Shown piece by piece: positions 1-64,000 of a stretch of 64,000 nucleotides of DNA; positions within the stretch are counted from its first letter, which is position 1, and each line of letters begins with the position of its first letter. Origin of the DNA: Nitrospirota bacterium (GTDB taxonomy: Bacteria > Nitrospirota > UBA9217); the NCBI GenBank assembly GCA_963749655.1, contig CAVVOB010000018.1, positions 1 to 64,000 on the forward strand, given 5' to 3'. A program made the position numbers and the translations under genes. Under the pieces are notes generated by a model, which was not told where the DNA came from, made no database searches, and was given only the letters and a program-made list of their open reading frames with translations.

Positions 1-4
1 TTGG

Positions 5-1381
5 GAGTCTTCTGACTTTCCTGTGGGTACTAAGAAGCATAAATATGGATATAAGGCCCATTTGAAGCTGCTTTTATCGATTTATTGCTCTTTGATAACT
101 TGACACGTTTCGGTGCAAAGGGTATCGTCTTGCCTTATGAAGAAGACCACCCTTAGCTCGCTCTATAGCTTTCCGGGATTTCGAGCCCAGTCACGGTTAA
201 AGGATGACCCGGACGATCCCGGTGGTCGTATTATCATCCTTCGACGACGGCAAAAAAAACTACCTGTTCCTGTGGCAGTAGCCGACGAGGCTTCTACGAT
301 CGCGTCAACCATCGGGTCAGAGATCTGGACTCCGGCGGCATTCGGATCTCTCTTGAGTTCGAGTATCGCCGCATATTCTGCCGGAGGTGCCAAGCCGTGA
401 AGCGAGAGACCCTTGCCTGGCTGGCATCATCCAAGAGATTCACCGGACGGTTCGAACAGGCCATTGGGCGTCAGTGTCGTGAAATGTCCATATCGCGAGT
501 AGCTGAGATGAACCGCTTAAGCTGGGACCAGGTCCAGCGCATCGAGAAAAGCTACATGCGTGATTTGCTGGCGAAGCACCCGCCGTCCAAGGACCTTCGC
601 GTGATCGGCATCGATGAAATATCCATCCGTAAGGGCCATACCTATGCAATCGTTGTTGCCGATCTGGATCAGCAGCGCCCGATATGGCTTGGCGGCAACG
701 GCCGCAAGGAAGAGGATTTAGACCTCTTCTTCAATGAAATTGGACCGGATATATCGAAGGGCATCAAGCTGGCGGTCATGGATATGTGGAAGCCTTTCAG
801 AAACGCTACTAAACACCATGCACCGGACGCTCAGCTCGTCTTCGACAAGTTCCATGTACTCCGGCACCTGTCGTTCGCCTTGGATGAGGTTAGGCGGAGC
901 GAATACAAACGTGTCAATGACAAAGAACGACGGTTCATCAAGGGCCAGCGCTATACGCTGCTTTCAAACCGGGACAACCTGGATATGAATGGCAAGCGGG
1001 CTTTGAAACTCCTACTCAAGGCCAATAGCCGCCTTCACAAGGCTTATTTACTCAAGGAATCTTTCGGCCAGCTGTGGTCATACAACAATCCGACCTGGGC
1101 ACGGAAGTTCTTTGAGAACTGGAAAGAACAGCTTCGCTGGAGCCGCTTGGAACCGTTTCAAAAGTTTGCTGCAATGATCGAACGCCACTGGGATGGAATC
1201 ATCAGTTACTGTCATCCCGACAACAAGGTCTCCCTCGGGTTCATGGAGGGATTAAACAACAAGATTCGGGTAATTCAACGTCGGGCTTATGGCATAAAGG
1301 ATAAAGAGTATCTTCAGCTGAAGGTGCTGACTTCCTTTCTCCCAGATGCTATAAATGACCCACACTAAACCCGGAAGACCC
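5..1381 (+). mobile_element. ISL3-family insertion sequence
   Basis: Imperfect 24-bp terminal IRs: GAGTCTTCTGACTTTCCTGTGGGT at 5-28 versus GGGTCTTCCGGGTTTAGTGTGGGT (reverse complement of the end at 1381), enclosing an ISL3 transposase. TSD not assessable at the window edge. Confidence 0.85.
137..1368 (+). CDS. ISL3-family transposase, split by a -1 frameshift at the A8C tract (252-260)
   Basis: Motifs IGIDEISIRKGHTY, MDMWKPF, FDKFHV, EGLNNKIRVIQRRAYG. The -1 frame after A8 reads a Zn-finger (CSC...CRRC) continuous with ORF 397..1368. Confidence 0.9.
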
Positions 1382-1389
1382 TGAAATTA

Positions 1390-2764
1390 CAGACCCGTCC
1401 AAGATAGGATTTGAGTAATTGCAGGGGAAGCCTCAATCGGATAAAGTAGGTTTGTCGAAGACCAAAATATCCGAAGGAGGACATCCCCGTGAACAAGTTT
1501 AACAGCATTTTCGGACAGATTCTAGATATATTTCCGCAGCAGGATTTTGTGAGAGCGGTGCGGGAAACACGGGCAGAAAGAGGCGTAAAAGGGTTCAGTT
1601 GCTGGGGTCAGTTCGTTGCAATGGTGTTCTGTCAGTTGGGACAAGCACACTCGCTGCGGGAGATTTGCGGCGGATTGGCGACATGCCTAGGCAAGCTTAA
1701 GCACCTCGGGATAGATGTAGCGCCCAAACGTTCCACACTGGCCTATGCCAACGAGCATCGGCCGTGGCAGCTGTACCAGAAGGTCTTTTATCAGCTCCTG
1801 GCCAAGTGCCGGGTTCTGGCACACGGCAAGAAGCCGTTTCGGTTCAAGAACAAGCTGTTCAGCCTCGATGCCACGCTGATAGAACTTTGCATCACTTTGT
1901 TTGACTGGGCAAAGTATCGGCAGAAAAAAGGAGCTATCAAGCTTCACCTGCTGTTGGACCACGACGGCTATCTTCCGGTCTTCTGCAGTATGACCGAGGG
2001 GAATGTGCATGAAGTGAACATCGCGCATACGCTCACGTTCCCCAAAGGCTCCATCCTGGCAATTGATCGGGGTTATGTGGACTATGAGCAGTTTGCCCGA
2101 TGGACCGAGGCCGGAATTTTTTTTGTAACGAGAGAGAAGGATAACGCCGCTTTCAAGGTGATCGAAAAGAGAGCGGTACCCGACAACAGAAACATCATTA
2201 AAGACCAGCTCATTGAGCTGACAGGCCATTACTCAATCAGGAAATGCCCATATATCCTGCGGCGGGTAGAAGTATGGGACGCAGACAATGAGCGGGTGAT
2301 TGTTCTGTGGACAAATCATCTCACTTTTGGCGCTACGACCATCGCGAGCATATATAAAGACCGTTGGCAGATTGAGATATTTTTCAAGACGATCAAGCAG
2401 AATCTGAAGATCAAGACGTTTGTGGGAACGAGCCGGAATGCTTTGCTGACCCAGATTTGGACAGCATTAATCGCAATCCTGGTGTTGAAGTACTTGAAGT
2501 TCCGTTCCACACTCGGCTGGTCGTTGTCGAATTTGGTTGCCATGCTCCGGTATAACCTGTTCACGTATCGAGATTTATGGACATGGCTGGATAATCCGTT
2601 TGAAACACCGCCGATTGTACCGTCGGCAGAACAACTGGTAATGAGCTATCGGTAATTGGACAGCAGAACAAAGAACCTGAATCCGAGATGATGGAATTAC
2701 CTGTCTAAAAGCCTTGATTGGTAGGGGTGAGCTTCAGGAAATCAGATTATCTTGGACAGCAATG
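1390..2764 (+). mobile_element. IS4-family insertion sequence with 9-bp TSD CTGAAATTA
   Basis: Ends CAGACCCGTCCAAGATA and (reverse complement) CATTGCTGTCCAAGATA; CTGAAATTA repeated at 1381-1389 and 2765-2773. Confidence 0.9.
1489..2655 (+). CDS. IS4-family DDE transposase (DUF4372-type N-terminus)
   Basis: QFVAMVFCQLGQAHSLREI, SLDATLI, KLHLLLD, IDRGYVDY, YKDRWQIEIFFKTIKQNLKIKTFVGTS. Confidence 0.93.
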   Translation: MNKFNSIFGQILDIFPQQDFVRAVRETRAERGVKGFSCWGQFVAMVFCQLGQAHSLREICGGLATCLGKLKHLGIDVAPKRSTLAYANEHRPWQLYQKVFYQLLAKCRVLAHGKKPFRFKNKLFSLDATLIELCITLFDWAKYRQKKGAIKLHLLLDHDGYLPVFCSMTEGNVHEVNIAHTLTFPKGSILAIDRGYVDYEQFARWTEAGIFFVTREKDNAAFKVIEKRAVPDNRNIIKDQLIELTGHYSIRKCPYILRRVEVWDADNERVIVLWTNHLTFGATTIASIYKDRWQIEIFFKTIKQNLKIKTFVGTSRNALLTQIWTALIAILVLKYLKFRSTLGWSLSNLVAMLRYNLFTYRDLWTWLDNPFETPPIVPSAEQLVMSYR

Positions 2765-2886
2765 CTGAAATTATTATAATGCATGAATAAGGGCTGCTGA
2801 CCAGCAATGTATTTTGATTTTTTAAAAAGGCAAATTTCCATTTTTTGATCTGTGTCACGCAGTTGCCGGCGTTGCTTGGACTGCGC

Positions 2887-2925
2887 AAAAAAAGAGGCCC
2901 TCCCGAACAAGTCGCGAGGGCCTCT
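2887..2925 (-). terminator. Intrinsic terminator after the c7 cytochrome gene
   Basis: AGAGGCCCTC/GAGGGCCTCT stem followed by a T-tract on the minus strand. Confidence 0.7.
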
Positions 2926-2946
2926 CTGGTGCATCATGATTCTTCT

Positions 2947-3270
2947 TTACTTCTTGTGGCACTTGGCGCAGGAAGCTGCGTCCTTGACGCCGAACGCCTT
3001 GGTGCCGTTGTGGCAGGCACCGCAGTTCTTGCCGGCTTCCATGTCCTTCATGGTCAGCTTATCAGCACCCTTCTTCATCTTGAAGAGGCCGGACTGATGG
3101 CAATCTGCACACTTGTTGCCAGCCTTTGCATGCGCTCCCCCGTCGAACACGACCTTGCCGGCGCCGCCGCCTGCGAACTCAACGGTCTTGCCAGGGCCGA
3201 CCGCAAATACTGAAGCGGCGAACATCAACATCACTGCAATGGACAATGCGATTACGAGAAATTTCTTCAT
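2947..3270 (-). CDS. Periplasmic triheme c7-type cytochrome (paralogue 1)
   Basis: Signal peptide, three CxxCH motifs (CADCH, CGACH, CAKCH), GKNCGACHNGTKAF signature, GGAGGTG RBS upstream of the ATG at 3270. Confidence 0.9.
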   Translation of the reverse strand: MKKFLVIALSIAVMLMFAASVFAVGPGKTVEFAGGGAGKVVFDGGAHAKAGNKCADCHQSGLFKMKKGADKLTMKDMEAGKNCGACHNGTKAFGVKDAASCAKCHKK

Positions 3271-3537
3271 TATTGGTTTCACCTCCTTTCATGATGGGTT
3301 TGTACTCTTGATAGGAATCGTGACAGCAACAGGGAAAAAATTTCAGACCTGGCAGAGCAACAGACTTTTTGTTGCACTGTTATTTAACCGTATTTACAAA
3401 GAGTTATTTGATGTTCGGCTAGACTAATAGAAAAGAAGTAAATCTGTCAAGCAAGGAATGATTCGCGTAACACTTGATTTTCTGGAAGGGATATACTGGT
3501 TCATTCACTCTATTTCAGAATATTGCAGCATAGTGAC

Positions 3538-3572
3538 AAAAAAACCCTCACAGAAAATCTGCGAGGGTTTTT
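3538..3572 (-). terminator. Intrinsic terminator between the two c7 genes
   Basis: AAAAACCCTC...GAGGGTTTTT hairpin. Confidence 0.65.
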
Positions 3573-3588
3573 CACAACTATAAGAGCA

Positions 3589-3912
3589 TTACTTCTTGTG
3601 GCACTTGCCGCAATTTGCTGCGTCCTTTGCGCTGAAGGCCTTGGTGCCGTTGTGGCATGCACCGCAGAACTTGCCGTCGTTGATGTCCTTCATGGTGACT
3701 GCATCGCCGCCCTTCTTCATCTTGAAGAGACCGGACTGATGACAATCTGCGCACTTGAGACCCGCCTTGGCATGCACTCCACCGTCGAACACGACTTTGC
3801 CGGCGCCCTTTCCCTCGAACTCAACCGTCTTGCCGGAAGGAACTGCGAAGGCCGTCATCGCCATGGCGAACGTTACTACTACTACGAGAGCCAATACGAA
3901 AAGCTTTTTCAT
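3589..3912 (-). CDS. Periplasmic triheme c7-type cytochrome (paralogue 2)
   Basis: Signal peptide, CADCH/CGACH/CGKCH; closely similar to 2947..3270. Confidence 0.9.
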   Translation of the reverse strand: MKKLFVLALVVVVTFAMAMTAFAVPSGKTVEFEGKGAGKVVFDGGVHAKAGLKCADCHQSGLFKMKKGGDAVTMKDINDGKFCGACHNGTKAFSAKDAANCGKCHKK

Positions 3913-4015
3913 TTAGATTTCACCTCCTTCCATGTTGAAATGAATACTCAGTTGCCTGCATAGAGGGTATATGGGAAACCGCTTCTTTCACCACGAGGCC
4001 AAAAGGCCGGGCAAT

Positions 4016-5034
4016 CTAGAAAAACGCTTTCGGACTCCGGTACTCATGACAGGCTACGCAGTCCTTCTTCGCCGACGCTTCGGTGACTCTCCAGAGGTGC
4101 GGCTTGTGGCAAGTTCTGCACTGCATGTCCATATTGAGATGAAGCTTGTGTTTGCCGATCTTGGGGACTCCCGTGTGACACCGCAGGCAGTCCTCGTTCT
4201 TCGGCCTCACCTTGCCCGGTGTGTGCGGCTTGTGGCATTCGTAGCAGTAGAACTGCATGGGAGCGCCTTCGTTGAACACGATCTTCTTCGCCTTTTTGAT
4301 CGTTGCCGGATCGGGCGCAAAGAACTTCACGTCCATGGTAGCGTCTTCCTTCAGCTCCTTGCGGATGCTCTCGTCGATGCTGTGGCAGTAAAGACACTTT
4401 CTGCGTCCCGGTTTAAGGTCTTTGGTGCGGTCGGTATGGCAGTTGATGCAGGCGAGTCCGCCCATGCCTTCGCCATGCACTTCCTTGCCTTTATGACATT
4501 TGGTGCAGAATTTTTCGCGTCGGGAGGAATCGATGCAGGCCGCTTTTGTCCTGCTTCACTTCGCCGTGACATTCGGTGCATTCGATCTGTTCCATATAGA
4601 CATGCTTGGCATGGAACAGGGATTTGTTGATCCTCGCGGCCTTTCCCTTCGGTATGGCACTGATTGCAGTACTTCGAGCTCACGATCACCTGGCCCTTAT
4701 GCCGCTCGGGAACCTTGTTCGGCCGGTGCAAAACAAAACTGATCAGCAGCTGGTTCTGTTCCGGGATGGTCAGATGGTGACAGTCATGACAGTTGAGGCT
4801 CTTGTGCTCGCTCTTCGCCCAGCTGTCGTACGCCGGCTGCATCAAGTGACAGCCGACGCAGAACTTGGGGTTGTTCTGGGTGAAATCATAAAACTTGTAG
4901 GCGACATACCCGCCGCCGCCAACGATGATCAAAATGAGAGCCGAAATCAGTAGTTTGGCTTTGAGTGAAATCGGCTCTTTCAGGCGCTCAATGAGCTGTA
5001 TTACTTTGCTTTTAAGCCATTCGATCAACTTCAT
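4016..5034 (-). CDS. Membrane-anchored NapC/NirT-like multiheme cytochrome c (11 CxxCH; frameshifted in this assembly)
   Basis: N-terminal TM helix, then CVGCH, CHDCH, CNQCH, CTECH, CTKCH, CINCH, CLYCH, CYECH, CLRCH, CRTCH, CVACH read across frames. Confidence 0.8.
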
Positions 5035-5097
5035 ACCCCCCCGATAACAGAAAGTGAAGAAACTGCAATCGTTTGAAACTTTTCTACTAAGCCAAAA

Positions 5098-5127
5098 CTT
5101 ATATCACAGGAGAAGTGCTTGTGTCAA
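5098..5127 (-). promoter_or_regulatory. Probable sigma70 promoter for the NapC-like/c7 genes
   Basis: TTGACA-N18-TATAAG with an extended -10 TG on the minus strand. Confidence 0.45.
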
Positions 5128-5282
5128 TAGGTATATTCGAAACACAACAACAACACAAAAAATTACAGTATATACAAAAATCAGCGGCACATAGCGCGAT
5201 CCCATAAGTAAAAAAGAAGCACGAAAGGTCCGGCCTGGATCTCCGGACCTCTTCGTGTCGTTACATCACAAATCTGTATCGT

Positions 5283-6562
5283 TCACTCCTGCTGTGCCTC
5301 AGCAAATACCGGGAAGATTTTGCTTATGACCCAGAACAGAACAAAGGGCATGATGAAGATGCTGAGCGCCCCGCCGAGCCCTTCTTTGAAGGTCTCCCAG
5401 TTGTGCGGAATAATCGGCAGGTGATAATGCATGTACCCGGCAAAGGTGAGCGAGAACGCCTGGCCCGCCGATCACCACATTCCACCGCATCATGAACACG
5501 CCGAAGAGCACAAGCAGGACGGCGAGTATGGCGCGCCGGATCGTCAGGCCGGGGATCAGGAACAGGATGAGCGGTATGAGATTGCCGATGACGTACTGCA
5601 TGATGAATATATCATAGAAGTCCCGCTCGTAGATGACGCTCCGCAGCACATCCCAGGATTTGAGCGCGGTATAACCGCGGAAAATGAGATCGAGAAGCTC
5701 GAGGCTGATCGCGGCAACGAGGAAAAAAACGAGGTACTTGGCCGTCATCCGGATGTCATTTATCTCAACGCCTTTTATCTGTTCGGTCGAAGTGAATCGT
5801 CCGGCGCCGGACGTCCTCTTGCGTGCAGTCAGGAATTTTTTGATTTCCATGACGATGATATAGGTGAGCATGCAGAGTGCAATGCCCGAAACGACCGCGG
5901 ACATGATGAAGATCACCGGCATGAGCGGCGTCATCCAGAGTGCATTCGCCTTGACGGACCCGAAAATGAAGCCTGCGTATCCGTGCAGGAAGCACGCCAC
6001 GGGGATGCCGACGCCCGCCAGGATTTTGATCGCCTTCTCGTCACGGTGTAATGACTCCTCGCTTACATCATATACGCCGAGCGTGAGCGAGCAGAAAATA
6101 AAATACCGAAACCACTCGACGAGGGTCTTGTCCTGCTTCTCACGCAGTTTAAGTGAAACATCGACAAAATGTCTTCGGTACAGGAACCAGAGCTCCGACG
6201 CCACGATGGCACCGTAGGTAAAGAACACGACGCCGAATGCGGCAATGGCAGACGTGAAGTGGGGCGTCATGAAGATCTCGATGCCGCGGAACGGGAAACT
6301 GGAGGTGCAATACGATCGGCATGGGCGCGGCAAACAGCAGGGCAAAGGAGAACACGAGAGCAAAGCGCGCCATGTCCTTAAGCTGCTGAACGCCGAACAC
6401 ATGGTAGAGTGACGACAGAACAAAGGCACCTGCAACCAGACCGGTCATGAAAGGATACATTACGATCTGAACGCTCCAGTAGATGAATTCGTTCGGATAG
6501 GTGAACAGTTCCTTTACGGTCCATAATTCACCGTGGGCAAGCATTTCTCCGGTGGGTACCAT
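5283..6562 (-). CDS. NrfD/PsrC-family membrane subunit (frameshifted)
   Basis: YPFMTGLVAGAF, LHGYAGFIFGSVKA, TPLMPVIFIMSAVVSG, MRWNVVIGG; multiple TM helices; pieces in ORFs 6149..6562 and 5299..6435. Confidence 0.85.
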
Positions 6563-7416
6563 TAACGCACCTCCTTGTCGAGGCCTATATAGAAGACCTG
6601 GGGTTTCGTTCCATACTCTTCTTTCAGCACCCCGACACGCTCGGTCATGATGATTTTCGTTACCGGATCACTCGGGTCCTTGATGTTGCCGATCTGGCGG
6701 GCGCCGAAGGGGCAGGCCTGTACGCAGGCGGTCTTCAAACCCTGCGAGATGCGGTGATAGCAGAAATTGCATTTCTCGGCTGTATGATACACGGGATGGA
6801 AGAACCGCACGCCGTAGGGGCAGCCCATGATGCAGTAGCCGCACCCGATGCACCAGGTCCGGTCAACAAGCACCACGCCGTCCGGCGCCTGGTACGTCGC
6901 ACCAACGGGGCAGACCTGCACGCACGGCGGATTTTCGCACTGGTTGCAGAGCTTGGGAACGAAAAACGCCTTGTCGATGTCCTTTGCGTCTATGTTTTCG
7001 TATGTATGGGCCGACGGGGCGCCGTTCTCTTCCGGCTTCGCCAAAATATCCTTAGGACCTTCTTCCGGTCTGATGCCGAGGTCGATCTTTGAGGTGGTAA
7101 AGCCGTCCCGGGCGCCCTTGGGCGTGTCGGCATGGACCTTGCCGTCCTTCGTGATCACATACCGTTCGACCCAGGTCCTGGTCACGTTGGCATCATAGGG
7201 CACTTCGTTCTCGAGCTTGCAGGCCTTGACGCAGAGACCGCAGCCCACGCACTTGTAGGTGTCGACCAGGAACACCCAGCGGACCTTCGTAGTCTTGTCC
7301 GCGGCTTCCATGGCCATCAGTTTTTTGGGGTCGATGATCTCGAAGGCCGCAAGGGAAAGTGCGCCGCCGGCGATCCCGAGGGCCGTGTTTTTCAGAAAAT
7401 TTCTTCGTGATATCAT
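6562..7416 (-). CDS. Tat-exported 4Fe-4S dicluster protein (NrfC/DmsB-type)
   Basis: SRRNFLK twin-arginine signal; CVGCGLCVKAC, CNQCENPPCVQVCP, CIGCGYCIMGCP, CNFC...CVQACP. Confidence 0.9.
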   Translation of the reverse strand: MISRRNFLKNTALGIAGGALSLAAFEIIDPKKLMAMEAADKTTKVRWVFLVDTYKCVGCGLCVKACKLENEVPYDANVTRTWVERYVITKDGKVHADTPKGARDGFTTSKIDLGIRPEEGPKDILAKPEENGAPSAHTYENIDAKDIDKAFFVPKLCNQCENPPCVQVCPVGATYQAPDGVVLVDRTWCIGCGYCIMGCPYGVRFFHPVYHTAEKCNFCYHRISQGLKTACVQACPFGARQIGNIKDPSDPVTKIIMTERVGVLKEEYGTKPQVFYIGLDKEVR

Positions 7417-7906
7417 CTCAAGCCTCCCATTGGATTGTGGGGATTGTGACAGCTCGAACACTCGACGTCGGGGTTGTGCTTGTCGGGATCGATGCTCTTG
7501 ATCTTCGATCTGTCGCTCGTCGGGTACGGACAGCGGATAGTGGCACCGGAGGCACTGTGTCCCTGCTTCGGTCGATGGGAAGCTTCGGCAATTTATCGGC
7601 GTCGTAATGGACGATGCCCTCAGGAGTTCCTGCGGGGCCGTGGCAGTTCTCGCACTGGATGATCTTATGCGGGGTCTTGTTGATGCTGTCGTATTTGTCG
7701 CTGTGGCAGTCTTTGCAGTACTCTTTACCCTGATACTTTACCTTGAACTTTTTCCAGTCCTCTTCGTTTCCGGTCCGATGCCAGCCGTACATGTAACCTC
7801 GCTGCCCGACGCCGAAATCCTTCGGGACCAGTACGAACCTGGCCAGCAGTATCAGCAGGATGATGCCGATGAACACGATCAAAGGCCGTAAAACATGATT
7901 TTTCAT
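7413..7906 (-). CDS. Membrane-anchored tetraheme cytochrome c (frameshifted), resembling Geobacter Cbc4-type cytochrome subunits
   Basis: TM helix, CKDCH, CENCH, then CLRCH and CSSCH in shifted frames; ATGA overlap with the Fe-S gene. Confidence 0.75.
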
Positions 7907-7963
7907 ACCCGATTTCCTCCCTGTAATCCACCGTTCTTATCTTGTCCCGGACCGCCGACAGAG

Positions 7964-8407
7964 CTATGCGTCTCCGTCGGTGAGCGTCTTTTTCATCAGC
8001 GTCGCTCCTTCCCAGAGAATCGCCAGGAAGCAAAGCGAGAGCCCTCCAACCAGGCCGAATACGTGCAGGAGCTGCCATTTGATGACAATGAAAAGGATAA
8101 TGAATATGACCGAAAGCTTGAGGAGACTGATGAACACTGCGGCAAGATTCGAAACGACGGGCGTAGCTCCCTTTCTCAAATACACCCGCTGCACGGCCAC
8201 GGCGAGCCACCGGAAGTTCAGCAGGCCGAGCACGCCGCCGGCGATGACGCTCACCGGAAGAAACCACCATCGCCCGTCCGCTGCTTGAAGAAGGGCCAAC
8301 GCCGTTGTTGCGGCCGCAGCGCAGAGGACGATCAGCGCGGTCTTTTTCGCCACCCCTTTGACGATCCGTGCAACAGCTTCTTGACGTATCCGCGCATCAT
8401 CAGTCAT
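7964..8407 (-). CDS. atpI: ATP synthase protein I-like membrane protein
   Basis: Four TM helices, GGVLGLLNFRWL and LLKLSVI patterns; follows atpZ. Confidence 0.65.
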   Translation of the reverse strand: MTDDARIRQEAVARIVKGVAKKTALIVLCAAAATTALALLQAADGRWWFLPVSVIAGGVLGLLNFRWLAVAVQRVYLRKGATPVVSNLAAVFISLLKLSVIFIILFIVIKWQLLHVFGLVGGLSLCFLAILWEGATLMKKTLTDGDA

Positions 8408-8648
8408 TTTTTTTGTCTTCATCCTCATCGAGCGTTTTCTGGGTTCTGCGGGCGTAGATGAACAGGTTGCGAAAACCGGCGACGATGCCGAACAGAAGAA
8501 AGACCGCGGTGAACCAGGGAGAGGTCCCGAGCCATTGATCCAGCTTCAGCCCGATGTAGAGCCCGATCATCGTGGCGAACACGAGGGTCAACCCCACGGT
8601 GCTCAGGACGCCGACCATGCGGAGGAGCTTGCGGTCTTTTTCATCCAT
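8400..8648 (-). CDS. atpZ: AtpZ/AtpI family (ATPase gene 1) protein
   Basis: IGLYIGLKLDQWLGTSPWFTAVFLLFGIVAGFRN signature. Confidence 0.85.
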   Translation of the reverse strand: MDEKDRKLLRMVGVLSTVGLTLVFATMIGLYIGLKLDQWLGTSPWFTAVFLLFGIVAGFRNLFIYARRTQKTLDEDEDKKND

Positions 8649-8803
8649 GATGAATCAAGTTCCAGATCCCAGGGAGCAGACCCTGATTAGACTCCAAAGT
8701 CCCGGTTTTCATTTCCAGGGTTTGAAGTACCGCTTTCGCGCTTTCATTTCAATCCGCAATACAATTCGAAAATCCGCAATTCCTGACTTGGCACTTCCCT
8801 GCT

Positions 8804-10087
8804 TCACAGTGACTTCAGACTTTTCCTCGCAGCCTCGACCGTCTTCGCGATATCCGACTTCGTATGAGCCAGGGACAGGAATGCCGCTTCGAACTGCGAT
8901 GGGGCGAGATTCACGCCATTCGCGAGCATGGAGCGGAAAAAATTGCCGAACCTCGCTGTATCAGAGGTCTTGGCGCTTGCAAAGTCCTTTACTTTTTGCT
9001 CCGTAAAAAACGAAGTGAACATGGACCCGACACGATTGATGGTAGTCGGAATCCCTGCTTCCCGCGCAGCTTCACGAAGACCGCCTTCGAGCTCCGCAGC
9101 TGTTTTTTCGAGCGTCTTGTAAACGCCCGGTTTGCCGAGAAGCTTCAAGGTCTCGATTCCCGCAGTCATCGCGAGAGGATTGCCCGAAAGCGTGCCTGCC
9201 TGATAGATGGGGCCGATAGGTGCAACTTTCTCCATGATATCGCGCCTTCCGCCGAATGCGCCGACAGGAAGCCCGCCGCCGATCACCTTGCCCAGACAGG
9301 TGAGGTCCGGTTTGATCTTGTACAGCTGCTGTGCGCCTCCGAAAGCGACGCGGAAGCCGGTCATGACTTCATCGAATATAAGAACAATGCCGTATTGGTC
9401 ACAAACGTTTCTCAACCCCTCGAGGAATCCCGGTTCCGGAGGCACGCACCCCATGTTTCCCGCAACCGGCTCGACGATGATGCAGGCGATCCGCTCACCC
9501 TCGCGCGAGGCGATTTCCCGGACCGCAGTCAAATCGTTATAGGCAACGGTCAGCGTGTGCTTTGCAAGGTCCGACGGCACGCCGGGGCTGTCCGGCAATC
9601 CAAAGGTTGCCACACCGCTCCCTGCTTTCACCAGAAGACTGTCGCCATGGCCGTGATAACCGCCATCGAACTTGACGATCTTATCCCTGCCCGTATGTCC
9701 CCGGGCGACCCGAATGGCGCTCATGGTGGCCTCGGTTCCTGAACTCACCATGCGAACCATCTCGATGGAAGGCACGGCTTTTTTGACCATCTTCGCGAGC
9801 GTGATCTCGATTTCCGTTGGAGCACCGAAGCTGGTACCGCCTGCAATTGCCTTGCGAAGCGCCGCCGACACCTTGGGATGGGCATGCCCGAGGATCATGG
9901 GACCCCAGGACAACACATAATCGATGTATGCCTTGCCGTCGGCATCGAAGATCTTCGACCCCTTTGCCCGCTTGATAAAGAGCGGCTCTCCGCCGACGGA
10001 ACGGAACGCCCGCACCGGACTGTTCACACCGCCCGGTATGTGCTTTTTTGCTTCTTCGAACAGTTTTCTGGATCGCGCACCTGACAT
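8804..10087 (-). CDS. hemL: Glutamate-1-semialdehyde 2,1-aminomutase
   Basis: [58 protein letters not shown]. Confidence 0.97.
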
Positions 10088-10448
10088 GAATGCTCCTTTC
10101 GTCTGCCTATGAAAATATTCATCGAAAATGATAATAATAAATTATCGCAACTCGAAAACTGTCCCGAGTAAAATATGAAAATCCGCGTTCAAAGTCAACC
10201 AAAAACGTTGATTTTAGGGCCTAATCAGAAGTAGACATAATATGACAATCAGAATTTTCATCGGTCATCGAATGCAGTTCGTCCTTTTCATTGTAGCAGA
10301 AAGACAACAGCCTGATTGAGCCAGGGGGATGATGCATGAGTAAAGTTGATTGTGTCTTGCGGCACGCTCGAGAAAATTCCGGTCCTTTTTGATCGGGGAA
10401 AAATCGCAAGCGCGCAATTCGGTGCCGAATAATTCAGGGATAACCCAC

Positions 10449-10945
10449 TCACCATGGGGCCACCTTTTCGATAATGAATGATGTAACACCGTCTGCATCG
10501 TTCAGATCGAACCGGGGAATGGAGACATCAAACGGACGGTCGCTCACGAGAGCGAGAAAGGAGTCATCGGTGATGCAGAGCGGCTTGTCGCCTGATGCGC
10601 CTGACCGGAAGACTTCGACCTTGTTCCTTGCCTTTTCCTTGTATCCTTCGAATCAGCACGATATCCACGTCGCCTGTCAGTCGAAGCAGTTCGTCAAGCC
10701 CCGGTTCACGCTCGGACCGTTTCAGGAGCGCCGTCTTCCCCGGACCTGCAAGCACCACGGCATCGGCGCCGGCCTCGTTGAAAGCGCCAGGAATCCTTGC
10801 CGCGATGATCAAGGTCGAATCCGTTTGAAGCATGCTTCACAACGGCAACGCGCAGGCCGCGTGACTTCAGGAGCGGGACGATCTTCTCGATAAGTGTGGT
10901 TTTCCCGCTGTTCGATGCCGCTGCAACAAATGAGACGACCTTCAT
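10449..10945 (-). CDS. mobB: Molybdopterin-guanine dinucleotide biosynthesis protein B (frameshifted)
   Basis: SNSGKTTLIEK P-loop, VAVVKH, GKDSWRF, then AGADAV and DIVLI/EGYK in other frames. Confidence 0.85.
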
Positions 10946-11760
10946 TACGGCGTCTCCGTCAACTCCGTTGTCGGTTTCTTTTTTCGCTTGCCGAACAGCC
11001 GGGCCGCAAGAATACCGACCTCATAGAGAAGGTATATGGGAATGGAAAGGATCGTTTGATTGAACATGTCCGGAGTCGGCGTCAGGATCGCCCCTATGAT
11101 GAACGCGCCGAGCAAGGCGAACTTCCGGTATTTCGCGAGCCAGTCGGGGCTCACGATACCCATGCGGCTGAGAAGCACGATGATCAGCGGCAGTTCGAAC
11201 ACCACGCCGCTCGCCAGCAGGAACTTGAGGACGAAATCGATATAATCGCCGATCCGGAGAATCGGCGATCAGATGTTCCGTCTTGTACGTGAGGAGAAAC
11301 GGGACGGCAAACGGCAGCAGCAGAAAAAAGCAGAACAGCACGCCGATGCCGAAGAAGAGCGTCGAGAAAGAAACGAAGGTCCCTACGTACTTTCGCTCTT
11401 TCTCCGGCAAGCCCGGGGGAAATAAACTTCCACAGCTGGTACATGATGAAAGGGAACACCACCATGATGCCCGCAATAAGCAGATCTTCAGGTGAGCCCA
11501 GAACGGCTCGATCAGCGTGGTGATAATGAGAGCTTCTGGGGCGTTGCATTCGGGAAAATCTTGACAAAGGGATAGACGAGTGTGGGCTCCATCTTCGTGT
11601 TCATGGGCCACAGAAGCACGCGCAGAATATCTTCCGAATAATTGAAGCACAGGCCGAATCCGATGAGATCAGGATGAGCGGAGCATGTGATCCTTTTCCT
11701 GAGTTCCTCGAGATGGTTCCAAAAAGACATCCTGAGCTCTTCCTCAGGCTTTGTTGTCAT
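10945..11760 (-). CDS. tatC: Twin-arginine translocase subunit TatC (frameshifted)
   Basis: [42 protein letters not shown] distributed over several frames. Confidence 0.9.
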
Positions 11761-12055
11761 CGTTCTTCTCCTTGCTCCCGCCATCATGCCCGGCGGCCTC
11801 ATGCTGCTTTTCCTCTTTGCCGTCCTCAGCCTGAGTGATCTGCTCTCCGGTTTTTTTGAGTTCGTCGAGCTGGGTGGACTTTTCCACTTCTTTCATTTCG
11901 GACTGGACGGTTTCCTGGAATTCCTGAGAAGCTTTCTTGAACTCAGCCATGGCGCGGCCGATGGACTGGCCCAGGTCCGGCAGTTTTTTGGGACCGAAGA
12001 CCAGCAGGGCGATAACGAAAATCACGATCAATTCCGGCAATCCAAGACCGAACAT
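11744..12055 (-). CDS. tatA: TatA/TatB subunit
   Basis: [42 protein letters not shown]. Confidence 0.9.
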
Positions 12056-12173
12056 AATGCATCTCCTCTTTTTAGCGTTGATGGCAGAATGTGGATGAAG
12101 TATCTGAGCTGTCTTTGTGGCCGCGAAGCAATCCCTTCCCGAACATTCGAACTCCTCCTGCCGCAAGCCGTCC

Positions 12174-13237
12174 TCATTTTTTTTCGGGCATTAACTCGAT
12201 CACGGCATGCAATGTCAGGGGTTTGCCCTGCCGTACGACTTGCAGCGTTACGCTTTTGCCGATATGACCGAAGGCGACCATTCTCGGAAGCTCCGAGGGA
12301 TCGAGGATCTTCTTGCCGTCCAGCTCGATGATCACATCGCCGCGCTGGAGTTCGGCCTTGTCAGCCGGACCGCCCTTGACCACGCCGTTGACGATCGCGC
12401 CTACTGGTTCGGTCAGGCCGAGGGCCGCGGCCAGATCGGGAGTCAGCAGTCTGGGCAGAGACCCCGAGCCAGCCCATGTCGGGCTTGCCCTTTTCCTTGA
12501 TCGAGGGAAGGATTTCCTTGACCATGGTGATCGGAATCGCGAAACCGAGGTTCTGGCCGCTGGCGATGATGACCGTATTGATCCCGACCACCTCGCCCTG
12601 AGTATTGAACAGCGGGCCTCCGCTGTTGCCCGGGATTGATGGCAGCGTCGGTCTGGATCAGGTCGTCATAGGGGCCCGACGCCGATCACGCGGCCTTTTG
12701 CCGAAACGATCCCGGCGGTCACTGTATGGGACAGGCCGAAGGGATTGCCGATCGCCAGGACCCAGTCGCCGACCTCGAGCGCGTCGGAATCGCCGAGCGC
12801 GACCGCGGGAAGGTCCTGCGCGTCGACCTTGATCAGGGCGATGTCGATCTCCTCGGACCTGCCGACGAGCTTTGCCTCGAGCACCCGTCCGTCCGACAAG
12901 GCAACCTTGATATCCTTTGCCATGTCGACGACGTGGTTGTTCGTCAGGATATAGCCGTCGGGGCTGATGATGAAGCCCGACCCGAGGCTCTGGCGCACCT
13001 GCTCGCGCTGCGGCCTGTTGCCGAAGAACCGGTAGAAGAACTCGTCCATCTGCGGGTCGCCGAACGGCGACTGCTGCCGCACCTTGACCACCTGTTTGGT
13101 GGAAATGTTCACTACCGAGGGCATCTCTTTTTTCACGAGGGGGGCAAAGGATTCGGGGCGGAAGCAGCGTCCGACCAGGGCGGCATGACGCAGCAAAAAG
13201 CAAGGGCAGGAAGTACGACCTTGATCAGGGACCTCAT
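12174..13237 (-). CDS. HtrA/DegP-family serine protease with a PDZ domain (frameshifted)
   Basis: [47 protein letters not shown] and a C-terminal PDZ piece. Confidence 0.9.
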
Positions 13238-13409
13238 GAACGACCTCCGCGACGATGCAAAGAAGTCAACGTTCAATTGATAACACGGCACTGATGAATA
13301 GTCAAGGTGTTTCGGAGACTTAGATGTTCCGAAAGGCTGCATTACTTGTGAAAAAAATGGGCGGCTTTCTCATGCCCGTTGGCGAGAAAAAACGCAGTCA
13401 AGGAAAGAA

Positions 13410-13774
13410 TTACAATGAAACCCGTATTACTGTCTTCACATTGCCGCGGACATTGAAGTCGCCCACGACCTCAAGTGTGCGCGGCTTGAGGTTTTGACGA
13501 GCGTGTCGAAGATCAGGTTCGTCACCGCCTCATGGGATATGCTCTTGTCCCGGAAGCTGTTCAAATAGAGCTTCAGCGCTTTCAGCTCCACCACTTTTTC
13601 GTCCGGCGTATACGTGATCCTGATCGACGCAAAGTCGGGGTACCCCGAGCGCGGGCAGAGACAGGTGAATTCAGGATAGGATATTTCGATGACGTAGTCG
13701 CGGTCCGGGTTCGGATTGGGCCAGAGTTCGAGTTTTGCCTGTTTGATTGCCTTGCTGCCGTATTTCATTTTCAT
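13410..13774 (-). CDS. queF: NADPH-dependent preQ0 reductase (frameshift near the 3' end)
   Basis: [29 protein letters not shown]; FNVRGN in the shifted frame. Confidence 0.9.
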
Positions 13775-14057
13775 GGACTGCATTGTACCGATTTTATTTT
13801 TTTCTGTAAAGGTGATTTTTTGAGGAAGCGTCCCCGTCTCGATTCAATTCTGGTTACCTTGAGAGCAATCTTGTCAGCGAGCATCAAAGTAATGAACGCG
13901 CGGCAGCGGGAGGGCGCATTTCCCGGAAAGGACGCGTTCCGCCTTCCTGAGCAGGGGCCGCCCATTTTATTAGGTTGTTTTTTTCATCTAATGAATATAT
14001 AATTTCCTGATAAACTTGATCCAGTGCTTCATATACTATAGATTGAGGTCACCAGTC

Positions 14058-15105
14058 ATGACTCTGAGCTTTAACTGCATCGCCACCGGCATCGGCAGCC
14101 TGCCCGTAACGGACCCGGACGAGGCCGCTGCGCTGTCGCTCCGGTATCTTGGTGAAGCGCCGATCTGGCCGCAGCTGCCCCAAAGGGATTTTCGCGAGCA
14201 CATGGACGGCCAGTACAGCGAGTCGCTGCCCGGCATTCAGCTCGATGCAGTGAAAAAACGTTTTTATTTCGACACCTCAGAAGACCTGACGCCGGAGCTT
14301 GAACAATTCTTCGGGCAATACATCGAGAAAGACTACGGCTTCTTCAGGATCTCCGAGGAGTACGCCGCCGGTTTTTATGCCTTTCTCCGCGCATTAAAAA
14401 AAGGCGTTCCCGCGGGCGCACGTTTCCTGAAGGGCCACATCACCGGCCCGCTGACCGCGGGGATCTCGTTCAAGGATGAAGCCGGCAGGGACATCGTGCA
14501 CAATGAGGTATTCTTCGACGCCGTGGTAAAGGGCTCGCCATGAAGGCCGCCTGGCAGATCAAGGAGTTCAACAATTCGGGAAACCTGTCATCATCTTCAT
14601 CGACGAACCGGCCATGGAATCGCTCGGTTCGGCATTCTCCGCAGTACTCGTCGGAGATCATAGCCGAGAAGCTGAACGAGATCATCGACACGATCCACGA
14701 GCTGGGCGGCATCGCCGGCATTCACTGCTGCGGCAATGCGGACTGGCCCATGATCTTCAACACGAAGGTGGATATCGTGAATTTCGATGCCTTCGGCTAC
14801 ATGGAAAAGGTGATGCTCTATCCCGGACGATATCAAGAAATTTTACGAACGGGGCGGTGCGCTCGCCTGGGGTGTGGTGCCCGCGGGCGCCTTCACCGGG
14901 AAGCGAAACCGTTGATATGCTCGTGGCGAAGCTCGAATGCGGGCATGAAACGCGCTCGAGGACCAGCGGCATCGCGAAGAAGACCATCCTGCGCCAGAGC
15001 CTGATCACGCCGTCCTGCGGCCTGGGCAGCCTTACGCCGGACAAAGCCGAGGCCATCCTGAAACTGCTGGGGGCGGTATCGGGCAGGATGCAAAAACTGA
15101 TCTAA
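14058..15105 (+). CDS. Core (catalytic-domain-only) MetE-like methionine synthase, frameshifted
   Basis: TGIGSLP, WPQLP, KGHITGPLT, IHCCGNADW, VNFDA, ITPSCGLG Zn-binding motifs across ORFs 14016, 14540 and 14614. Confidence 0.75.
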
Positions 15106-15251
15106 CGGAAAAAATCACCAGCACTGTTATTTGGGCGCGGATCATAACGGATAAGCACGGATAGAATCGAAGGGAAGGGAATCCTTTTCGGAAGAAAAGG
15201 ATTCCTACTGTGCCTGTCTGCATGACTCTGCGTCCACGTTTTTATACTCTC

Positions 15252-16070
15252 ATGTTTCCTCGTGTATACCTCACAAAATTTCTTTTCGTCTCCTTCGCGT
15301 TTCATGTGCTGGCAGTCGTCGCGGCGCTGTTCCTGATCAAGCCGCGCCTGCCCGAACTCCCTCTGTTCACTCCGGTCAACATCGTGAACCTTCCGGCGCA
15401 GGAGACCAGACAGCTGCCTCCCGTACAAAGACCGGCCCCTGTCCGGCCGTCACCGGCCATGCCCCGTCGCCTTGTTCCTGAGAAGCCTCTGACTCCGAGC
15501 GCCGTGCCGATGCCGAAAAAATTCGGCGACAGCGATGAGATCAGGCTGCCCAAGACCCTCCCCCCGACAGGCGTGCCCGAGGGCGCCGAGCATGGGAGCG
15601 ATCAGGGGAAAACAGCGCCGGGAGCGGCATCTGGAAAGGCGGATACTCACAAGCAGACCGGTCCGCTCCCGTTCCTGACCCAGAACGACATCGATCAACT
15701 CGCCCGCAAGGGCATGCCCGCAAAAAAACCGGGCGATGATTCGGTAACACTCGACACGGACGAGTTCAAGTTCATGTCGTACAACCGGTGGCTCCAGATC
15801 AAGGTCGAGAGCGTCCTTCGCTATCCGGACCTTGCCGCCGAATCAGGATATCAGGGATCGCTCTATATCAAGTTCGACATCCTGAAAGACGGAACTCTCG
15901 GTGATGTGGAAGTCCTGAAGACGTCGGGATACAAAATCCTCGATGACGAGGCGGTCAGGGCGATCCGGGCCTCTGCTCCGTTCCAGCCGCTGCCCGATAC
16001 GTGGGACATGGACCGTTACTCCATCCGGGCGGCCGTAGTATTCTATCTCGGGGTAGGCTACATCCGGTGA
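15252..16070 (+). CDS. TonB-family energy transducer protein
   Basis: N-terminal TM with SxxxH, Pro-rich linker, C-terminal YP...SGYKILDDEAVRAIRASAPF domain. Confidence 0.85.
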   Translation: MFPRVYLTKFLFVSFAFHVLAVVAALFLIKPRLPELPLFTPVNIVNLPAQETRQLPPVQRPAPVRPSPAMPRRLVPEKPLTPSAVPMPKKFGDSDEIRLPKTLPPTGVPEGAEHGSDQGKTAPGAASGKADTHKQTGPLPFLTQNDIDQLARKGMPAKKPGDDSVTLDTDEFKFMSYNRWLQIKVESVLRYPDLAAESGYQGSLYIKFDILKDGTLGDVEVLKTSGYKILDDEAVRAIRASAPFQPLPDTWDMDRYSIRAAVVFYLGVGYIR

Positions 16071-17263
16071 CGGACCTCCTCAAAATAGGAGCCGCCTTCG
16101 CTCTTATCGTCCTGCTCCTGCGCTTCAAATGGAACCTGGGGCTCGTCATGCTTGCAGGAGCGGTCTTCCTCGGCGCTCTTTACCTCATCAGTCCCCTCTC
16201 CCAGGCGCAGGTCATGCTGCGCGCGTGCATCGATCCCGTGACGATCAATCTCGTGACAGGCCTTATTCTCATCATGATGCTCGAGAACATCATCAGGAAA
16301 AGGGGCGTGCTCAAGCGCATGATGGAGGCCGTTGTGAATGTCGCCCGGGACCGGCGCGTTGCCATGGCTGTGCTGCCCGGCGTGATCGGGGTCCTGCCGT
16401 CGGCCGGCGGTGCCGCTTTCTCGGCGCCCATGGTGCAGGAGGCGGCCGCTGATGTCGACATCACCCCGGAGCGCAAGGCCTTTGTCAACTACTGGTTCCG
16501 CCATATCTGGGAATACATTTCGCCGCTGTACCCCGGCGTGATCCTTGCCGCTGCGGTGACCAGGATCCCTCTGAACAGCTTCATGGTCTCCCAACTGCCG
16601 CTCCCCCTGGCGCTCGTCGGCGCAGGGGCGCTCCTGGCGTTCCGCGGAGTAGAAACCGCGCCGGTGCAGGGGAAGAGGACCCGGGAAGAGTTCACAGCCC
16701 TCTTCGTGACGCTCCTGCCGATCACGGCGGCTATCGTTCTGGTCGCGATCGTCAAGCTGCCGCTGGCTGTTGCCATGATCATGATCGTTGTGGCAATGCT
16801 TCTGTTCTATCGCTATTCCGCGAACGAGATCATGACGACACTTCGTGAAAGCCTGTCGATCAACATCGTGCTCATGGTTGCCGGAATCATGGTGTTCAAG
16901 GGCATGCTCGAAGCATCGGGCGCCATTGAGGCCTTGCCGGCATTCTTCCATAAAAGCGGCCTCCCTGTCGGTCTCGTGCTCTTCACGCTCCCGTTCATCG
17001 TGGGTCTTCTCACCGGCCTGACGGTCGGGTTCGTCGGCGCGACGTTTCCGATCATAACCGCCATGCTGGGAGGCACTCCCGATCCCGGGTCGATCTCCTT
17101 CGCCTTTGCCAGCGGCTTTGCCGGTGTCATGCTCTCACCCACCCACCTTTGCCTGCTCCTGACGCTCCGGTATTTCAAGGCGGACATGGCCGGGACCTAT
17201 CGTTTGATGTATGGGCCGGTCGTCCTGGTGCTGCTCGCGGGTCTGGTGCGGCTCTGGATATGA
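16067..17263 (+). CDS. DUF401-family membrane transporter-like protein
   Basis: IGVLPSAGGAAFSAP, NYWFRHIWE..SPLYPG, GVMLSPTHLC. Confidence 0.8.
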   Translation: MTDLLKIGAAFALIVLLLRFKWNLGLVMLAGAVFLGALYLISPLSQAQVMLRACIDPVTINLVTGLILIMMLENIIRKRGVLKRMMEAVVNVARDRRVAMAVLPGVIGVLPSAGGAAFSAPMVQEAAADVDITPERKAFVNYWFRHIWEYISPLYPGVILAAAVTRIPLNSFMVSQLPLPLALVGAGALLAFRGVETAPVQGKRTREEFTALFVTLLPITAAIVLVAIVKLPLAVAMIMIVVAMLLFYRYSANEIMTTLRESLSINIVLMVAGIMVFKGMLEASGAIEALPAFFHKSGLPVGLVLFTLPFIVGLLTGLTVGFVGATFPIITAMLGGTPDPGSISFAFASGFAGVMLSPTHLCLLLTLRYFKADMAGTYRLMYGPVVLVLLAGLVRLWI

Positions 17264-17388
17264 GCCTTCAGGACGTTGATGTGCTGCGCGCCCTGTGCGG
17301 AATTTTCCCGTCAGTTTGAACGGGTTTCGGCTTTGCGACACCTACTTTCCGTTTGATTTTTCAGGCCGAGTATGCTACTTTCCAGATC

Positions 17389-18582
17389 ATGATCACGTCC
17401 GATATCCTTGCAGATTCACAGAAGTACCTCATGAACACCTACGGCCGACAGCCGCTGGTCCTCATCAAGGGCCGCGGAACGAGAGTATTCGACTCCGACG
17501 GCCGGGAGTATATCGATTTTGTGTCCGGCGTCGCTGTGTGCAATCTGGGCCATTGCCATCCCCGGGTGGTGGTGGCGCTCCAGAAGCAGGCCCAGCGGCT
17601 TATGCACGTGTCCAATCACTTTCACAACGAGCCGCAGATCAACCTTGCCAAGGCCCTCGTCGCCCATTCCTTTGCCGACAAGGCGTTCTTCTGCAATTCG
17701 GGAACCGAGGCGGTCGAAGCGGCCATCAAGCTGGCCCGGCGGTACGCCCGCGAGGTCCTGAAACAGGACCGCTTTGAAATCATAACCATGCGCGGATCGT
17801 TCCATGGGAGGACTTTGGGAGCCCTTACCGCCACGGCTCAGGAGAAGTTTCATAAAGGATTTGAGCCGATCGTCCCGGGTTTTCAGTATGTGCCCTTCAA
17901 TGATATAGCTGCCGTAGAAAACGCCATTACCGACCGGACCTGCGCCGTGCTTGTTGAACCGGTGCAGGGAGAAGGCGGAGTCAACGTGCCGGCAGCGGGG
18001 TACCTCCGGGCGCTCCGGGACCTCTGCGACCGGAAGCAGATTCTGCTTATGCTCGACGAGATCCAGACCGGCATGGGCAGAACCGGCAGGCTTTTTGCCT
18101 ACGAACACGCCGGGATCGTCCCGGACGTGGTCATGCTTGCCAAGGGTCTCGGATCAGGAATGCCCATCGGCGCGCTCATCGCGACCGACAAAGCGGCCCA
18201 GGCGCTGACGCCGGGTTCCCATGGCTCCACGTTCGGGGGCAATCCCCTGGCCTGCGCTGCAGCAATTGCCTCCCTGGAGGCGCTGCTCGAGGACAACATC
18301 ATCATCCCCGCGGTAGAACAGCTCGGGAAGTACTTTCTCGAGGGGCTCGGCGGCCTGAAAAAGAAATACTCCTTCGTGAAGGACGTCAGGGGGCTGGGTC
18401 TGCTCGTGGGCATGGAGCTCGACTTCCCGGGCAAAGACATTGTCTCGGCCTGCATGAAGGAAGGCCTTCTCATCAACTGCACCATGGATACGGTGCTGCG
18501 GTTCATGCCGCCGCTCATCATTACTGAAGAGGAAATCGACCAGCTGCTCCGGACGCTGGATGATATTTTTTCGAAACGCTGA
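17389..18582 (+). CDS. argD: Acetylornithine aminotransferase
   Basis: NSGTEAVEAAIKLAR, FHGRT, DEIQTGMGRTG, LAKGLG, HGSTFGGNPLA; adjacent to argF. Confidence 0.93.
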   Translation: MITSDILADSQKYLMNTYGRQPLVLIKGRGTRVFDSDGREYIDFVSGVAVCNLGHCHPRVVVALQKQAQRLMHVSNHFHNEPQINLAKALVAHSFADKAFFCNSGTEAVEAAIKLARRYAREVLKQDRFEIITMRGSFHGRTLGALTATAQEKFHKGFEPIVPGFQYVPFNDIAAVENAITDRTCAVLVEPVQGEGGVNVPAAGYLRALRDLCDRKQILLMLDEIQTGMGRTGRLFAYEHAGIVPDVVMLAKGLGSGMPIGALIATDKAAQALTPGSHGSTFGGNPLACAAAIASLEALLEDNIIIPAVEQLGKYFLEGLGGLKKKYSFVKDVRGLGLLVGMELDFPGKDIVSACMKEGLLINCTMDTVLRFMPPLIITEEEIDQLLRTLDDIFSKR

Positions 18583-18651
18583 TCCTCGCAGACGAGTGAA
18601 TACATCAGGCGGCTGCCCCTGGCCGCCTCTTGATTTTTTTGGGGGGAACCT

Positions 18652-19572
18652 ATGAAAAAAGACCTGCTCACCATATCCGACCTTTCACAAAAGGATATCG
18701 ATGCGATCCTCAAACGGACCGCTGTCCTGAAAAAGCTGAGACGTCAGGGCAAAGCACACCCGACTCTGAAAGGGAAGACGCTCGGTATGATCTTTGAAAA
18801 ATCCTCGACGAGGACCCGCGTGTCGTTCGAAGTCGGCATGTATCAATTGGGAGGCCAGGCGCTCTTCCTTTCGGCCGATGACCTGCAGATCGGCCGGGGC
18901 GAACCACTGTCCGATACGGCGCGAACGCTGTCCCGGTACCTGGACGGGATCATGATCCGCACCTACGCTCAGTCCACGGTCGAAAGTCTTGCGCTGCACG
19001 CGACCATCCCGGTGATCAACGGACTGTCCGATCTCCACCACCCCTGCCAGGCCCTTGCCGACCTGTTCACGATCCAGGAAAAAAAAGGACGACTGAAAGG
19101 GTTGAAACTCGCGTATATCGGCGACGGGAACAATGTGGCAAATTCACTGATCGAAGCCTGCGTCAAAGTGGGCATGCATATTGCCGTCGGCTGCCCCCAC
19201 GGTTATGAGCCGGACGCCGGGGTCATGCGCCAGGCCAAACGGGACGCGGACAGAACCGGTTCCCAGCTAAAAATATTCAACGATCCTGTGAAAGCGGCAA
19301 AGGACGCTGATGCGGTATATACCGATGTCTGGGCAAGTATGGGGCAGGAAAAGGAGCATGCCGTCCGCGTGCGGGCTTTCCGGGGGTACCAGGTGGATGG
19401 AAAACTCATGAACGTTGCAGATTCCCGGGCCATTGTCATGCATTGCCTGCCGGCGCACCGCGGTGAAGAGATCGCCGCAGACGTGATCGACGGGCCGTTG
19501 TCGGTTGTTTTCGACCAGGCAGAGAACCGCCTTCACACGCAAAAGGCGGTCATGGAATTCCTGATGCGGTGA
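18652..19572 (+). CDS. argF: Ornithine carbamoyltransferase
   Basis: FEKSSTRTRVSFE, HPCQ, DVWASMGQE, HCLPAHRGEE, QAENRLH. Confidence 0.97.
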   Translation: MKKDLLTISDLSQKDIDAILKRTAVLKKLRRQGKAHPTLKGKTLGMIFEKSSTRTRVSFEVGMYQLGGQALFLSADDLQIGRGEPLSDTARTLSRYLDGIMIRTYAQSTVESLALHATIPVINGLSDLHHPCQALADLFTIQEKKGRLKGLKLAYIGDGNNVANSLIEACVKVGMHIAVGCPHGYEPDAGVMRQAKRDADRTGSQLKIFNDPVKAAKDADAVYTDVWASMGQEKEHAVRVRAFRGYQVDGKLMNVADSRAIVMHCLPAHRGEEIAADVIDGPLSVVFDQAENRLHTQKAVMEFLMR

Positions 19573-19741
19573 CGGCGACAATTTCGAGGTTGTGCACACT
19601 CTATCCGTAAAATTATAACAACAGAAAATGAAAACCTGCAATTTGCGAACAATAAATCTCAAATTATAATCTCACGCTGACAAGCCTCCCGAAATATGCT
19701 ATAAGTAGCCGAGTGTCTATCTGGCACGGGGAGGTGCGTGT

Positions 19742-20476
19742 ATGAAGCCCTTGATCGGGATTACCATGAACCTGGAGGAGCAGGCTTCCAGGGACTTGAA
19801 TATCCTTGACCGGGATTACGGCAAAGCAGTCGCCCAGGCCGGGGGAATACCGGTGCCGATCCTCAGCATTACCGAGGCAATTCCCGATCTGGTCAGATCT
19901 CTGGATGGGTTCCTCTTTACCGGCGGAGACGACGTTCATCCGAAATTTTACAAGGAAAAGCCCCTCCCCGGCGCACCCATGACGATCTCTCCGGATGCAC
20001 GGACGAAGTTCGAGATCAACCTCTTTAAAGAGGTGAGCAAAGCGAAAAAACCGGTCCTCGCCATCTGTCACGGCGCTCAATTGATCAATGTGGCGCTCGG
20101 CGGGAAATTGTTTCAGGACATCAACCGTCAGATTCCCAAAGCGCTGAAGCACAGCGCGATCAAAACGGGTGAAAAGGTATTTCATCCCGTGAATATCTTC
20201 GAAGGGACCAAGCTGTGCACCGTGATCGGATTGGATGATTGCCGAACAGCGGGAAACTGCAGCATCAAGATACGCAGCGCTCACCATCAGAGCATAAAAA
20301 ACCCCGGAAAGGGCTTGAGGCTTTCCGCTGTGTCTCCGGACGGCGTCTACGAGGCGCTGGAATCCCGGTCAAAGGATATGTTCCTCATAGCGGTGCAATG
20401 GCATCCGGAAAAAACATCCAATGACCCCTATACCAAGAGGCTTTTCAAGGCCTTCATCAACGCGTCAAAGCATTAA
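19742..20476 (+). CDS. Peptidase C26 / gamma-glutamyl-gamma-aminobutyrate hydrolase family
   Basis: TGGDDVHP, AICHGAQLINVALGG, SAHHQ, VQWHPE. Confidence 0.9.
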   Translation: MKPLIGITMNLEEQASRDLNILDRDYGKAVAQAGGIPVPILSITEAIPDLVRSLDGFLFTGGDDVHPKFYKEKPLPGAPMTISPDARTKFEINLFKEVSKAKKPVLAICHGAQLINVALGGKLFQDINRQIPKALKHSAIKTGEKVFHPVNIFEGTKLCTVIGLDDCRTAGNCSIKIRSAHHQSIKNPGKGLRLSAVSPDGVYEALESRSKDMFLIAVQWHPEKTSNDPYTKRLFKAFINASKH

Positions 20477-22085
20477 ATCCGGGTCCGTCGCCGGGGCCCT
20501 TCTGCGGCCCCTGGTCGTCCGGTCCCTCCTGCTCCTTTTCCTGCTGTCCCTTCTACCCAGCTGCCATCGGTCCGAAAGCGGACGTCTGCCCGGATACCTC
20601 TACCTCCGCGTGAATAGTAATCCGACTACCCTCGACCCCGCTCTCATAACTGATGTTCAGGGCGGAGGTATTGCCGCAAAGCTTTACAACGGTCTCGTAA
20701 GGTTCACGGAGGACTTGGCGATTGTTCCCGATATCGCCCACTCATGGACGCTTTCGGATGATCAGTTGACATACACGTTCCGGCTCCGTTTCGATGTCAC
20801 CTTCAGCAACGGGAAAAAAGTTACTGCCCAGGACGTCAAGTACTCCTTTGAACGCGTGCTGAACCCTCAGACAAAGGCCCCCCTCACCTGGGTCCTGGAC
20901 CGGATCGAGGGAGCACAGGACATGCTTGCGGGGAAGGCAACGTCGGCCGCAGGAATACGTGTGGTGAACGATCACACCCTGATCATCAAGCTTGAAAAAC
21001 CATTCGGACCGTTCCTCTCCCTCCTCGCCATGACGACAGCCTACATCGTGCCCCGCGAGGACGTGGAACGGATGGGAAAGGACTTCGGGACGCACCCGGT
21101 GGGAAGCGGCCCTTACACGCTGACCGACTGGACGCACGGCCAGCACCTCGTCCTCGCCGCACGCGATGATTATTTCGAGGGCAAAGCGAAACTGAACGGC
21201 ATCTATTACCGCATCATACCCGAGGACCTTACCGCTGTGCTCGAGTTCGAGACCGGCAGGCTCGATGTTCTGCTCATACCGTCATCGGAATACAAACGCT
21301 ATACGACCGATCCCGCGTGGCGTGATCTCGTGTACGGAAGGCCGGGATTAAACACGTATTATCTGGGAATGAACTGCACCCGACCGCCGTTCAATGACGT
21401 CCGGGTACGGCGGGCGGTCAATTATGCCGTCGACCGCCTGCATATTCTGAATACCGTCTTTGAGAAACGCGGCATCCTCGCGACCGGACCGGTCCCGCCG
21501 GGATTATGGAAAAACAGGGTGTTGCCGCAGGCCACGAGAGGGTATACGTATGATCCTGAAAAGGCCAGGGAGCTCATCCATCAGGCAGGAGCGGAAGGAA
21601 CAGCATTCAAGCTCTACATTTCAGCTGATCCGGAAGTCCTCGATATTGTCGAAGTAATCCAGAACTATCTGGCAAAGATCGGCCTGAAGGCGGAGATCAC
21701 CCAACTCGATTGGAGCGCATTTAAACACGCAGTAAATGACGGAGAGCCTGACGCCTTCTGGCTCTCCTGGTGGGCAGACTATCCAGACCCCGACGATTTT
21801 CTCTTTCCCCTATTCCATTCAGGGAGCGTCGGACCGGGTGGCAACCGTACGCGCTGCCTTGACCCCATCCTTGACCGCTTGATTGAAACCGCCGAACACA
21901 CCGTTGACGGAAAGAAGCGCTACCGCCTCTACCGGCAGGCGGAAGATCGCATCATACAGAATGCGCCCTGGCTCTTCATGTGGCACAAGGCCGATTACTA
22001 TGTTATCCAGCCCTGGGTCAAGGATTTTAAAATCTTCCCGATCTACTCAAGCGAAAAACGGCTCGATGTTTCTGTGGCCCGCTGA
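20421..22085 (+). CDS. ABC transporter peptide-binding lipoprotein (SBP family 5); true start probably near 20500
   Basis: Lipobox LPSC, PTTLDPA, YTFRLR..VTFSNG, PVGSGPY, WWADYPDPD. Confidence 0.88.
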   Translation: MTPIPRGFSRPSSTRQSIKSGSVAGALLRPLVVRSLLLLFLLSLLPSCHRSESGRLPGYLYLRVNSNPTTLDPALITDVQGGGIAAKLYNGLVRFTEDLAIVPDIAHSWTLSDDQLTYTFRLRFDVTFSNGKKVTAQDVKYSFERVLNPQTKAPLTWVLDRIEGAQDMLAGKATSAAGIRVVNDHTLIIKLEKPFGPFLSLLAMTTAYIVPREDVERMGKDFGTHPVGSGPYTLTDWTHGQHLVLAARDDYFEGKAKLNGIYYRIIPEDLTAVLEFETGRLDVLLIPSSEYKRYTTDPAWRDLVYGRPGLNTYYLGMNCTRPPFNDVRVRRAVNYAVDRLHILNTVFEKRGILATGPVPPGLWKNRVLPQATRGYTYDPEKARELIHQAGAEGTAFKLYISADPEVLDIVEVIQNYLAKIGLKAEITQLDWSAFKHAVNDGEPDAFWLSWWADYPDPDDFLFPLFHSGSVGPGGNRTRCLDPILDRLIETAEHTVDGKKRYRLYRQAEDRIIQNAPWLFMWHKADYYVIQPWVKDFKIFPIYSSEKRLDVSVAR

Positions 22086-22148
22086 AAAAGCCTCCTGCGC
22101 ACCACCCAACACCACCCGCCCTCACAAAGATAGATTGCCGTCTTCACC

Positions 22149-22544
22149 TTATCCCTGCCATTCATGGGCCAGTGTTTTTACCTTGACTGCCATTTCAGGT
22201 GTAAACTCCGTTATCCCATGGGCATCCCGTGCATGCACGGCAACACCGTCGGCAAGCAGTTCCTCGGTCTGGGCAATGTATCTCCAGGTGCAGTCCATTC
22301 CCAGGTCCTTGCACAAAAACTCCTTCAATACGGGATTCTCATCGGACGCCTCCAATGCCGGTTCACGGGACTCTTGATCGTTGAACGCATTCTTTATCCT
22401 GCCCACAGTATCGGGTGACAGTGCTTTTACACCGTGGACATCGCGTAAATGGATGGCAGCGACATCGAGCAGAAGTTCCTCGGTCCGTTCCTTATGCATC
22501 CAGCTGCAATTGTTTCCTAAATCCCTGCACACAAGCGTTTTCAT
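22149..22544 (-). CDS. Tandem DUF1059-like small metal-binding protein
   Basis: Two copies of C(R/K)DLG..C.W....TEE.L....A.H.R..HG. Confidence 0.7.
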   Translation of the reverse strand: MKTLVCRDLGNNCSWMHKERTEELLLDVAAIHLRDVHGVKALSPDTVGRIKNAFNDQESREPALEASDENPVLKEFLCKDLGMDCTWRYIAQTEELLADGVAVHARDAHGITEFTPEMAVKVKTLAHEWQG

Positions 22545-22747
22545 GGCGCACCTCCCAGTGATGATTAAGTATCATATAAGGCAAAATAACTCTGATTTAA
22601 GTATATCACCGGAGAGAGGAAGGAATAGGAATGGCGGCGGTGGAGTAATAGGACGGTGTATCAATAAAGAAGCCGGCTGGCAGGGAGCCAGCCGGCGGCA
22701 CAGTAAATTTTGAGAGACATTACCGGCCCTGAGAACCGGACTGCGTT

Positions 22748-23992
22748 TTAATTCAGGCCGCCGTATGAATGGAGACCGGACAACACGAGGTTCACGCCGA
22801 GATAGGTAAAGATCACAGCCAGGAATCCCACGGCCGAGATGACGGCCATCTGGGTGCCCTTCCATCCCCGCACATAGCGGGAATGGAGATAGATCGCATA
22901 GACGAACCAGGTGATAAGCGACCACGTCTCCTTCGGGTCCCAGCTCCAGTAGGTGCCCCAGGCGCTGTTTGCCCAGACGGCGCCCGTGATGATGCCCGCG
23001 GTGAGCAATGGCCAGCCGATGGCGATCATGCGGTAGGTAACATCGTCAAGCTGGTTTTGAGGAGGAATATACTGATTGAGCAGGGTCCTCAAGCCCATCC
23101 CTTTGGACCAGATAAAGTAAAACAGGGCAAGTACGACGCCCCAGCTGATGATGGCAACTGCCGGCGAATCATTCAGGAGCGTCGATTCGAACATGTGCTT
23201 TTTGAAAGACTCCCCTGCCGCGAGATGTTTGAGGGAGACCAGGTAGACGAAATCAATCCCCATGCCGACGAGGAGTGAGATCGCCAGTGTTACGCACAGG
23301 GACCAGAAGAGATACACCTGCGATTTGTTCCGGGCGCCCGCTACAATGAGGTAGATGAACCATGCTAAAACCAGCACGCCCATCGACATCCAGAAAACGG
23401 TTTTCATCCGCTCGCCCTGGCTTGCCATGAAATTCCCGATAAGCGCCAGCACAGCGATCGCCCCCGCTCCTGCGGCGACGTTCACTGCGGAACCCCTCCC
23501 GTCCGTATCCATGAGCAGGTAGATCATGCTGATGGCGAAAGCAACGCCGAAGGCCGCATAGCCCAGGAAGCTTACCAGCACGTGATAGAACAGCCAGTTG
23601 CTCTTGAGGGCCGGAACGAGCGGCGTGATGTCGGCGCTGATTCCCGCAACATTGATGAACGCCAGCGCGAGAAAGGCCACCGGCAGGACAAAGGCGCCGA
23701 AGGCCTTCGTCTTGTACTTGAACTCCACGAACAGGTAGATCAGGACCGTACTCCAGGTAAAGAAAACGAGCGACTCGTAGAGATTGGACAGCGGCACCCT
23801 TCCGATGTCCATCTGGTATGATTCGTACCACCGCAGCAGCAGGGCCACGGTCTGGATCGCGAACCCGGCCATGGTCACGACCGTCGCGGCCAGTCCGATG
23901 GTGTGCTTCTTGAATGCGAGGTAGCTGATGTAGAGCACCATGGCTGCAAGATACGCCAGGGTCGCTATGCTAAAGAGCAATGAACTTTCCAT
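22748..23992 (-). CDS. ccsA: Cytochrome c biogenesis system II heme transporter (CcsA/ResC)
   Basis: PLSNLYES, LVPALKSNWL..HV, GAVWANSAWGTYWSWDPKETWS, GLHSY. Confidence 0.95.
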   Translation of the reverse strand: MESSLLFSIATLAYLAAMVLYISYLAFKKHTIGLAATVVTMAGFAIQTVALLLRWYESYQMDIGRVPLSNLYESLVFFTWSTVLIYLFVEFKYKTKAFGAFVLPVAFLALAFINVAGISADITPLVPALKSNWLFYHVLVSFLGYAAFGVAFAISMIYLLMDTDGRGSAVNVAAGAGAIAVLALIGNFMASQGERMKTVFWMSMGVLVLAWFIYLIVAGARNKSQVYLFWSLCVTLAISLLVGMGIDFVYLVSLKHLAAGESFKKHMFESTLLNDSPAVAIISWGVVLALFYFIWSKGMGLRTLLNQYIPPQNQLDDVTYRMIAIGWPLLTAGIITGAVWANSAWGTYWSWDPKETWSLITWFVYAIYLHSRYVRGWKGTQMAVISAVGFLAVIFTYLGVNLVLSGLHSYGGLN

Positions 23993-24016
23993 TGAATCCT
24001 CCTGAGAACCGCGGGG

Positions 24017-25543
24017 CTACTTTGAAATGTCTTCTATGATCCTGTTGAACTCATTTTCGAACGCGATGCGGTTCCGGTTGGAGGAACCGGCCACAAGAAT
24101 CACGGCCTGGCCCTTGCGCTCCTGAATACGCACCCAAAGTTTGCGATGTGATCCGAAAAAGGCGATAAGCGGACCGACACACAACATGATGAAGCCGGTA
24201 TATACGACCCAGACGCCGGGATCCTTGGTAACCTGGAGACCGGTGTACCTCGTCCCCCAATAGCCGCCGTACGTAATAGTGTAATCTTCGGGCAGGGAAG
24301 GCTGATTGGGGTCCGTTTTCAGGATCATGGTCTGGAAGACCGGCTTGTTTCCGCGCAACACTTCCAGCTGCACGGTCGGATTAATGTACTCCTCGTTCTC
24401 GGTGTGGTAGAACTGGACCTGCCCCGTGGAGGGATTCCGTACGCCGTACGGGGAAAATCCGAGCACTTTGATCGTCCGGTCAATGGACGCGACATATTTC
24501 GATTGTCCCGGCGCAATATAGACTTGTTCGCCGCTCGAGCGGGTGTCGTCCTTCCTGCGGATGTTCAGGACGACCTGCCCGTTGCCTTCCTGAAGAGTGC
24601 CGTAACTCGACTGATAGAATGTGATCCCGTGAAAGGACAGAGGGTCGTTCACCCGTATGCGCTTATCCAGTATTCTTTCACCCTCCATGTTGAACACGCT
24701 CAGGGTGCTGTGGTATTCCGACGGCATCCCGGTGGGCATTCCTGAAGGGCCGATGTAGTAATCGACGTCAAAACTGTTGCATCGGACTATGAATCCGAGC
24801 GGCATGGCAGGGACGCCGACCTGAGGGTTCACGATCACCGGGCTCTTCGCGATGCCGAGGGCGTCCATGATCTGGTCCCACAGAGGCTCGTTCCTGAGAT
24901 AGACGACCTTCGACGCCTGTCCTTCGGGGAGGTTCAGGAAGGCCTTGAACCCGAAGAAGGACCCGATCAGCGCTCCGACAAAGATCAGGATGATGCTGAG
25001 ATGGGTAATGTACACGCCCAGCCTGCTGTAGACGCCCTTCTGGGTGATGAACTGCGACGCGCCCGGTCCTTTCGTTTCTATGTAGCGGTATCGCCGGCTC
25101 TTGAGCACGCTTGCCGCACGCTCCTCCGCCTTCGCGGTTCCGCCTTTGAATTCGAATTCTTTTTTGAAGGGGACCGCCTTCAGGCTGTCTTCGTCAATCG
25201 GCTTGAGGGGGGCGGTCATGATCTTCAGGGTGTGGGGCAGGCGCTCCAGCGTGCAAACGGTCAGGTTTGCCGTGAAGAGAAACAAAAGAAGCACGAACCA
25301 CCAGGTGTGGTACATGTCGAAAAACCCGAGCATCTCGAAAAGCTGAACCGTGGCCTGGCTGTACTCTCTCAGGTATTTTTCCGGAGACTCATTCTGCTGG
25401 ATCACCGTTCCGATCACCGAAACGATCGCCAGTATGATCAACAGCACGACGGCCAGCTTGACGGAAGAAAAAAACTTCCAGACTTTCTCCGCAGCAATCT
25501 CAACAATTCCCTTTTTATTTTCCAAAACAGCCTCCCGTTCCAA
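24017..25543 (-). CDS. resB: Cytochrome c biogenesis protein ResB/CcsB
   Basis: FFSSVKLA, GTVIQQ, YHTWWF, YITHLS, VNDPL....ITFYQSSYG, TGLQVTKDPGV. Confidence 0.93.
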   Translation of the reverse strand: MEREAVLENKKGIVEIAAEKVWKFFSSVKLAVVLLIILAIVSVIGTVIQQNESPEKYLREYSQATVQLFEMLGFFDMYHTWWFVLLLFLFTANLTVCTLERLPHTLKIMTAPLKPIDEDSLKAVPFKKEFEFKGGTAKAEERAASVLKSRRYRYIETKGPGASQFITQKGVYSRLGVYITHLSIILIFVGALIGSFFGFKAFLNLPEGQASKVVYLRNEPLWDQIMDALGIAKSPVIVNPQVGVPAMPLGFIVRCNSFDVDYYIGPSGMPTGMPSEYHSTLSVFNMEGERILDKRIRVNDPLSFHGITFYQSSYGTLQEGNGQVVLNIRRKDDTRSSGEQVYIAPGQSKYVASIDRTIKVLGFSPYGVRNPSTGQVQFYHTENEEYINPTVQLEVLRGNKPVFQTMILKTDPNQPSLPEDYTITYGGYWGTRYTGLQVTKDPGVWVVYTGFIMLCVGPLIAFFGSHRKLWVRIQERKGQAVILVAGSSNRNRIAFENEFNRIIEDISK

Positions 25544-25709
25544 AACAGTCCGGGTAAATTAACACAACGTCCATTAGGTGTCAACCCCGATATTGGAGAA
25601 CATATCAGAAATCCCGCTGATTTCGGCCATGCCGCGTCCCGACCTGGGCGGTCCGGCGGCTTGCCGGACGACGGGTAGCCGTTATTACAGGGGTCGCCCC
25701 CGCCGATTC

Positions 25710-27143
25710 TTATTCGCCGGAAAGATACGAATGAATGGACTGCGCCGCTTTCCTTCCCGCGCCGAGCGCGGAAATGACCGTGGCCGAACCGGTTACGATA
25801 TCGCCGCCGGCGTAGACGCCTTCACAGCTTGTCTTGCCTGTTTCGTCCGCCACGATATAGCCGCGGTCGTTCACGACAAGGTCCCTTGAGCTCCGGGACA
25901 CGAGCGGATTCGTGTTCGTTCCTACCGCCATGATCACCGTATCGGCATTGACCAGGAATTCGGACCCCCGTTTCGGAACCGACCGTCGGCGGCCCGAAGC
26001 ATCGGGCTCGCCCTGCTCCATGCGAACGCACTCGACGGCGCATGAGTGCCCGTCGGTGTCGAGGATCCGTACGGGATTCGTGAGGGTTTCGAACACGATC
26101 CCCTCTTCCTTGGCGTGATGGATTTCCTCTCTCCGCGCGGGCATGTCCTCTTCCGAACGGCGATAAATAATGGTCGTTTCACGGGCGCCCAGGCGCAAGG
26201 CCGTCCTCGCCGAGTCCATCGCGACATTTCCGCCGCCGATGACTGCGACCCGTTCGCCCTTCCGGATCGGCGTGTCGTACTCCGGAGACGAATAAGCCCG
26301 CATGAGATTGACGCGGGTCAGGAATTCATTGGCCGAATAGACGCCGGAAAGATGCTCTCCTTCGATCTCCATGAACTTCGGGAACCCGGCGCCGGTTCCT
26401 ATGAAACAGGCGTCGAACTGCGCCATGATCTCATCAACGCTGATCAGTTTGCCGACCACGGAATTCGTCGCGATCTCTACGCCGAGCTGCCTCAGCACTT
26501 CGATCTCCCGGGCCACGATCTTCTTGGGAAGACGAAACTCGGGAATGCCGTAGACGAGAACTCCCCCTGCCTCATGCAATGCCTCGAGGACCCGGACCTC
26601 GTGGCCGAGTTTGGCCAGATCGTAAGCACAGGCCAGCCCTGCGGGGCCGCTGCCCACTACGGCAACCTTCTTTCCTGTTGGTTCGGATCGTGCGGCGGAT
26701 ACCGCTTGTCCGTTTGCTGCAGACCAGTCGGCGGTAAACCGTTCGAGACGGCCGATCGCCACGGGATCGAACTTCTTTCCCAGGGTGCAGTATTTCTCAC
26801 ACTGGCTTTCCTGTGGGCAAACGCGGCCGCAGACCGCAGGCAGAAGGTTTGCGCTCCTTATGATCTCGAGCGCCCGGCCGAACGCTCCGGCCTTGACCGC
26901 CTGGATAAAGCGGGGGATCGGCACCTGCACGGGACAGCCGCCCACGCATTTCGGATCTGCGCAGTTCAGGCACCGCGCAGCTTCTGACTGCGCCAGCTCC
27001 CGCGAATACCCGAAGGAAACTTCCTCGAAATTGGAGCGCCGCTTCCCGGGCTCCTGCTCGGGCATGGGTGTCTTCCGGGGAACGATCTTTGCGGGCATTT
27101 TTTTATGTTCTCCGGACCCGCTGCTTTTGTTATGATCACTCAC
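25710..27143 (-). CDS. nfnB: NfnB/GltD-like flavoprotein (large subunit of electron-bifurcating transhydrogenase)
   Basis: RCLNC..PKCVGGCP, CGRVCPQESQCE, GSGPAG, YGIPEFRLPK, GGGNVAMD, AGGDIVTG; paired with an nfnA-like gene. Confidence 0.85.
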   Translation of the reverse strand: MSDHNKSSGSGEHKKMPAKIVPRKTPMPEQEPGKRRSNFEEVSFGYSRELAQSEAARCLNCADPKCVGGCPVQVPIPRFIQAVKAGAFGRALEIIRSANLLPAVCGRVCPQESQCEKYCTLGKKFDPVAIGRLERFTADWSAANGQAVSAARSEPTGKKVAVVGSGPAGLACAYDLAKLGHEVRVLEALHEAGGVLVYGIPEFRLPKKIVAREIEVLRQLGVEIATNSVVGKLISVDEIMAQFDACFIGTGAGFPKFMEIEGEHLSGVYSANEFLTRVNLMRAYSSPEYDTPIRKGERVAVIGGGNVAMDSARTALRLGARETTIIYRRSEEDMPARREEIHHAKEEGIVFETLTNPVRILDTDGHSCAVECVRMEQGEPDASGRRRSVPKRGSEFLVNADTVIMAVGTNTNPLVSRSSRDLVVNDRGYIVADETGKTSCEGVYAGGDIVTGSATVISALGAGRKAAQSIHSYLSGE

Positions 27144-28002
27144 GGACAGGCTGCCTTTCCTTCCCGAGCATACGCTCATGGCGTTGCATCCAGGTTTCAA
27201 AGGATTCCTTTTCTTCTTTCCGGTACGTTTTCTGGCGGTTCAGGAGCACATCCCAGTTCACCAGATGGCCGTCGAATTCAGGGCCGTCAATGCACGCAAA
27301 TTTCGTGGCGCCGCCGACGGTAACTCGGCATCCGCCGCACATGCCGGTGCCGTCTATCATGATCGGATTCAGGCTTACCGTCGTTCTGACACCGAGGGGG
27401 CGCGTCGTTTCGGCAACCGCCTTCATCATGATAGCGGGACCGACCGCCATGACCAGGTCCGCTCCGGAAGACTCCAGTTCCTGCGCCAGCGACTCCGTTA
27501 CAATGCCCTTGCTCCCCTTGCTTCCGTCATTAGTCGAGACGAGCACCTTGTCGCTCACGCCGTGCATCTCCTGTTCGTAGATCAGCAGATCCGCACTCCG
27601 TGCGCCCATGATGACGGTCACCGTGTTGCCCGCTGCCTTGTAAGCCCGGGCGATGGGATAGAGGGGCGCAACGCCGAACCCGCCGCCGACCAGGACTACC
27701 CTGCCGACCTTTTCGATGTGCGTCGGCATGCCGAGCGGTCCGCAGAGGTCGAGAATCTCATCGCCTTCCTGGTACGACGAGAGCTCCGTCGTGGTCTTGC
27801 CCACGGCCATGACGATGAGACTGAGCGTTCCGTCCGAAGGATTGATGTCGGCAAGTGAAAGTGGAATGCGTTCGCCCTTTTCATGGAGCCTGATGATTAC
27901 GAACTGGCCGGGCTGTGCTTTTTGTGATATCAGGGGAGCAGCGATCTTATAATAGTAAACATCCGGTTTGCGGATAAGGCGTTTTTCGATGATTTTAGCC
28001 AT
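27136..28002 (-). CDS. nfnA: NfnA/SudB FAD-2Fe2S subunit
   Basis: PGQFVI, GERIPL, GPLG, GGGFG, SLNPIMIDGTGMCGGCRV, CIDGPEFD. Confidence 0.88.
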   Translation of the reverse strand: MAKIIEKRLIRKPDVYYYKIAAPLISQKAQPGQFVIIRLHEKGERIPLSLADINPSDGTLSLIVMAVGKTTTELSSYQEGDEILDLCGPLGMPTHIEKVGRVVLVGGGFGVAPLYPIARAYKAAGNTVTVIMGARSADLLIYEQEMHGVSDKVLVSTNDGSKGSKGIVTESLAQELESSGADLVMAVGPAIMMKAVAETTRPLGVRTTVSLNPIMIDGTGMCGGCRVTVGGATKFACIDGPEFDGHLVNWDVLLNRQKTYRKEEKESFETWMQRHERMLGKERQPVRE

Positions 28003-28283
28003 AGGTGGCAATATTACCACAGATGCTTGACTTTTTTCCAGTGAGAAATCTTTTCTGCTGAGGCTTCACGGGCGGGCACGGCCGAACAGGACTTTCGGCA
28101 TATCCGGCTGATAGAACCTTCGTTGTAAATGCCGGGAAACGGAACATTCTAAAAAATGGGAGTCGCAGTAGAAGCGGATTACCAGGGCAGTCATTCGTTA
28201 TGCTTCATGCCGCTTCTCCGGATTTGATAAACCTGCCCTGCCTGCGGCAGACCGGGAGGGGTATTGGCCGTCTGCCCTCCGGA

Positions 28284-29213
28284 TCACTTACAGATTTCAT
28301 CTTCCTTGCACAGCCCCTCGTCAGCCGATGGCGACGGCGCGCTCAACAGCAGCCCCGGCTGGCTGAACATGTCGATCGAAGTTCCCGTGCCCTGCACGGG
28401 AGCTTCTGCTGTTGCCTTGGCTTTTGGTTTTTGTCCGGGCTTGTCAGCGGATTTTTTTTGAACCGTGCAGGCTGCCAGATAGCGGTCGATCGCCTCCTTG
28501 CCGGTAAGGAACACCTTCTGGTACTTTTCATTCACCATGAGAGTCGGAACACTGTCGATGCCCATGTTTTCCAGGAATCCGGCATACTCGGACACTAGGA
28601 GACGGGCCACGGATATTTTCTTCTCATCCAGCCCCTTGATGAGCTCTGCGCAGTGCCTGCAGTCCTTGCTGTAAAACAGGATAAGCCGTTCATTCGCGGG
28701 CAGGTCCACGGGTATGCCTGCCGGCAGGACGAGATACTGCATGAAAAAGACCGCTCCAAGCGCGCCGAAGCCGGCGATGAGGTCGGCTTCACCGGACAGC
28801 AGCCGGATAATGCCGAGCAGGACGATAAACCCGAAAATGGAGACGCAGATCACACAGACAGTATGTATCCTGAACGCCAGGTATCCCATAAAGAACCCTT
28901 CAGAAGCAAGGGCGACGACGAGAACCAGATTGATGAGGCGCTCGAGCGATGGCTTTCCAAGCTGCCGGCTCGCCACCGTGAGGACGACCAGAGACAGGAA
29001 CGCGGCGAGCCCGACCGAAAAAATGGTGCCGTCTCCGAACCTCGCGTACTGGGCCGTCATCTTGCATCCTTCGTACGCGCAGATACTCTTGCCAAAGGAT
29101 TTTAAAATGAGCTCGACCAGGACGAACAAAGCGGCGAGCGAGGTGACGATCAAAAAAACCGTATTTGCTGTTTGTCTGTTTTTTTGCATATCCTGTCGTA
29201 TTCTCACTCCCAT
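28284..29213 (-). CDS. VKOR-like membrane domain fused to a thioredoxin-like domain
   Basis: TM helices with a CAYEGC loop and CVIC motif, followed by FYSKDCRHC and an SVP cis-Pro motif. Confidence 0.6.
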   Translation of the reverse strand: MGVRIRQDMQKNRQTANTVFLIVTSLAALFVLVELILKSFGKSICAYEGCKMTAQYARFGDGTIFSVGLAAFLSLVVLTVASRQLGKPSLERLINLVLVVALASEGFFMGYLAFRIHTVCVICVSIFGFIVLLGIIRLLSGEADLIAGFGALGAVFFMQYLVLPAGIPVDLPANERLILFYSKDCRHCAELIKGLDEKKISVARLLVSEYAGFLENMGIDSVPTLMVNEKYQKVFLTGKEAIDRYLAACTVQKKSADKPGQKPKAKATAEAPVQGTGTSIDMFSQPGLLLSAPSPSADEGLCKEDEICK

Positions 29214-29239
29214 GTAAAAGACTTGCTCTGTGTTCAGTA

Positions 29240-30559
29240 CTACAGCAGCGTGGCCGCCAGTTCAGCCAGGTCGGAACGCTCGCCCTTGAAGAGCGTGATG
29301 TGCCCGGCGATCGATTCTTCCTTGAACCGTTCGACCACGAACGTCAGTCCGTTGCTCTCCGAATCGATGTAGGGATTGTCGATCTGATAGGGGTCGCCGG
29401 TGAGCACGACTTTCGTGCCCTCGCCCGCCCGCGTAATGATGGTCTTGATTTCGTGGGGTGTGAGGTTCTGGGCCTCGTCCACGATAAGATACTGGTTCGG
29501 CATGCTTCTGCCGCGGATGTAGGTGAGGGGCTCCACCTCGATCATCCCCAGATCGAAGAGACTCTGAAGGTCCTTTTTTCCCTTGACCCGTCCGGCCGAC
29601 GCGGAAGCACCCATGAGAAAGTCGAGGTTGTCCCGGATCGGTTGCATCCAGGGCCTCAGTTTTTCCTCGATGTCGCCGGGAAGGAAGCCGATGTCCTTGC
29701 CCAGGGGGAACACGGGCCGGGACACCACTAAACGCTGGAACGTGCGCGCCTCGATCGTCCGGTCAAGTCCGGCCGCCAGCGCAAGGAGCGTTTTACCCGT
29801 ACCGGCCTTGCCCACGAGCGTCACCAGCCTGATGTCGTCGTTCAGAAGCAGATCGAGGGCGAATTGTTGCTGTTTGTTCCTGGAATTGATGCCCCACACA
29901 CCGTGTTTTGTGCTCACGATGGGCACGAGCGCATTTTTCTGCTGGCTGAACCGGGCAAGTGCCGTCTGCGAGGGATTGGCGCTGTTCTTGATCATCGCAA
30001 ACTGGTTCGGAAAGGGCTTGGGGTCCGCCGGGGGCTTCAATTCTCCCCGGGTGTAGAATTCTTCGACTGCGCCGGGCTCGACCGGGATCTCCGTTTCTCC
30101 GGAATAGAGCTCATCGATCGTGATCGTGTCGGATTCGAAGTCCTCGGCCCGAAGCCCCAACGCATCGGCCTTGATGCGGAGGTTCGTGTCCTTCGTCACG
30201 AGGACGACGGGGAGGTTGTCGTTCTTGAGATTGAATGCCGTTGCGAGGATCCGGTTGTCCGCCTTCGTCGCAATCAGCTCGTTCGGCAGGCTCTGCGGCG
30301 ACTGGTGGTTGAGCTCCACGCGAAGACTCCCGCCGCCTTCCAGCTGCACCCCCTGAGACAGTTTCCCCTTCTGCCGGAATTCGTCGAGGATCCGGGAAAC
30401 CTGGCGGGCGTTGCGGCCGATTTCGTCGATCCCCTTCTTGAATTTGTCCAGTTCCTCGATGACCACGATCGGGATGATCACATCGTTGTCCTCGAATGAG
30501 AAGATCGCCCGGGGGTCATGGAGCAGCACGTTGGTATCCAGTACGAATATCTTTTTCAT
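29240..30559 (-). CDS. PhoH2-type PIN + PhoH ATPase
   Basis: VLDTNVLLHDP PIN domain; GKAGTGKT, GFLPG, YIRGRS, DEAQNLT, GDPYQID. Confidence 0.92.
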   Translation of the reverse strand: MKKIFVLDTNVLLHDPRAIFSFEDNDVIIPIVVIEELDKFKKGIDEIGRNARQVSRILDEFRQKGKLSQGVQLEGGGSLRVELNHQSPQSLPNELIATKADNRILATAFNLKNDNLPVVLVTKDTNLRIKADALGLRAEDFESDTITIDELYSGETEIPVEPGAVEEFYTRGELKPPADPKPFPNQFAMIKNSANPSQTALARFSQQKNALVPIVSTKHGVWGINSRNKQQQFALDLLLNDDIRLVTLVGKAGTGKTLLALAAGLDRTIEARTFQRLVVSRPVFPLGKDIGFLPGDIEEKLRPWMQPIRDNLDFLMGASASAGRVKGKKDLQSLFDLGMIEVEPLTYIRGRSMPNQYLIVDEAQNLTPHEIKTIITRAGEGTKVVLTGDPYQIDNPYIDSESNGLTFVVERFKEESIAGHITLFKGERSDLAELAATLL

Positions 30560-30607
30560 TCATTCTCCTTAATAAGAGCTCGGTGCGAAATGACGCCGGC
30601 ATTTCCC

Positions 30608-31240
30608 TTATCCCGTGATCTCTTCCGATGGGATGGCGCCTTCGCGAAGCACCCGCGGCAGGCCCGTGTCTACGGCCACGACTGTTGACGGTTTTTCTCC
30701 GGCGGTCCTGCCGCCGTTCAAGACGAGGTCCACCGCGGCGCCCAGTGACGCTGCAGCCTCTTCCGCTGTGACGGGACTCGGCCGGCCAGAAATATTAGCG
30801 CTCGTGCCGGTCAAGCCGTGTCCGAGGTACCGCAGCAGGCTCCTCGTCAATTCGTTTCCCGGTATGCGGAGGCCGATGGTGCCGGTCCCTGCAGTAAGTT
30901 CGGCCGGCACGTCCGTCCTGGCCTTGAACACCAGGGTAAGGGGGCCCGGCCAGAACCGTTCCATGAGATCCGCTGCCCGAGGCGGAATTTCCTGAGCCCA
31001 CTGTCCCACCTCTCCGGGGTCTGCGATCAGCAGCAGGACCGGCTGGTCGGACTCTCTCTTCTTGATCTCGAAAAGCCGTTTCACTGCGGCAGGATTTCCC
31101 GGGTCGGCGCCGAGGCCGTAGAAGGTGTCCGTGGGAAAGGCAATCACGCCTCCTGCCGCCACAACGTCCCGGCAGCGGACAAAAGCTGTTTCCGGACGGA
31201 CCGGATCGATCAGGACGAGCTCCGCAGCTTTTCCGGTCAA
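30608..31240 (-). CDS. tsaC: L-threonylcarbamoyladenylate synthase
   Basis: FPTDTFYGLG, FWPGPLTLV, TSANISG, PSTVV, LREGAI. Confidence 0.93.
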   Translation of the reverse strand: MTGKAAELVLIDPVRPETAFVRCRDVVAAGGVIAFPTDTFYGLGADPGNPAAVKRLFEIKKRESDQPVLLLIADPGEVGQWAQEIPPRAADLMERFWPGPLTLVFKARTDVPAELTAGTGTIGLRIPGNELTRSLLRYLGHGLTGTSANISGRPSPVTAEEAAASLGAAVDLVLNGGRTAGEKPSTVVAVDTGLPRVLREGAIPSEEITG

Positions 31241-31257
31241 TGCGTTTCTCCCGCGGT

Positions 31258-32121
31258 TCAATTCGCCGATGGCAATCCTCCGGTAAGCACAATATCGCCA
31301 TTGGGTCTGTTGAGATGCCGGGCAACGACGGGGCATTTTACCTTGAACAGGAAAAAGGTGCGCCCATCGTTCCCCTGAACAAGGGTTTCATAGTTCGCCT
31401 GGCCCTTGCTGATGATCATGTCGGCGCCGCCGTATGCCTGTCGGAAGCGATCGGAGCACGATTCGAGCAGCGTGCCGATGCCGTCGCTGCCGTTGTCCAT
31501 GACGTCGGCGGATTCATGGAGTCCGGCGGCGCGGGCGTCCTCCGCGGTGGCGTCGTTGATCACGGGCGCGCCTTTGACCACGGCGGTTACGAGCTTGCCC
31601 ATGCCCCGCAGGACTTCGAGCAGCACACGGTCGAAGACGATTTCTCCGGCATTGTCGCAGAGGTACAGGATGCGCTTCGACGCAGCCGTCTTCTCGGCAA
31701 ACAGACGGAGCGAATCGCGCGAAAGGGGAAGACGGAACGACTCCTCGATCGATCGGTCAAGGTCGATTGCATCGTAGATTCCGAAGTCGATGACATTTCC
31801 CGCGACGGCGATACGGACACCGCCCTCGAGAGGATCGGCGATCGACGCTGCCATGCGGCGCAGCATCGGAAGGTTGGTCAGGGCGATGCGATTGTACTCT
31901 TCCTTGACGGACCGGTAGGGATCGACCCCCGTTTCCCTGCGGAGCATCCTGTGCAGAACGGTGGTGGTGCGGGCCGGGACCTCGTCGAGCGAAGCGGCTT
32001 CTATGATCCGCGCAGCCTCCCGTGCGATCATACGGCCCTTGTCTCCGTTGATTCCCGTGTACTGCAGAGTACGCGATACCTGTCCGAAAAAGCAGGGCAG
32101 GCACTCAAGCTCTGTTTTCAC
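31258..32121 (-). CDS. DUF89/ARMT1-like damage-control phosphatase
   Basis: ECLPC, DPY, GNVIDFG, DNAGEIVFD, INDAT, KGQANYETL, KVKC. Confidence 0.88.
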   Translation of the reverse strand: MKTELECLPCFFGQVSRTLQYTGINGDKGRMIAREAARIIEAASLDEVPARTTTVLHRMLRRETGVDPYRSVKEEYNRIALTNLPMLRRMAASIADPLEGGVRIAVAGNVIDFGIYDAIDLDRSIEESFRLPLSRDSLRLFAEKTAASKRILYLCDNAGEIVFDRVLLEVLRGMGKLVTAVVKGAPVINDATAEDARAAGLHESADVMDNGSDGIGTLLESCSDRFRQAYGGADMIISKGQANYETLVQGNDGRTFFLFKVKCPVVARHLNRPNGDIVLTGGLPSAN

Positions 32122-32744
32122 GCCGGCTGGCCCTGGGCTGGTGAAGCGCCGCCCGTTTTTTTCTTCCACCGTCTGCGCCGCGACTTTTTCTTCGCCGCCG
32201 GCGCCGGTGCCTCGGCAGGTTCCTGCTCCCGCTGCACCGGGGGAGCGGTGATCGTCATGAGCCGCTTGGCCTTTTCCTCGACCTCCCGCTCCATTTCGAC
32301 CCGGTATATTTTGAGACGGTTCGCGATCTTCACATCGTTCGTCGCAATGATCTGGGCGGCAAAAATTCCCGCGTTCTTGGCGCCGCCTTTGCCGAGAGCC
32401 ATGGTTGCCACCGGGACCCCTCCCGGCATCTGGGCCGTAGCCAGAAGCGCGTCGATCCCCTTAAGGGGCGACGAATCGATCGGCACGCCGATGACCGGCA
32501 GCGTCGTATTGGACGCGACAACGCCGGCCAGATGGGCGGCCCACCCTGCTCCGGCAATGATCAGCTTGAGCCCCCGCTTTTCCGCGCTCTGGCTGTACTC
32601 GACCACTTTCTTCGGCGTCCGGTGGGCCGAAGCAATGGTCATCTCATATTCGATGCCGAATTCCTGAAGCATGGATGCTGCTTCCTGCATGACGGGCAGA
32701 TCAGAGTCGCTGCCCATCAGTATGCCGACGACAGGTTTGGTCAT
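32118..32744 (-). CDS. purE: N5-CAIR mutase with a basic C-terminal extension
   Basis: MGSDSD, SAHRTP, AGAGWAAHLAG, QMPGGVPVAT. Confidence 0.95.
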   Translation of the reverse strand: MTKPVVGILMGSDSDLPVMQEAASMLQEFGIEYEMTIASAHRTPKKVVEYSQSAEKRGLKLIIAGAGWAAHLAGVVASNTTLPVIGVPIDSSPLKGIDALLATAQMPGGVPVATMALGKGGAKNAGIFAAQIIATNDVKIANRLKIYRVEMEREVEEKAKRLMTITAPPVQREQEPAEAPAPAAKKKSRRRRWKKKTGGASPAQGQPA

Positions 32745-32782
32745 GGGAACTCCCTTCTTCAAGATGATGTCTGCAGGTTCCG

Positions 32783-33529
32783 TTATAATTTTTTAGGGTC
32801 GTCCACAAATACGGTCTCTACGCCGAACACGTCGGCGACAACCGGCATGAGAGACCTGACGCCGGTCGTTTCCGTCGCATAATGTCCGGCAACGATAAGG
32901 TTCATGCCGTATTCCCTCGCGGCATTATAGACTGCGAGGTCGATCTCTCCGACCAGGAAACAGTCGAGGTGCTCCTGTACAGCCTGTTCGAGCAGGCTCC
33001 CACCGCCTCCGGAGACGATGCCCATGGTGCGTACACGTTTTTTCCCGAAGGAAATGGTCCGGCATGTGGTGTGCAAACGCCTGTTCAGTATCTTGACAAG
33101 CGCCTCGGGAGCGGCCGGAGCAGAAAGCGTACCTGCGTACCCGATCGTGATGCCGTGGTACCTTCCGAATCTGCGCGGGTCCCGCAGGTTGAGCATGCGG
33201 GACAACTGGATATTGTTTCCATACTCCTCGTGCCGGTCGAGGGGCAGATGAGCGGCATAGAGAGCTAGTTTATGCTTTTTCAGATACGCTGCTCGACCGT
33301 TTTCCAAGTCGCGGTCCTTTTGAGGCCGCCACTTGATGCCGTGGTGGACGACCAGAAGATCGACGTCGAGTTCAACCGCCTTCTCAAAGGTGGACAGGCA
33401 TCCGTCGACGGCAAAGCCGACTTTAGTCACGGCGCCTGCGCGGGAACCTGCCTGTAACCCGTTCAAGGAAGCATCTTTAATCTGTGCCACCCGAAGCGTA
33501 TTATTCAGGAATCCGGCAATGTTCCCCAC
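32783..33529 (-). CDS. Nif3-like dinuclear metal centre protein
   Basis: NGLQ, LLVVHHG, YAAHLPLD.H..YGNN, SGGG, AGHYATE; start uncertain. Confidence 0.88.
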   Translation of the reverse strand: MGNIAGFLNNTLRVAQIKDASLNGLQAGSRAGAVTKVGFAVDGCLSTFEKAVELDVDLLVVHHGIKWRPQKDRDLENGRAAYLKKHKLALYAAHLPLDRHEEYGNNIQLSRMLNLRDPRRFGRYHGITIGYAGTLSAPAAPEALVKILNRRLHTTCRTISFGKKRVRTMGIVSGGGGSLLEQAVQEHLDCFLVGEIDLAVYNAAREYGMNLIVAGHYATETTGVRSLMPVVADVFGVETVFVDDPKKL

Positions 33530-33576
33530 CGTCGGCCACGGACGGACCCCTTTCCCTGTTTTACGCTGCTGCTTTC

Positions 33577-34854
33577 TCAATGTCCGGTCTCTAGCGCACG
33601 GGCGCCGATGTCCCTGCGGTAGTGCGCCCCTTCGAAGGAAATAGCCTGAACCGCTTTGTAGGCATTGTCGATGGCTGCGGCAATGACCGGTCCGGTGCCC
33701 GTCACCCCCAGGACCCTCCCGCCGTCGGTGGCGATCGTATTGCCCTTGAACGCGCTCCCGGCGTGGAATACCGACACGTTGCTCAGTTTCGCCGCATTCT
33801 CCAATCCGTGGATCTCCTTGCCTTTTTCGTAGGCGCCGGGATATCCGCCCGACGCCATGACCACGCAGACCGCAGAATCCGGCTTCCACTTGATCTCTAC
33901 CTTAGCCAGCGTGCCCGCGAGGATGGCCTCGATGATGTCGATAAGGTCCGTATCAAGCCGCATCATGATCGGCTGGGTCTCCGGGTCGCCGAACCGTGCG
34001 TTGAACTCAAGCACCCTGGCCTCTCCGTTCTGGATCATGAGCCCGGCGTACAGCACGCCCTTGAACAGACGGCCCTCTTTTTCCATGGCCCGCACGGTCG
34101 GCACCATGATCGTCTCCATGACCTTCTTCTCAAGCTGCCGCGTCACGATCGGCGCCGGGGAATAAGCCCCCATGCCTCCCGTATTCGGCCCCTTGTCGGC
34201 ATCGAAGATGCGTTTGTGGTCCTGCGACGATGCCATGGGCACGACGGTCTTGCCGTCGGAAAAAGCCATGAACGACGCTTCCTCGCCCCTGAGGCATTCC
34301 TCGATCACTACGCGGTCGCCTGCAGTGCCGAAGGCCTTTTCGGTCATGATCTGGTCCAGCGCCTTGAGCGCCTCTTCCACGGTCTCAGCGACGACAACGC
34401 CTTTGCCTGCTGCAAGGCCGTCCGCCTTGACCACGATGGGGGCTCCCTTCCGGCTCACATAGTCCGCTGCCGCAGCCTTGTCGGTAAAGACCCCGTACTC
34501 CGCCGTGGGGATGTTGTATTTCTTCATCAGGTCCTTGGAGAACCGTTTACTTGCCTCGATCTCCGCCGCCCGCCCGCTCGGTCCGAAGGCGCGGAGCCCC
34601 TGCTTCGTAAACTCGTCCACAATGCCCATGGACAACGGTCCTTCGGGCCCGATCACGGCGAGGTCGATCGCCTTGGCTTTTGAGAAGGCCAGGAGCCCGG
34701 TAATGTCATCGGCCTTGATCTGCACGCACTCGGCGAGCTGCGCGATGCCTGCGTTGCCCGGAGCCGCGTAGATCTTCGTGACTTTCGGACTCTGCGCTAT
34801 CTTCCATACCAGCGCGTGCTCCCTGCCGCCGCCCCCTACTACCAGTACCTTCAT
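33577..34854 (-). CDS. purD: Phosphoribosylamine-glycine ligase
   Basis: GGGGREHAL, KADGLAAGKGV, QDHKR, GPNTGGMGAYSP, EFNARFGDPE. Confidence 0.97.
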   Translation of the reverse strand: MKVLVVGGGGREHALVWKIAQSPKVTKIYAAPGNAGIAQLAECVQIKADDITGLLAFSKAKAIDLAVIGPEGPLSMGIVDEFTKQGLRAFGPSGRAAEIEASKRFSKDLMKKYNIPTAEYGVFTDKAAAADYVSRKGAPIVVKADGLAAGKGVVVAETVEEALKALDQIMTEKAFGTAGDRVVIEECLRGEEASFMAFSDGKTVVPMASSQDHKRIFDADKGPNTGGMGAYSPAPIVTRQLEKKVMETIMVPTVRAMEKEGRLFKGVLYAGLMIQNGEARVLEFNARFGDPETQPIMMRLDTDLIDIIEAILAGTLAKVEIKWKPDSAVCVVMASGGYPGAYEKGKEIHGLENAAKLSNVSVFHAGSAFKGNTIATDGGRVLGVTGTGPVIAAAIDNAYKAVQAISFEGAHYRRDIGARALETGH

Positions 34855-34904
34855 TCCTGTTCTCCTTGCATTCTCAGATCCCCGAAGGCTGATGTCTCCG
34901 TCAG

Positions 34905-35753
34905 TCAGGGTTTCACATTCCGCATTTCACATTCCGCATTCCGCATTCGCCTCATTGCCTCATTCATACTCCCGCTCCGGTAGCCGTCAAGGTCGAGGCA
35001 TACGTAGGTGTACCCCAGTTCCTTCAGCGAAGCCGAGATCCGGTCCGCCATGTCCCCTTCCATCAGTTTCGCAAAATCCGCGCGGTCTATCTCGATCCTC
35101 GCAATTTCTCCGTGGTGCCTCACACGCACCTGCCTGAATCCGAATGCATGGAGATGATCTTCCGCAGCCTGGACGAGACTGAGTATTTCGGGAGTAATCC
35201 TGGTCCCATAGGGAATGCGTGAGGAGAGGCAGGCAAGGGAGGGTTTGTCCCACACGGGAAGGCCCAGCATACGGGCAAGCCGGCGGACGTCCTTTTTGGA
35301 GAGTCCTGCTTCCACCAGCGGGCTCCGGACGGAATATTCCTGCGCTGCTTTTCTGCCCGGGCGGTAATCCTTGAGGTCGTCGGTGTTCGATCCCTCGATG
35401 ACTGCGGCAATTCCCTCGGATGCGGCGATCGCGGAGAGCTTTTCGAAAAGTTCCTTCTTGCAGTGGTAGCAGCGGTCCGGCGTGTTGCTGACGAAGGCTT
35501 CGGACGCAAGCTCCTCCGTATGCAGGACCTTGTGCGTCACGCCGAGGGAGCGGGCGAAGTCCTTCGCGGCACGCAGTTCACCGGCGGGATAGGTCTCGGA
35601 AACTGCGGTAACGGCAATGCAATGCGGCCCCATGACTTCGGCAGCGGCCTTCAGGAGAAGCGAGCTGTCCACTCCGCCTGAGTAGGCAAGAACTGCAAGC
35701 TGCATATCATGGAGCAACGCCTTAAGTTGATCCCATTTTTGATCAATCACCAT
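34905..35753 (-). CDS. larE: LarE-like ATP-dependent sulfur transferase
   Basis: AYSGGVDS PP-loop, RCYHCK, DYRPG, ACLSSRIPYG, RVRHHG, GYRSGSMN. Confidence 0.88.
   Translation of the reverse strand: MVIDQKWDQLKALLHDMQLAVLAYSGGVDSSLLLKAAAEVMGPHCIAVTAVSETYPAGELRAAKDFARSLGVTHKVLHTEELASEAFVSNTPDRCYHCKKELFEKLSAIAASEGIAAVIEGSNTDDLKDYRPGRKAAQEYSVRSPLVEAGLSKKDVRRLARMLGLPVWDKPSLACLSSRIPYGTRITPEILSLVQAAEDHLHAFGFRQVRVRHHGEIARIEIDRADFAKLMEGDMADRISASLKELGYTYVCLDLDGYRSGSMNEAMRRMRNAECEMRNVKP
34911..34945. repeat. Heptamer tandem repeat (TTCCGCA/TTTCACA) x5
   Basis: TTTCACA TTCCGCA TTTCACA TTCCGCA TTCCGCA within the 3' end of larE. Confidence 0.8.
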
Positions 35754-35842
35754 CTGGGCGATAATAACACAGCTTGAACAGAAGTGTCAACAATTCTCGC
35801 ACGTTACCGGATAAAGTGCACGCCGGAACGTGAAGAGGCGGG

Positions 35843-36646
35843 CTATTTTGTTCCTGCTCCGGCCGTGAACCCGAGCTTCATGGAAAGCGCCTGCCCCGCC
35901 TCCTGCAGAGTGCTGATGAGACCGCCCTTTTCAAGCCGCTCATTGGTCAGTCTGCCGGCCGGGGCGATGATGCCGATCGCGGCGATCACGTTCCCGGAAA
36001 AATCTTTCACCGCTACAGCGAGGCCGCCCACGTCTTCCTCGGCCTCCTCCTGTTCAAGGGCATATCCTTTCTGCACGATCGCGGCCATCTGATCAAGCAG
36101 CGCTTTGCGGGTCTTGACGCACCGGTCCGTGACTGCGACCAGATCGGGTTCGGGATAGAGCCGCTCTATTTCGACGGGTGAAAGGCGCGCGAGCTGGATC
36201 TTTCCGACTGCCGTGCAGTAGGCGGGATACATCGCGCCGACTCTCGACACCGCCCGCACGATCCGGTCCGGTTCGACGCTGTCCATGTAGATCACCTTGT
36301 TCCCGCGAAGCACCCCCACGACTGCCGTCTCGCCGGCAGCGGCGGAAAGCTTCTCGAGGATCGGCCGCGCCTGACGGCGGCACTCGCGCTGCTCGATGAA
36401 GATCGCCCCGATCTGAAGCGTCTTCGCGCCGAGCCGGTAATTTTCCGTGGCCCTGTTCTGCTCGATATACCCGCGATGTTCCAGCGTCGCAAGCAGTCGA
36501 AACACGTTGTTCTTGTGAAGACCCAGCCGTTTCGAAAGCTCCGTTACGCCGAGCTCGTCCTCTGTTTTCGTGAACGACTCGAGGATGTCGAGGGCATGGG
36601 ATACGGACTGGATCGTATAGTTGGACTTTTCTCTTTTCGTGATCAT
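35843..36646 (-). CDS. IclR-family transcriptional regulator
   Basis: N-terminal HTH (GVTELSKRLGLHKNNVFRLLATL), YCTAVGK. Confidence 0.9.
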   Translation of the reverse strand: MITKREKSNYTIQSVSHALDILESFTKTEDELGVTELSKRLGLHKNNVFRLLATLEHRGYIEQNRATENYRLGAKTLQIGAIFIEQRECRRQARPILEKLSAAAGETAVVGVLRGNKVIYMDSVEPDRIVRAVSRVGAMYPAYCTAVGKIQLARLSPVEIERLYPEPDLVAVTDRCVKTRKALLDQMAAIVQKGYALEQEEAEEDVGGLAVAVKDFSGNVIAAIGIIAPAGRLTNERLEKGGLISTLQEAGQALSMKLGFTAGAGTK

Positions 36647-36954
36647 TCTTTCCTAATTCATTCCTTTCCTGTTGTTTTACTTCCGGCCGATTCCTCAAAG
36701 CTCAGTTCGCCCTACGAAGATGCAAGGAGACCCACAATAATAATCAACAAAAACAAAGGTATCTTCCGGGGCCGCTGATACCGGGTCATGTATCAAAATT
36801 ATAAAACAGGTGTTTAATATTAAAAGGGCAGAACGTCTTTGTCAAGCAGAAAGGGCAAAAGTGGCAGGAATTTCAGTCCGTCGTTCGTCCGAATTGAACT
36901 AATACTCTTGGGACGGCAGGGAAGCAAGCTGCGGGGCAGCGTTTACTCCGGAAT

Positions 36955-37539
36955 TCACGCAGAAGAACGAGCAGCGCCGCTGAAAAAAAGCGCACTAATG
37001 AGGCCCCACAATCCGAAGATGATGAAGATCACAGCGGCGACCCACTTGATCTGCTTCTCCGGTATTTTTTTGTGAAGGACGATTCCGGCAATGATGCCGA
37101 TCGCGTCGGCTATGAGCATGCCGGTCGTAGTGCCGATCCAGACGGGAATGATCGTATTGAAGTCTGCAGCCAGGGCGACCGTGGCGAGCTGGGTCTTGTC
37201 GCCCATCTCGGCGATGAAGAAGGCGACCGTGACGGTCCAGAAGGGGCTGAAATTGAACCTTCTGTCCTCGCCTTCCAGTTTGTCGCCGCGGATGGTCCAG
37301 AGACCGAAGATGATGAAGGAGGCCGAAGCCGCGATCTTGATGTAATTCAGCGGAACGAGGTTCGTGAGGTAGTTGCCGACCGCCACGGCAAAGAGATGGT
37401 TCGCTGCCGTGGCCGCAAACACACCCCACATCACGGTCTGCCACCTGAAGCGGGTCGCAAATGCCATGGCGAGAAGCTGGGTCTTGTCGCCCATCTCGGC
37501 CAGGACCACGATCGCGAGCGACGTGAGGAACGCCGTCAC
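36955..37539 (-). CDS. TMEM165/GDT1 (UPF0016) Mn2+/Ca2+ transporter
   Basis: Two AEMGDKTQL motifs. Confidence 0.93.
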
Positions 37540-38243
37540 TTGAGAACTTCCTTCTGCTTCCTGATCAGCGTCTTGACGCCCTTCTCTGCCAGGGCAAGAA
37601 GTCTGCTTAAATCCGCTTTGGAGAACGGTTTTCCTTCCGCAGTCCCCTGCACCTCGACGATCGCTCCTGTGCCCGTCATCACGAGGTTCATGTCCACCTC
37701 TGCCGACGAATCCTCGACGTAGCAGAGGTCGAGCAGCGCTTTTCCCTCCACGATCCCGACGCTGACGGCCGCCAGATGATCCGTGACCGGTATGCAGTCG
37801 ATGAGTCCCTGTTTCTTCATGTGTCTGAGCGCATCGACGAGGGCGACAAAAGCGCCTGTGATGGAGGCTGTACGCGTGCCGCCATCGGCCTGGACCACGT
37901 CGCAGTCGATCAGCACCGATCTCTCACCGAGGGTCTTCATGTCAACAACGGAGCGGAGGGACCGTCCGATGAGCCGCTGAATCTCGTGAGTGCGGCCGCC
38001 TACCTTGTTCCGCTCGCGCTGAATCCGCTGCGCCGACGACCGAGGCAGCATGGCGTACTCGGCAGTGACCCAGCCGGTGCCCTTTCCCCGCAGAAAGGGC
38101 GGAACCGAATTCTCGACCGTGGCCGTGCAGATGACCTTGGTGTCGCCCATCTCGATCAGCGCCGACCCCTCGGCGGACTTTATGTAGTTCCTCGTGATCT
38201 TCACCCTGCGGAGCTCGTCCGCTTTCCTGTCGTCTGTACGCAT
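37536..38243 (-). CDS. rph: Ribonuclease PH
   Basis: [46 protein letters not shown]. Confidence 0.97.
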
Positions 38244-38333
38244 GAACCCTCCTGGTGGTTTTAATTGCCGATCAACACGGTTAAACCTGAACCGGGCAGG
38301 TTGCTGAAAAACTCCTGGTAATCTGCGCCTGCA

Positions 38334-39101
38334 TCAAAATTGGAAGTATTTTGTTTTTCCTTTGCCCACGGGCTTCGCGGTTTTCAACATGCTGTCCACA
38401 AGTTCTTTGGCTTTTTCCACGGACTTTTCCACAGGCAATCCCCGTGCTATGAACACGGCGATTGCTGAGGAAAGCACGCACCCGGTGCCGTGAAAATCCC
38501 CTGATCTTCGCGCTGTGGAAAACTGAAACACGGTCTTGCCGCCGTAGAACGTGTCGGTTGCGGCACCGGACCGATGGCCGCCTTTGATCAGAACATAGGC
38601 AGGCCCTGTGTCCAGGATCTTTCCCGCGGCATAGTCCATGTCCCGGTCCGATGCTATGAGCAGGCCGGACAATAGCTCCGCTTCAGGGATATTGGGAGTG
38701 ACCAGCAGGGCGAGCGGAAAGAGCTTTTTCCGGAGTGTTACGATGCCGTCCTCCTCCAGGAGGCAGGCGCCGGAACTGGAGCGTATCACCGGGTCGACAA
38801 CAAGGTTCCTGATCCGTGATGCTTTGATCGCCCCGGCTACGACGGACACATTTTCCTTCGTGAGGAGCATACCCGTCTTGATCGCGTCCGGCCTGATATC
38901 GGACAGCAGGCTGCGGAGCTGCTGTTCGAGGATGCGGCCCTTGACCGACTCCGCGGTGGAGACTCCCCGGCTGTTCTGGGCTGTAAGGGCGGCGGGAATT
39001 GCCATGCCGAAAACGCCAAGCTTCTGAAAGGTCTTGAGGTCAACCTGGATGCCCGCGCCGCCTGAGGGGTCGGAGCCTGCTATGGAAAGAACTTTTATCA
39101 T
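38334..39101 (-). CDS. thiD: HMP/HMP-P kinase
   Basis: IAGSDPSGGAGIQ.DLKTF, KTGML, TPNIPEAE, KGGH, HGTGC. Confidence 0.95.
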   Translation of the reverse strand: MIKVLSIAGSDPSGGAGIQVDLKTFQKLGVFGMAIPAALTAQNSRGVSTAESVKGRILEQQLRSLLSDIRPDAIKTGMLLTKENVSVVAGAIKASRIRNLVVDPVIRSSSGACLLEEDGIVTLRKKLFPLALLVTPNIPEAELLSGLLIASDRDMDYAAGKILDTGPAYVLIKGGHRSGAATDTFYGGKTVFQFSTARRSGDFHGTGCVLSSAIAVFIARGLPVEKSVEKAKELVDSMLKTAKPVGKGKTKYFQF

Positions 39102-39110
39102 TGAACCACC

Positions 39111-39205
39111 GTGAGGAGTGAGGGGTTAGGTGTAAGGAGAAAACGACAGCACTCCGGCTCGGCACCCTTTCTTTTTCTACTCGCTCCTCACTCCTTCCTC
39201 CTCAC
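39111..39205. repeat. Inverted heptamer arrays (GTGAGGA-type / TCCTCAC-type)
   Basis: GTGAGGA GTGAGGG GTTAGGT GTAAGGA ... CTCGCTC CTCACTC CTTCCTC CTCAC between the M23 gene and thiD. Confidence 0.75.
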
Positions 39206-39212
39206 AGGTGCA

Positions 39213-40061
39213 TCATTCCAGCTTCAAATGGATCAGTTCCAGAGGGTCCACCCGGGCGCCCTGAACGCGCGCGCCCCAGTGCAGGCACGAGCCGGTAACG
39301 CGGCCGGTTGCCCCGACCAGCCCGATAATGTCGCCTTTCATGACTGCCTGGCCGTTCCTGACATTAATTTTGGAAAGATGAAAGAACATCGTGTAGATGC
39401 CCTGGCCGTGATCGAGCACGACGCTGTTGCCGGAATAGAACTGTTCCTCCGCCAGCACCACCACGCCGCTGTTCGGGGCACGAACCGGCTCTCCTTCCTC
39501 GGCCGAGAGGTCCACGCCGGTATGAGAATTTTTCGGAATGTTATTGATGATCCTCCTCATTCCGAACAGCGTCGTAATTTCTTTTCCCGGCAAAGGATCG
39601 CTGAAGCCGCCGTCCCACAGGCGCATGGAGTCAACGGGCCATATCCTCGACAATTTTTTCTGCTCCTGCTCTACCCTCGCCTCATTCTCCGGAGAAAGGA
39701 CCACTTTGTCCTCGGGCAGCGTGAGCCGCTGGAGCGGGTAAAATTTCTTTGACACCCTGATTATGCGATGAATTGTCCTGCCTTTGCTTGTCAGGACAAG
39801 AGGATATTTCCCCGGTTCCTTCACGAGGTCGATGCCGATAATGGCCTTATAAGCTCCTTGGATAAAATTGAAGTGTATTGCCCTGTTGTCAAAGCTTCCC
39901 TCCACGGGGCCGTCAGCATTTTTCACCATGACCTGCAGGATGTCTCCGGGGCCCACCTTGTTCGGGGAGAGAAGCACCTTCAACGAAGCAGCATTTGCGA
40001 TCGTTCCTGTTCCCAGCGACGCTGCCAGTGCAATGAGGAAGATAACAAAAAATCTTTTCAT
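39213..40061 (-). CDS. M23 family metallopeptidase
   Basis: Signal peptide, HTGVD, DHGQG, HLS, TG..TG..LHW. Confidence 0.9.
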   Translation of the reverse strand: MKRFFVIFLIALAASLGTGTIANAASLKVLLSPNKVGPGDILQVMVKNADGPVEGSFDNRAIHFNFIQGAYKAIIGIDLVKEPGKYPLVLTSKGRTIHRIIRVSKKFYPLQRLTLPEDKVVLSPENEARVEQEQKKLSRIWPVDSMRLWDGGFSDPLPGKEITTLFGMRRIINNIPKNSHTGVDLSAEEGEPVRAPNSGVVVLAEEQFYSGNSVVLDHGQGIYTMFFHLSKINVRNGQAVMKGDIIGLVGATGRVTGSCLHWGARVQGARVDPLELIHLKLE

Positions 40062-40079
40062 ATCAATTTAACCTTCCGG

Positions 40080-41390
<1,311 letters not shown>

Positions 41391-41394
41391 CTCA

Positions 41395-42027
41395 TTATTT
41401 TCCGGACACGCTGTTCACCAGGTCCGAAACTTCCTGTGCTTTACGCTCGATATCTTGAGCGCTGAATATTTCAGATATCAGAGCTATACCTGCAACTCCC
41501 GTCCCGATCACTTGACCAGCATTCCCACTTTTTATGCCACCAAGCCCAAATATTGGAATTGACACTCCACTCACTGCCGCTCTAAGTGATTCAACACCCA
41601 CCGGTGCGCCGAAATTAACTTTAGATGAAGTCTCGTAAACCGGTCCGTAGGTAATAAAATCAGCGCCGCCCTGTTCAGCTGCCCTCGCCTCTTCGAGATT
41701 GTGAGTCGATGCGCCGATCATGAGCCGGCTGCCGGCCACCTTCCTGGCCGCGTCCACGGGCATGCTGTCATGACCCAGGTGAACACCGTCGGCATCAACA
41801 ATCATCGCCACATCGAGGCGGTCATTGATGAACAATCGCGCCCCGAATTCCCTTGTCAGCGCCCGCATCTCCCGCGCCAGGGCCAGAAGTTCCCTCACCG
41901 GCAGGTCCTTCTCCCGCAGCTGGATCGCACGGACCCCGCCTTTCAGCGCAAGGCGAGCAGCGTCGGAAAGCGGCTGTTTGATCTGCTTCCGGTCGGTGAT
42001 GAGGTAGAGGTTGAAGTCGATAGCCAT
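41395..42027 (-). CDS. thiE: Thiamine-phosphate synthase
   Basis: LYLITD, QLREK, INDR, DGVHLG, GASTH, GPVYETSSK, LGGI. Confidence 0.95.
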   Translation of the reverse strand: MAIDFNLYLITDRKQIKQPLSDAARLALKGGVRAIQLREKDLPVRELLALAREMRALTREFGARLFINDRLDVAMIVDADGVHLGHDSMPVDAARKVAGSRLMIGASTHNLEEARAAEQGGADFITYGPVYETSSKVNFGAPVGVESLRAAVSGVSIPIFGLGGIKSGNAGQVIGTGVAGIALISEIFSAQDIERKAQEVSDLVNSVSGK

Positions 42028-42029
42028 CA

Positions 42030-42101
42030 GTGAGGAGTGAAACGTAAGGAGTAAGGAGAAAAACTTACTTCTCCCCTCACGCCTCACTCCTGACTCCTTA
42101 C
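42030..42101. repeat. Inverted heptamer arrays (same family as 39111)
   Basis: GTGAGGA GTGAAAC GTAAGGA GTAAGGA ... CCCTCAC GCCTCAC TCCTGAC TCCTTAC between thiG and thiE. Confidence 0.75.
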
Positions 42102-42111
42102 GGGTTAGTGC

Positions 42112-42891
42112 TCAGCTTCCGATAACCCCCTCGATCGGACTGCTGGCCGTTGCGTAGAGCTTTTTCGGAATCCGCCCTGCCCGGTATGCCAGCCTGCCTG
42201 CGAGCACGCCGAATTTCATCGCTTCGGCCATGGCGATCGGGTCCCGCGCGCCGGCAATGGCCGTGTTGAGAAGCACGGCATCGCACCCAAGCTCCATGGC
42301 AAGCGCTACATCCGATGCCGTGCCGACGCCGGCATCCACGACCACGGGGACCTTCACGGTTTCCATGATGATCAGGATGTTGTAGGGGTTCCTGATGCCG
42401 AGGCCTGATCCGATAGGCGCGGCAAGCGGCATTACGGCCGGGCAGCCGATGTCCACGAGCTTCTTTGCCATAATGGGGTCGTCGCTCGTGTACGGCAGCA
42501 CGATCAACCCCTCCTTGACGAGCACCTTTGCCGCCTCAAGGGTCGCCTCGTTGTCCGGGAACAATGTTTTCTGATCGCCGATGACTTCGAGCTTCACGAG
42601 CTTCGTAATGCCCGCTTCCGCAGCGAGCATGGCGGTTCGGATCGCGTCCTTCGCAGTGAAGCAGCCTGCCGTGTTCGGAAGGATCTTGTACTTTTTCGGA
42701 TCGATATAATCGAGCAGGTTTTCCTTGCTCTTGTCGATGATGTTCACCCGCCGCACCGACACGGTCACGACATCGGTGCCCGAGACCTCGATGGCCCTCT
42801 TCGTTTCGGCGAAATCCTTGTATTTGCCCGTACCGACCCAGAGGCGGGACTGAAATTCGATGCCGGCTATCGTAAGTTTGTTATCTGTCAT
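42112..42891 (-). CDS. thiG: Thiazole synthase
   Basis: [45 protein letters not shown]. Confidence 0.97.
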
Positions 42892-42916
42892 CGGCTTTGC
42901 TCCTTTGGTTAAAAGC

Positions 42917-43031
42917 AGCTGTCAGCGGTCAGCTGTCAGCAACATTCCGCAATCCAATTGCATTCCTGGCCCCTTGTTACTGGCTACTGGCCCCTCACTT
43001 TAATGATTCCGCATTCCGAATTCCGCATTCC
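42917..43031. repeat. Cluster of three heptamer-repeat types
   Basis: GCTGTCA/GCGGTCA x3, CTGGCYM-type, TTCCGCA/TTCCGAA x3 between thiS and thiG. Confidence 0.7.
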
Positions 43032-43232
43032 AAGGCCGCCCCCCATGAAAGCCACGACTTCGAGGGAATCATTTTCCTTAAGAGCTGTCTGCGGATAGTG
43101 GTCTTTTTTCACAATCGACTCGTTCAGCTCAACCGCAACGCGCTGGTGCTGAATCTGCAAGAGTTCCAGCAGACCGAGGATTGTAATATCGTCGGGGACT
43201 TTTTTTTTCTCGCCGTTCAACGTAATGTTCAT
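42984..43232 (-). CDS. thiS: Sulfur carrier ThiS with an extension after the Gly-Gly motif
   Basis: ITLNGE, VAVELN..IV, D.LEVVAFMGGG. Confidence 0.9.
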   Translation of the reverse strand: MNITLNGEKKKVPDDITILGLLELLQIQHQRVAVELNESIVKKDHYPQTALKENDSLEVVAFMGGGLGMRNSECGIIKVRGQ

Positions 43233-43251
43233 ACTCTTCCGTCATAAACGC

Positions 43252-43277
43252 AAAAAGCCGTATCCGGAGATACGGCT
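43252..43277 (-). terminator. Expression-platform terminator of the TPP riboswitch
   Basis: AGCCGTATC/GATACGGCT stem plus T5 on the minus strand between the aptamer and thiS. Confidence 0.75.
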
Positions 43278-43304
43278 CGAAAGGTTGCCAACCACATGTT
43301 CCTG

Positions 43305-43390
43305 CTCGCCTTCCCTACGCCGGCACTACCCGGATCAGGTTCCAAGGGTCGTCCTATAAGGACTCTCAGCCTTGCGGCTCCCCCGGCACT
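43305..43390 (-). ncRNA. TPP riboswitch
   Basis: Minus strand reads GGGGAGCC..GGCTGAGA...ACCCTTGGAACCTGATCCGGGTAGTGCCGGCGTAGGGAA, upstream of thiSGEC. Confidence 0.95.
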
Positions 43391-43650
43391 GTTGTCCTAC
43401 AATACGGCATGACCGATCTAAAAGTCAACGGTTTTGTTGAGTGATGTTGAGTGACTTCCGCTGCAAGAGGTGCCGCAGGACGCCGATTGAGCACAGTTAT
43501 TTTGGTATTTACAAAACAAAAAATGAAAATCATCTTGACAAAGAGTCAGGTAGTGCACTATGATTACATTGATTCCGCCATACAAACCCATCAAGAATTT
43601 CTTCTCGCGGGCCAAAAAGTCTTTTTTTCAATAAACGGAAAGGACCGCCC

Positions 43651-44906
43651 ATGAAAAACGTTCTTGTTTCCCTCGTCCTTCTCACTGTACCTCTTTTTTC
43701 CTTCCATTCGGCAACCGCAAAAGACAAACAAGACTGTGTGACGGCATCAAAGCTCTCCCGCGAGGCCGCCGAGATTTCGGCATCCAACCCCGGCTTCGCT
43801 GAGCTGAAAAGAAGCTCCGCCAGGCCATCGAACTGTGCGATGCCAGCGCTTCCCTCCATTACAACCTTGCCCTCGCAGCGTACCAGCTGACGCAGTATGG
43901 GACAGCGGAGACGGAGCTCGAACGCGCAATCGAATTGAACCCCTCCTTTGCCAGGGCGTACAATGCGCTCGCATCCCTCTACCCCCTTAAACCGGACGGG
44001 GATCTCAGCCGTGCCAAGGAACTTGCTGACAAGGCGATTGCCATCGAACCCGGAAACAAACAGTACCGGCAGACCCTTGAGATGCTGAACGCGAGCGTGG
44101 ATTTTCCTCCCCGCACGACGGCCAGCAAACCTGATGCGGTCGCAGTCGTGATCGGAAACAGGAGCTACCACAACGGGACCATCCCTTCCGTCTCCTATGC
44201 GGTCCAGGACGCTGTCGCCGTCAAAAAATATCTTACCGAGTCTCTGGGCTTCAAAGAGAACAACATCCTGTTCCTCACGAATGCATCCTACGTGGATTTC
44301 ATCAAGCTTTTCGGCGACGCCAATGACTACAAGGGCATCCTGTACAACCGGACGCGAAAGGACCGCTCGGACATCTTCATTTACTATTCCGGCCACGGCG
44401 TGCCCGATACCAACACGAAAAAACCCTATCTTGTTCCCTCGGACGCAGATCCTTCCATCATCAAAATTACCGGATATCCTCTCGAAACGTTCTACGGGAA
44501 CCTTGCAAAGCTCGAGAACGACAAAAAACCCAGGAGCATAACCATTGTGCTCGACGCCTGCTTCAGCGGCGGCTACAACAACGGCATGCTCATATCCAAT
44601 GCAAGCCCTCTTTTTATCGAAGCGTCCAACCCGGCGCTCACGCTCAAGGACGCGGTGGTCTTTTCCAGTTCGAAAGGCAACCAGATCAGTTCCTGGTACA
44701 TTGAACAGAACCACGGACTGTTCACGTACAACTTCCTCAAAACGCTCAAAAGCGACATCGAGCAGGGCAAACGGGGAATCACGGCAAAGGACATTGAAAA
44801 GGCTCTCCTGGATGCGGACGGCGTGAATGACCAGGCCTGGAGACTGTATAACCGCGAACAGGAACCTCAGGTCGTCGGCAATAAGAACATAATCCTGCTT
44901 CCTTGA
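43651..44906 (+). CDS. Secreted TPR + caspase-like (peptidase C14) protein; frameshifted in the TPR region
   Basis: Signal peptide at 43651; TPR-like NPSFARAYNALA; AVVIGNRSY, YYSGHG and LDACFSG catalytic dyad, HGLFTY, QEPQ. Confidence 0.85.
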
Positions 44907-44962
44907 CGTTTTCCGCGCCCACGCGCATGGAATACAATGTTTGGTAGAAAGGAGATCTTTCC

Positions 44963-45274
44963 ATGAAACACCTGCTTGCGGTGATTATCCTCCTGTCATT
45001 CGCTGCACCCGTGCACGCGCAAATGCCTTCCGGGTTCGAACCTGTGGAAAAACCGCTCATCGAAAAGCAGCAGCTCGAGGAAGACCTGTCCAGGGACATG
45101 CAAAAACAACAGAGTGAAACGGCGAAACCCGAAGAAAAGAAAGGCTCCAACTGGTGGAAGTGGGGCCTCGGTGTCCTGCTTGTCGGCGGGATCGCCGCGG
45201 CCGCCGGCGGCGGAGGCGGTGGCGGAGGAAGCAGCAGCGGAGGCGGCAATGGGACAATCAATGTCGGCTGGTAG
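44963..45274 (+). CDS. Small exported protein with a C-terminal TM helix, Gly linker and terminal GTINVGW
   Basis: Signal peptide; KKGSNWWKWGLGVLLVGGIAAAA; G8S3G3; GGAG RBS. Confidence 0.7.
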   Translation: MKHLLAVIILLSFAAPVHAQMPSGFEPVEKPLIEKQQLEEDLSRDMQKQQSETAKPEEKKGSNWWKWGLGVLLVGGIAAAAGGGGGGGGSSSGGGNGTINVGW

Positions 45275-45329
45275 CGGACACGATGATAAACGTGAAACGA
45301 CTGTAATACTGTGCGAGGGAATATTCCAA

Positions 45330-46628
45330 ATGATTAAAAAAATATTTCTTATCACCGCGCCGCTACTCCTGATTCTTTCGGGATGTGGCGGCAATCAATC
45401 AACACAGTCTGCGGATACGGGATCTATCGCATTCAGCGTCGAGTGGCGGGGAACCGCGGCTGCTTCCTCATCCCCGGGAATCTCAAAAGCTCAGCTCGAC
45501 TGCAACGCAAGCGGAATAGCCACGGTTGAAGCGGCTGTATATGACGGCCCCACCCTCGCCGCCTCAGGCGGCCCCTGGAGCTGCTCAGCGCATGCCGGGA
45601 GCATAACGAACGTCCCCCCTGCAAATAATTACAAGGTCACCATCACAGGCAAAGACGCGAGTGGAAACATGGCAGCCTACGGAGAATTGTCCGGCCTGTC
45701 CGTTCTGGGCGGACAGACAACGAACGCCGGGGCCATTTCCGTCTCTGCTATTGCCACGATTGCTACAGGTCAGAATAAACCTTATCACATAACCACAGAC
45801 GGAACCAATGTGTATTGGACCGAGTATGACAATGGCAACGGAGCCGTAAAAAAAACGGGGATTAATGGAGGCACCGTAACACCCTTTGCATCGGGGCTGA
45901 ATACTCCCAACGGCATTGCAGTCGATGCATCTAATGTTTATTGGACTGAACAGGGCGGCTCGAAAGTCAGTATGGTGTCGCTAAACGGAGGCACCCCGAC
46001 GACCCTTGCCTCCTATCCCACCTATCCCACGATGTACAATCCAATGGGAATTGCCGTAGACTCCACAGATGTCTATTGGATAACCAGCATCCAGCCTACA
46101 GGCGCTTTATGGAAGGTGCCGATTAGCGGCGGCACCGCGACAACCATCGTCACGGGGCTGAATAATCCCTACAGCATTGCCGTCGATTCCACGAGTGTAT
46201 ATTGGACAGAGCAGAATGGCGGCACGGTAAAGAAGGCCTCAAAAGACGGTATGACCGTGACCACCCTTGCATCAGGACAGAGCGCTCCCTACGAACTTGC
46301 CATAGATACAACCAATGTCTATTGGGGCCTGTTTTCCGGCGGGGGCGTGGCAAAGGTAGGAATAGGCGGTACCGGAGGTACGGTGACGACCCTTGCAGCA
46401 GGAGGGACTCCCAATATTTATGGCGCTGGAATTGCCGTCGATGCAACGAATGTTTACTGGGTTGAGAGCACAGCAAGTACCGGAACGATAAAAAAGGTGG
46501 GGATAAACGGGGGCACAGTGACGACCCTTGCTCCGAATATGAATTTTTCCTTTGGACTTGCTGCGGATGCCACCAGCGTCTATTGGACCGAGCAGAATGT
46601 AGGAAACATAAAGAAGGTGTTTAAGTAG
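45330..46628 (+). CDS. Lipoprotein with a beta-sandwich-like N-domain and a 7-bladed YWTD-like beta-propeller
   Basis: Lipobox LSGC; seven (I/L)A(V/I)D.T.VYW.E-type repeats. Confidence 0.8.
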   Translation: MIKKIFLITAPLLLILSGCGGNQSTQSADTGSIAFSVEWRGTAAASSSPGISKAQLDCNASGIATVEAAVYDGPTLAASGGPWSCSAHAGSITNVPPANNYKVTITGKDASGNMAAYGELSGLSVLGGQTTNAGAISVSAIATIATGQNKPYHITTDGTNVYWTEYDNGNGAVKKTGINGGTVTPFASGLNTPNGIAVDASNVYWTEQGGSKVSMVSLNGGTPTTLASYPTYPTMYNPMGIAVDSTDVYWITSIQPTGALWKVPISGGTATTIVTGLNNPYSIAVDSTSVYWTEQNGGTVKKASKDGMTVTTLASGQSAPYELAIDTTNVYWGLFSGGGVAKVGIGGTGGTVTTLAAGGTPNIYGAGIAVDATNVYWVESTASTGTIKKVGINGGTVTTLAPNMNFSFGLAADATSVYWTEQNVGNIKKVFK

Positions 46629-46710
46629 AACGCGTGGATTTGCGCGCGTCAGTTCATTTTCTCCGAACCAGTCGAAACGGCGTAACATCGTGCACCCTCC
46701 AAAAGGAACT

Positions 46711-46749
46711 AAAACGACCGCAGGATAAAATCCTGCGGTCGTTTTTTTT
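46711..46749. terminator. Bidirectional intrinsic terminator
   Basis: AAAACGACCGCAGGAT/ATCCTGCGGTCGTTTT stem between convergent genes. Confidence 0.85.
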
Positions 46750-46797
46750 GCCCAGCCTCAAACACTTCCCTCGCACCGGCCGTTCAGGCGCTTCGGA

Positions 46798-47394
46798 TCA
46801 CCCGTTCAGCAGCCTCACCACGGCCATTCCGTCATCGTAATAATCGACGATATTGAGCGCGCCGAAGGATTGGTCGATCCGAAACAGGTTCATCAGGTCC
46901 ATGCCGAGAGCGTCCGCGAGGATGACCCTGTTCACTCCTCCGTGCAGCAGCATGGCGACTTCCCGGTCGTTATGGGAGTCTACCAGGCGCTTGACCACGG
47001 GCAGTATCCGGTCCTGCACATCCATCAGGTTCTCGCCTCCCGGCGGGCGAAAATTGAGGAGGTCCGCGCGCCATAATGCGTAGTCCCGCGGGAACCGGTC
47101 CTTTATCTCGTCGGCAGTAAGGCCCTCCCAGCTGCCTACACTCCGCTCCCGGAGCTCGCGCAGGGACGTTACAGGCGCACTGCATTTCTCAGCGATAATC
47201 CGTGCGCCTTTTACTGAACGGATAAGATCGCTGGAGTAAACGGCGGCGATTTTTTTGCCCGAGAGGAGGTCTGCAAGGCGGTGCATCTGGTGAAGGCCGT
47301 TCTCGGTGATGTCGACATCGATGTGGCCGTTATACCGTCTTTCCGGACCGTTGGCTACTTCACCATGCCGCATCAGGTAGACGGTGGTCGGCAT
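46798..47394 (-). CDS. cobC: Alpha-ribazole phosphatase (histidine phosphatase)
   Basis: RHG, SSDL.R, ELRE...G.WEG, HGGVNR; follows cobU-cobS. Confidence 0.85.
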   Translation of the reverse strand: MPTTVYLMRHGEVANGPERRYNGHIDVDITENGLHQMHRLADLLSGKKIAAVYSSDLIRSVKGARIIAEKCSAPVTSLRELRERSVGSWEGLTADEIKDRFPRDYALWRADLLNFRPPGGENLMDVQDRILPVVKRLVDSHNDREVAMLLHGGVNRVILADALGMDLMNLFRIDQSFGALNIVDYYDDGMAVVRLLNG

Positions 47395-47397
47395 GCG

Positions 47398-48168
47398 CTA
47401 CGCCCCGTTCGCGAGAGTGACAAAAACGAGGAAGACCAGCACTTCATTGAGCTCGTTCATCGCCCCGATAGCATCGCCGGTTACGCCGCCCAGTTTGCGG
47501 ATCAGATACCGTTTTCCGGTGTAGGTCATCAGCGCGACGCTGCACAGCAGGACCGCGAAAAGGACCACGGTCCGGATGTCGATCCGCAGGATCACAAAGG
47601 CTGATAGCCCCGCGGCCAGAAGGGAAACCGCGACCAGTCCGCTGGAACGCAGATGCCCGACGAAGGCCTTGCCCATGCCGTTGTCGCGGCCGTAGTCGGC
47701 ATTGAACACCATGAATGCCTGGGACCACCTGCCCAGCACCGGAGCAGTCAAAAGCGCAGGTACCCGGTCGCCTTCGAACAGATTATTGAGGCAGAGATAT
47801 TTCATGAACAGGACGCAGACGATGCCGACTGCTCCGGCAGTGCCGATCCTGCTGTCCTTCATAATGGCGAGACGCGTCTCGTGGCTGCGCCCGCCCATGA
47901 GTCCGTCAAGCGTGTCGGCCAGGCCGTCGATATGCAGTGCCCGCGTGATCACCAGCGAAAGAATAACGAGCAGGAATGTGGCGACCGTCTGGGGCAGCGC
48001 GATCAGGGCAAAAAGTTTGTCTGCATTGACCAGAAGAAACCCTATCAAAAAACCGACGAAGGGGAAGTAGACAATAGATTTGGCCATGTCGCCTTCCTCG
48101 ATTATATGCTTCTTATTCACGGTAAAGATAGTTAAAAACTGCAAGGCGGTCGTAAAATTTTTAATCAT
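47398..48168 (-). CDS. cobS: Adenosylcobinamide-GDP ribazoletransferase
   Basis: ALQFLT, LHIDGLADTLDG, IMKDSRIG, GGVTGDAIGA..E. Confidence 0.95.
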   Translation of the reverse strand: MIKNFTTALQFLTIFTVNKKHIIEEGDMAKSIVYFPFVGFLIGFLLVNADKLFALIALPQTVATFLLVILSLVITRALHIDGLADTLDGLMGGRSHETRLAIMKDSRIGTAGAVGIVCVLFMKYLCLNNLFEGDRVPALLTAPVLGRWSQAFMVFNADYGRDNGMGKAFVGHLRSSGLVAVSLLAAGLSAFVILRIDIRTVVLFAVLLCSVALMTYTGKRYLIRKLGGVTGDAIGAMNELNEVLVFLVFVTLANGA

Positions 48169-48208
48169 TCTTCCTCGTCCTTCACTCTTTCCAGCATGCG
48201 CTGTTTTC

Positions 48209-48733
48209 TTATTTGATCTTCACCGGGATGCCTGATGCCGTAAAGTAGACCTCATCGGCGGCCTGCGCCACCTTCTGGTTCACCGTACCGGCGGCATCGC
48301 GGAATTTCCTGGCCAAGGGGTTGTCGGGCACGATGCCGAGTCCGACCTCATTGGAAACGACGATGCAGACGCCCCGGAACTCCCGGATGGCCTTCACCAG
48401 CGCCTCGGTGCGGCCAAGGAGGGGACCGTCGCCGTCGGTGTGCGCCATGACATTGCTCAACCAGAGCGTCAGGCAGTCGAGGAGGACGACCTCGTATCTG
48501 CCGCTCAGCTTTTGCAGCAGTTCATCTACGGCCAGGGGCTCTTCATAGGTGTCCCAGGCAGCGCCGCGGTCCTTGCGGTGCTTGTCGATCCGCGCCGCCA
48601 TCTCGGCGTCGAGGGCCTGCGCGGTGGCGAGATAGGCCCGCTTCCCGGGGATGCCCGTTGCCAGTTTCTCTGCAAAGGCTGACTTTCCGGACCGGGCCCC
48701 GCCCGTAATGAAATAAATTTTTTCTGCCATCAT
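48209..48733 (-). CDS. cobU: Bifunctional cobinamide kinase / cobinamide-phosphate guanylyltransferase
   Basis: GGARSGKS.FAE, DCLTLWLSN, VSNEVGLGIVP, FRD.AG.VNQ. Confidence 0.95.
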   Translation of the reverse strand: MMAEKIYFITGGARSGKSAFAEKLATGIPGKRAYLATAQALDAEMAARIDKHRKDRGAAWDTYEEPLAVDELLQKLSGRYEVVLLDCLTLWLSNVMAHTDGDGPLLGRTEALVKAIREFRGVCIVVSNEVGLGIVPDNPLARKFRDAAGTVNQKVAQAADEVYFTASGIPVKIK

Positions 48734-49164
48734 TCACTTTCACGCAAGACAAAAAACCCCACCACAATAAAACGGGCAGGGGTCAAACGCCGGAGTTTCA
48801 GCATCAAATTGAGCGGGCAAGGGGTCTTGGACCCGCAGTCCCCCTCGACCCAATCGGATAATAAAACAAAGAGTTCGGCAAAGTCAAGCGTTCATTTTCG
48901 GACGCTCGGCGAAGCCTTCCGGCAAATGGCGTCATGATTTCCCCATCTCTGTGTTCAAGCTCATCGAGCATCTTCCCAAGCCGTTTTTCACGAGTTGTAT
49001 TCATTTTCACGCGCTGACCCGGCAATAAACCAACTTGACCTATTCATCCAAATAAGATATTATTTCTCGGTTCTTTCAGCATGATCTTCCCTGGTCCCTG
49101 ATCATCCTTGCCGTTCAACTTCTGCCGTTGCAGAGACTGACATTCCCCCTCCAATGAGGACACC

Positions 49165-49881
49165 ATGACCGTGCCACGAGACATCGACTCTTTAAAGGTC
49201 AGCATCATCATTCCCTGTTTTAACGAGAAACAGACCATCGAATCCCTGATTTCCGCCGTTCGATCGTCTCCTGTCAAGCGCCAGGAAATCATTATCGTTG
49301 ATGATTGCTCGACAGATGGAACGCAGGACGTTCTCAAAAACACGATACTCCCCTTGGTCCATACCATCATCTACCACGATAAAAATCAGGGGAAAGGGGC
49401 TGCCCTGCGAACAGGCATCGCCGCGGCCACAGGTGATATCGTGATCATTCAAGACGCCGACCTTGAATATGATCCGAATGAATATCACCTTTTGCTCGAG
49501 CCCTTTCTTCAGGGAAAGGCGGATGTGGTATTCGGTTCGCGCTTCATGGGCGGCAGACCCCACCGCGTGGTTTATTACTGGCATTCCCTGGGGAACTGGC
49601 TGCTTACGACGCTCTCGAATATGTTCACCAACATCAATCTTACGGATATGGAGACATGCTATAAGGCCTTTCGACGGGAAATCATACAGTCGATTCGCAT
49701 CGAAGAGGACCGCTTCGGCTTTGAGCCGGAAATAACCGCGAAAGTGGCAAAAATGAATTGCAGAATCTATGAGGTCGGTATTTCCTACTATGGGCGCACG
49801 TACGCTGAAGGGAAGAAGACCGGCTGGAAGGACGGCTTTCGGGCACTGTACGGAATTCTGAAATATAATCTATTCAGATAG
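49165..49881 (+). CDS. GT2 glycosyltransferase (DPM1-like)
   Basis: [47 protein letters not shown]. Confidence 0.93.
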
Positions 49882-50204
49882 TGTTGACAACCCGGCGAGG
49901 GAACACCCTCTACTCCCCCCGGGTTAAGGGTAGTTCTTCTTAAATCGTCAAGCGGTTCGTCTTTCGTGACCAATTGATCCCTCCGTTGTGGTCGGGTATT
50001 CACTCTTGCCGCTTACACAAATTATTCTGCAAACATATACGGAGTTTGGCAACCCTTCAACAAACGCTTGTCAGGAAATACTACCCGAATAAAGCCTCGG
50101 CACTCGTTGTTCTAAATATTTTTGACAGAAAAGGGACAAGGATTGCGTCAGTGATGCAGCGAAATGACCGAAAAGAGACAAGGGAGTTGGTTCCCGTAAT
50201 GCGA

Positions 50205-50978
50205 TTACTTGAACAGTTTCTTAGCTTCCTTTGACTGCAGAAAGTCGATGATCTTCTTAAGGCTCTCCGTCGGCTCGTTTTTAGTGATGATGCAGAGTTG
50301 ACGCTTGAGCGGCGGTGTGCTCACCACCTTCAGCCCCTTGACGTTCTTCACGAATCCTTCCGACAACAGCGCGATGGCAATGGGAGAAGTGGCCACGAGG
50401 TCGACTGCCTCGCGGTCGGTCACCGTGACATAGGCGTTCGCTGCAAAGGCGGCGCCTTCCATGAGAGAATCCTGGATCACCGAGCGCGTACCCGAGCTCT
50501 GCGGCGGTATGATGACTACGATGCGGTCGTCCGGACCGCCCACATCCTTCCAGTTCGTTATCATCCCGCTATGGATGTTCGCAAGCTGCTCCCTGGTCAG
50601 TTTTTTCACTTTGTTGCGCGCATTCACGATTGCAACGATCTGGTCCTGGGCGATCACGTGTTCCCGATACGTGCCTTCGGTGGGGACCCCGGTCTCCTGG
50701 AAGGCAAGTGCGAGCGGGCAGTCGGAGGTTGCTGCGCCGGCAGTTCCCGCCATCAGGTCTTTCATGCCCCGAATCGTTTCGGCTCCTATCACATCGATCG
50801 CAACGCCGGCCTTCTTTTCCATTGCCTTCTTTGCCGGATCAAGGATGCGCTTCTGCATCGTTGACGAGCCTGACAAGACCAGCGGTTCTGCGTGTGCGTT
50901 GCCGGTGATGGCGAGGACAAGCACTATGGTCGCTGCGACGTTCCTTATTAATAATCGTTTTCCCGGCCAGCAGATCAT
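50205..50978 (-). CDS. PstS-like periplasmic binding protein (solitary)
   Basis: SGSSTM, IHSG.ITNWKDVGG.D, SSGTR. Confidence 0.75.
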   Translation of the reverse strand: MICWPGKRLLIRNVAATIVLVLAITGNAHAEPLVLSGSSTMQKRILDPAKKAMEKKAGVAIDVIGAETIRGMKDLMAGTAGAATSDCPLALAFQETGVPTEGTYREHVIAQDQIVAIVNARNKVKKLTREQLANIHSGMITNWKDVGGPDDRIVVIIPPQSSGTRSVIQDSLMEGAAFAANAYVTVTDREAVDLVATSPIAIALLSEGFVKNVKGLKVVSTPPLKRQLCIITKNEPTESLKKIIDFLQSKEAKKLFK

Positions 50979-51859
50979 TTCGACAGCTCCGATTTCAGAC
51001 TTGCCATGAGGTCCGCCGTTGCCTCATCGACCAGTGCGGTAAAAGCGTGCGGTACCTTCTTCTTCGGGTCGGAAAGATCGATGTTCTTTGCTGAGACCGC
51101 CTCCTTGCCCGAGCCGCTGTAGAGGGGGAGCAGGTCGCGCGACGGCGAACTTCCGATGATGGGACGGTCGCCTGTGTCCACGACGATCCTTCCGCTCTTG
51201 TCCACGACCACGAGAGAAGCCGACAGGGCCAGCAGGCCGTCGGTCCGCTCATCAGTTACGATAAAGGCGTTCGGCCGGGGATGAGTGATGGTGCACCGCA
51301 CCTGGACAAAGACAACGGCATCGACCTGCAGAGCAGTGCAAAGCTTTCCAGCCTGATCAAGGAGCAGGGTGCGGATTGCCGGGTCCACCCGGGATTGCCG
51401 CTCATCAGATGCCAGGACTTCACGGGGAATGACCGGCAGCCCCTCCGCTCCGATGAACCGCTCTTGCCACGTCGAAATTGTCGCGCGAACCGCTTCCCGT
51501 ACCCGCTTCTGCTCGTTTATCTCAGGGAACAGGCCGGAAAGGTCCATGAGTGATACATTCCCCAGGAACAGAGCCGCTTTTCCGCCGTCTATGGCAGCGG
51601 AGTCAATCATCTTCCAGGGCCGCAGACCAGCCAGTCCTGTCCGTATCTGCGCAGCAGCATGGTCGACCGCTGCCTGCAGGACCTTTCGGTTTGCCTCATG
51701 CGCTGTGTCGGCAACACGCGGCATCACCGTGCTCACCAAGGCGATGCTGCCTGTCGCATCCAGAACGTCGCGGCGCACGAGCCTGCCGCTGCAGCCGCTT
51801 GCAAGCAGGGCCGCAACGATCAGTAGCAGAATTGAATAGCGTACTCTTTTTGGGAACAT
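50975..51859 (-). CDS. Hypothetical lipoprotein
   Basis: Lipobox LASGC; 294-aa ORF overlapping the next gene by 4 nt. Confidence 0.65.
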   Translation of the reverse strand: MFPKRVRYSILLLIVAALLASGCSGRLVRRDVLDATGSIALVSTVMPRVADTAHEANRKVLQAAVDHAAAQIRTGLAGLRPWKMIDSAAIDGGKAALFLGNVSLMDLSGLFPEINEQKRVREAVRATISTWQERFIGAEGLPVIPREVLASDERQSRVDPAIRTLLLDQAGKLCTALQVDAVVFVQVRCTITHPRPNAFIVTDERTDGLLALSASLVVVDKSGRIVVDTGDRPIIGSSPSRDLLPLYSGSGKEAVSAKNIDLSDPKKKVPHAFTALVDEATADLMASLKSELSK

Positions 51860-52129
51860 AATATTTCCTTTCCGTATGGAAGGAGTATAGATTATTATCC
51901 CAGGGAGGTAAAGAAAAAAAATGGGGTATTTTTGGGGTATGCAGGAAAAAATGGTTATTCGTAATTTTTGGCGGAGCTTTTTATAAAGTACAAAATATCA
52001 AGAACTTATCAGGATTTCAGTCTTCAAGACTGGGGCCTCGAAGAGGACAAATTTATGCCCCTCCTAGAGAGTTTTCGGTCGAAATCGGGAGAATTGAACG
52101 TGAAGTGTCGGGCGGATCGGAGAACAGTC

Positions 52130-52163
52130 GAAAAAAAATCCGTGAGATAAGGCCCACGGATCT
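52130..52163 (-). terminator. Intrinsic terminator downstream of the tRNA 3' fragment
   Basis: Minus strand ATCCGTGGG-CCTTAT-CTCACGGAT followed by a T-tract. Confidence 0.7.
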
Positions 52164-52176
52164 TTATCATAAAAAA

Positions 52177-52200
52177 TGGAGCGGGCGACGGGTTTCGAAC
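52177..52200 (-). other. att site: 24-nt 3' fragment of a tRNA-Gly-like gene
   Basis: Minus strand GTTCGAAACCCGTCGCCCGCTCCA (T-loop, acceptor strand, CCA) with no 5' half; IHF consensus AATCAAAAGGTTA at 52252-52264. Confidence 0.8.
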
Positions 52201-52338
52201 GTGTAGCACCTTCTCCGAAAGACTCAAACATACGAACCCCAAAAGATAATAAATCAAAAGGTTAGCTTTGTCAATCTTGCTGTAGTGTTGCAAAAATTCA
52301 TCGGACAAGAGTCGGACAGACGGCCAGGAAAGGTAATT

Positions 52339-53082
52339 ATGCCTGCAGACGATATCAGGGTAAAGCTATCGTTTTTCAATAACATCAAAACCCGACGGAT
52401 CGTAGCAATATACGGGATCGAGGGCGCCGTTTCCATTATTAAGCTTTGGATCTATTCTGCACAGTTTGCGCAAAAGGGCGACCTTACCGACTTCGATGAA
52501 GTAGAATGGAAAGCTGCTACCGGTCGTGATAGCGATTGTATGGCGTTTGTAAACGACTTGTATAAGCCTGGTATGAATTTTCTCGATAAGGACAAAAAGG
52601 GGCGCACTTTACTGCATGATTGGAAGGAGCATCAGGGTTTTGTTTTTCACTCTGATGTGAGGTCGAGGATAGCAAGAAAGAACATAGAAAAACGATGGAA
52701 GTCCGTAAAAACAAAAAAGAAAAAAGATAATACGGATAGGATACCATCCGTATCAGAATCGAATACCATGGGTAATTCTCCTTCTCCTCTTCCTCTTCCT
52801 CTTCCTCTTCCTTCTCCAAAAGGTAGGGGGCAACGCGCATCGAAACCTGAACGCATATCGTTTGAAAAAGCGGAAACCGCCTGGAAGCAATTCGAAAAAG
52901 TGCTCACGTCGGACAACGTGAGGGTCGTGATCAAAGACGATCTGTCGCGTAAGATATTCTTCGACCTGGGCGGGAAGGATCGGATCATGGAGCTTCTCAG
53001 TCAGAATGGGGATCGTTTGAAAGCAGAGTTCGTCACGCGGTATTCGGTCTTGGAAGTTGCTCAATTCAGGGCAGCAGTTTAA
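52339..53082 (+). CDS. Phage replication initiator / replisome-organiser-like protein
   Basis: N-terminal FF...KTRR....YG.EG....IKLW helical domain, HDW.EHQ, ARKNIEKRW, SPSPLPLPLPLPSP linker typical of phage O-like proteins. Confidence 0.6.
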   Translation: MPADDIRVKLSFFNNIKTRRIVAIYGIEGAVSIIKLWIYSAQFAQKGDLTDFDEVEWKAATGRDSDCMAFVNDLYKPGMNFLDKDKKGRTLLHDWKEHQGFVFHSDVRSRIARKNIEKRWKSVKTKKKKDNTDRIPSVSESNTMGNSPSPLPLPLPLPSPKGRGQRASKPERISFEKAETAWKQFEKVLTSDNVRVVIKDDLSRKIFFDLGGKDRIMELLSQNGDRLKAEFVTRYSVLEVAQFRAAV

Positions 53083-53540
53083 TTTTATGCGGGCAGTACT
53101 TCACAAAAAACAGATTCTAAGAATATATTTTTTTATTCTCTGTTTATCGTTTTCGTCTGCGTCAGCGTTGTTCAAGGTTATTATTCTGTCGATGGTCTGT
53201 ATTGGGTGGGTCGTCTCGTGAGGGGATTTCAGTCGGAATTCAGTCGGAAGTGTACCGCATTTAATTATTAAATTGTGCGGTATCTCGTTTGAGGCGTTCA
53301 CAACTTCAATGAGTTACATGGGTTGTTTGCTCAGTATTGTGCGGTTATTTTTTATTTTGATGAGGGTGGGGCGATCCCCAGGCCCACCCCCCTTGAAAAA
53401 TATTTGATCTGTTCGCGGGAATGCCCCTCACTGTTGGTTATAAATTGGGGTGTATTCTAAAACCCCTTTCGTTATTGGTCTAAATTGTTTTTTTTGATTC
53501 TCAGTCTTGGAAAAGTGGGGGGCCGGGGGGAGCGCAAATC

Positions 53541-54518
53541 ATGATCAACATTGACTTGAAACTGGTTGAGAAACACATGATGGACCTGAGGAGACTGACA
53601 GCAGCCTCATGCAAACGGTATCTCGCCTGCATCGCGGAGTTCGTCGATTATCGCCGCCAGAATGCGCAGGACGGCGATATGAGCAAAATAACGGGGCAGG
53701 ACATTACGGACTACCTGGCATGGTGTGCGAGCCGTGGAAATGGAAACCAGCGGCGCCGTTTCAAGCTCAGCGCTCTTCAGGCTTTTTTTTTCGTCCTGAC
53801 TCATGTCGGGATCATCGCAAGCGATCCAACCGCCGATATCCGCAGGCCGAAACCCAACAATGACCTGACGCACTTTTTCACGCGCGGAGAGATCTTGAAA
53901 ATGTTCACCGGTTTCCATGTCTCCATCGAGAAAGATATCCGGGACGCGGTTTTTCTAATCATGGGGGCCATGGCGGGATTGCGCGTCAGTGAGATCACCG
54001 GGTTCAACATCGATCATGCCGCGGACGACGGAAAGTGCATCGTCCTTCGTATCGTAAATACACGCGACGGGGGGGACCGCTCTGTTTCGCTCTGGCAGGA
54101 TCCGAGCTCCGTCGTACGAATGCTGCTTCGCGCGCGCCTGGCCCAGGTCGCCGGGAAAGGCGATCCGCTCCTGACGAGTTACAGGAAAGACGGCCGCCCT
54201 CGAGGCAACCGTCGCTTGACGCACGTCGCCTGCGAGAGGCTCCTGAAAAATCTTGCGAACCATGCAGGGATCCGGAAGCCCGTGATCACACCCACCGCGC
54301 TCCGCACTACCCATATCCGGGACCTGCAGCAGATCGTCGGCTACGACACACCGGAGATCAAGAAGCGTCTCGGCTGGGTTCAACTCAACTCCGCGGCCCG
54401 TTACTTTGAGCTGGGAAATAAAGTTCGCCGGCGGTACATCGGGCTCCGGGAGTACTGGGCCGATTTCAAATCGGTACCGATCGTCGAGAGCTGTAGATCA
54501 AGGAGGATATCCCGTTGA
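53541..54518 (+). CDS. Tyrosine recombinase paralogue A (degenerate active site)
   Basis: Core-binding N-domain; GLRVSE, TALR in place of HxLR, LGW, AARYF. Confidence 0.85.
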   Translation: MINIDLKLVEKHMMDLRRLTAASCKRYLACIAEFVDYRRQNAQDGDMSKITGQDITDYLAWCASRGNGNQRRRFKLSALQAFFFVLTHVGIIASDPTADIRRPKPNNDLTHFFTRGEILKMFTGFHVSIEKDIRDAVFLIMGAMAGLRVSEITGFNIDHAADDGKCIVLRIVNTRDGGDRSVSLWQDPSSVVRMLLRARLAQVAGKGDPLLTSYRKDGRPRGNRRLTHVACERLLKNLANHAGIRKPVITPTALRTTHIRDLQQIVGYDTPEIKKRLGWVQLNSAARYFELGNKVRRRYIGLREYWADFKSVPIVESCRSRRISR

Positions 54519-54943
54519 AGATAGATAGCCAGCGGCGCAACCGCGAGGCAGTAACGCGGATGTTTCAGGGGCTCGTCGCCGACTTCGGAGACGATGCAGG
54601 CGAAGGAATCATTCGACATCTCGTCTCACAAGCCGGCCGGATCAGGATGTACATCCCCGGGCCCGGCCCGGACCCGCTCTTCCGCTGCGGTCCCTGCTTC
54701 CGTCAGCTCTGGAGAAGCACGTGTGAAAAGTTCGGGCGTGAATACGGGCACACGATCATGAATAAAATAATGGCAGAACTCGGCAACCGCCGCGTACGAT
54801 TTCCTGATCATGAATTTCTTTATCGGGCGGAGCGAAACAGAAGGATACGGGATCTTCACGATGGGAATAACCGCAGCGAACTCGCCTTTCGATTTAAACT
54901 CTGTCTGCCGCAAATCCGCAACATCGTGAACGGTAATACATAA
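54515..54943 (+). CDS. Mor/C-family transcription activator
   Basis: RNRRIRDLHDGNNRSELAFRFKL...QIRNIV HTH, preceded by G..R(MYI/VRF)P motifs. Confidence 0.75.
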   Translation: MKIDSQRRNREAVTRMFQGLVADFGDDAGEGIIRHLVSQAGRIRMYIPGPGPDPLFRCGPCFRQLWRSTCEKFGREYGHTIMNKIMAELGNRRVRFPDHEFLYRAERNRRIRDLHDGNNRSELAFRFKLCLPQIRNIVNGNT

Positions 54944-54948
54944 CTTCC

Positions 54949-55935
54949 ATGTCGATCGATCCAGAAGACAGCATGCTGCTTGAAAAGTTTGAGAAGCATA
55001 TACGCATACTCAAAGGGCTCGTTCCATCTTCGGTTCATGCCTATATCAGGCACGTAAAAGAATTTCTTGCATGGCGTGACGGTAACGCTTTGACGGGGCC
55101 AGTCACACGCCAGGACATTGAGAATTTTCTTGAGTGGTGCTATCGACGCGGCAACGGCAATGCCACGCGGATTTCGAAGCTGACGGCCCTGCAGAATTAT
55201 TTTCGTTATCTGGCCTACTCCGGGAAGCTGCCCGACGACCCAACGGCAAACCTCCCGCGCCCGCGATCGAGCCGGCCGTTCATGCTGACGTTCTCGCACG
55301 AAGAGATATTGCGGCTGTTCGGAGCGGTCGACCTGGCGTCCGACAAAGGCCTCCGGGACGCCGTATTCCTGATCCTTGGATCCTTGGCAGGGTTCCGGGT
55401 GAGCGAGATCGTAAATTTCAAGATCGAGCAGGTCCAGGACGACGGCAAGGAGATGGATCTTGTCATACCGAAAACCAAGCGCGGCGCCGGCAGGGTTGTC
55501 TATCTCTGGAAGATGCCTGCCGATTATGTCCGCGCACTGCTTCTTACTCGTCTCAACCAGGGCGCAAAGATCGGGGATCCCCTGCTGACGGGTTATTACA
55601 AAGGCGGCCGCCCGCGCGGAAATCGACCCATGAGCACAAAGGGGCTCGACACCCTGCTTAAAACGCTCGCCAGGCGGGCAAAGATCCGCAAACCCGCTGT
55701 CAAATGCCACATGTTGCGAGGCACGCATGCAAACGACCTGCAGCACGTGAGAGGGTACACCCTTCCCGCAATAATGGAGCGCATGGGCTGGCAGAACCTC
55801 GAGACCGCGGCCCGATACCTCGTTCGGCGAGAGCGCATCCACCGTGAGTGCCGCAGTCTGCACGAATACTGGATCGACCTCGGCCGGGTATGGAGAAAGG
55901 AAGATGCTGCCGCCGATAGCAACCAAGCCGCGTGA
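54949..55935 (+). CDS. Tyrosine recombinase paralogue B (catalytic set intact)
   Basis: GFRVSE, KTK, HMLR, MGW, AARYL. Confidence 0.88.
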   Translation: MSIDPEDSMLLEKFEKHIRILKGLVPSSVHAYIRHVKEFLAWRDGNALTGPVTRQDIENFLEWCYRRGNGNATRISKLTALQNYFRYLAYSGKLPDDPTANLPRPRSSRPFMLTFSHEEILRLFGAVDLASDKGLRDAVFLILGSLAGFRVSEIVNFKIEQVQDDGKEMDLVIPKTKRGAGRVVYLWKMPADYVRALLLTRLNQGAKIGDPLLTGYYKGGRPRGNRPMSTKGLDTLLKTLARRAKIRKPAVKCHMLRGTHANDLQHVRGYTLPAIMERMGWQNLETAARYLVRRERIHRECRSLHEYWIDLGRVWRKEDAAADSNQAA

Positions 55936-56120
55936 GCACATCACGCCACGTCACGACGGTCACGCTGTGTCACGGTCCAAGGTTAAAACATCTCATCACG
56001 ATAGACTAGCAATTCACAAATTCTGATAATTTGTAAATTCGTCGGTTCAGGCTGGATACCCGGTCCACGAGCGATACAGCAGACACTCCGACGCCGCCCG
56101 CAACTCCCCTTACTTTTCTC

Positions 56121-56150
56121 TTGACAATTAGTCTTAATTTTGACTATAAT
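56121..56150 (+). promoter_or_regulatory. Sigma70 promoter with an overlapping palindromic operator
   Basis: TTGACA-N18-TATAAT, containing TAGTC-N8-GACTA; AGGAGG RBS before 56174. Confidence 0.8.
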
Positions 56151-56173
56151 TCCGATTATAGAAAGGAGGAGCC

Positions 56174-56359
56174 ATGTCGCCATTGAAGTTTGTCACCATT
56201 TCCGAATTTAAAGCCAAGGCAACGGCGATCGTAGCCGAAATCGAGAAAACCAAAAGACAGGTAGTCATCACGAAGAACGGCCTGCCGGTGGTCGTGCTCT
56301 CGCCGGCGCTGGAAGATCAATTCGAGTATCTGGAAAAGCCAAAGAAAAAATCAAAGTAA
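56174..56359 (+). CDS. Phd/YefM-family antitoxin-like DNA-binding protein
   Basis: VTISEFKAK....VVITKNGLPVVVL. Confidence 0.85.
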   Translation: MSPLKFVTISEFKAKATAIVAEIEKTKRQVVITKNGLPVVVLSPALEDQFEYLEKPKKKSK

Positions 56360-56389
56360 GGCCCAAGGGCCGGAAAAGGAGAAGAGACC

Positions 56390-56713
56390 ATGAAGATACA
56401 CAAGCTCAAAGAATTGGTGGAAGAACGTAAGAAGGAAAAGAATGCAGTCGCCGAATTGCTTCACGGGGTTAAAAAGACTAACACAGATCCTGATCTGGTG
56501 AATGCTATTCAACTGAGAATGCACGAAATGGATTCCTTCATCCAGGTTATGCATGCGGCCATGGAAAGCGATAACTACGACGAGAGTTTTTATAGGGAGC
56601 ACGTGAGCGGTATGACATGTTTGCTCGAGGAACGATTTAACGATATCCAAATCTTGGTCGACGCGCTCATCCAGGAAAGGACCGAGAAAACGAGAGCACT
56701 GAAACTTGCGTAG
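56390..56713 (+). CDS. Hypothetical helical protein
   Basis: 107-aa ORF with an AGGAG RBS. Confidence 0.55.
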   Translation: MKIHKLKELVEERKKEKNAVAELLHGVKKTNTDPDLVNAIQLRMHEMDSFIQVMHAAMESDNYDESFYREHVSGMTCLLEERFNDIQILVDALIQERTEKTRALKLA

Positions 56714-56782
56714 CTATGACCGTAACGAGGGGCAATTCTTCGAAACCATAATGAGAACAATTTCTATAGGAGACTAAATCAC

Positions 56783-56983
56783 ATGAAAAAGGAAATAATC
56801 AGCGCAAAGACCATCTCGATAACCATTGCTGGAAAAAACGAGCATGACATCGATGAAACCATGGAAAGCTTTTTCGAGATAGTTCGCAGGAAAGTCAAAC
56901 GCGGCCATCATATGATGAAGCCGAAGAAGATCGGGGCAGCAAGGGGCTATTTCGATGTCGTGGAATACGCAAGACACGTTTGA
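56783..56983 (+). CDS. Hypothetical protein
   Basis: 66-aa ORF with an AGGAG RBS. Confidence 0.5.
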   Translation: MKKEIISAKTISITIAGKNEHDIDETMESFFEIVRRKVKRGHHMMKPKKIGAARGYFDVVEYARHV

Positions 56984-57049
56984 AGAGACGGCAACTCTTC
57001 ATATTAGTACTGCCGGCGACGAATCGCGTAAGGACAGGGAGGTCATGCC

Positions 57050-57745
57050 ATGAATATCGTGCTCGCGAATTACGGAATGCCGAAGACGGAATTTAAAGGC
57101 CTGTATGGCCCGGACAACCGACCGCTGCCGTCGATCGCAGCGGAAAAGCCGAAGCCGGTCAAGAGGGTGTACGTGGTTCGGTTTTTCTCATACGAAGCCG
57201 AGAACAGGCTGCTTAGACTCCTGGACAGTCTCAAAGGCGATCATCCGGCGCGAGATCTGATGATCATGGAACTGGGCTTCGGCACCGGGCTGCGCATTGC
57301 GGAGGTCGGCAGGCTTACCGTGGGCCACGTCCGCAACCAGGAGGACCTGACGGTTGTCTGCAAGGGCAGCAAGGAGCGCGTGCTCCCCATCAGCAAGCAC
57401 CTGCAGCGCAGGATCAAGGATTTCATCAAGCGAAAGCTGATCTGGGGCGAGAGCATCCGGGACGATGCCCCGCTTTTCGTATCGCAGATGGACGGGCCAT
57501 TGTCACGGCGCAGCATGCAGGAGATGTTCGAGAAATGGTGCAAGCGGGCCGGGCTCACGGCCGCGAACGGCAAGGCGGCCTACACGTTCCACTGCATGAG
57601 GCACACTTTCGCCATGCGGCTCAGGGAGCGCGGCTACACGATCGAGAAGGTGGCCGAGATGCTCGGGCACTCGTCAATCGAATCCACGCGGAAGTATTTC
57701 CGGATGACCATGGAAGAAATGCGCGAGGCGGTGAATTCGTTGTAA
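57050..57745 (+). CDS. Tyrosine recombinase C (catalytic domain only)
   Basis: TGLRIAEV, CKGSKER, FHCMRHTFA, LGHSSI.ST..Y; GGAGG RBS. Confidence 0.9.
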   Translation: MNIVLANYGMPKTEFKGLYGPDNRPLPSIAAEKPKPVKRVYVVRFFSYEAENRLLRLLDSLKGDHPARDLMIMELGFGTGLRIAEVGRLTVGHVRNQEDLTVVCKGSKERVLPISKHLQRRIKDFIKRKLIWGESIRDDAPLFVSQMDGPLSRRSMQEMFEKWCKRAGLTAANGKAAYTFHCMRHTFAMRLRERGYTIEKVAEMLGHSSIESTRKYFRMTMEEMREAVNSL

Positions 57746-57821
57746 AACATGCCCGTGAAGTTCATCAAGCTGTTGCAGATGCAGACGCATAACCCGTCGG
57801 GCAAGGCAGAAGGAGGGTAAC

Positions 57822-58242
57822 ATGAAAAGCGAGCTTACGATATCGGAGACCGAGCTAGAGGAGTGTCGTGTTTGGAAGCGTAAAACCGTGACTCGAATTT
57901 TTGAGATGGAACAGTTGGGCTGTCTTCGAGGATTTCATAAAACGTATGCTCAAGGATGTCCGAACGCCGGCAATGTACAAAGGGAATGCGCTGGATATTA
58001 GCGCCCTTTTAAGTCTAACCTCCTGGTATAGAGAACTTGCCCCTTATGCGCTGCCTAACGGAGAAGCGCTTGACTTCACACGCGCTGAGATCGAAGAATA
58101 TTTCGGAGAGCCCGTCGACTGGCTTTGGTTTTGCGGCATGAAAGAGGATCAAAGGGGCACCCTACCGCCAATCTATTTTTTCAGAAACTATGACAAAGCG
58201 GCAGCCATTCATAAAATCGATCTACAAGCCACTACTGACTGA
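57822..58242 (+). CDS. Hypothetical protein (probable frameshift at the T-tract near 57900)
   Basis: AGGAGG RBS plus ATG at 57822; ORF 57901..58242 continues in another frame. Confidence 0.4.
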
Positions 58243-58312
58243 ACCACGTCAATTATCGCAGCACGAGAATTCATAAGTTCAAGTCGCCGGTTCCCAGGGA
58301 CAAATAAATCGC

Positions 58313-58341
58313 TTGACACATGTAACCATAAAGGTTACACT
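58313..58341 (+). promoter_or_regulatory. higBA promoter/operator
   Basis: TTGACA followed by the palindrome TGTAACC-ATAAA-GGTTACA over the spacer and -10 region. Confidence 0.7.
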
Positions 58342-58349
58342 ATGAATAG

Positions 58350-58628
58350 ATGATAAAATCCTTCATCCACAAGGGACTAGAAAACTTCTTTTTCGACGGT
58401 ACGAAGAAAGGGATTCTGGCCGCCCATGCTCAGAAGCTCGCGGACATTCTGGATAGACTCGATGCCTCGCAAGCCGTGGAAGACATGAGATACCCCGGTT
58501 CGGACCTGCATCCATTGAAAGGCCAACTGAAAGGTTCTTGGGCGGTAAAGGTTTCCGGGAACTGGCGGGTTGTCTTCACCTTCAAAGAAGGCAACGCCTA
58601 TGACGTGAATTATCTTGATTATCATTAA
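58350..58628 (+). CDS. higB: HigB (RelE-like) toxin
   Basis: MIKSFIHKGLE.FF, LHPLKG, VSGNWRVVF.F, DYH. Confidence 0.93.
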   Translation: MIKSFIHKGLENFFFDGTKKGILAAHAQKLADILDRLDASQAVEDMRYPGSDLHPLKGQLKGSWAVKVSGNWRVVFTFKEGNAYDVNYLDYH

Positions 58629-58639
58629 GAGGTGAAAAC

Positions 58640-58933
58640 ATGAGAACGCGAAAGAGAATACCCACTCATCCGGGTGGAATTTTGAAAAGGCAGTATCTGG
58701 ATCCGTTGTCCCTGACGGTTTCTGATCTCGCCGGGACGCTGGGCGTGTCTCGCAAGACTCTTTCAAAAATCGTGAACGAACGCGGCGCCGTAACCCCCGA
58801 CATGGCGCTTCGTCTCTCCAAGGCGTTCAACACGACCCCAGAGCTGTGGCTCACCCTCCAGCGCAATTTCGATTTATGGGAAGCCGCGCATAAGTCGAAC
58901 GACTGGAAGATGATAGAGGCGATAGCAGTTTAA
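58640..58933 (+). CDS. higA: HigA antitoxin
   Basis: PTHPGGIL, LGVSRKTLSKIVN, TPDMALRLS, WLTLQ..FDLW. Confidence 0.93.
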   Translation: MRTRKRIPTHPGGILKRQYLDPLSLTVSDLAGTLGVSRKTLSKIVNERGAVTPDMALRLSKAFNTTPELWLTLQRNFDLWEAAHKSNDWKMIEAIAV

Positions 58934-59009
58934 CCGGCATAACGCAATCGATGCCGAACCAGGTTCACTCTTTACCGCACCTCTAAAAACCAAAGTACGG
59001 AGGTTGAGC

Positions 59010-59537
59010 ATGAGCAAGAATCTTAGAATTGCCCTGATCGTTTTCGTTTTATTGGTGTTCTGCATGGGTTTCTATTTTTCCCCGTACCTGGCAGTCCATA
59101 ACATGAGGAACGCGGCCGCCGGCAACGATGGGGAGGCATTATCCGGGTATGTTGATTTTCCGCTGCTGCGGGAAAGTCTGAAAGCGAACTTCAACGCCAA
59201 GTTGGTGAGCGAGGCGGCAAAGAATAAGAATCCGTTCGAAACATTTGGATCCGCCCTGGCCATGGCCATGATCGGCCCGATGGTCGACGCGATGGTCACG
59301 CCGGAAAGCGTGGCCATGATGATGAAAGGGAAAAAGCCGAAACTGTCCCCACCGGGCGATAAACCGGCGGTCCAGGAGAAACCGGAAGCGGATAATACCG
59401 AAACGTCCATGGCGTACCGCGGATTGAACAAATTCGTCTTGAGCATCAGACAAAAAGACAAGACAGATGAACCGATCGAACTCATATTTCGGAGGAACAC
59501 GCTATTTTTCTGGAAGCTGTCCAGCTTGAGAATGTAA
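59010..59537 (+). CDS. DUF2939-like exported protein
   Basis: TM helix, SPYLA, YVDFP.LRESLK, VDAMVTPE, WKL. Confidence 0.75.
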   Translation: MSKNLRIALIVFVLLVFCMGFYFSPYLAVHNMRNAAAGNDGEALSGYVDFPLLRESLKANFNAKLVSEAAKNKNPFETFGSALAMAMIGPMVDAMVTPESVAMMMKGKKPKLSPPGDKPAVQEKPEADNTETSMAYRGLNKFVLSIRQKDKTDEPIELIFRRNTLFFWKLSSLRM

Positions 59538-59571
59538 ACTGGGCCCGGGCGCCCGCACGGAGGGCGAAGAG

Positions 59572-60699
59572 ATGAAAAAAAGCAAAAAATGGAGCACTAA
59601 GAATCATGATAATGATAGATTCTTCCTTTCCGAACGGGAAGATGAGATACTTCTCCAAGAGAAACGCCTCAATGAAATTGGAGGATATGGTTCTGACAAT
59701 CATGATTGGATAGCTGAGTACGAAGAAGAACTTCGTAAAAAGAAGGAGCACTTAAAAAATGAATGCCCCTATCTAAGAAAGTTATCCCCAAAACTTTTAC
59801 CCCATGGTGGAACTTATGAGGTAGACTCGTTTGACGAACGGTACCGGTTGTCGTTTGCGCGCTTTGGTCGAGGAGAAAAAGAATGGTCAGCAGGAAATCC
59901 TCGTTTCATGTTTTTTTATTTTATCGATAAGCAGAAGACAAAATATGAAGAGTGGTTAAGCTTTGAGGAAGTACTGGCACAGGTCAACCAAGATATTCTT
60001 AAAGGGGTCTATGATAAACCGCACCCCCAAGACTACCTGGCTATGCGCGCATTAAACCTATATGAGGATTGTAGCTACCTTGGTGGACGAGCATCTGCTG
60101 CTTGGCTGAAACATTATAACGAAAAAATGGATGAGCTGGTCATTCACGCTTTTTATTCACTACCTTCACTCAGCCAATCGCAAAAACCAGGCATCAAGTT
60201 ATTAATACAGCACTATGACAAACGCCGCGGGCAAATGTTTGACAGTAATCCTGCAGTGAGACACGATGCTGCACTTTTTTGGGAAGGGCTTTTACATTGG
60301 AATGATAGATACAATAAAAGCATATTCCCCAAGCGTCTGTTTATAACAGGTCTCGTGCATTTTTTATTGCCGATTGCCTGGAACCTGAAAGACAAATATT
60401 TGCAGCAATTCCCCAAGGACAAGAAAACGATCAATCGACCCGTGAAGCCCGTTGAGCTGAGGTGCTGGAGAACCAAAGTTAAGACCCTGGACCCTCGCCT
60501 AATTCAGCTAGAAGATGCAGACCAGTTGAAGCATCTCGTGCCGGAAGAGCCAAAATACTATATCGAACAGCATCTCCTCCCTGCGTTTTTCAAACTCTTC
60601 GAATTTAAAAAGACCTCAGCAGGATTCAGCGACGAACAGCTGATTGCGAAGGCAAGACGGGCTATCAAAGACAGAATAATCGCTGAAAAAAGGATCTAA
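59572..60699 (+). CDS. Hypothetical protein, AT-rich
   Basis: 375-aa uninterrupted ORF with no recognised motif. Confidence 0.65.
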   Translation: MKKSKKWSTKNHDNDRFFLSEREDEILLQEKRLNEIGGYGSDNHDWIAEYEEELRKKKEHLKNECPYLRKLSPKLLPHGGTYEVDSFDERYRLSFARFGRGEKEWSAGNPRFMFFYFIDKQKTKYEEWLSFEEVLAQVNQDILKGVYDKPHPQDYLAMRALNLYEDCSYLGGRASAAWLKHYNEKMDELVIHAFYSLPSLSQSQKPGIKLLIQHYDKRRGQMFDSNPAVRHDAALFWEGLLHWNDRYNKSIFPKRLFITGLVHFLLPIAWNLKDKYLQQFPKDKKTINRPVKPVELRCWRTKVKTLDPRLIQLEDADQLKHLVPEEPKYYIEQHLLPAFFKLFEFKKTSAGFSDEQLIAKARRAIKDRIIAEKRI

Positions 60700-60895
60700 A
60701 CGATCCTTCCTACCCCCCCTACAGGTGAGCAGATGTAAACTCCTCACCAAGCACCCCCTACCATTTTCGGATGAGTTCGTTTATGCTCATGGCAGATAAT
60801 TTATCGCCATGAGAGAGACCACGGCACAACAACAATTTACGATCGGCCTACTGTTCAACCCGTCACGGGGACCTGAGCAATGCCGTTAATCATCG

Positions 60896-60959
60896 AGCCG
60901 AAGGGACCGCCCGGCAACCGTCACACGACGGAGCTGCTGGGTCACCCTTCGGCTTTTTT
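60896..60959 (+). terminator. Long terminator-like hairpin within a structured leader
   Basis: AGCCGAAGGG/CCCTTCGGCT outer stem, inner CCCGGCA/TGCTGGG and CCGTC/GACGG stems, then a T-tract. Confidence 0.7.
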
Positions 60960-61086
60960 GTGTGGATGATCGAGGGGCTGGTGGTTGGCCAAAAGCTCTC
61001 GCGCCCAATTCCATTGCGAGTGTCCTCCTCCGGCTGTCAGCCTCTCGATGATTCATTGAGTCGCTAATCGAAAGGAGAATCGAACG

Positions 61087-61494
61087 ATGATGAAAGAACT
61101 CAGAGAACTCATGAGTAAATTCCTGGAACTGCAAGTACGTTTCGCCGAAACATCTGCTGTGAATGATCATAAGGTCGCTCAGTTGGAGGCGCGAATTGCC
61201 GAACTCACCCCCCTGGCATCTTACGGGCGGCAGTTTCACGGCCATTTGGTCGAAAAATTCATACAGAGCAAGAAGTTATTGGACGAAGTTGCATCCGGGC
61301 TGGAGGAGACCTTAAAAAAGACGGTCGCAGAATGGCCGATCTACATTTTGCAAAAGGAGGTTGAGCTTCTCGAGAAGCGCGTATCCGAGAAAGTCATTGT
61401 ACGTGCAGGGGCCAGCCTTTTACGCCCCAAAACCACGATCGAAAGGCAACTTGTGCGAACGAAGCGAAAAAATCCCCTTCGTTCGAAGCGCTGA
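61087..61494 (+). CDS. Hypothetical coiled-coil protein (possibly capsid-scaffold-like)
   Basis: AAGGAG RBS; heptad-like helices; scaffold role is inference only. Confidence 0.5.
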   Translation: MMKELRELMSKFLELQVRFAETSAVNDHKVAQLEARIAELTPLASYGRQFHGHLVEKFIQSKKLLDEVASGLEETLKKTVAEWPIYILQKEVELLEKRVSEKVIVRAGASLLRPKTTIERQLVRTKRKNPLRSKR

Positions 61495-61522
61495 GACAAA
61501 TAATTCGTAAAGGAGTTCCGTT

Positions 61523-61828
61523 ATGAATGACCGGAAAGTCGTCGCGGCTCTGCCCGCCATTACAGACTCACATCTCATGACGTATCTTGAGAGCCAAGGC
61601 GTCCCGTTCAAGGCACAGATACTGGAAATCGAATGTCCAGGCAAGGTAACGGTGGGCTTCATAGTTCCTGATGATGCAAGGACAATGAAGCTCATCACTC
61701 AATATGAATCGAACTGCTTGACGCCTGTCATGGATTATGTTGCGGCAGAAAAGCGTATTAAAGATGTCATCATGCCGTTGGTTCGGTCGGCCAAAATGGG
61801 CAGATGCGTCCCCGTAAGAAATTTATGA
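61523..61828 (+). CDS. Hypothetical protein
   Basis: AAGGAG RBS, 101 aa. Confidence 0.55.
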   Translation: MNDRKVVAALPAITDSHLMTYLESQGVPFKAQILEIECPGKVTVGFIVPDDARTMKLITQYESNCLTPVMDYVAAEKRIKDVIMPLVRSAKMGRCVPVRNL

Positions 61829-61988
61829 ATTGGAGGGGGCGAGTGATGTTCTGTGGCTCCTAACCATAGCGAGCCTCACAGGGGCTTGCCGAGCCTAAAA
61901 GCTACCTCCTGTTCCTCCGTCGGCCGCCAATCCTAAACGGAGGTTGGTTCGGCCGGCTCCTGTGACGCTCGACGGTCAAGACGAACGT

Positions 61989-62180
61989 ATGATAAAAGAC
62001 TGGCTGAAAGATATCTGTTTCGACGGTGAAAGCATCCTGGTCCAGGGCACAGCAGCCGAGGTCCCGGCCGGTAAAACGCTGACTTTATATAAAAGCGACG
62101 GAGTATCCGTGCTCCAGACCTTCAACCTCAGCGAAGCCACCAGAACCGCACGCGCATTCATTGGAAGGACTCCGGCATGA
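61989..62180 (+). CDS. Small phage-like hypothetical protein
   Basis: TLTLYKSDGVSVLQTFNL segment; ATGA overlap with the next gene. Confidence 0.4.
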   Translation: MIKDWLKDICFDGESILVQGTAAEVPAGKTLTLYKSDGVSVLQTFNLSEATRTARAFIGRTPA

Positions 62181-62539
62181 GCCTTATAGGGGAAGGCCTC
62201 GGCGGCCGCCAGCTCATTCTTCAAGGCCTCGGCGAATCAGTGCAATCCACGTCCGGATCGATCCAATCCCGCCAGCAGTCCAGCGGAACCGGCTACGTCG
62301 GCGACCAGATCGTTATTCCCCAGGGCGGCTTCGGCACTTTCCGTGGCGCATTCGGCGGCCGGTCGATATCGGTTCCAAAGCCCGTCATCATCGGAGTCGG
62401 TCATTCCATACAGAACCGCCAGCTATCCGACGCTGATGGAACATTCCAGGGGATGGGTTTAGGGGTAGGCGACTTCACCGAAGACGAAGTGATCGCGATG
62501 CTAATGATGGCGGCAGCAGAAGACCACGCTTTATTTTAG
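62177..62539 (+). CDS. Gly-rich phage-like hypothetical protein
   Basis: LIGEGLGGRQLILQGLG N-terminus, EDEVIAMLMM C-terminus. Confidence 0.5.
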   Translation: MSLIGEGLGGRQLILQGLGESVQSTSGSIQSRQQSSGTGYVGDQIVIPQGGFGTFRGAFGGRSISVPKPVIIGVGHSIQNRQLSDADGTFQGMGLGVGDFTEDEVIAMLMMAAAEDHALF

Positions 62540-62548
62540 GAGAGAAAA

Positions 62549-63055
62549 ATGAACAATCCAAAATTCGAACAAGCAGTCAAGTCATTCCGCCAGGCCGTAG
62601 AAGCCGAGGGTGTGCGCCAGGGCATGAAAAAGAAGAGCCTTGACAGATTGGCTGAACTCCAACGTAAAGAAGCCGAGCAACGTGACATCTTCGCCTCGGT
62701 CGAAAAAGAGACTGTTGTAATCGCGGGACGATGTGCGCTTGGGGATTACCCAGAAAGAGAGCTCGACTCCGCAGTTTCACGAAGGAGAGACGCGGCGGAC
62801 GCCTTGGCGTCCACGCAAATGATGATCAAATGCATTGAGCAAGACCTTCCCAAGTTGGAACCCGATCCAAGAAAAGATCCGCCGCTTGAGGAGGCTCGGT
62901 CTTCTTTTTTTAAGGAGGTGTTCGAGATCACACGCGCTGAATTACTCAGCACGCTCCCGCAACTGCATTTCGCTTTCGTTGCACGATGCATGGCTACCGG
63001 CATACTGAACCCCACCAGCGATATTGACTGGCACCTCTTTTTGAGGACGCTCTGA
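62549..63055 (+). CDS. Hypothetical helical protein
   Basis: AGGAG RBS, 168 aa; the 3' end may be frameshifted. Confidence 0.5.
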   Translation: MNNPKFEQAVKSFRQAVEAEGVRQGMKKKSLDRLAELQRKEAEQRDIFASVEKETVVIAGRCALGDYPERELDSAVSRRRDAADALASTQMMIKCIEQDLPKLEPDPRKDPPLEEARSSFFKEVFEITRAELLSTLPQLHFAFVARCMATGILNPTSDIDWHLFLRTL

Positions 63056-63135
63056 GTTCCCGGCTCCGACCCGCGAAGAACGCGAGCGCATCGCTGCACA
63101 AATCCAGAATCTTATTCGTTGATGGAGGGCCCTTA

Positions 63136-63525
63136 ATGCTGATGCCAAAGCTATCTGTGCGTGAGCGTCTTCTGTACAAGCTAAAAAAGTATTCACACCT
63201 TCGTTCTGCCATGCACCAGACAGCGGATGGCGCTGCACGATTCAACCGTCTTGTTGAGCACGACGTTAACTTGCAGGCATGGCTGAGCGCCGAGCAACAT
63301 TCCATTGCTCAAGAGATCATTCGCAATACGCAGTTTTACTACTTCATGAAACAGAGGTCATCAGCGTCAATCTTCGAAATGTATGAGCATCTGGGCAGAA
63401 ATGGCTTTGTCACGCTAGAACAAGCTGCCACGGCTTTCAATGTGCCGCGCAATGAAATGCGAGAACGGATAAAAGAGTATCCAGCGCTTTTTGTAGGCTT
63501 CAACATCACTGTGACTGACGATTGA
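63136..63525 (+). CDS. Hypothetical protein with a possible C-terminal HTH
   Basis: GGAGG RBS; VTLEQAATAFNVPRNEMRERI. Confidence 0.5.
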   Translation: MLMPKLSVRERLLYKLKKYSHLRSAMHQTADGAARFNRLVEHDVNLQAWLSAEQHSIAQEIIRNTQFYYFMKQRSSASIFEMYEHLGRNGFVTLEQAATAFNVPRNEMRERIKEYPALFVGFNITVTDD

Positions 63526-63537
63526 AAAAGGGATGTC

Positions 63538-64000
63538 ATGCTTGATATTAAAGTTTCCATAAACGGAGACAGGGTTGTACTGGAAAATCTTCAAGGGATC
63601 GCAGAGAGACTTCCCGAAGCCGTGGAACGCGGACTCACGCGATCCGCTGTAGGGATCCACGAGGCGGCCAAACGCTGGCTGTCCGGCGCCGGAGGGCAGA
63701 CGCGCTCTTATAGCCGCAAGTGGAGCGCTGGCGGAGAGGTCCGCCAGAAGAAAACATACGGCGCCGCAGCTGGAGGATATCCAGTTCCGGTCCGCACCGG
63801 GCACCTTCGGCAAGCGCTTGATTGGCTCGCACCGGGACAATCCAAAACCGGCGACACAGGCACGTTTGTTGCCGGCAGCGGCGAGGTCGTCATATTCGAT
63901 TCCGCGTCCTATGCCGACGCTGTCTTTCACGGTAAAGGTTCGTCAGCTTCATACGGTCCCCGCGACGCGCTCCAGGACGCCTTTGAGCTCTTCAATCACG
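63538..64000 (+). CDS. HK97 gp10 / Mu gpG-like virion morphogenesis (tail completion) protein, truncated by the window end
   Basis: Open frame MLDIKVSINGDRVV...PVRTGHLRQAL...ASYADAVFHG...GPRDAL (absent from the ORF track because it has no stop in the window). Confidence 0.6.
   Translation, partial: MLDIKVSINGDRVVLENLQGIAERLPEAVERGLTRSAVGIHEAAKRWLSGAGGQTRSYSRKWSAGGEVRQKKTYGAAAGGYPVPVRTGHLRQALDWLAPGQSKTGDTGTFVAGSGEVVIFDSASYADAVFHGKGSSASYGPRDALQDAFELFNH

Follow-up and report, generated by a model that had tools for sequence, protein, structure and literature searches.

Homologues of caspases are abundant in bacteria and, to our knowledge, almost none has a known substrate. During maturation of the type V pili, work by Xu and colleagues in 2016 and Shibata and colleagues in 2020 reportedly found, the N-terminal strand is removed and the C-terminal strand of a partner takes over. 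Passages of PMC9046445 on these systems describe the pilus clients as lipoprotein precursors that travel to the outer membrane and whose maturation requires a cysteine protease of clan CD. The same passages describe how, in chaperone-usher systems, an Ig-like domain with a missing or replaceable beta-strand receives that strand in trans from another protein. Prokaryotic caspase homologues commonly carry TPR fusions and N-terminal signal or transmembrane segments, according to a survey of these proteins (PMC3501461), and orthocaspases cleave after basic residues, as stated in the abstract of PMC6426788. Here we compare these systems with a three-gene cassette, encoding a caspase homologue, a small exported protein and a lipoprotein, found in a 64,000-nucleotide stretch of a Nitrospirota contig (hereafter the window).

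All three genes lie on the plus strand, flanked by thiCEGS (40080-43232, minus strand) and by cobC/S/U (46798-48733, minus strand), with a TPP riboswitch at 43294-43394 on the thi side. A perfect 16-bp hairpin (46711-46745) followed by eight T residues forms an intrinsic terminator (46711-46749, plus strand). A first-pass annotation of this DNA had placed three co-oriented genes between the thi and cob operons with a terminator after them, and the coordinates, the hairpin and its T tract bear this out. Its description of the genes as inserted there stands as to position but not as to a recent event: two other Nitrospirota genomes have the thi-cassette-cob order as well, so the cassette is not a recent insertion.

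The first gene of the cassette is broken in the window. Its 5' fragment (43651-43890, plus strand) is a 79-aa open reading frame in frame 1 that specifies a Sec signal peptide and then, owing to a frameshift, runs into a stop; the fragment includes the first helix with a conserved D-C and aligns to the N-terminus of the intact orthologue at a reference-genome locus, L002. Relative to that 421-aa orthologue the window gene has five extra bases, present as a tandem duplication (GCTGA GCTGA, 43798-43807, plus strand), which separates the signal peptide from the TPR-caspase body. The body is open in another frame (43803-44906, plus strand) and combines TPR repeats (approximately residues 5-95 of that frame), which match TPR families, with a Peptidase_C14 domain (PF00656, E 2.9e-14, scoring 53.8 bits where the gathering threshold is 21.4). 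The catalytic His sits in a YSGHG motif (codon at 44394) and the catalytic Cys in DACFSG (codon at 44559); both motifs, as well as the fusion of TPR repeats to the peptidase, are kept in seven of seven orthologues. In an AF2 model of the body (pLDDT 80) the nearest folds found with Foldseek are the MALT1 paracaspase (9.9e-10), metacaspases and Geobacter GSU0716. By Pfam score, dyad and fold the body is thus a family C14 peptidase whose reading frame is interrupted in the window by the 5-bp duplication. The first-pass call of a signal-peptide TPR-caspase with an intact dyad was therefore right about the signal peptide and the dyad but not about a single intact gene, and because of the frameshift the cassette system may be inactive here. 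The NCBIfam model for caspases of the EACC1-associated type (NF047832, caspase_w_EACC1) was matched below its threshold, at 66.7 bits against 140 (66.8 bits for the L002 orthologue). The D-A-C motif, the MALT1 and metacaspase folds, the pocket residues and the abstract of PMC6426788 together suggest that the peptidase prefers a basic P1 residue.

The second gene (44963-45274, plus strand) encodes an exported protein of 103 aa that comprises a signal peptide, a FEPVEK motif, a charged linker, a hydrophobic segment, a G/S linker and a terminal strand. After the signal peptide comes the segment SNWWKWGLGVLLVGGIAAAA, followed by G8 S3 G3 and then NGTINVGW; the SNWWKW motif with its Gly/Ala-rich hydrophobic segment is encoded at 45146-45205 (plus strand) and the terminal strand at 45248-45271 (plus strand). 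The protein belongs to a family of 74 clusters at 90% identity, 67 of which end in Trp with the consensus tail TG[ST][VI][TS]V[SG]W, and W103 is invariant in a 40-row alignment of the family. Conservation of the terminal peptide, which the first-pass annotation had made a test of its reading, is thus found, with a TG[ST]-x-x-V-x-W consensus. The linker ahead of SNWWKW is rich in Lys, and K66 is conserved in at least 90% of members. That annotation had also given the protein a signal peptide, a G8S3G3 linker and a terminal NGTINVGW, all of which are present, and a transmembrane helix, which does not hold up in the same way: the second hydrophobic segment is marginal (family median +3.4 kcal/mol, a simple sum on a Hessa scale), and no basic residues follow it. 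A true stop-transfer anchor would put the tail of the small protein in the cytoplasm, away from the lipoprotein; because the segment is marginal and lacks basic residues behind it, however, the tail need not be cytoplasmic.

Database searches left the small-protein family unannotated. A search of PDB sequences with its profile returned nothing meaningful, the matches being to scFv (G4S)n linkers. Searches of the ESM Atlas gave only clusters named 'hypothetical protein'. A search for longer proteins carrying the same tail found none, which is weak evidence; one fused form exists, at locus L007. The sole curated model that touches the family is NCBIfam NF058595 ('invert_tail', lipo-invert putative C-terminal anchoring domain), which 29 of the 40 aligned members match at E <= 1 and with which the protein at locus L013 is collinear over residues 11-97 (model positions 4-90 of 113). 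The window protein reaches 14.4 bits and the best family member 19.9 bits against a cut-off of 37, and the model, in contrast to the family, extends approximately 25 positions past the small-protein end. The term 'lipo-invert' was not found in print.

The third gene (45330-46628, plus strand) encodes a lipoprotein of 432 aa with a lipobox (LSGC, Cys19), an S/G/D-rich tether, an N-terminal beta-sandwich domain (approximately 45384-45752, plus strand; hereafter the N-domain) and a propeller of seven VYW (YWTD-like) repeats approximately 42 aa apart that match Ldl_recept_b and DUF5050. In an AF2 model the N-domain is a seven-strand beta-sandwich, complete with its own first strand, TGSIAFSVEW (45417-45446, plus strand; strand A), which is modelled at a pLDDT of approximately 97. 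The lipobox, this model and the seven repeats confirm an earlier description of a lipoprotein with the first strand DTGSIAFSVEW, a sandwich-like domain and a seven-blade propeller. An exhaustive HMMER search placed the N-domain in 932 representative clusters at 50% identity; a word-indexed search retrieved the query only. Across the family the consensus first strand is again TGSIAFSVEW, and the domain is nearly always N-terminal; of 150 representatives, 124 have a lipobox ahead of it. What follows the domain varies, and includes YWTD or Kelch propellers, LamG domains, and MopE repeats with FISUMP. A reading of the FISUMP-ended homologues as DGR targets was rejected, as the 3' 261 nt of five such genes had no template/variable repeat at their own loci. 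The N-domain is covered by no Pfam or NCBIfam model, its profile found nothing meaningful among PDB sequences, and a Foldseek search of PDB folds gave no match at E <= 1e-3. Diderm envelopes thus contain two components that lack a description: the N-domain, with its 932 clusters, and the unannotated W-ended family.

Several lines of evidence indicate that the three genes belong together. A motif scan of reference genomes gave 16 pattern matches, of which nine are genuine small-protein loci. A TPR-C14 peptidase gene lies upstream of and adjacent to the small gene at eight of these nine loci (two are cut by a contig end), and a lipoprotein with the N-domain, bearing a lipobox in each case, is encoded directly 3' of the small gene at all eight loci that have downstream DNA. 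The co-occurrence of the three families, another point on which the first reading had been made to depend, thus holds. The three genes stand in this order in genomes that bear the labels Nitrospirota, Nitrospiria, Nitrospinota and 'Proteobacteria', a single MAG contains four distinct cassettes, every one of them with three genes of its own, and all three proteins carry signal peptides, which puts them in the same compartment. Because different genomes keep both the terminal Trp and the gene order, the association goes beyond chance: the three genes are a conserved cell-envelope cassette in which two partners stay constant and one client is modular. Genes of a foreign, toxin-antitoxin type stand between the caspase gene and the small gene at three loci, at none of the loci does an insertion part the small gene from the lipoprotein gene, and locus L007 keeps the pair of tail protein and lipoprotein with no caspase gene within approximately 6 kb. 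From this pattern of insertions and from L007, the tightest link is that of the tail with the N-domain. The N-domain clusters (932 at 50% identity) far outnumber those of the small protein (74 at 90% identity) in searches that are not comparable with each other, and many of these lipoproteins may lack a dedicated partner. Searches of the literature found no description of a cassette of caspase, small protein and lipoprotein, in agreement with the earlier annotation, which knew of none.

The consensus tail of the small protein, TG[ST][VI][TS]V[SG]W, is similar to the strand A consensus of the lipoproteins, TGSIAFSVEW, from which it differs in being two residues shorter, and each is preceded by a hydrophobic segment and then a G/S-rich linker. 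In an hhalign comparison the tail and the lipoprotein N-terminus are collinear, at a probability of 15.5% (P 0.0017), a weak similarity that could reflect generic composition; we therefore rejected homology and treat the likeness as a resemblance. The likeness noted at first pass accordingly survives as a resemblance between family consensus sequences and not as common descent. A shared interaction handle would be expected to show just such a combination of constant N-domain and variable heads, and we infer that the two constant partners act on the lipoprotein by way of its N-domain, which would serve them as a handle.

We favour, at a probability of roughly 0.3, a reading in which the three genes form a modular cassette for envelope display or processing and strand A of the lipoprotein is imitated by the terminal strand of the small protein. 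This small protein would bear a free C-terminal strand (TG[ST]-V-x-V-x-W-COOH) on a poly-Gly/Ser linker behind a Gly/Ala-rich anchoring segment, a layout that would copy the N-terminus of the lipoprotein with its hydrophobic segment, G/S tether and TGSIAFSVEW. The tail would dock on the N-domain as a beta-strand, either replacing strand A or pairing beside it, and the binding head of the lipoprotein would then be tethered via the small protein. The peptidase, which is probably basic-specific, may license or reverse this docking by cutting either the small protein in its Lys-rich linker or the lipoprotein in the flexible loop that follows strand A. With the peptidase gene frameshifted in the window, the step of this enzyme is probably lost here or supplied from elsewhere; that the caspase gene is broken while the small gene and the lipoprotein gene are intact counts against the mechanism. 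A more specific form of the proposal, a protease-licensed donor-strand display outside Bacteroidota in which the caspase opens the sandwich, the small protein supplies a W-tipped strand from its poly-Gly linker and the heads (propellers or lectin-like domains) are re-anchored or handed over, we regard as doubtful.

A search for cleavage sites found no position-conserved K/R or D/E in the tether or after strand A. The residue after the Trp of strand A (n=129) is Q in 22, R in 18, E in 16, P in 16 or K in 14 sequences. At least one K/R is present in the low-confidence 17-residue loop after strand A in 101 of 116 sequences (87%), approximately the frequency given by a 10% background, so that the loop is permissive and not enriched for such residues; the lipoprotein tethers have a K/R content of 1.8%. 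A model of the complex of caspase body, N-domain and mature small protein, run without controls and with the partner's own fold uncertain, gave ipSAE values of 0.03 and 0.01 (threshold 0.32), which we count neither towards binding nor against it.

The cassette resembles type V pili in that it encodes a lipoprotein together with a protease of clan CD and a partner whose conserved C-terminal strand is like strand A, and the lipobox (LSGC) of the window lipoprotein marks it as a lipoprotein precursor in the manner of a type V pilin. It differs from them in several respects. The protease is of family C14 rather than C25, is Sec-exported, carries TPR repeats and is encoded in the cassette; the strand-bearing partner is a non-pilin protein of approximately 100 aa; and the hosts are labelled Nitrospirota, Nitrospinota and 'Proteobacteria' and not Bacteroidota. 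Neither sequence (Pfam, E <= 0.1) nor fold (Foldseek, E 3.4e-3) places the lipoprotein among type V pilins; it also lacks their conserved Arg/Lys site after the N-terminal strand and a C-terminal donor strand of its own, these lipoproteins ending instead in propellers, Kelch, LamG or FISUMP domains. In comparison with chaperone-usher systems, the cassette has no PapD-like chaperone or usher, includes a protease, and specifies an N-domain that is modelled complete with strand A. The protease shares its His-Cys dyad, caspase-hemoglobinase fold and D-x-C motif with prokaryotic metacaspases or orthocaspases and with MALT1, whereas a fixed partnership with a small protein and a lipoprotein domain is described neither in the survey PMC3501461 nor in the other literature searched. 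Like LPXTG, PEP-CTERM and GlyGly-CTERM signals, the small protein has a C-terminal hydrophobic segment and an adjoining gene for a dedicated cysteine protease. In contrast to such signals, the order is reversed (hydrophobic segment, Gly linker, terminal motif, with no basic tail) and the motif is on one small dedicated protein instead of on many cargo proteins, so that the motif, TM helix, basic cluster and multiple cargo of a sortase- or exosortase-type sorting signal are not found together here.

Of the other explanations for the cassette, the one that survives best, although we think it unlikely, is that the TPR repeats of the peptidase bind the ...V-x-W-COOH end of the small protein, which would act as membrane adaptor, regulator or pseudo-substrate, with the lipoprotein as the substrate that is shed or matured. 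The TPR modules of PEX5, SGTA and Hop, and other three-TPR modules, bind C-terminal peptides. The caspase TPR repeats have a weak sequence similarity to those of PEX5, SGTA and Hop, albeit one that amounts to generic consensus-TPR similarity, and an invariant terminal residue with a free C-terminus is typical of motifs that bind carboxylate-binding modules. The fusion of the repeats to the peptidase in all seven orthologues and the adjacency of caspase gene and small gene at eight of nine loci fit as well; against them stand the L007 pair, which has no caspase gene within approximately 6 kb, the three loci at which insertions separate the two genes, and the copying of strand A and the linker layout by the tail, which docking alone leaves unexplained.

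Less probable still is that the small protein is a pro-protein from which the peptidase, by cutting the Lys-rich linker in the periplasm, releases or activates a C-terminal Gly-zipper peptide that is membrane-active or oligomerises, the lipoprotein being a receptor, immunity or accessory factor. The Lys-rich stretch before SNWWKW, with K66 conserved in at least 90% of members, would suit a protease related to the orthocaspases, which cut after basic residues (abstract of PMC6426788). In addition, eight of the 40 members weakly match the lactobin A/cerein 7B family of class IIb bacteriocins through their GxxxG-rich segment, but these matches (best E 0.024) are driven by composition. Moreover, the invariant terminal Trp and the constant N-domain would be left unexplained, and variable binding heads suit a display function better.

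An equally improbable account is that the three are co-transcribed but functionally independent envelope proteins, and that the likeness of tail and strand A is the generic composition of beta-strands. The hhalign probability of only 15.5%, the lack of a conserved cleavage site in the regions searched and the broken caspase gene between intact neighbours are consistent with it, whereas the recurrence of the gene order from Nitrospirota, Nitrospiria and Nitrospinota to 'Proteobacteria', the four cassettes in one MAG, and the expected handle pattern of a constant N-domain with variable heads argue against it. Finally, a true type V pilus homologue, with lipoproteins that are cleaved by the protease and then polymerise through strand exchange and with the small protein as anchor subunit, is very improbable: lipoprotein precursors next to a clan CD protease and the appearance of FimA (4q98) at rank 5 of the weak Foldseek matches (E 3.4e-3, TMq 0.49) speak for it, but the FimA/Mfa Pfam families are unmatched at E <= 0.1, no PDB fold matches at E <= 1e-3, the handle is a single sandwich and not a two-domain pilin, the C-termini of the lipoproteins are unrelated globular domains without a conserved donor strand, and no conserved Arg/Lys site follows strand A.

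The fixed genomic partnership provides two concrete candidate substrates or partners for a bacterial caspase homologue. If strand mimicry is the correct reading, protease-triggered strand exchange would extend beyond type V pili, and the display of variable binding proteins on the surface of uncultivated Nitrospirota and their relatives would be accounted for. Under the more specific donor-strand proposal, strand exchange that depends on clan CD proteases would be an ancient and widespread principle rather than a speciality of Bacteroidota, and an exported bacterial C14 peptidase would gain its first function. Should the mechanism fail, the cassette would still mark a conserved envelope module.

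At locus L001 a reverse transcriptase gene (RVT_1) adjoins the lipoprotein gene. In the window, a candidate sigma-70-like promoter (TTGACA-18-TATGAT, 43535-43564, plus strand), which rests on a consensus match of 11 of 12 positions, stands approximately 87 nt 5' of the first ATG of the cassette, and an AGGAG precedes the ATG of the small protein by 9 nt. The terminator at the other end of the cassette (46711-46749) is usable also by the convergent cobC.

The observation that three genes of the window belong together is real, apart from a broken caspase gene, and is considerably strengthened by comparative data; what underlies it is an envelope cassette of three genes, conserved between genomes and including two families that lack annotation. 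The cassette consists of a caspase gene (43651-44906), a small-protein gene (44963-45274) and a lipoprotein gene (45330-46628), all on the + strand. A motif scan of reference genomes (one genome per species) returned 16 loci, nine of which are genuine small-protein loci (L001, L002, L004, L007, L008, L009, L011, L013 and L015) and seven of which are chance matches in unrelated proteins. The proposed co-occurrence of the three families holds: a TPR-C14 peptidase is encoded directly upstream of the small gene in eight of the nine loci, being absent from L007 and cut by the contig end in L008 and L009, and a lipoprotein sharing the same N-terminal domain (N-domain) directly downstream in 8/8 loci with enough DNA (L015, whose DNA stops 433 nt past the small gene, lies outside this count). 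The MAGs that carry the cassette are labelled Nitrospirota, Nitrospiria, Nitrospinota and 'Proteobacteria', with four separate copies in one MAG and two in another. Toxin-antitoxin-type insertions occupy the gap between caspase and small gene in three loci (L001 7388-8008, L004 7442-7744 and L015 768-1477; AbiEii, MNT-type nucleotidyltransferase, and PIN with Phd/YefM), and in the loci examined none was found to split the small gene from the lipoprotein gene; small protein and lipoprotein are a pair never separated.

The lipoprotein encoded at 45330-46628 has a lipobox (LSGC), an S/G/D-rich tether, the N-domain and seven VYW repeats that match Ldl_recept_b/DUF5050. AlphaFold2 predicts the N-domain to be a seven-strand sandwich (pLDDT 85.4, 52-row alignment) whose first strand, GSIAFSVEWR (strand A, pLDDT about 97), precedes a loop of about 24 residues modelled at low confidence. 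Foldseek found no PDB fold match for this domain at E <= 1e-3; the top matches were generic transthyretin/CnaB-like sandwiches, among them a Bacteroides DUF4876 protein (1.2e-3), a rhamnogalacturonan lyase and, in fifth place, FimA of P. gingivalis (3.4e-3, TMq 0.49). Neither Pfam nor NCBIfam covers the N-domain, of which exhaustive HMMER searching with residues 1-150 recovered 932 representatives at E <= 1e-3 and 413 at E <= 1e-10. It almost always stands at the N-terminus, in proteins of 132 to 2713 residues, and a recognisable lipobox is present in 124 of the best 150. The C-terminal heads vary: the window and L002 have a YWTD-type propeller, L007 has Kelch, L008 has DUF5122 with a lactonase-like propeller, L011 has LamG with Fib_succ_major, and L001, L004, L009 and L013 have MopE repeats with Fib_succ_major. 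Variable heads on a constant N-domain, encoded beside two partners that do not change, form the pattern expected of a shared interaction handle. In L001, the gene of a FISUMP-ended N-domain lipoprotein is followed immediately downstream by an RVT_1 reverse transcriptase gene (3968-4918, - strand); the diversity-generating retroelement at which this hints was rejected, as no template/variable repeat was found in L001 or the other four FISUMP loci.

The 103-aa product of the small gene matches its first-pass description exactly, and its family is real, with 74 clusters at E <= 0.01. A 40-row alignment gives a conserved order of signal peptide, F[ED]PVE just past the signal-peptidase site (with E29 at least 90% conserved), a charged linker that varies, SNWWKW-x-LG...GGIAAAAGGGGGGG, a second variable linker of G/S/T/P and the terminal strand. 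Conservation of the terminal peptide, or tail (NGTINVGW in the window), was confirmed: its consensus is T-G-[ST]-[VI]-[TS]-V-[SG]-W, W103 is invariant in the alignment, and the last residue is W in 67 of the 74 matches and Y in two. The hydrophobic segment is Gly/Ala-rich (family median +3.4 kcal/mol, a simple sum on the Hessa scale) and has basic residues before it and none after. Because it is marginally hydrophobic and without basic residues behind it, this segment is probably not a secure stop-transfer helix of the inner membrane, and the tail may well lie in the periplasm. No Pfam family matched the small protein. The only curated model to touch it is NCBIfam NF058595 ('lipo-invert putative C-terminal anchoring domain'), which matches 29 of 40 members at E <= 1, always under its 37-bit cut-off (14.4 bits in the window, 19.9 bits for the best member); a full-text literature search returned no paper on 'lipo-invert'. 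In L007, a Nitrospinota MAG, a 256-aa exported protein (6371-7141, + strand) with an unannotated N-terminal domain ends in the tail TGNISVSW, preceded by the same hydrophobic segment and Gly/Ser linker. Downstream is the Kelch-headed lipoprotein, with V in place of W at the end of its strand A; caspase is absent within about 6 kb, and an LPP20-domain protein is among the neighbours.

The likeness noted between the tail and the first strand of the lipoprotein holds at consensus level, the latter being S-S-[DE]-T-G-S-I-A-F-S-V-E-W across 129 parsable sequences. Both regions share a layout of basic residues, hydrophobic segment, G/S linker and W-ended TG[ST] strand, and hhalign aligns them collinearly, though at a probability of only 15.5% (P 0.0017). 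We treat this likeness as probable mimicry or convergence and not as proven homology.

The caspase gene had been described as encoding a signal-peptide TPR-caspase with an intact dyad. That dyad of catalytic His (YSGHG) and Cys (DACFSG) is there, as it is in all seven aligned orthologues; the gene itself is split, which the first-pass annotation had missed. The frame opened by the ATG at 43651 encodes a signal peptide and some 50 further residues before a stop at 43890, and the TPR repeats and Peptidase_C14 domain (PF00656, E 2.9e-14) lie in a different + strand frame, open over 43803-44906. DNA alignment to the intact 421-aa L002 orthologue (a Nitrospirota MAG; 76% protein identity) located the frameshift at a tandem GCTGA GCTGA duplication (43798-43807), five bases more than in that orthologue, which is either a true inactivating mutation, making this a pseudogene, or an assembly error. 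The AlphaFold2 model of the caspase body (pLDDT 80.1) has as its closest PDB folds MALT1 paracaspase (E 9.9e-10), fungal and plant metacaspases, and Geobacter GSU0716. Cassette peptidases take the form TPR-C14 (420-441 aa) or TPR-2xCARDB-C14 (about 685 aa), the long form, with two CARDB between TPR and C14, being found at L001 8435-10480, L011 7234-9300 and L015 1494-3557. All of them, that of the window included (43651-43760), share a D-C right after the predicted signal-peptidase site and a second Cys (LC-x-x-SA) about 30 residues further on, a conserved pair that suggests a periplasmic disulfide.

In type V pili, a partner's C-terminal strand takes the place of the N-terminal strand, and by analogy the first-pass annotation suggested that the caspase may free the lipoprotein and the tail may complete its fold. 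PMC9046445 describes a lipoprotein route and gingipain-dependent maturation for these pili. Like them, the cassette has lipoprotein precursors and a clan CD protease, and strand replacement would be a third point in common; unlike them, it matches no pilin family, lacks the two-domain pilin fold, shows no basic site that is conserved and has no donor strand at the lipoprotein's own C-terminus, and its protease is C14, not C25. The cassette may work like a type V system, and is no member of the type V family. The D-x-C motif of its peptidase presumably fits cleavage after basic residues. Such cleavage is reported for orthocaspases (PMC6426788). We found no conserved cleavage site: the residue after the strand-A W is variable. 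In the tether, K/R make up 1.8% of residues, i.e. almost none. Of 116 sequences, 101 have K/R in the loop that follows strand A; this matches the expectation for 17 residues of average composition, so these residues are permissive and not enriched. All three features count against the specific mechanism envisaged. We put strand mimicry with protease licensing at a probability of roughly 0.3. Its full strand-exchange version, which if true would be of great interest, seems rather doubtful, docking of the tail by TPR repeats is about equally improbable, and the remaining readings are less likely still. A 2012 survey of prokaryotic caspase homologues (PMC3501461) reports, in the sections available, that such proteins commonly carry TPR fusions and N-terminal signal or TM segments, and those sections do not describe a partnership of caspase, small protein and lipoprotein; nor did a full-text literature search, supplements aside, find any description of the cassette.

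The placement of three co-oriented genes between the thi and cob operons is likewise borne out: thiC, thiE, thiG and thiS (40080-43232) and cobC, cobS and cobU (46798-48733), all on the - strand, flank the cassette. The three-gene unit ends in a 16-bp perfect hairpin with eight T (46711-46749), and no cobalamin riboswitch reached the gathering score within 42800-49300. The thi-cassette-cob arrangement is common to the window and L002, and the cob side also to L008, so within this lineage the position is inherited and does not stem from a recent insertion. In L002, about 3.4 kb (1558-4859) absent from the window lies between the lipoprotein gene and cobC; the ORFs there are unconvincing. Upstream of thiS is a TPP riboswitch (43294-43394, - strand, 70.3 bits) accompanied by a terminator-like hairpin (43255-43278), and it shares its intergenic region, in divergent orientation, with the candidate cassette promoter, a sigma-70-like match (TTGACA-18-TATGAT, 43535-43564).
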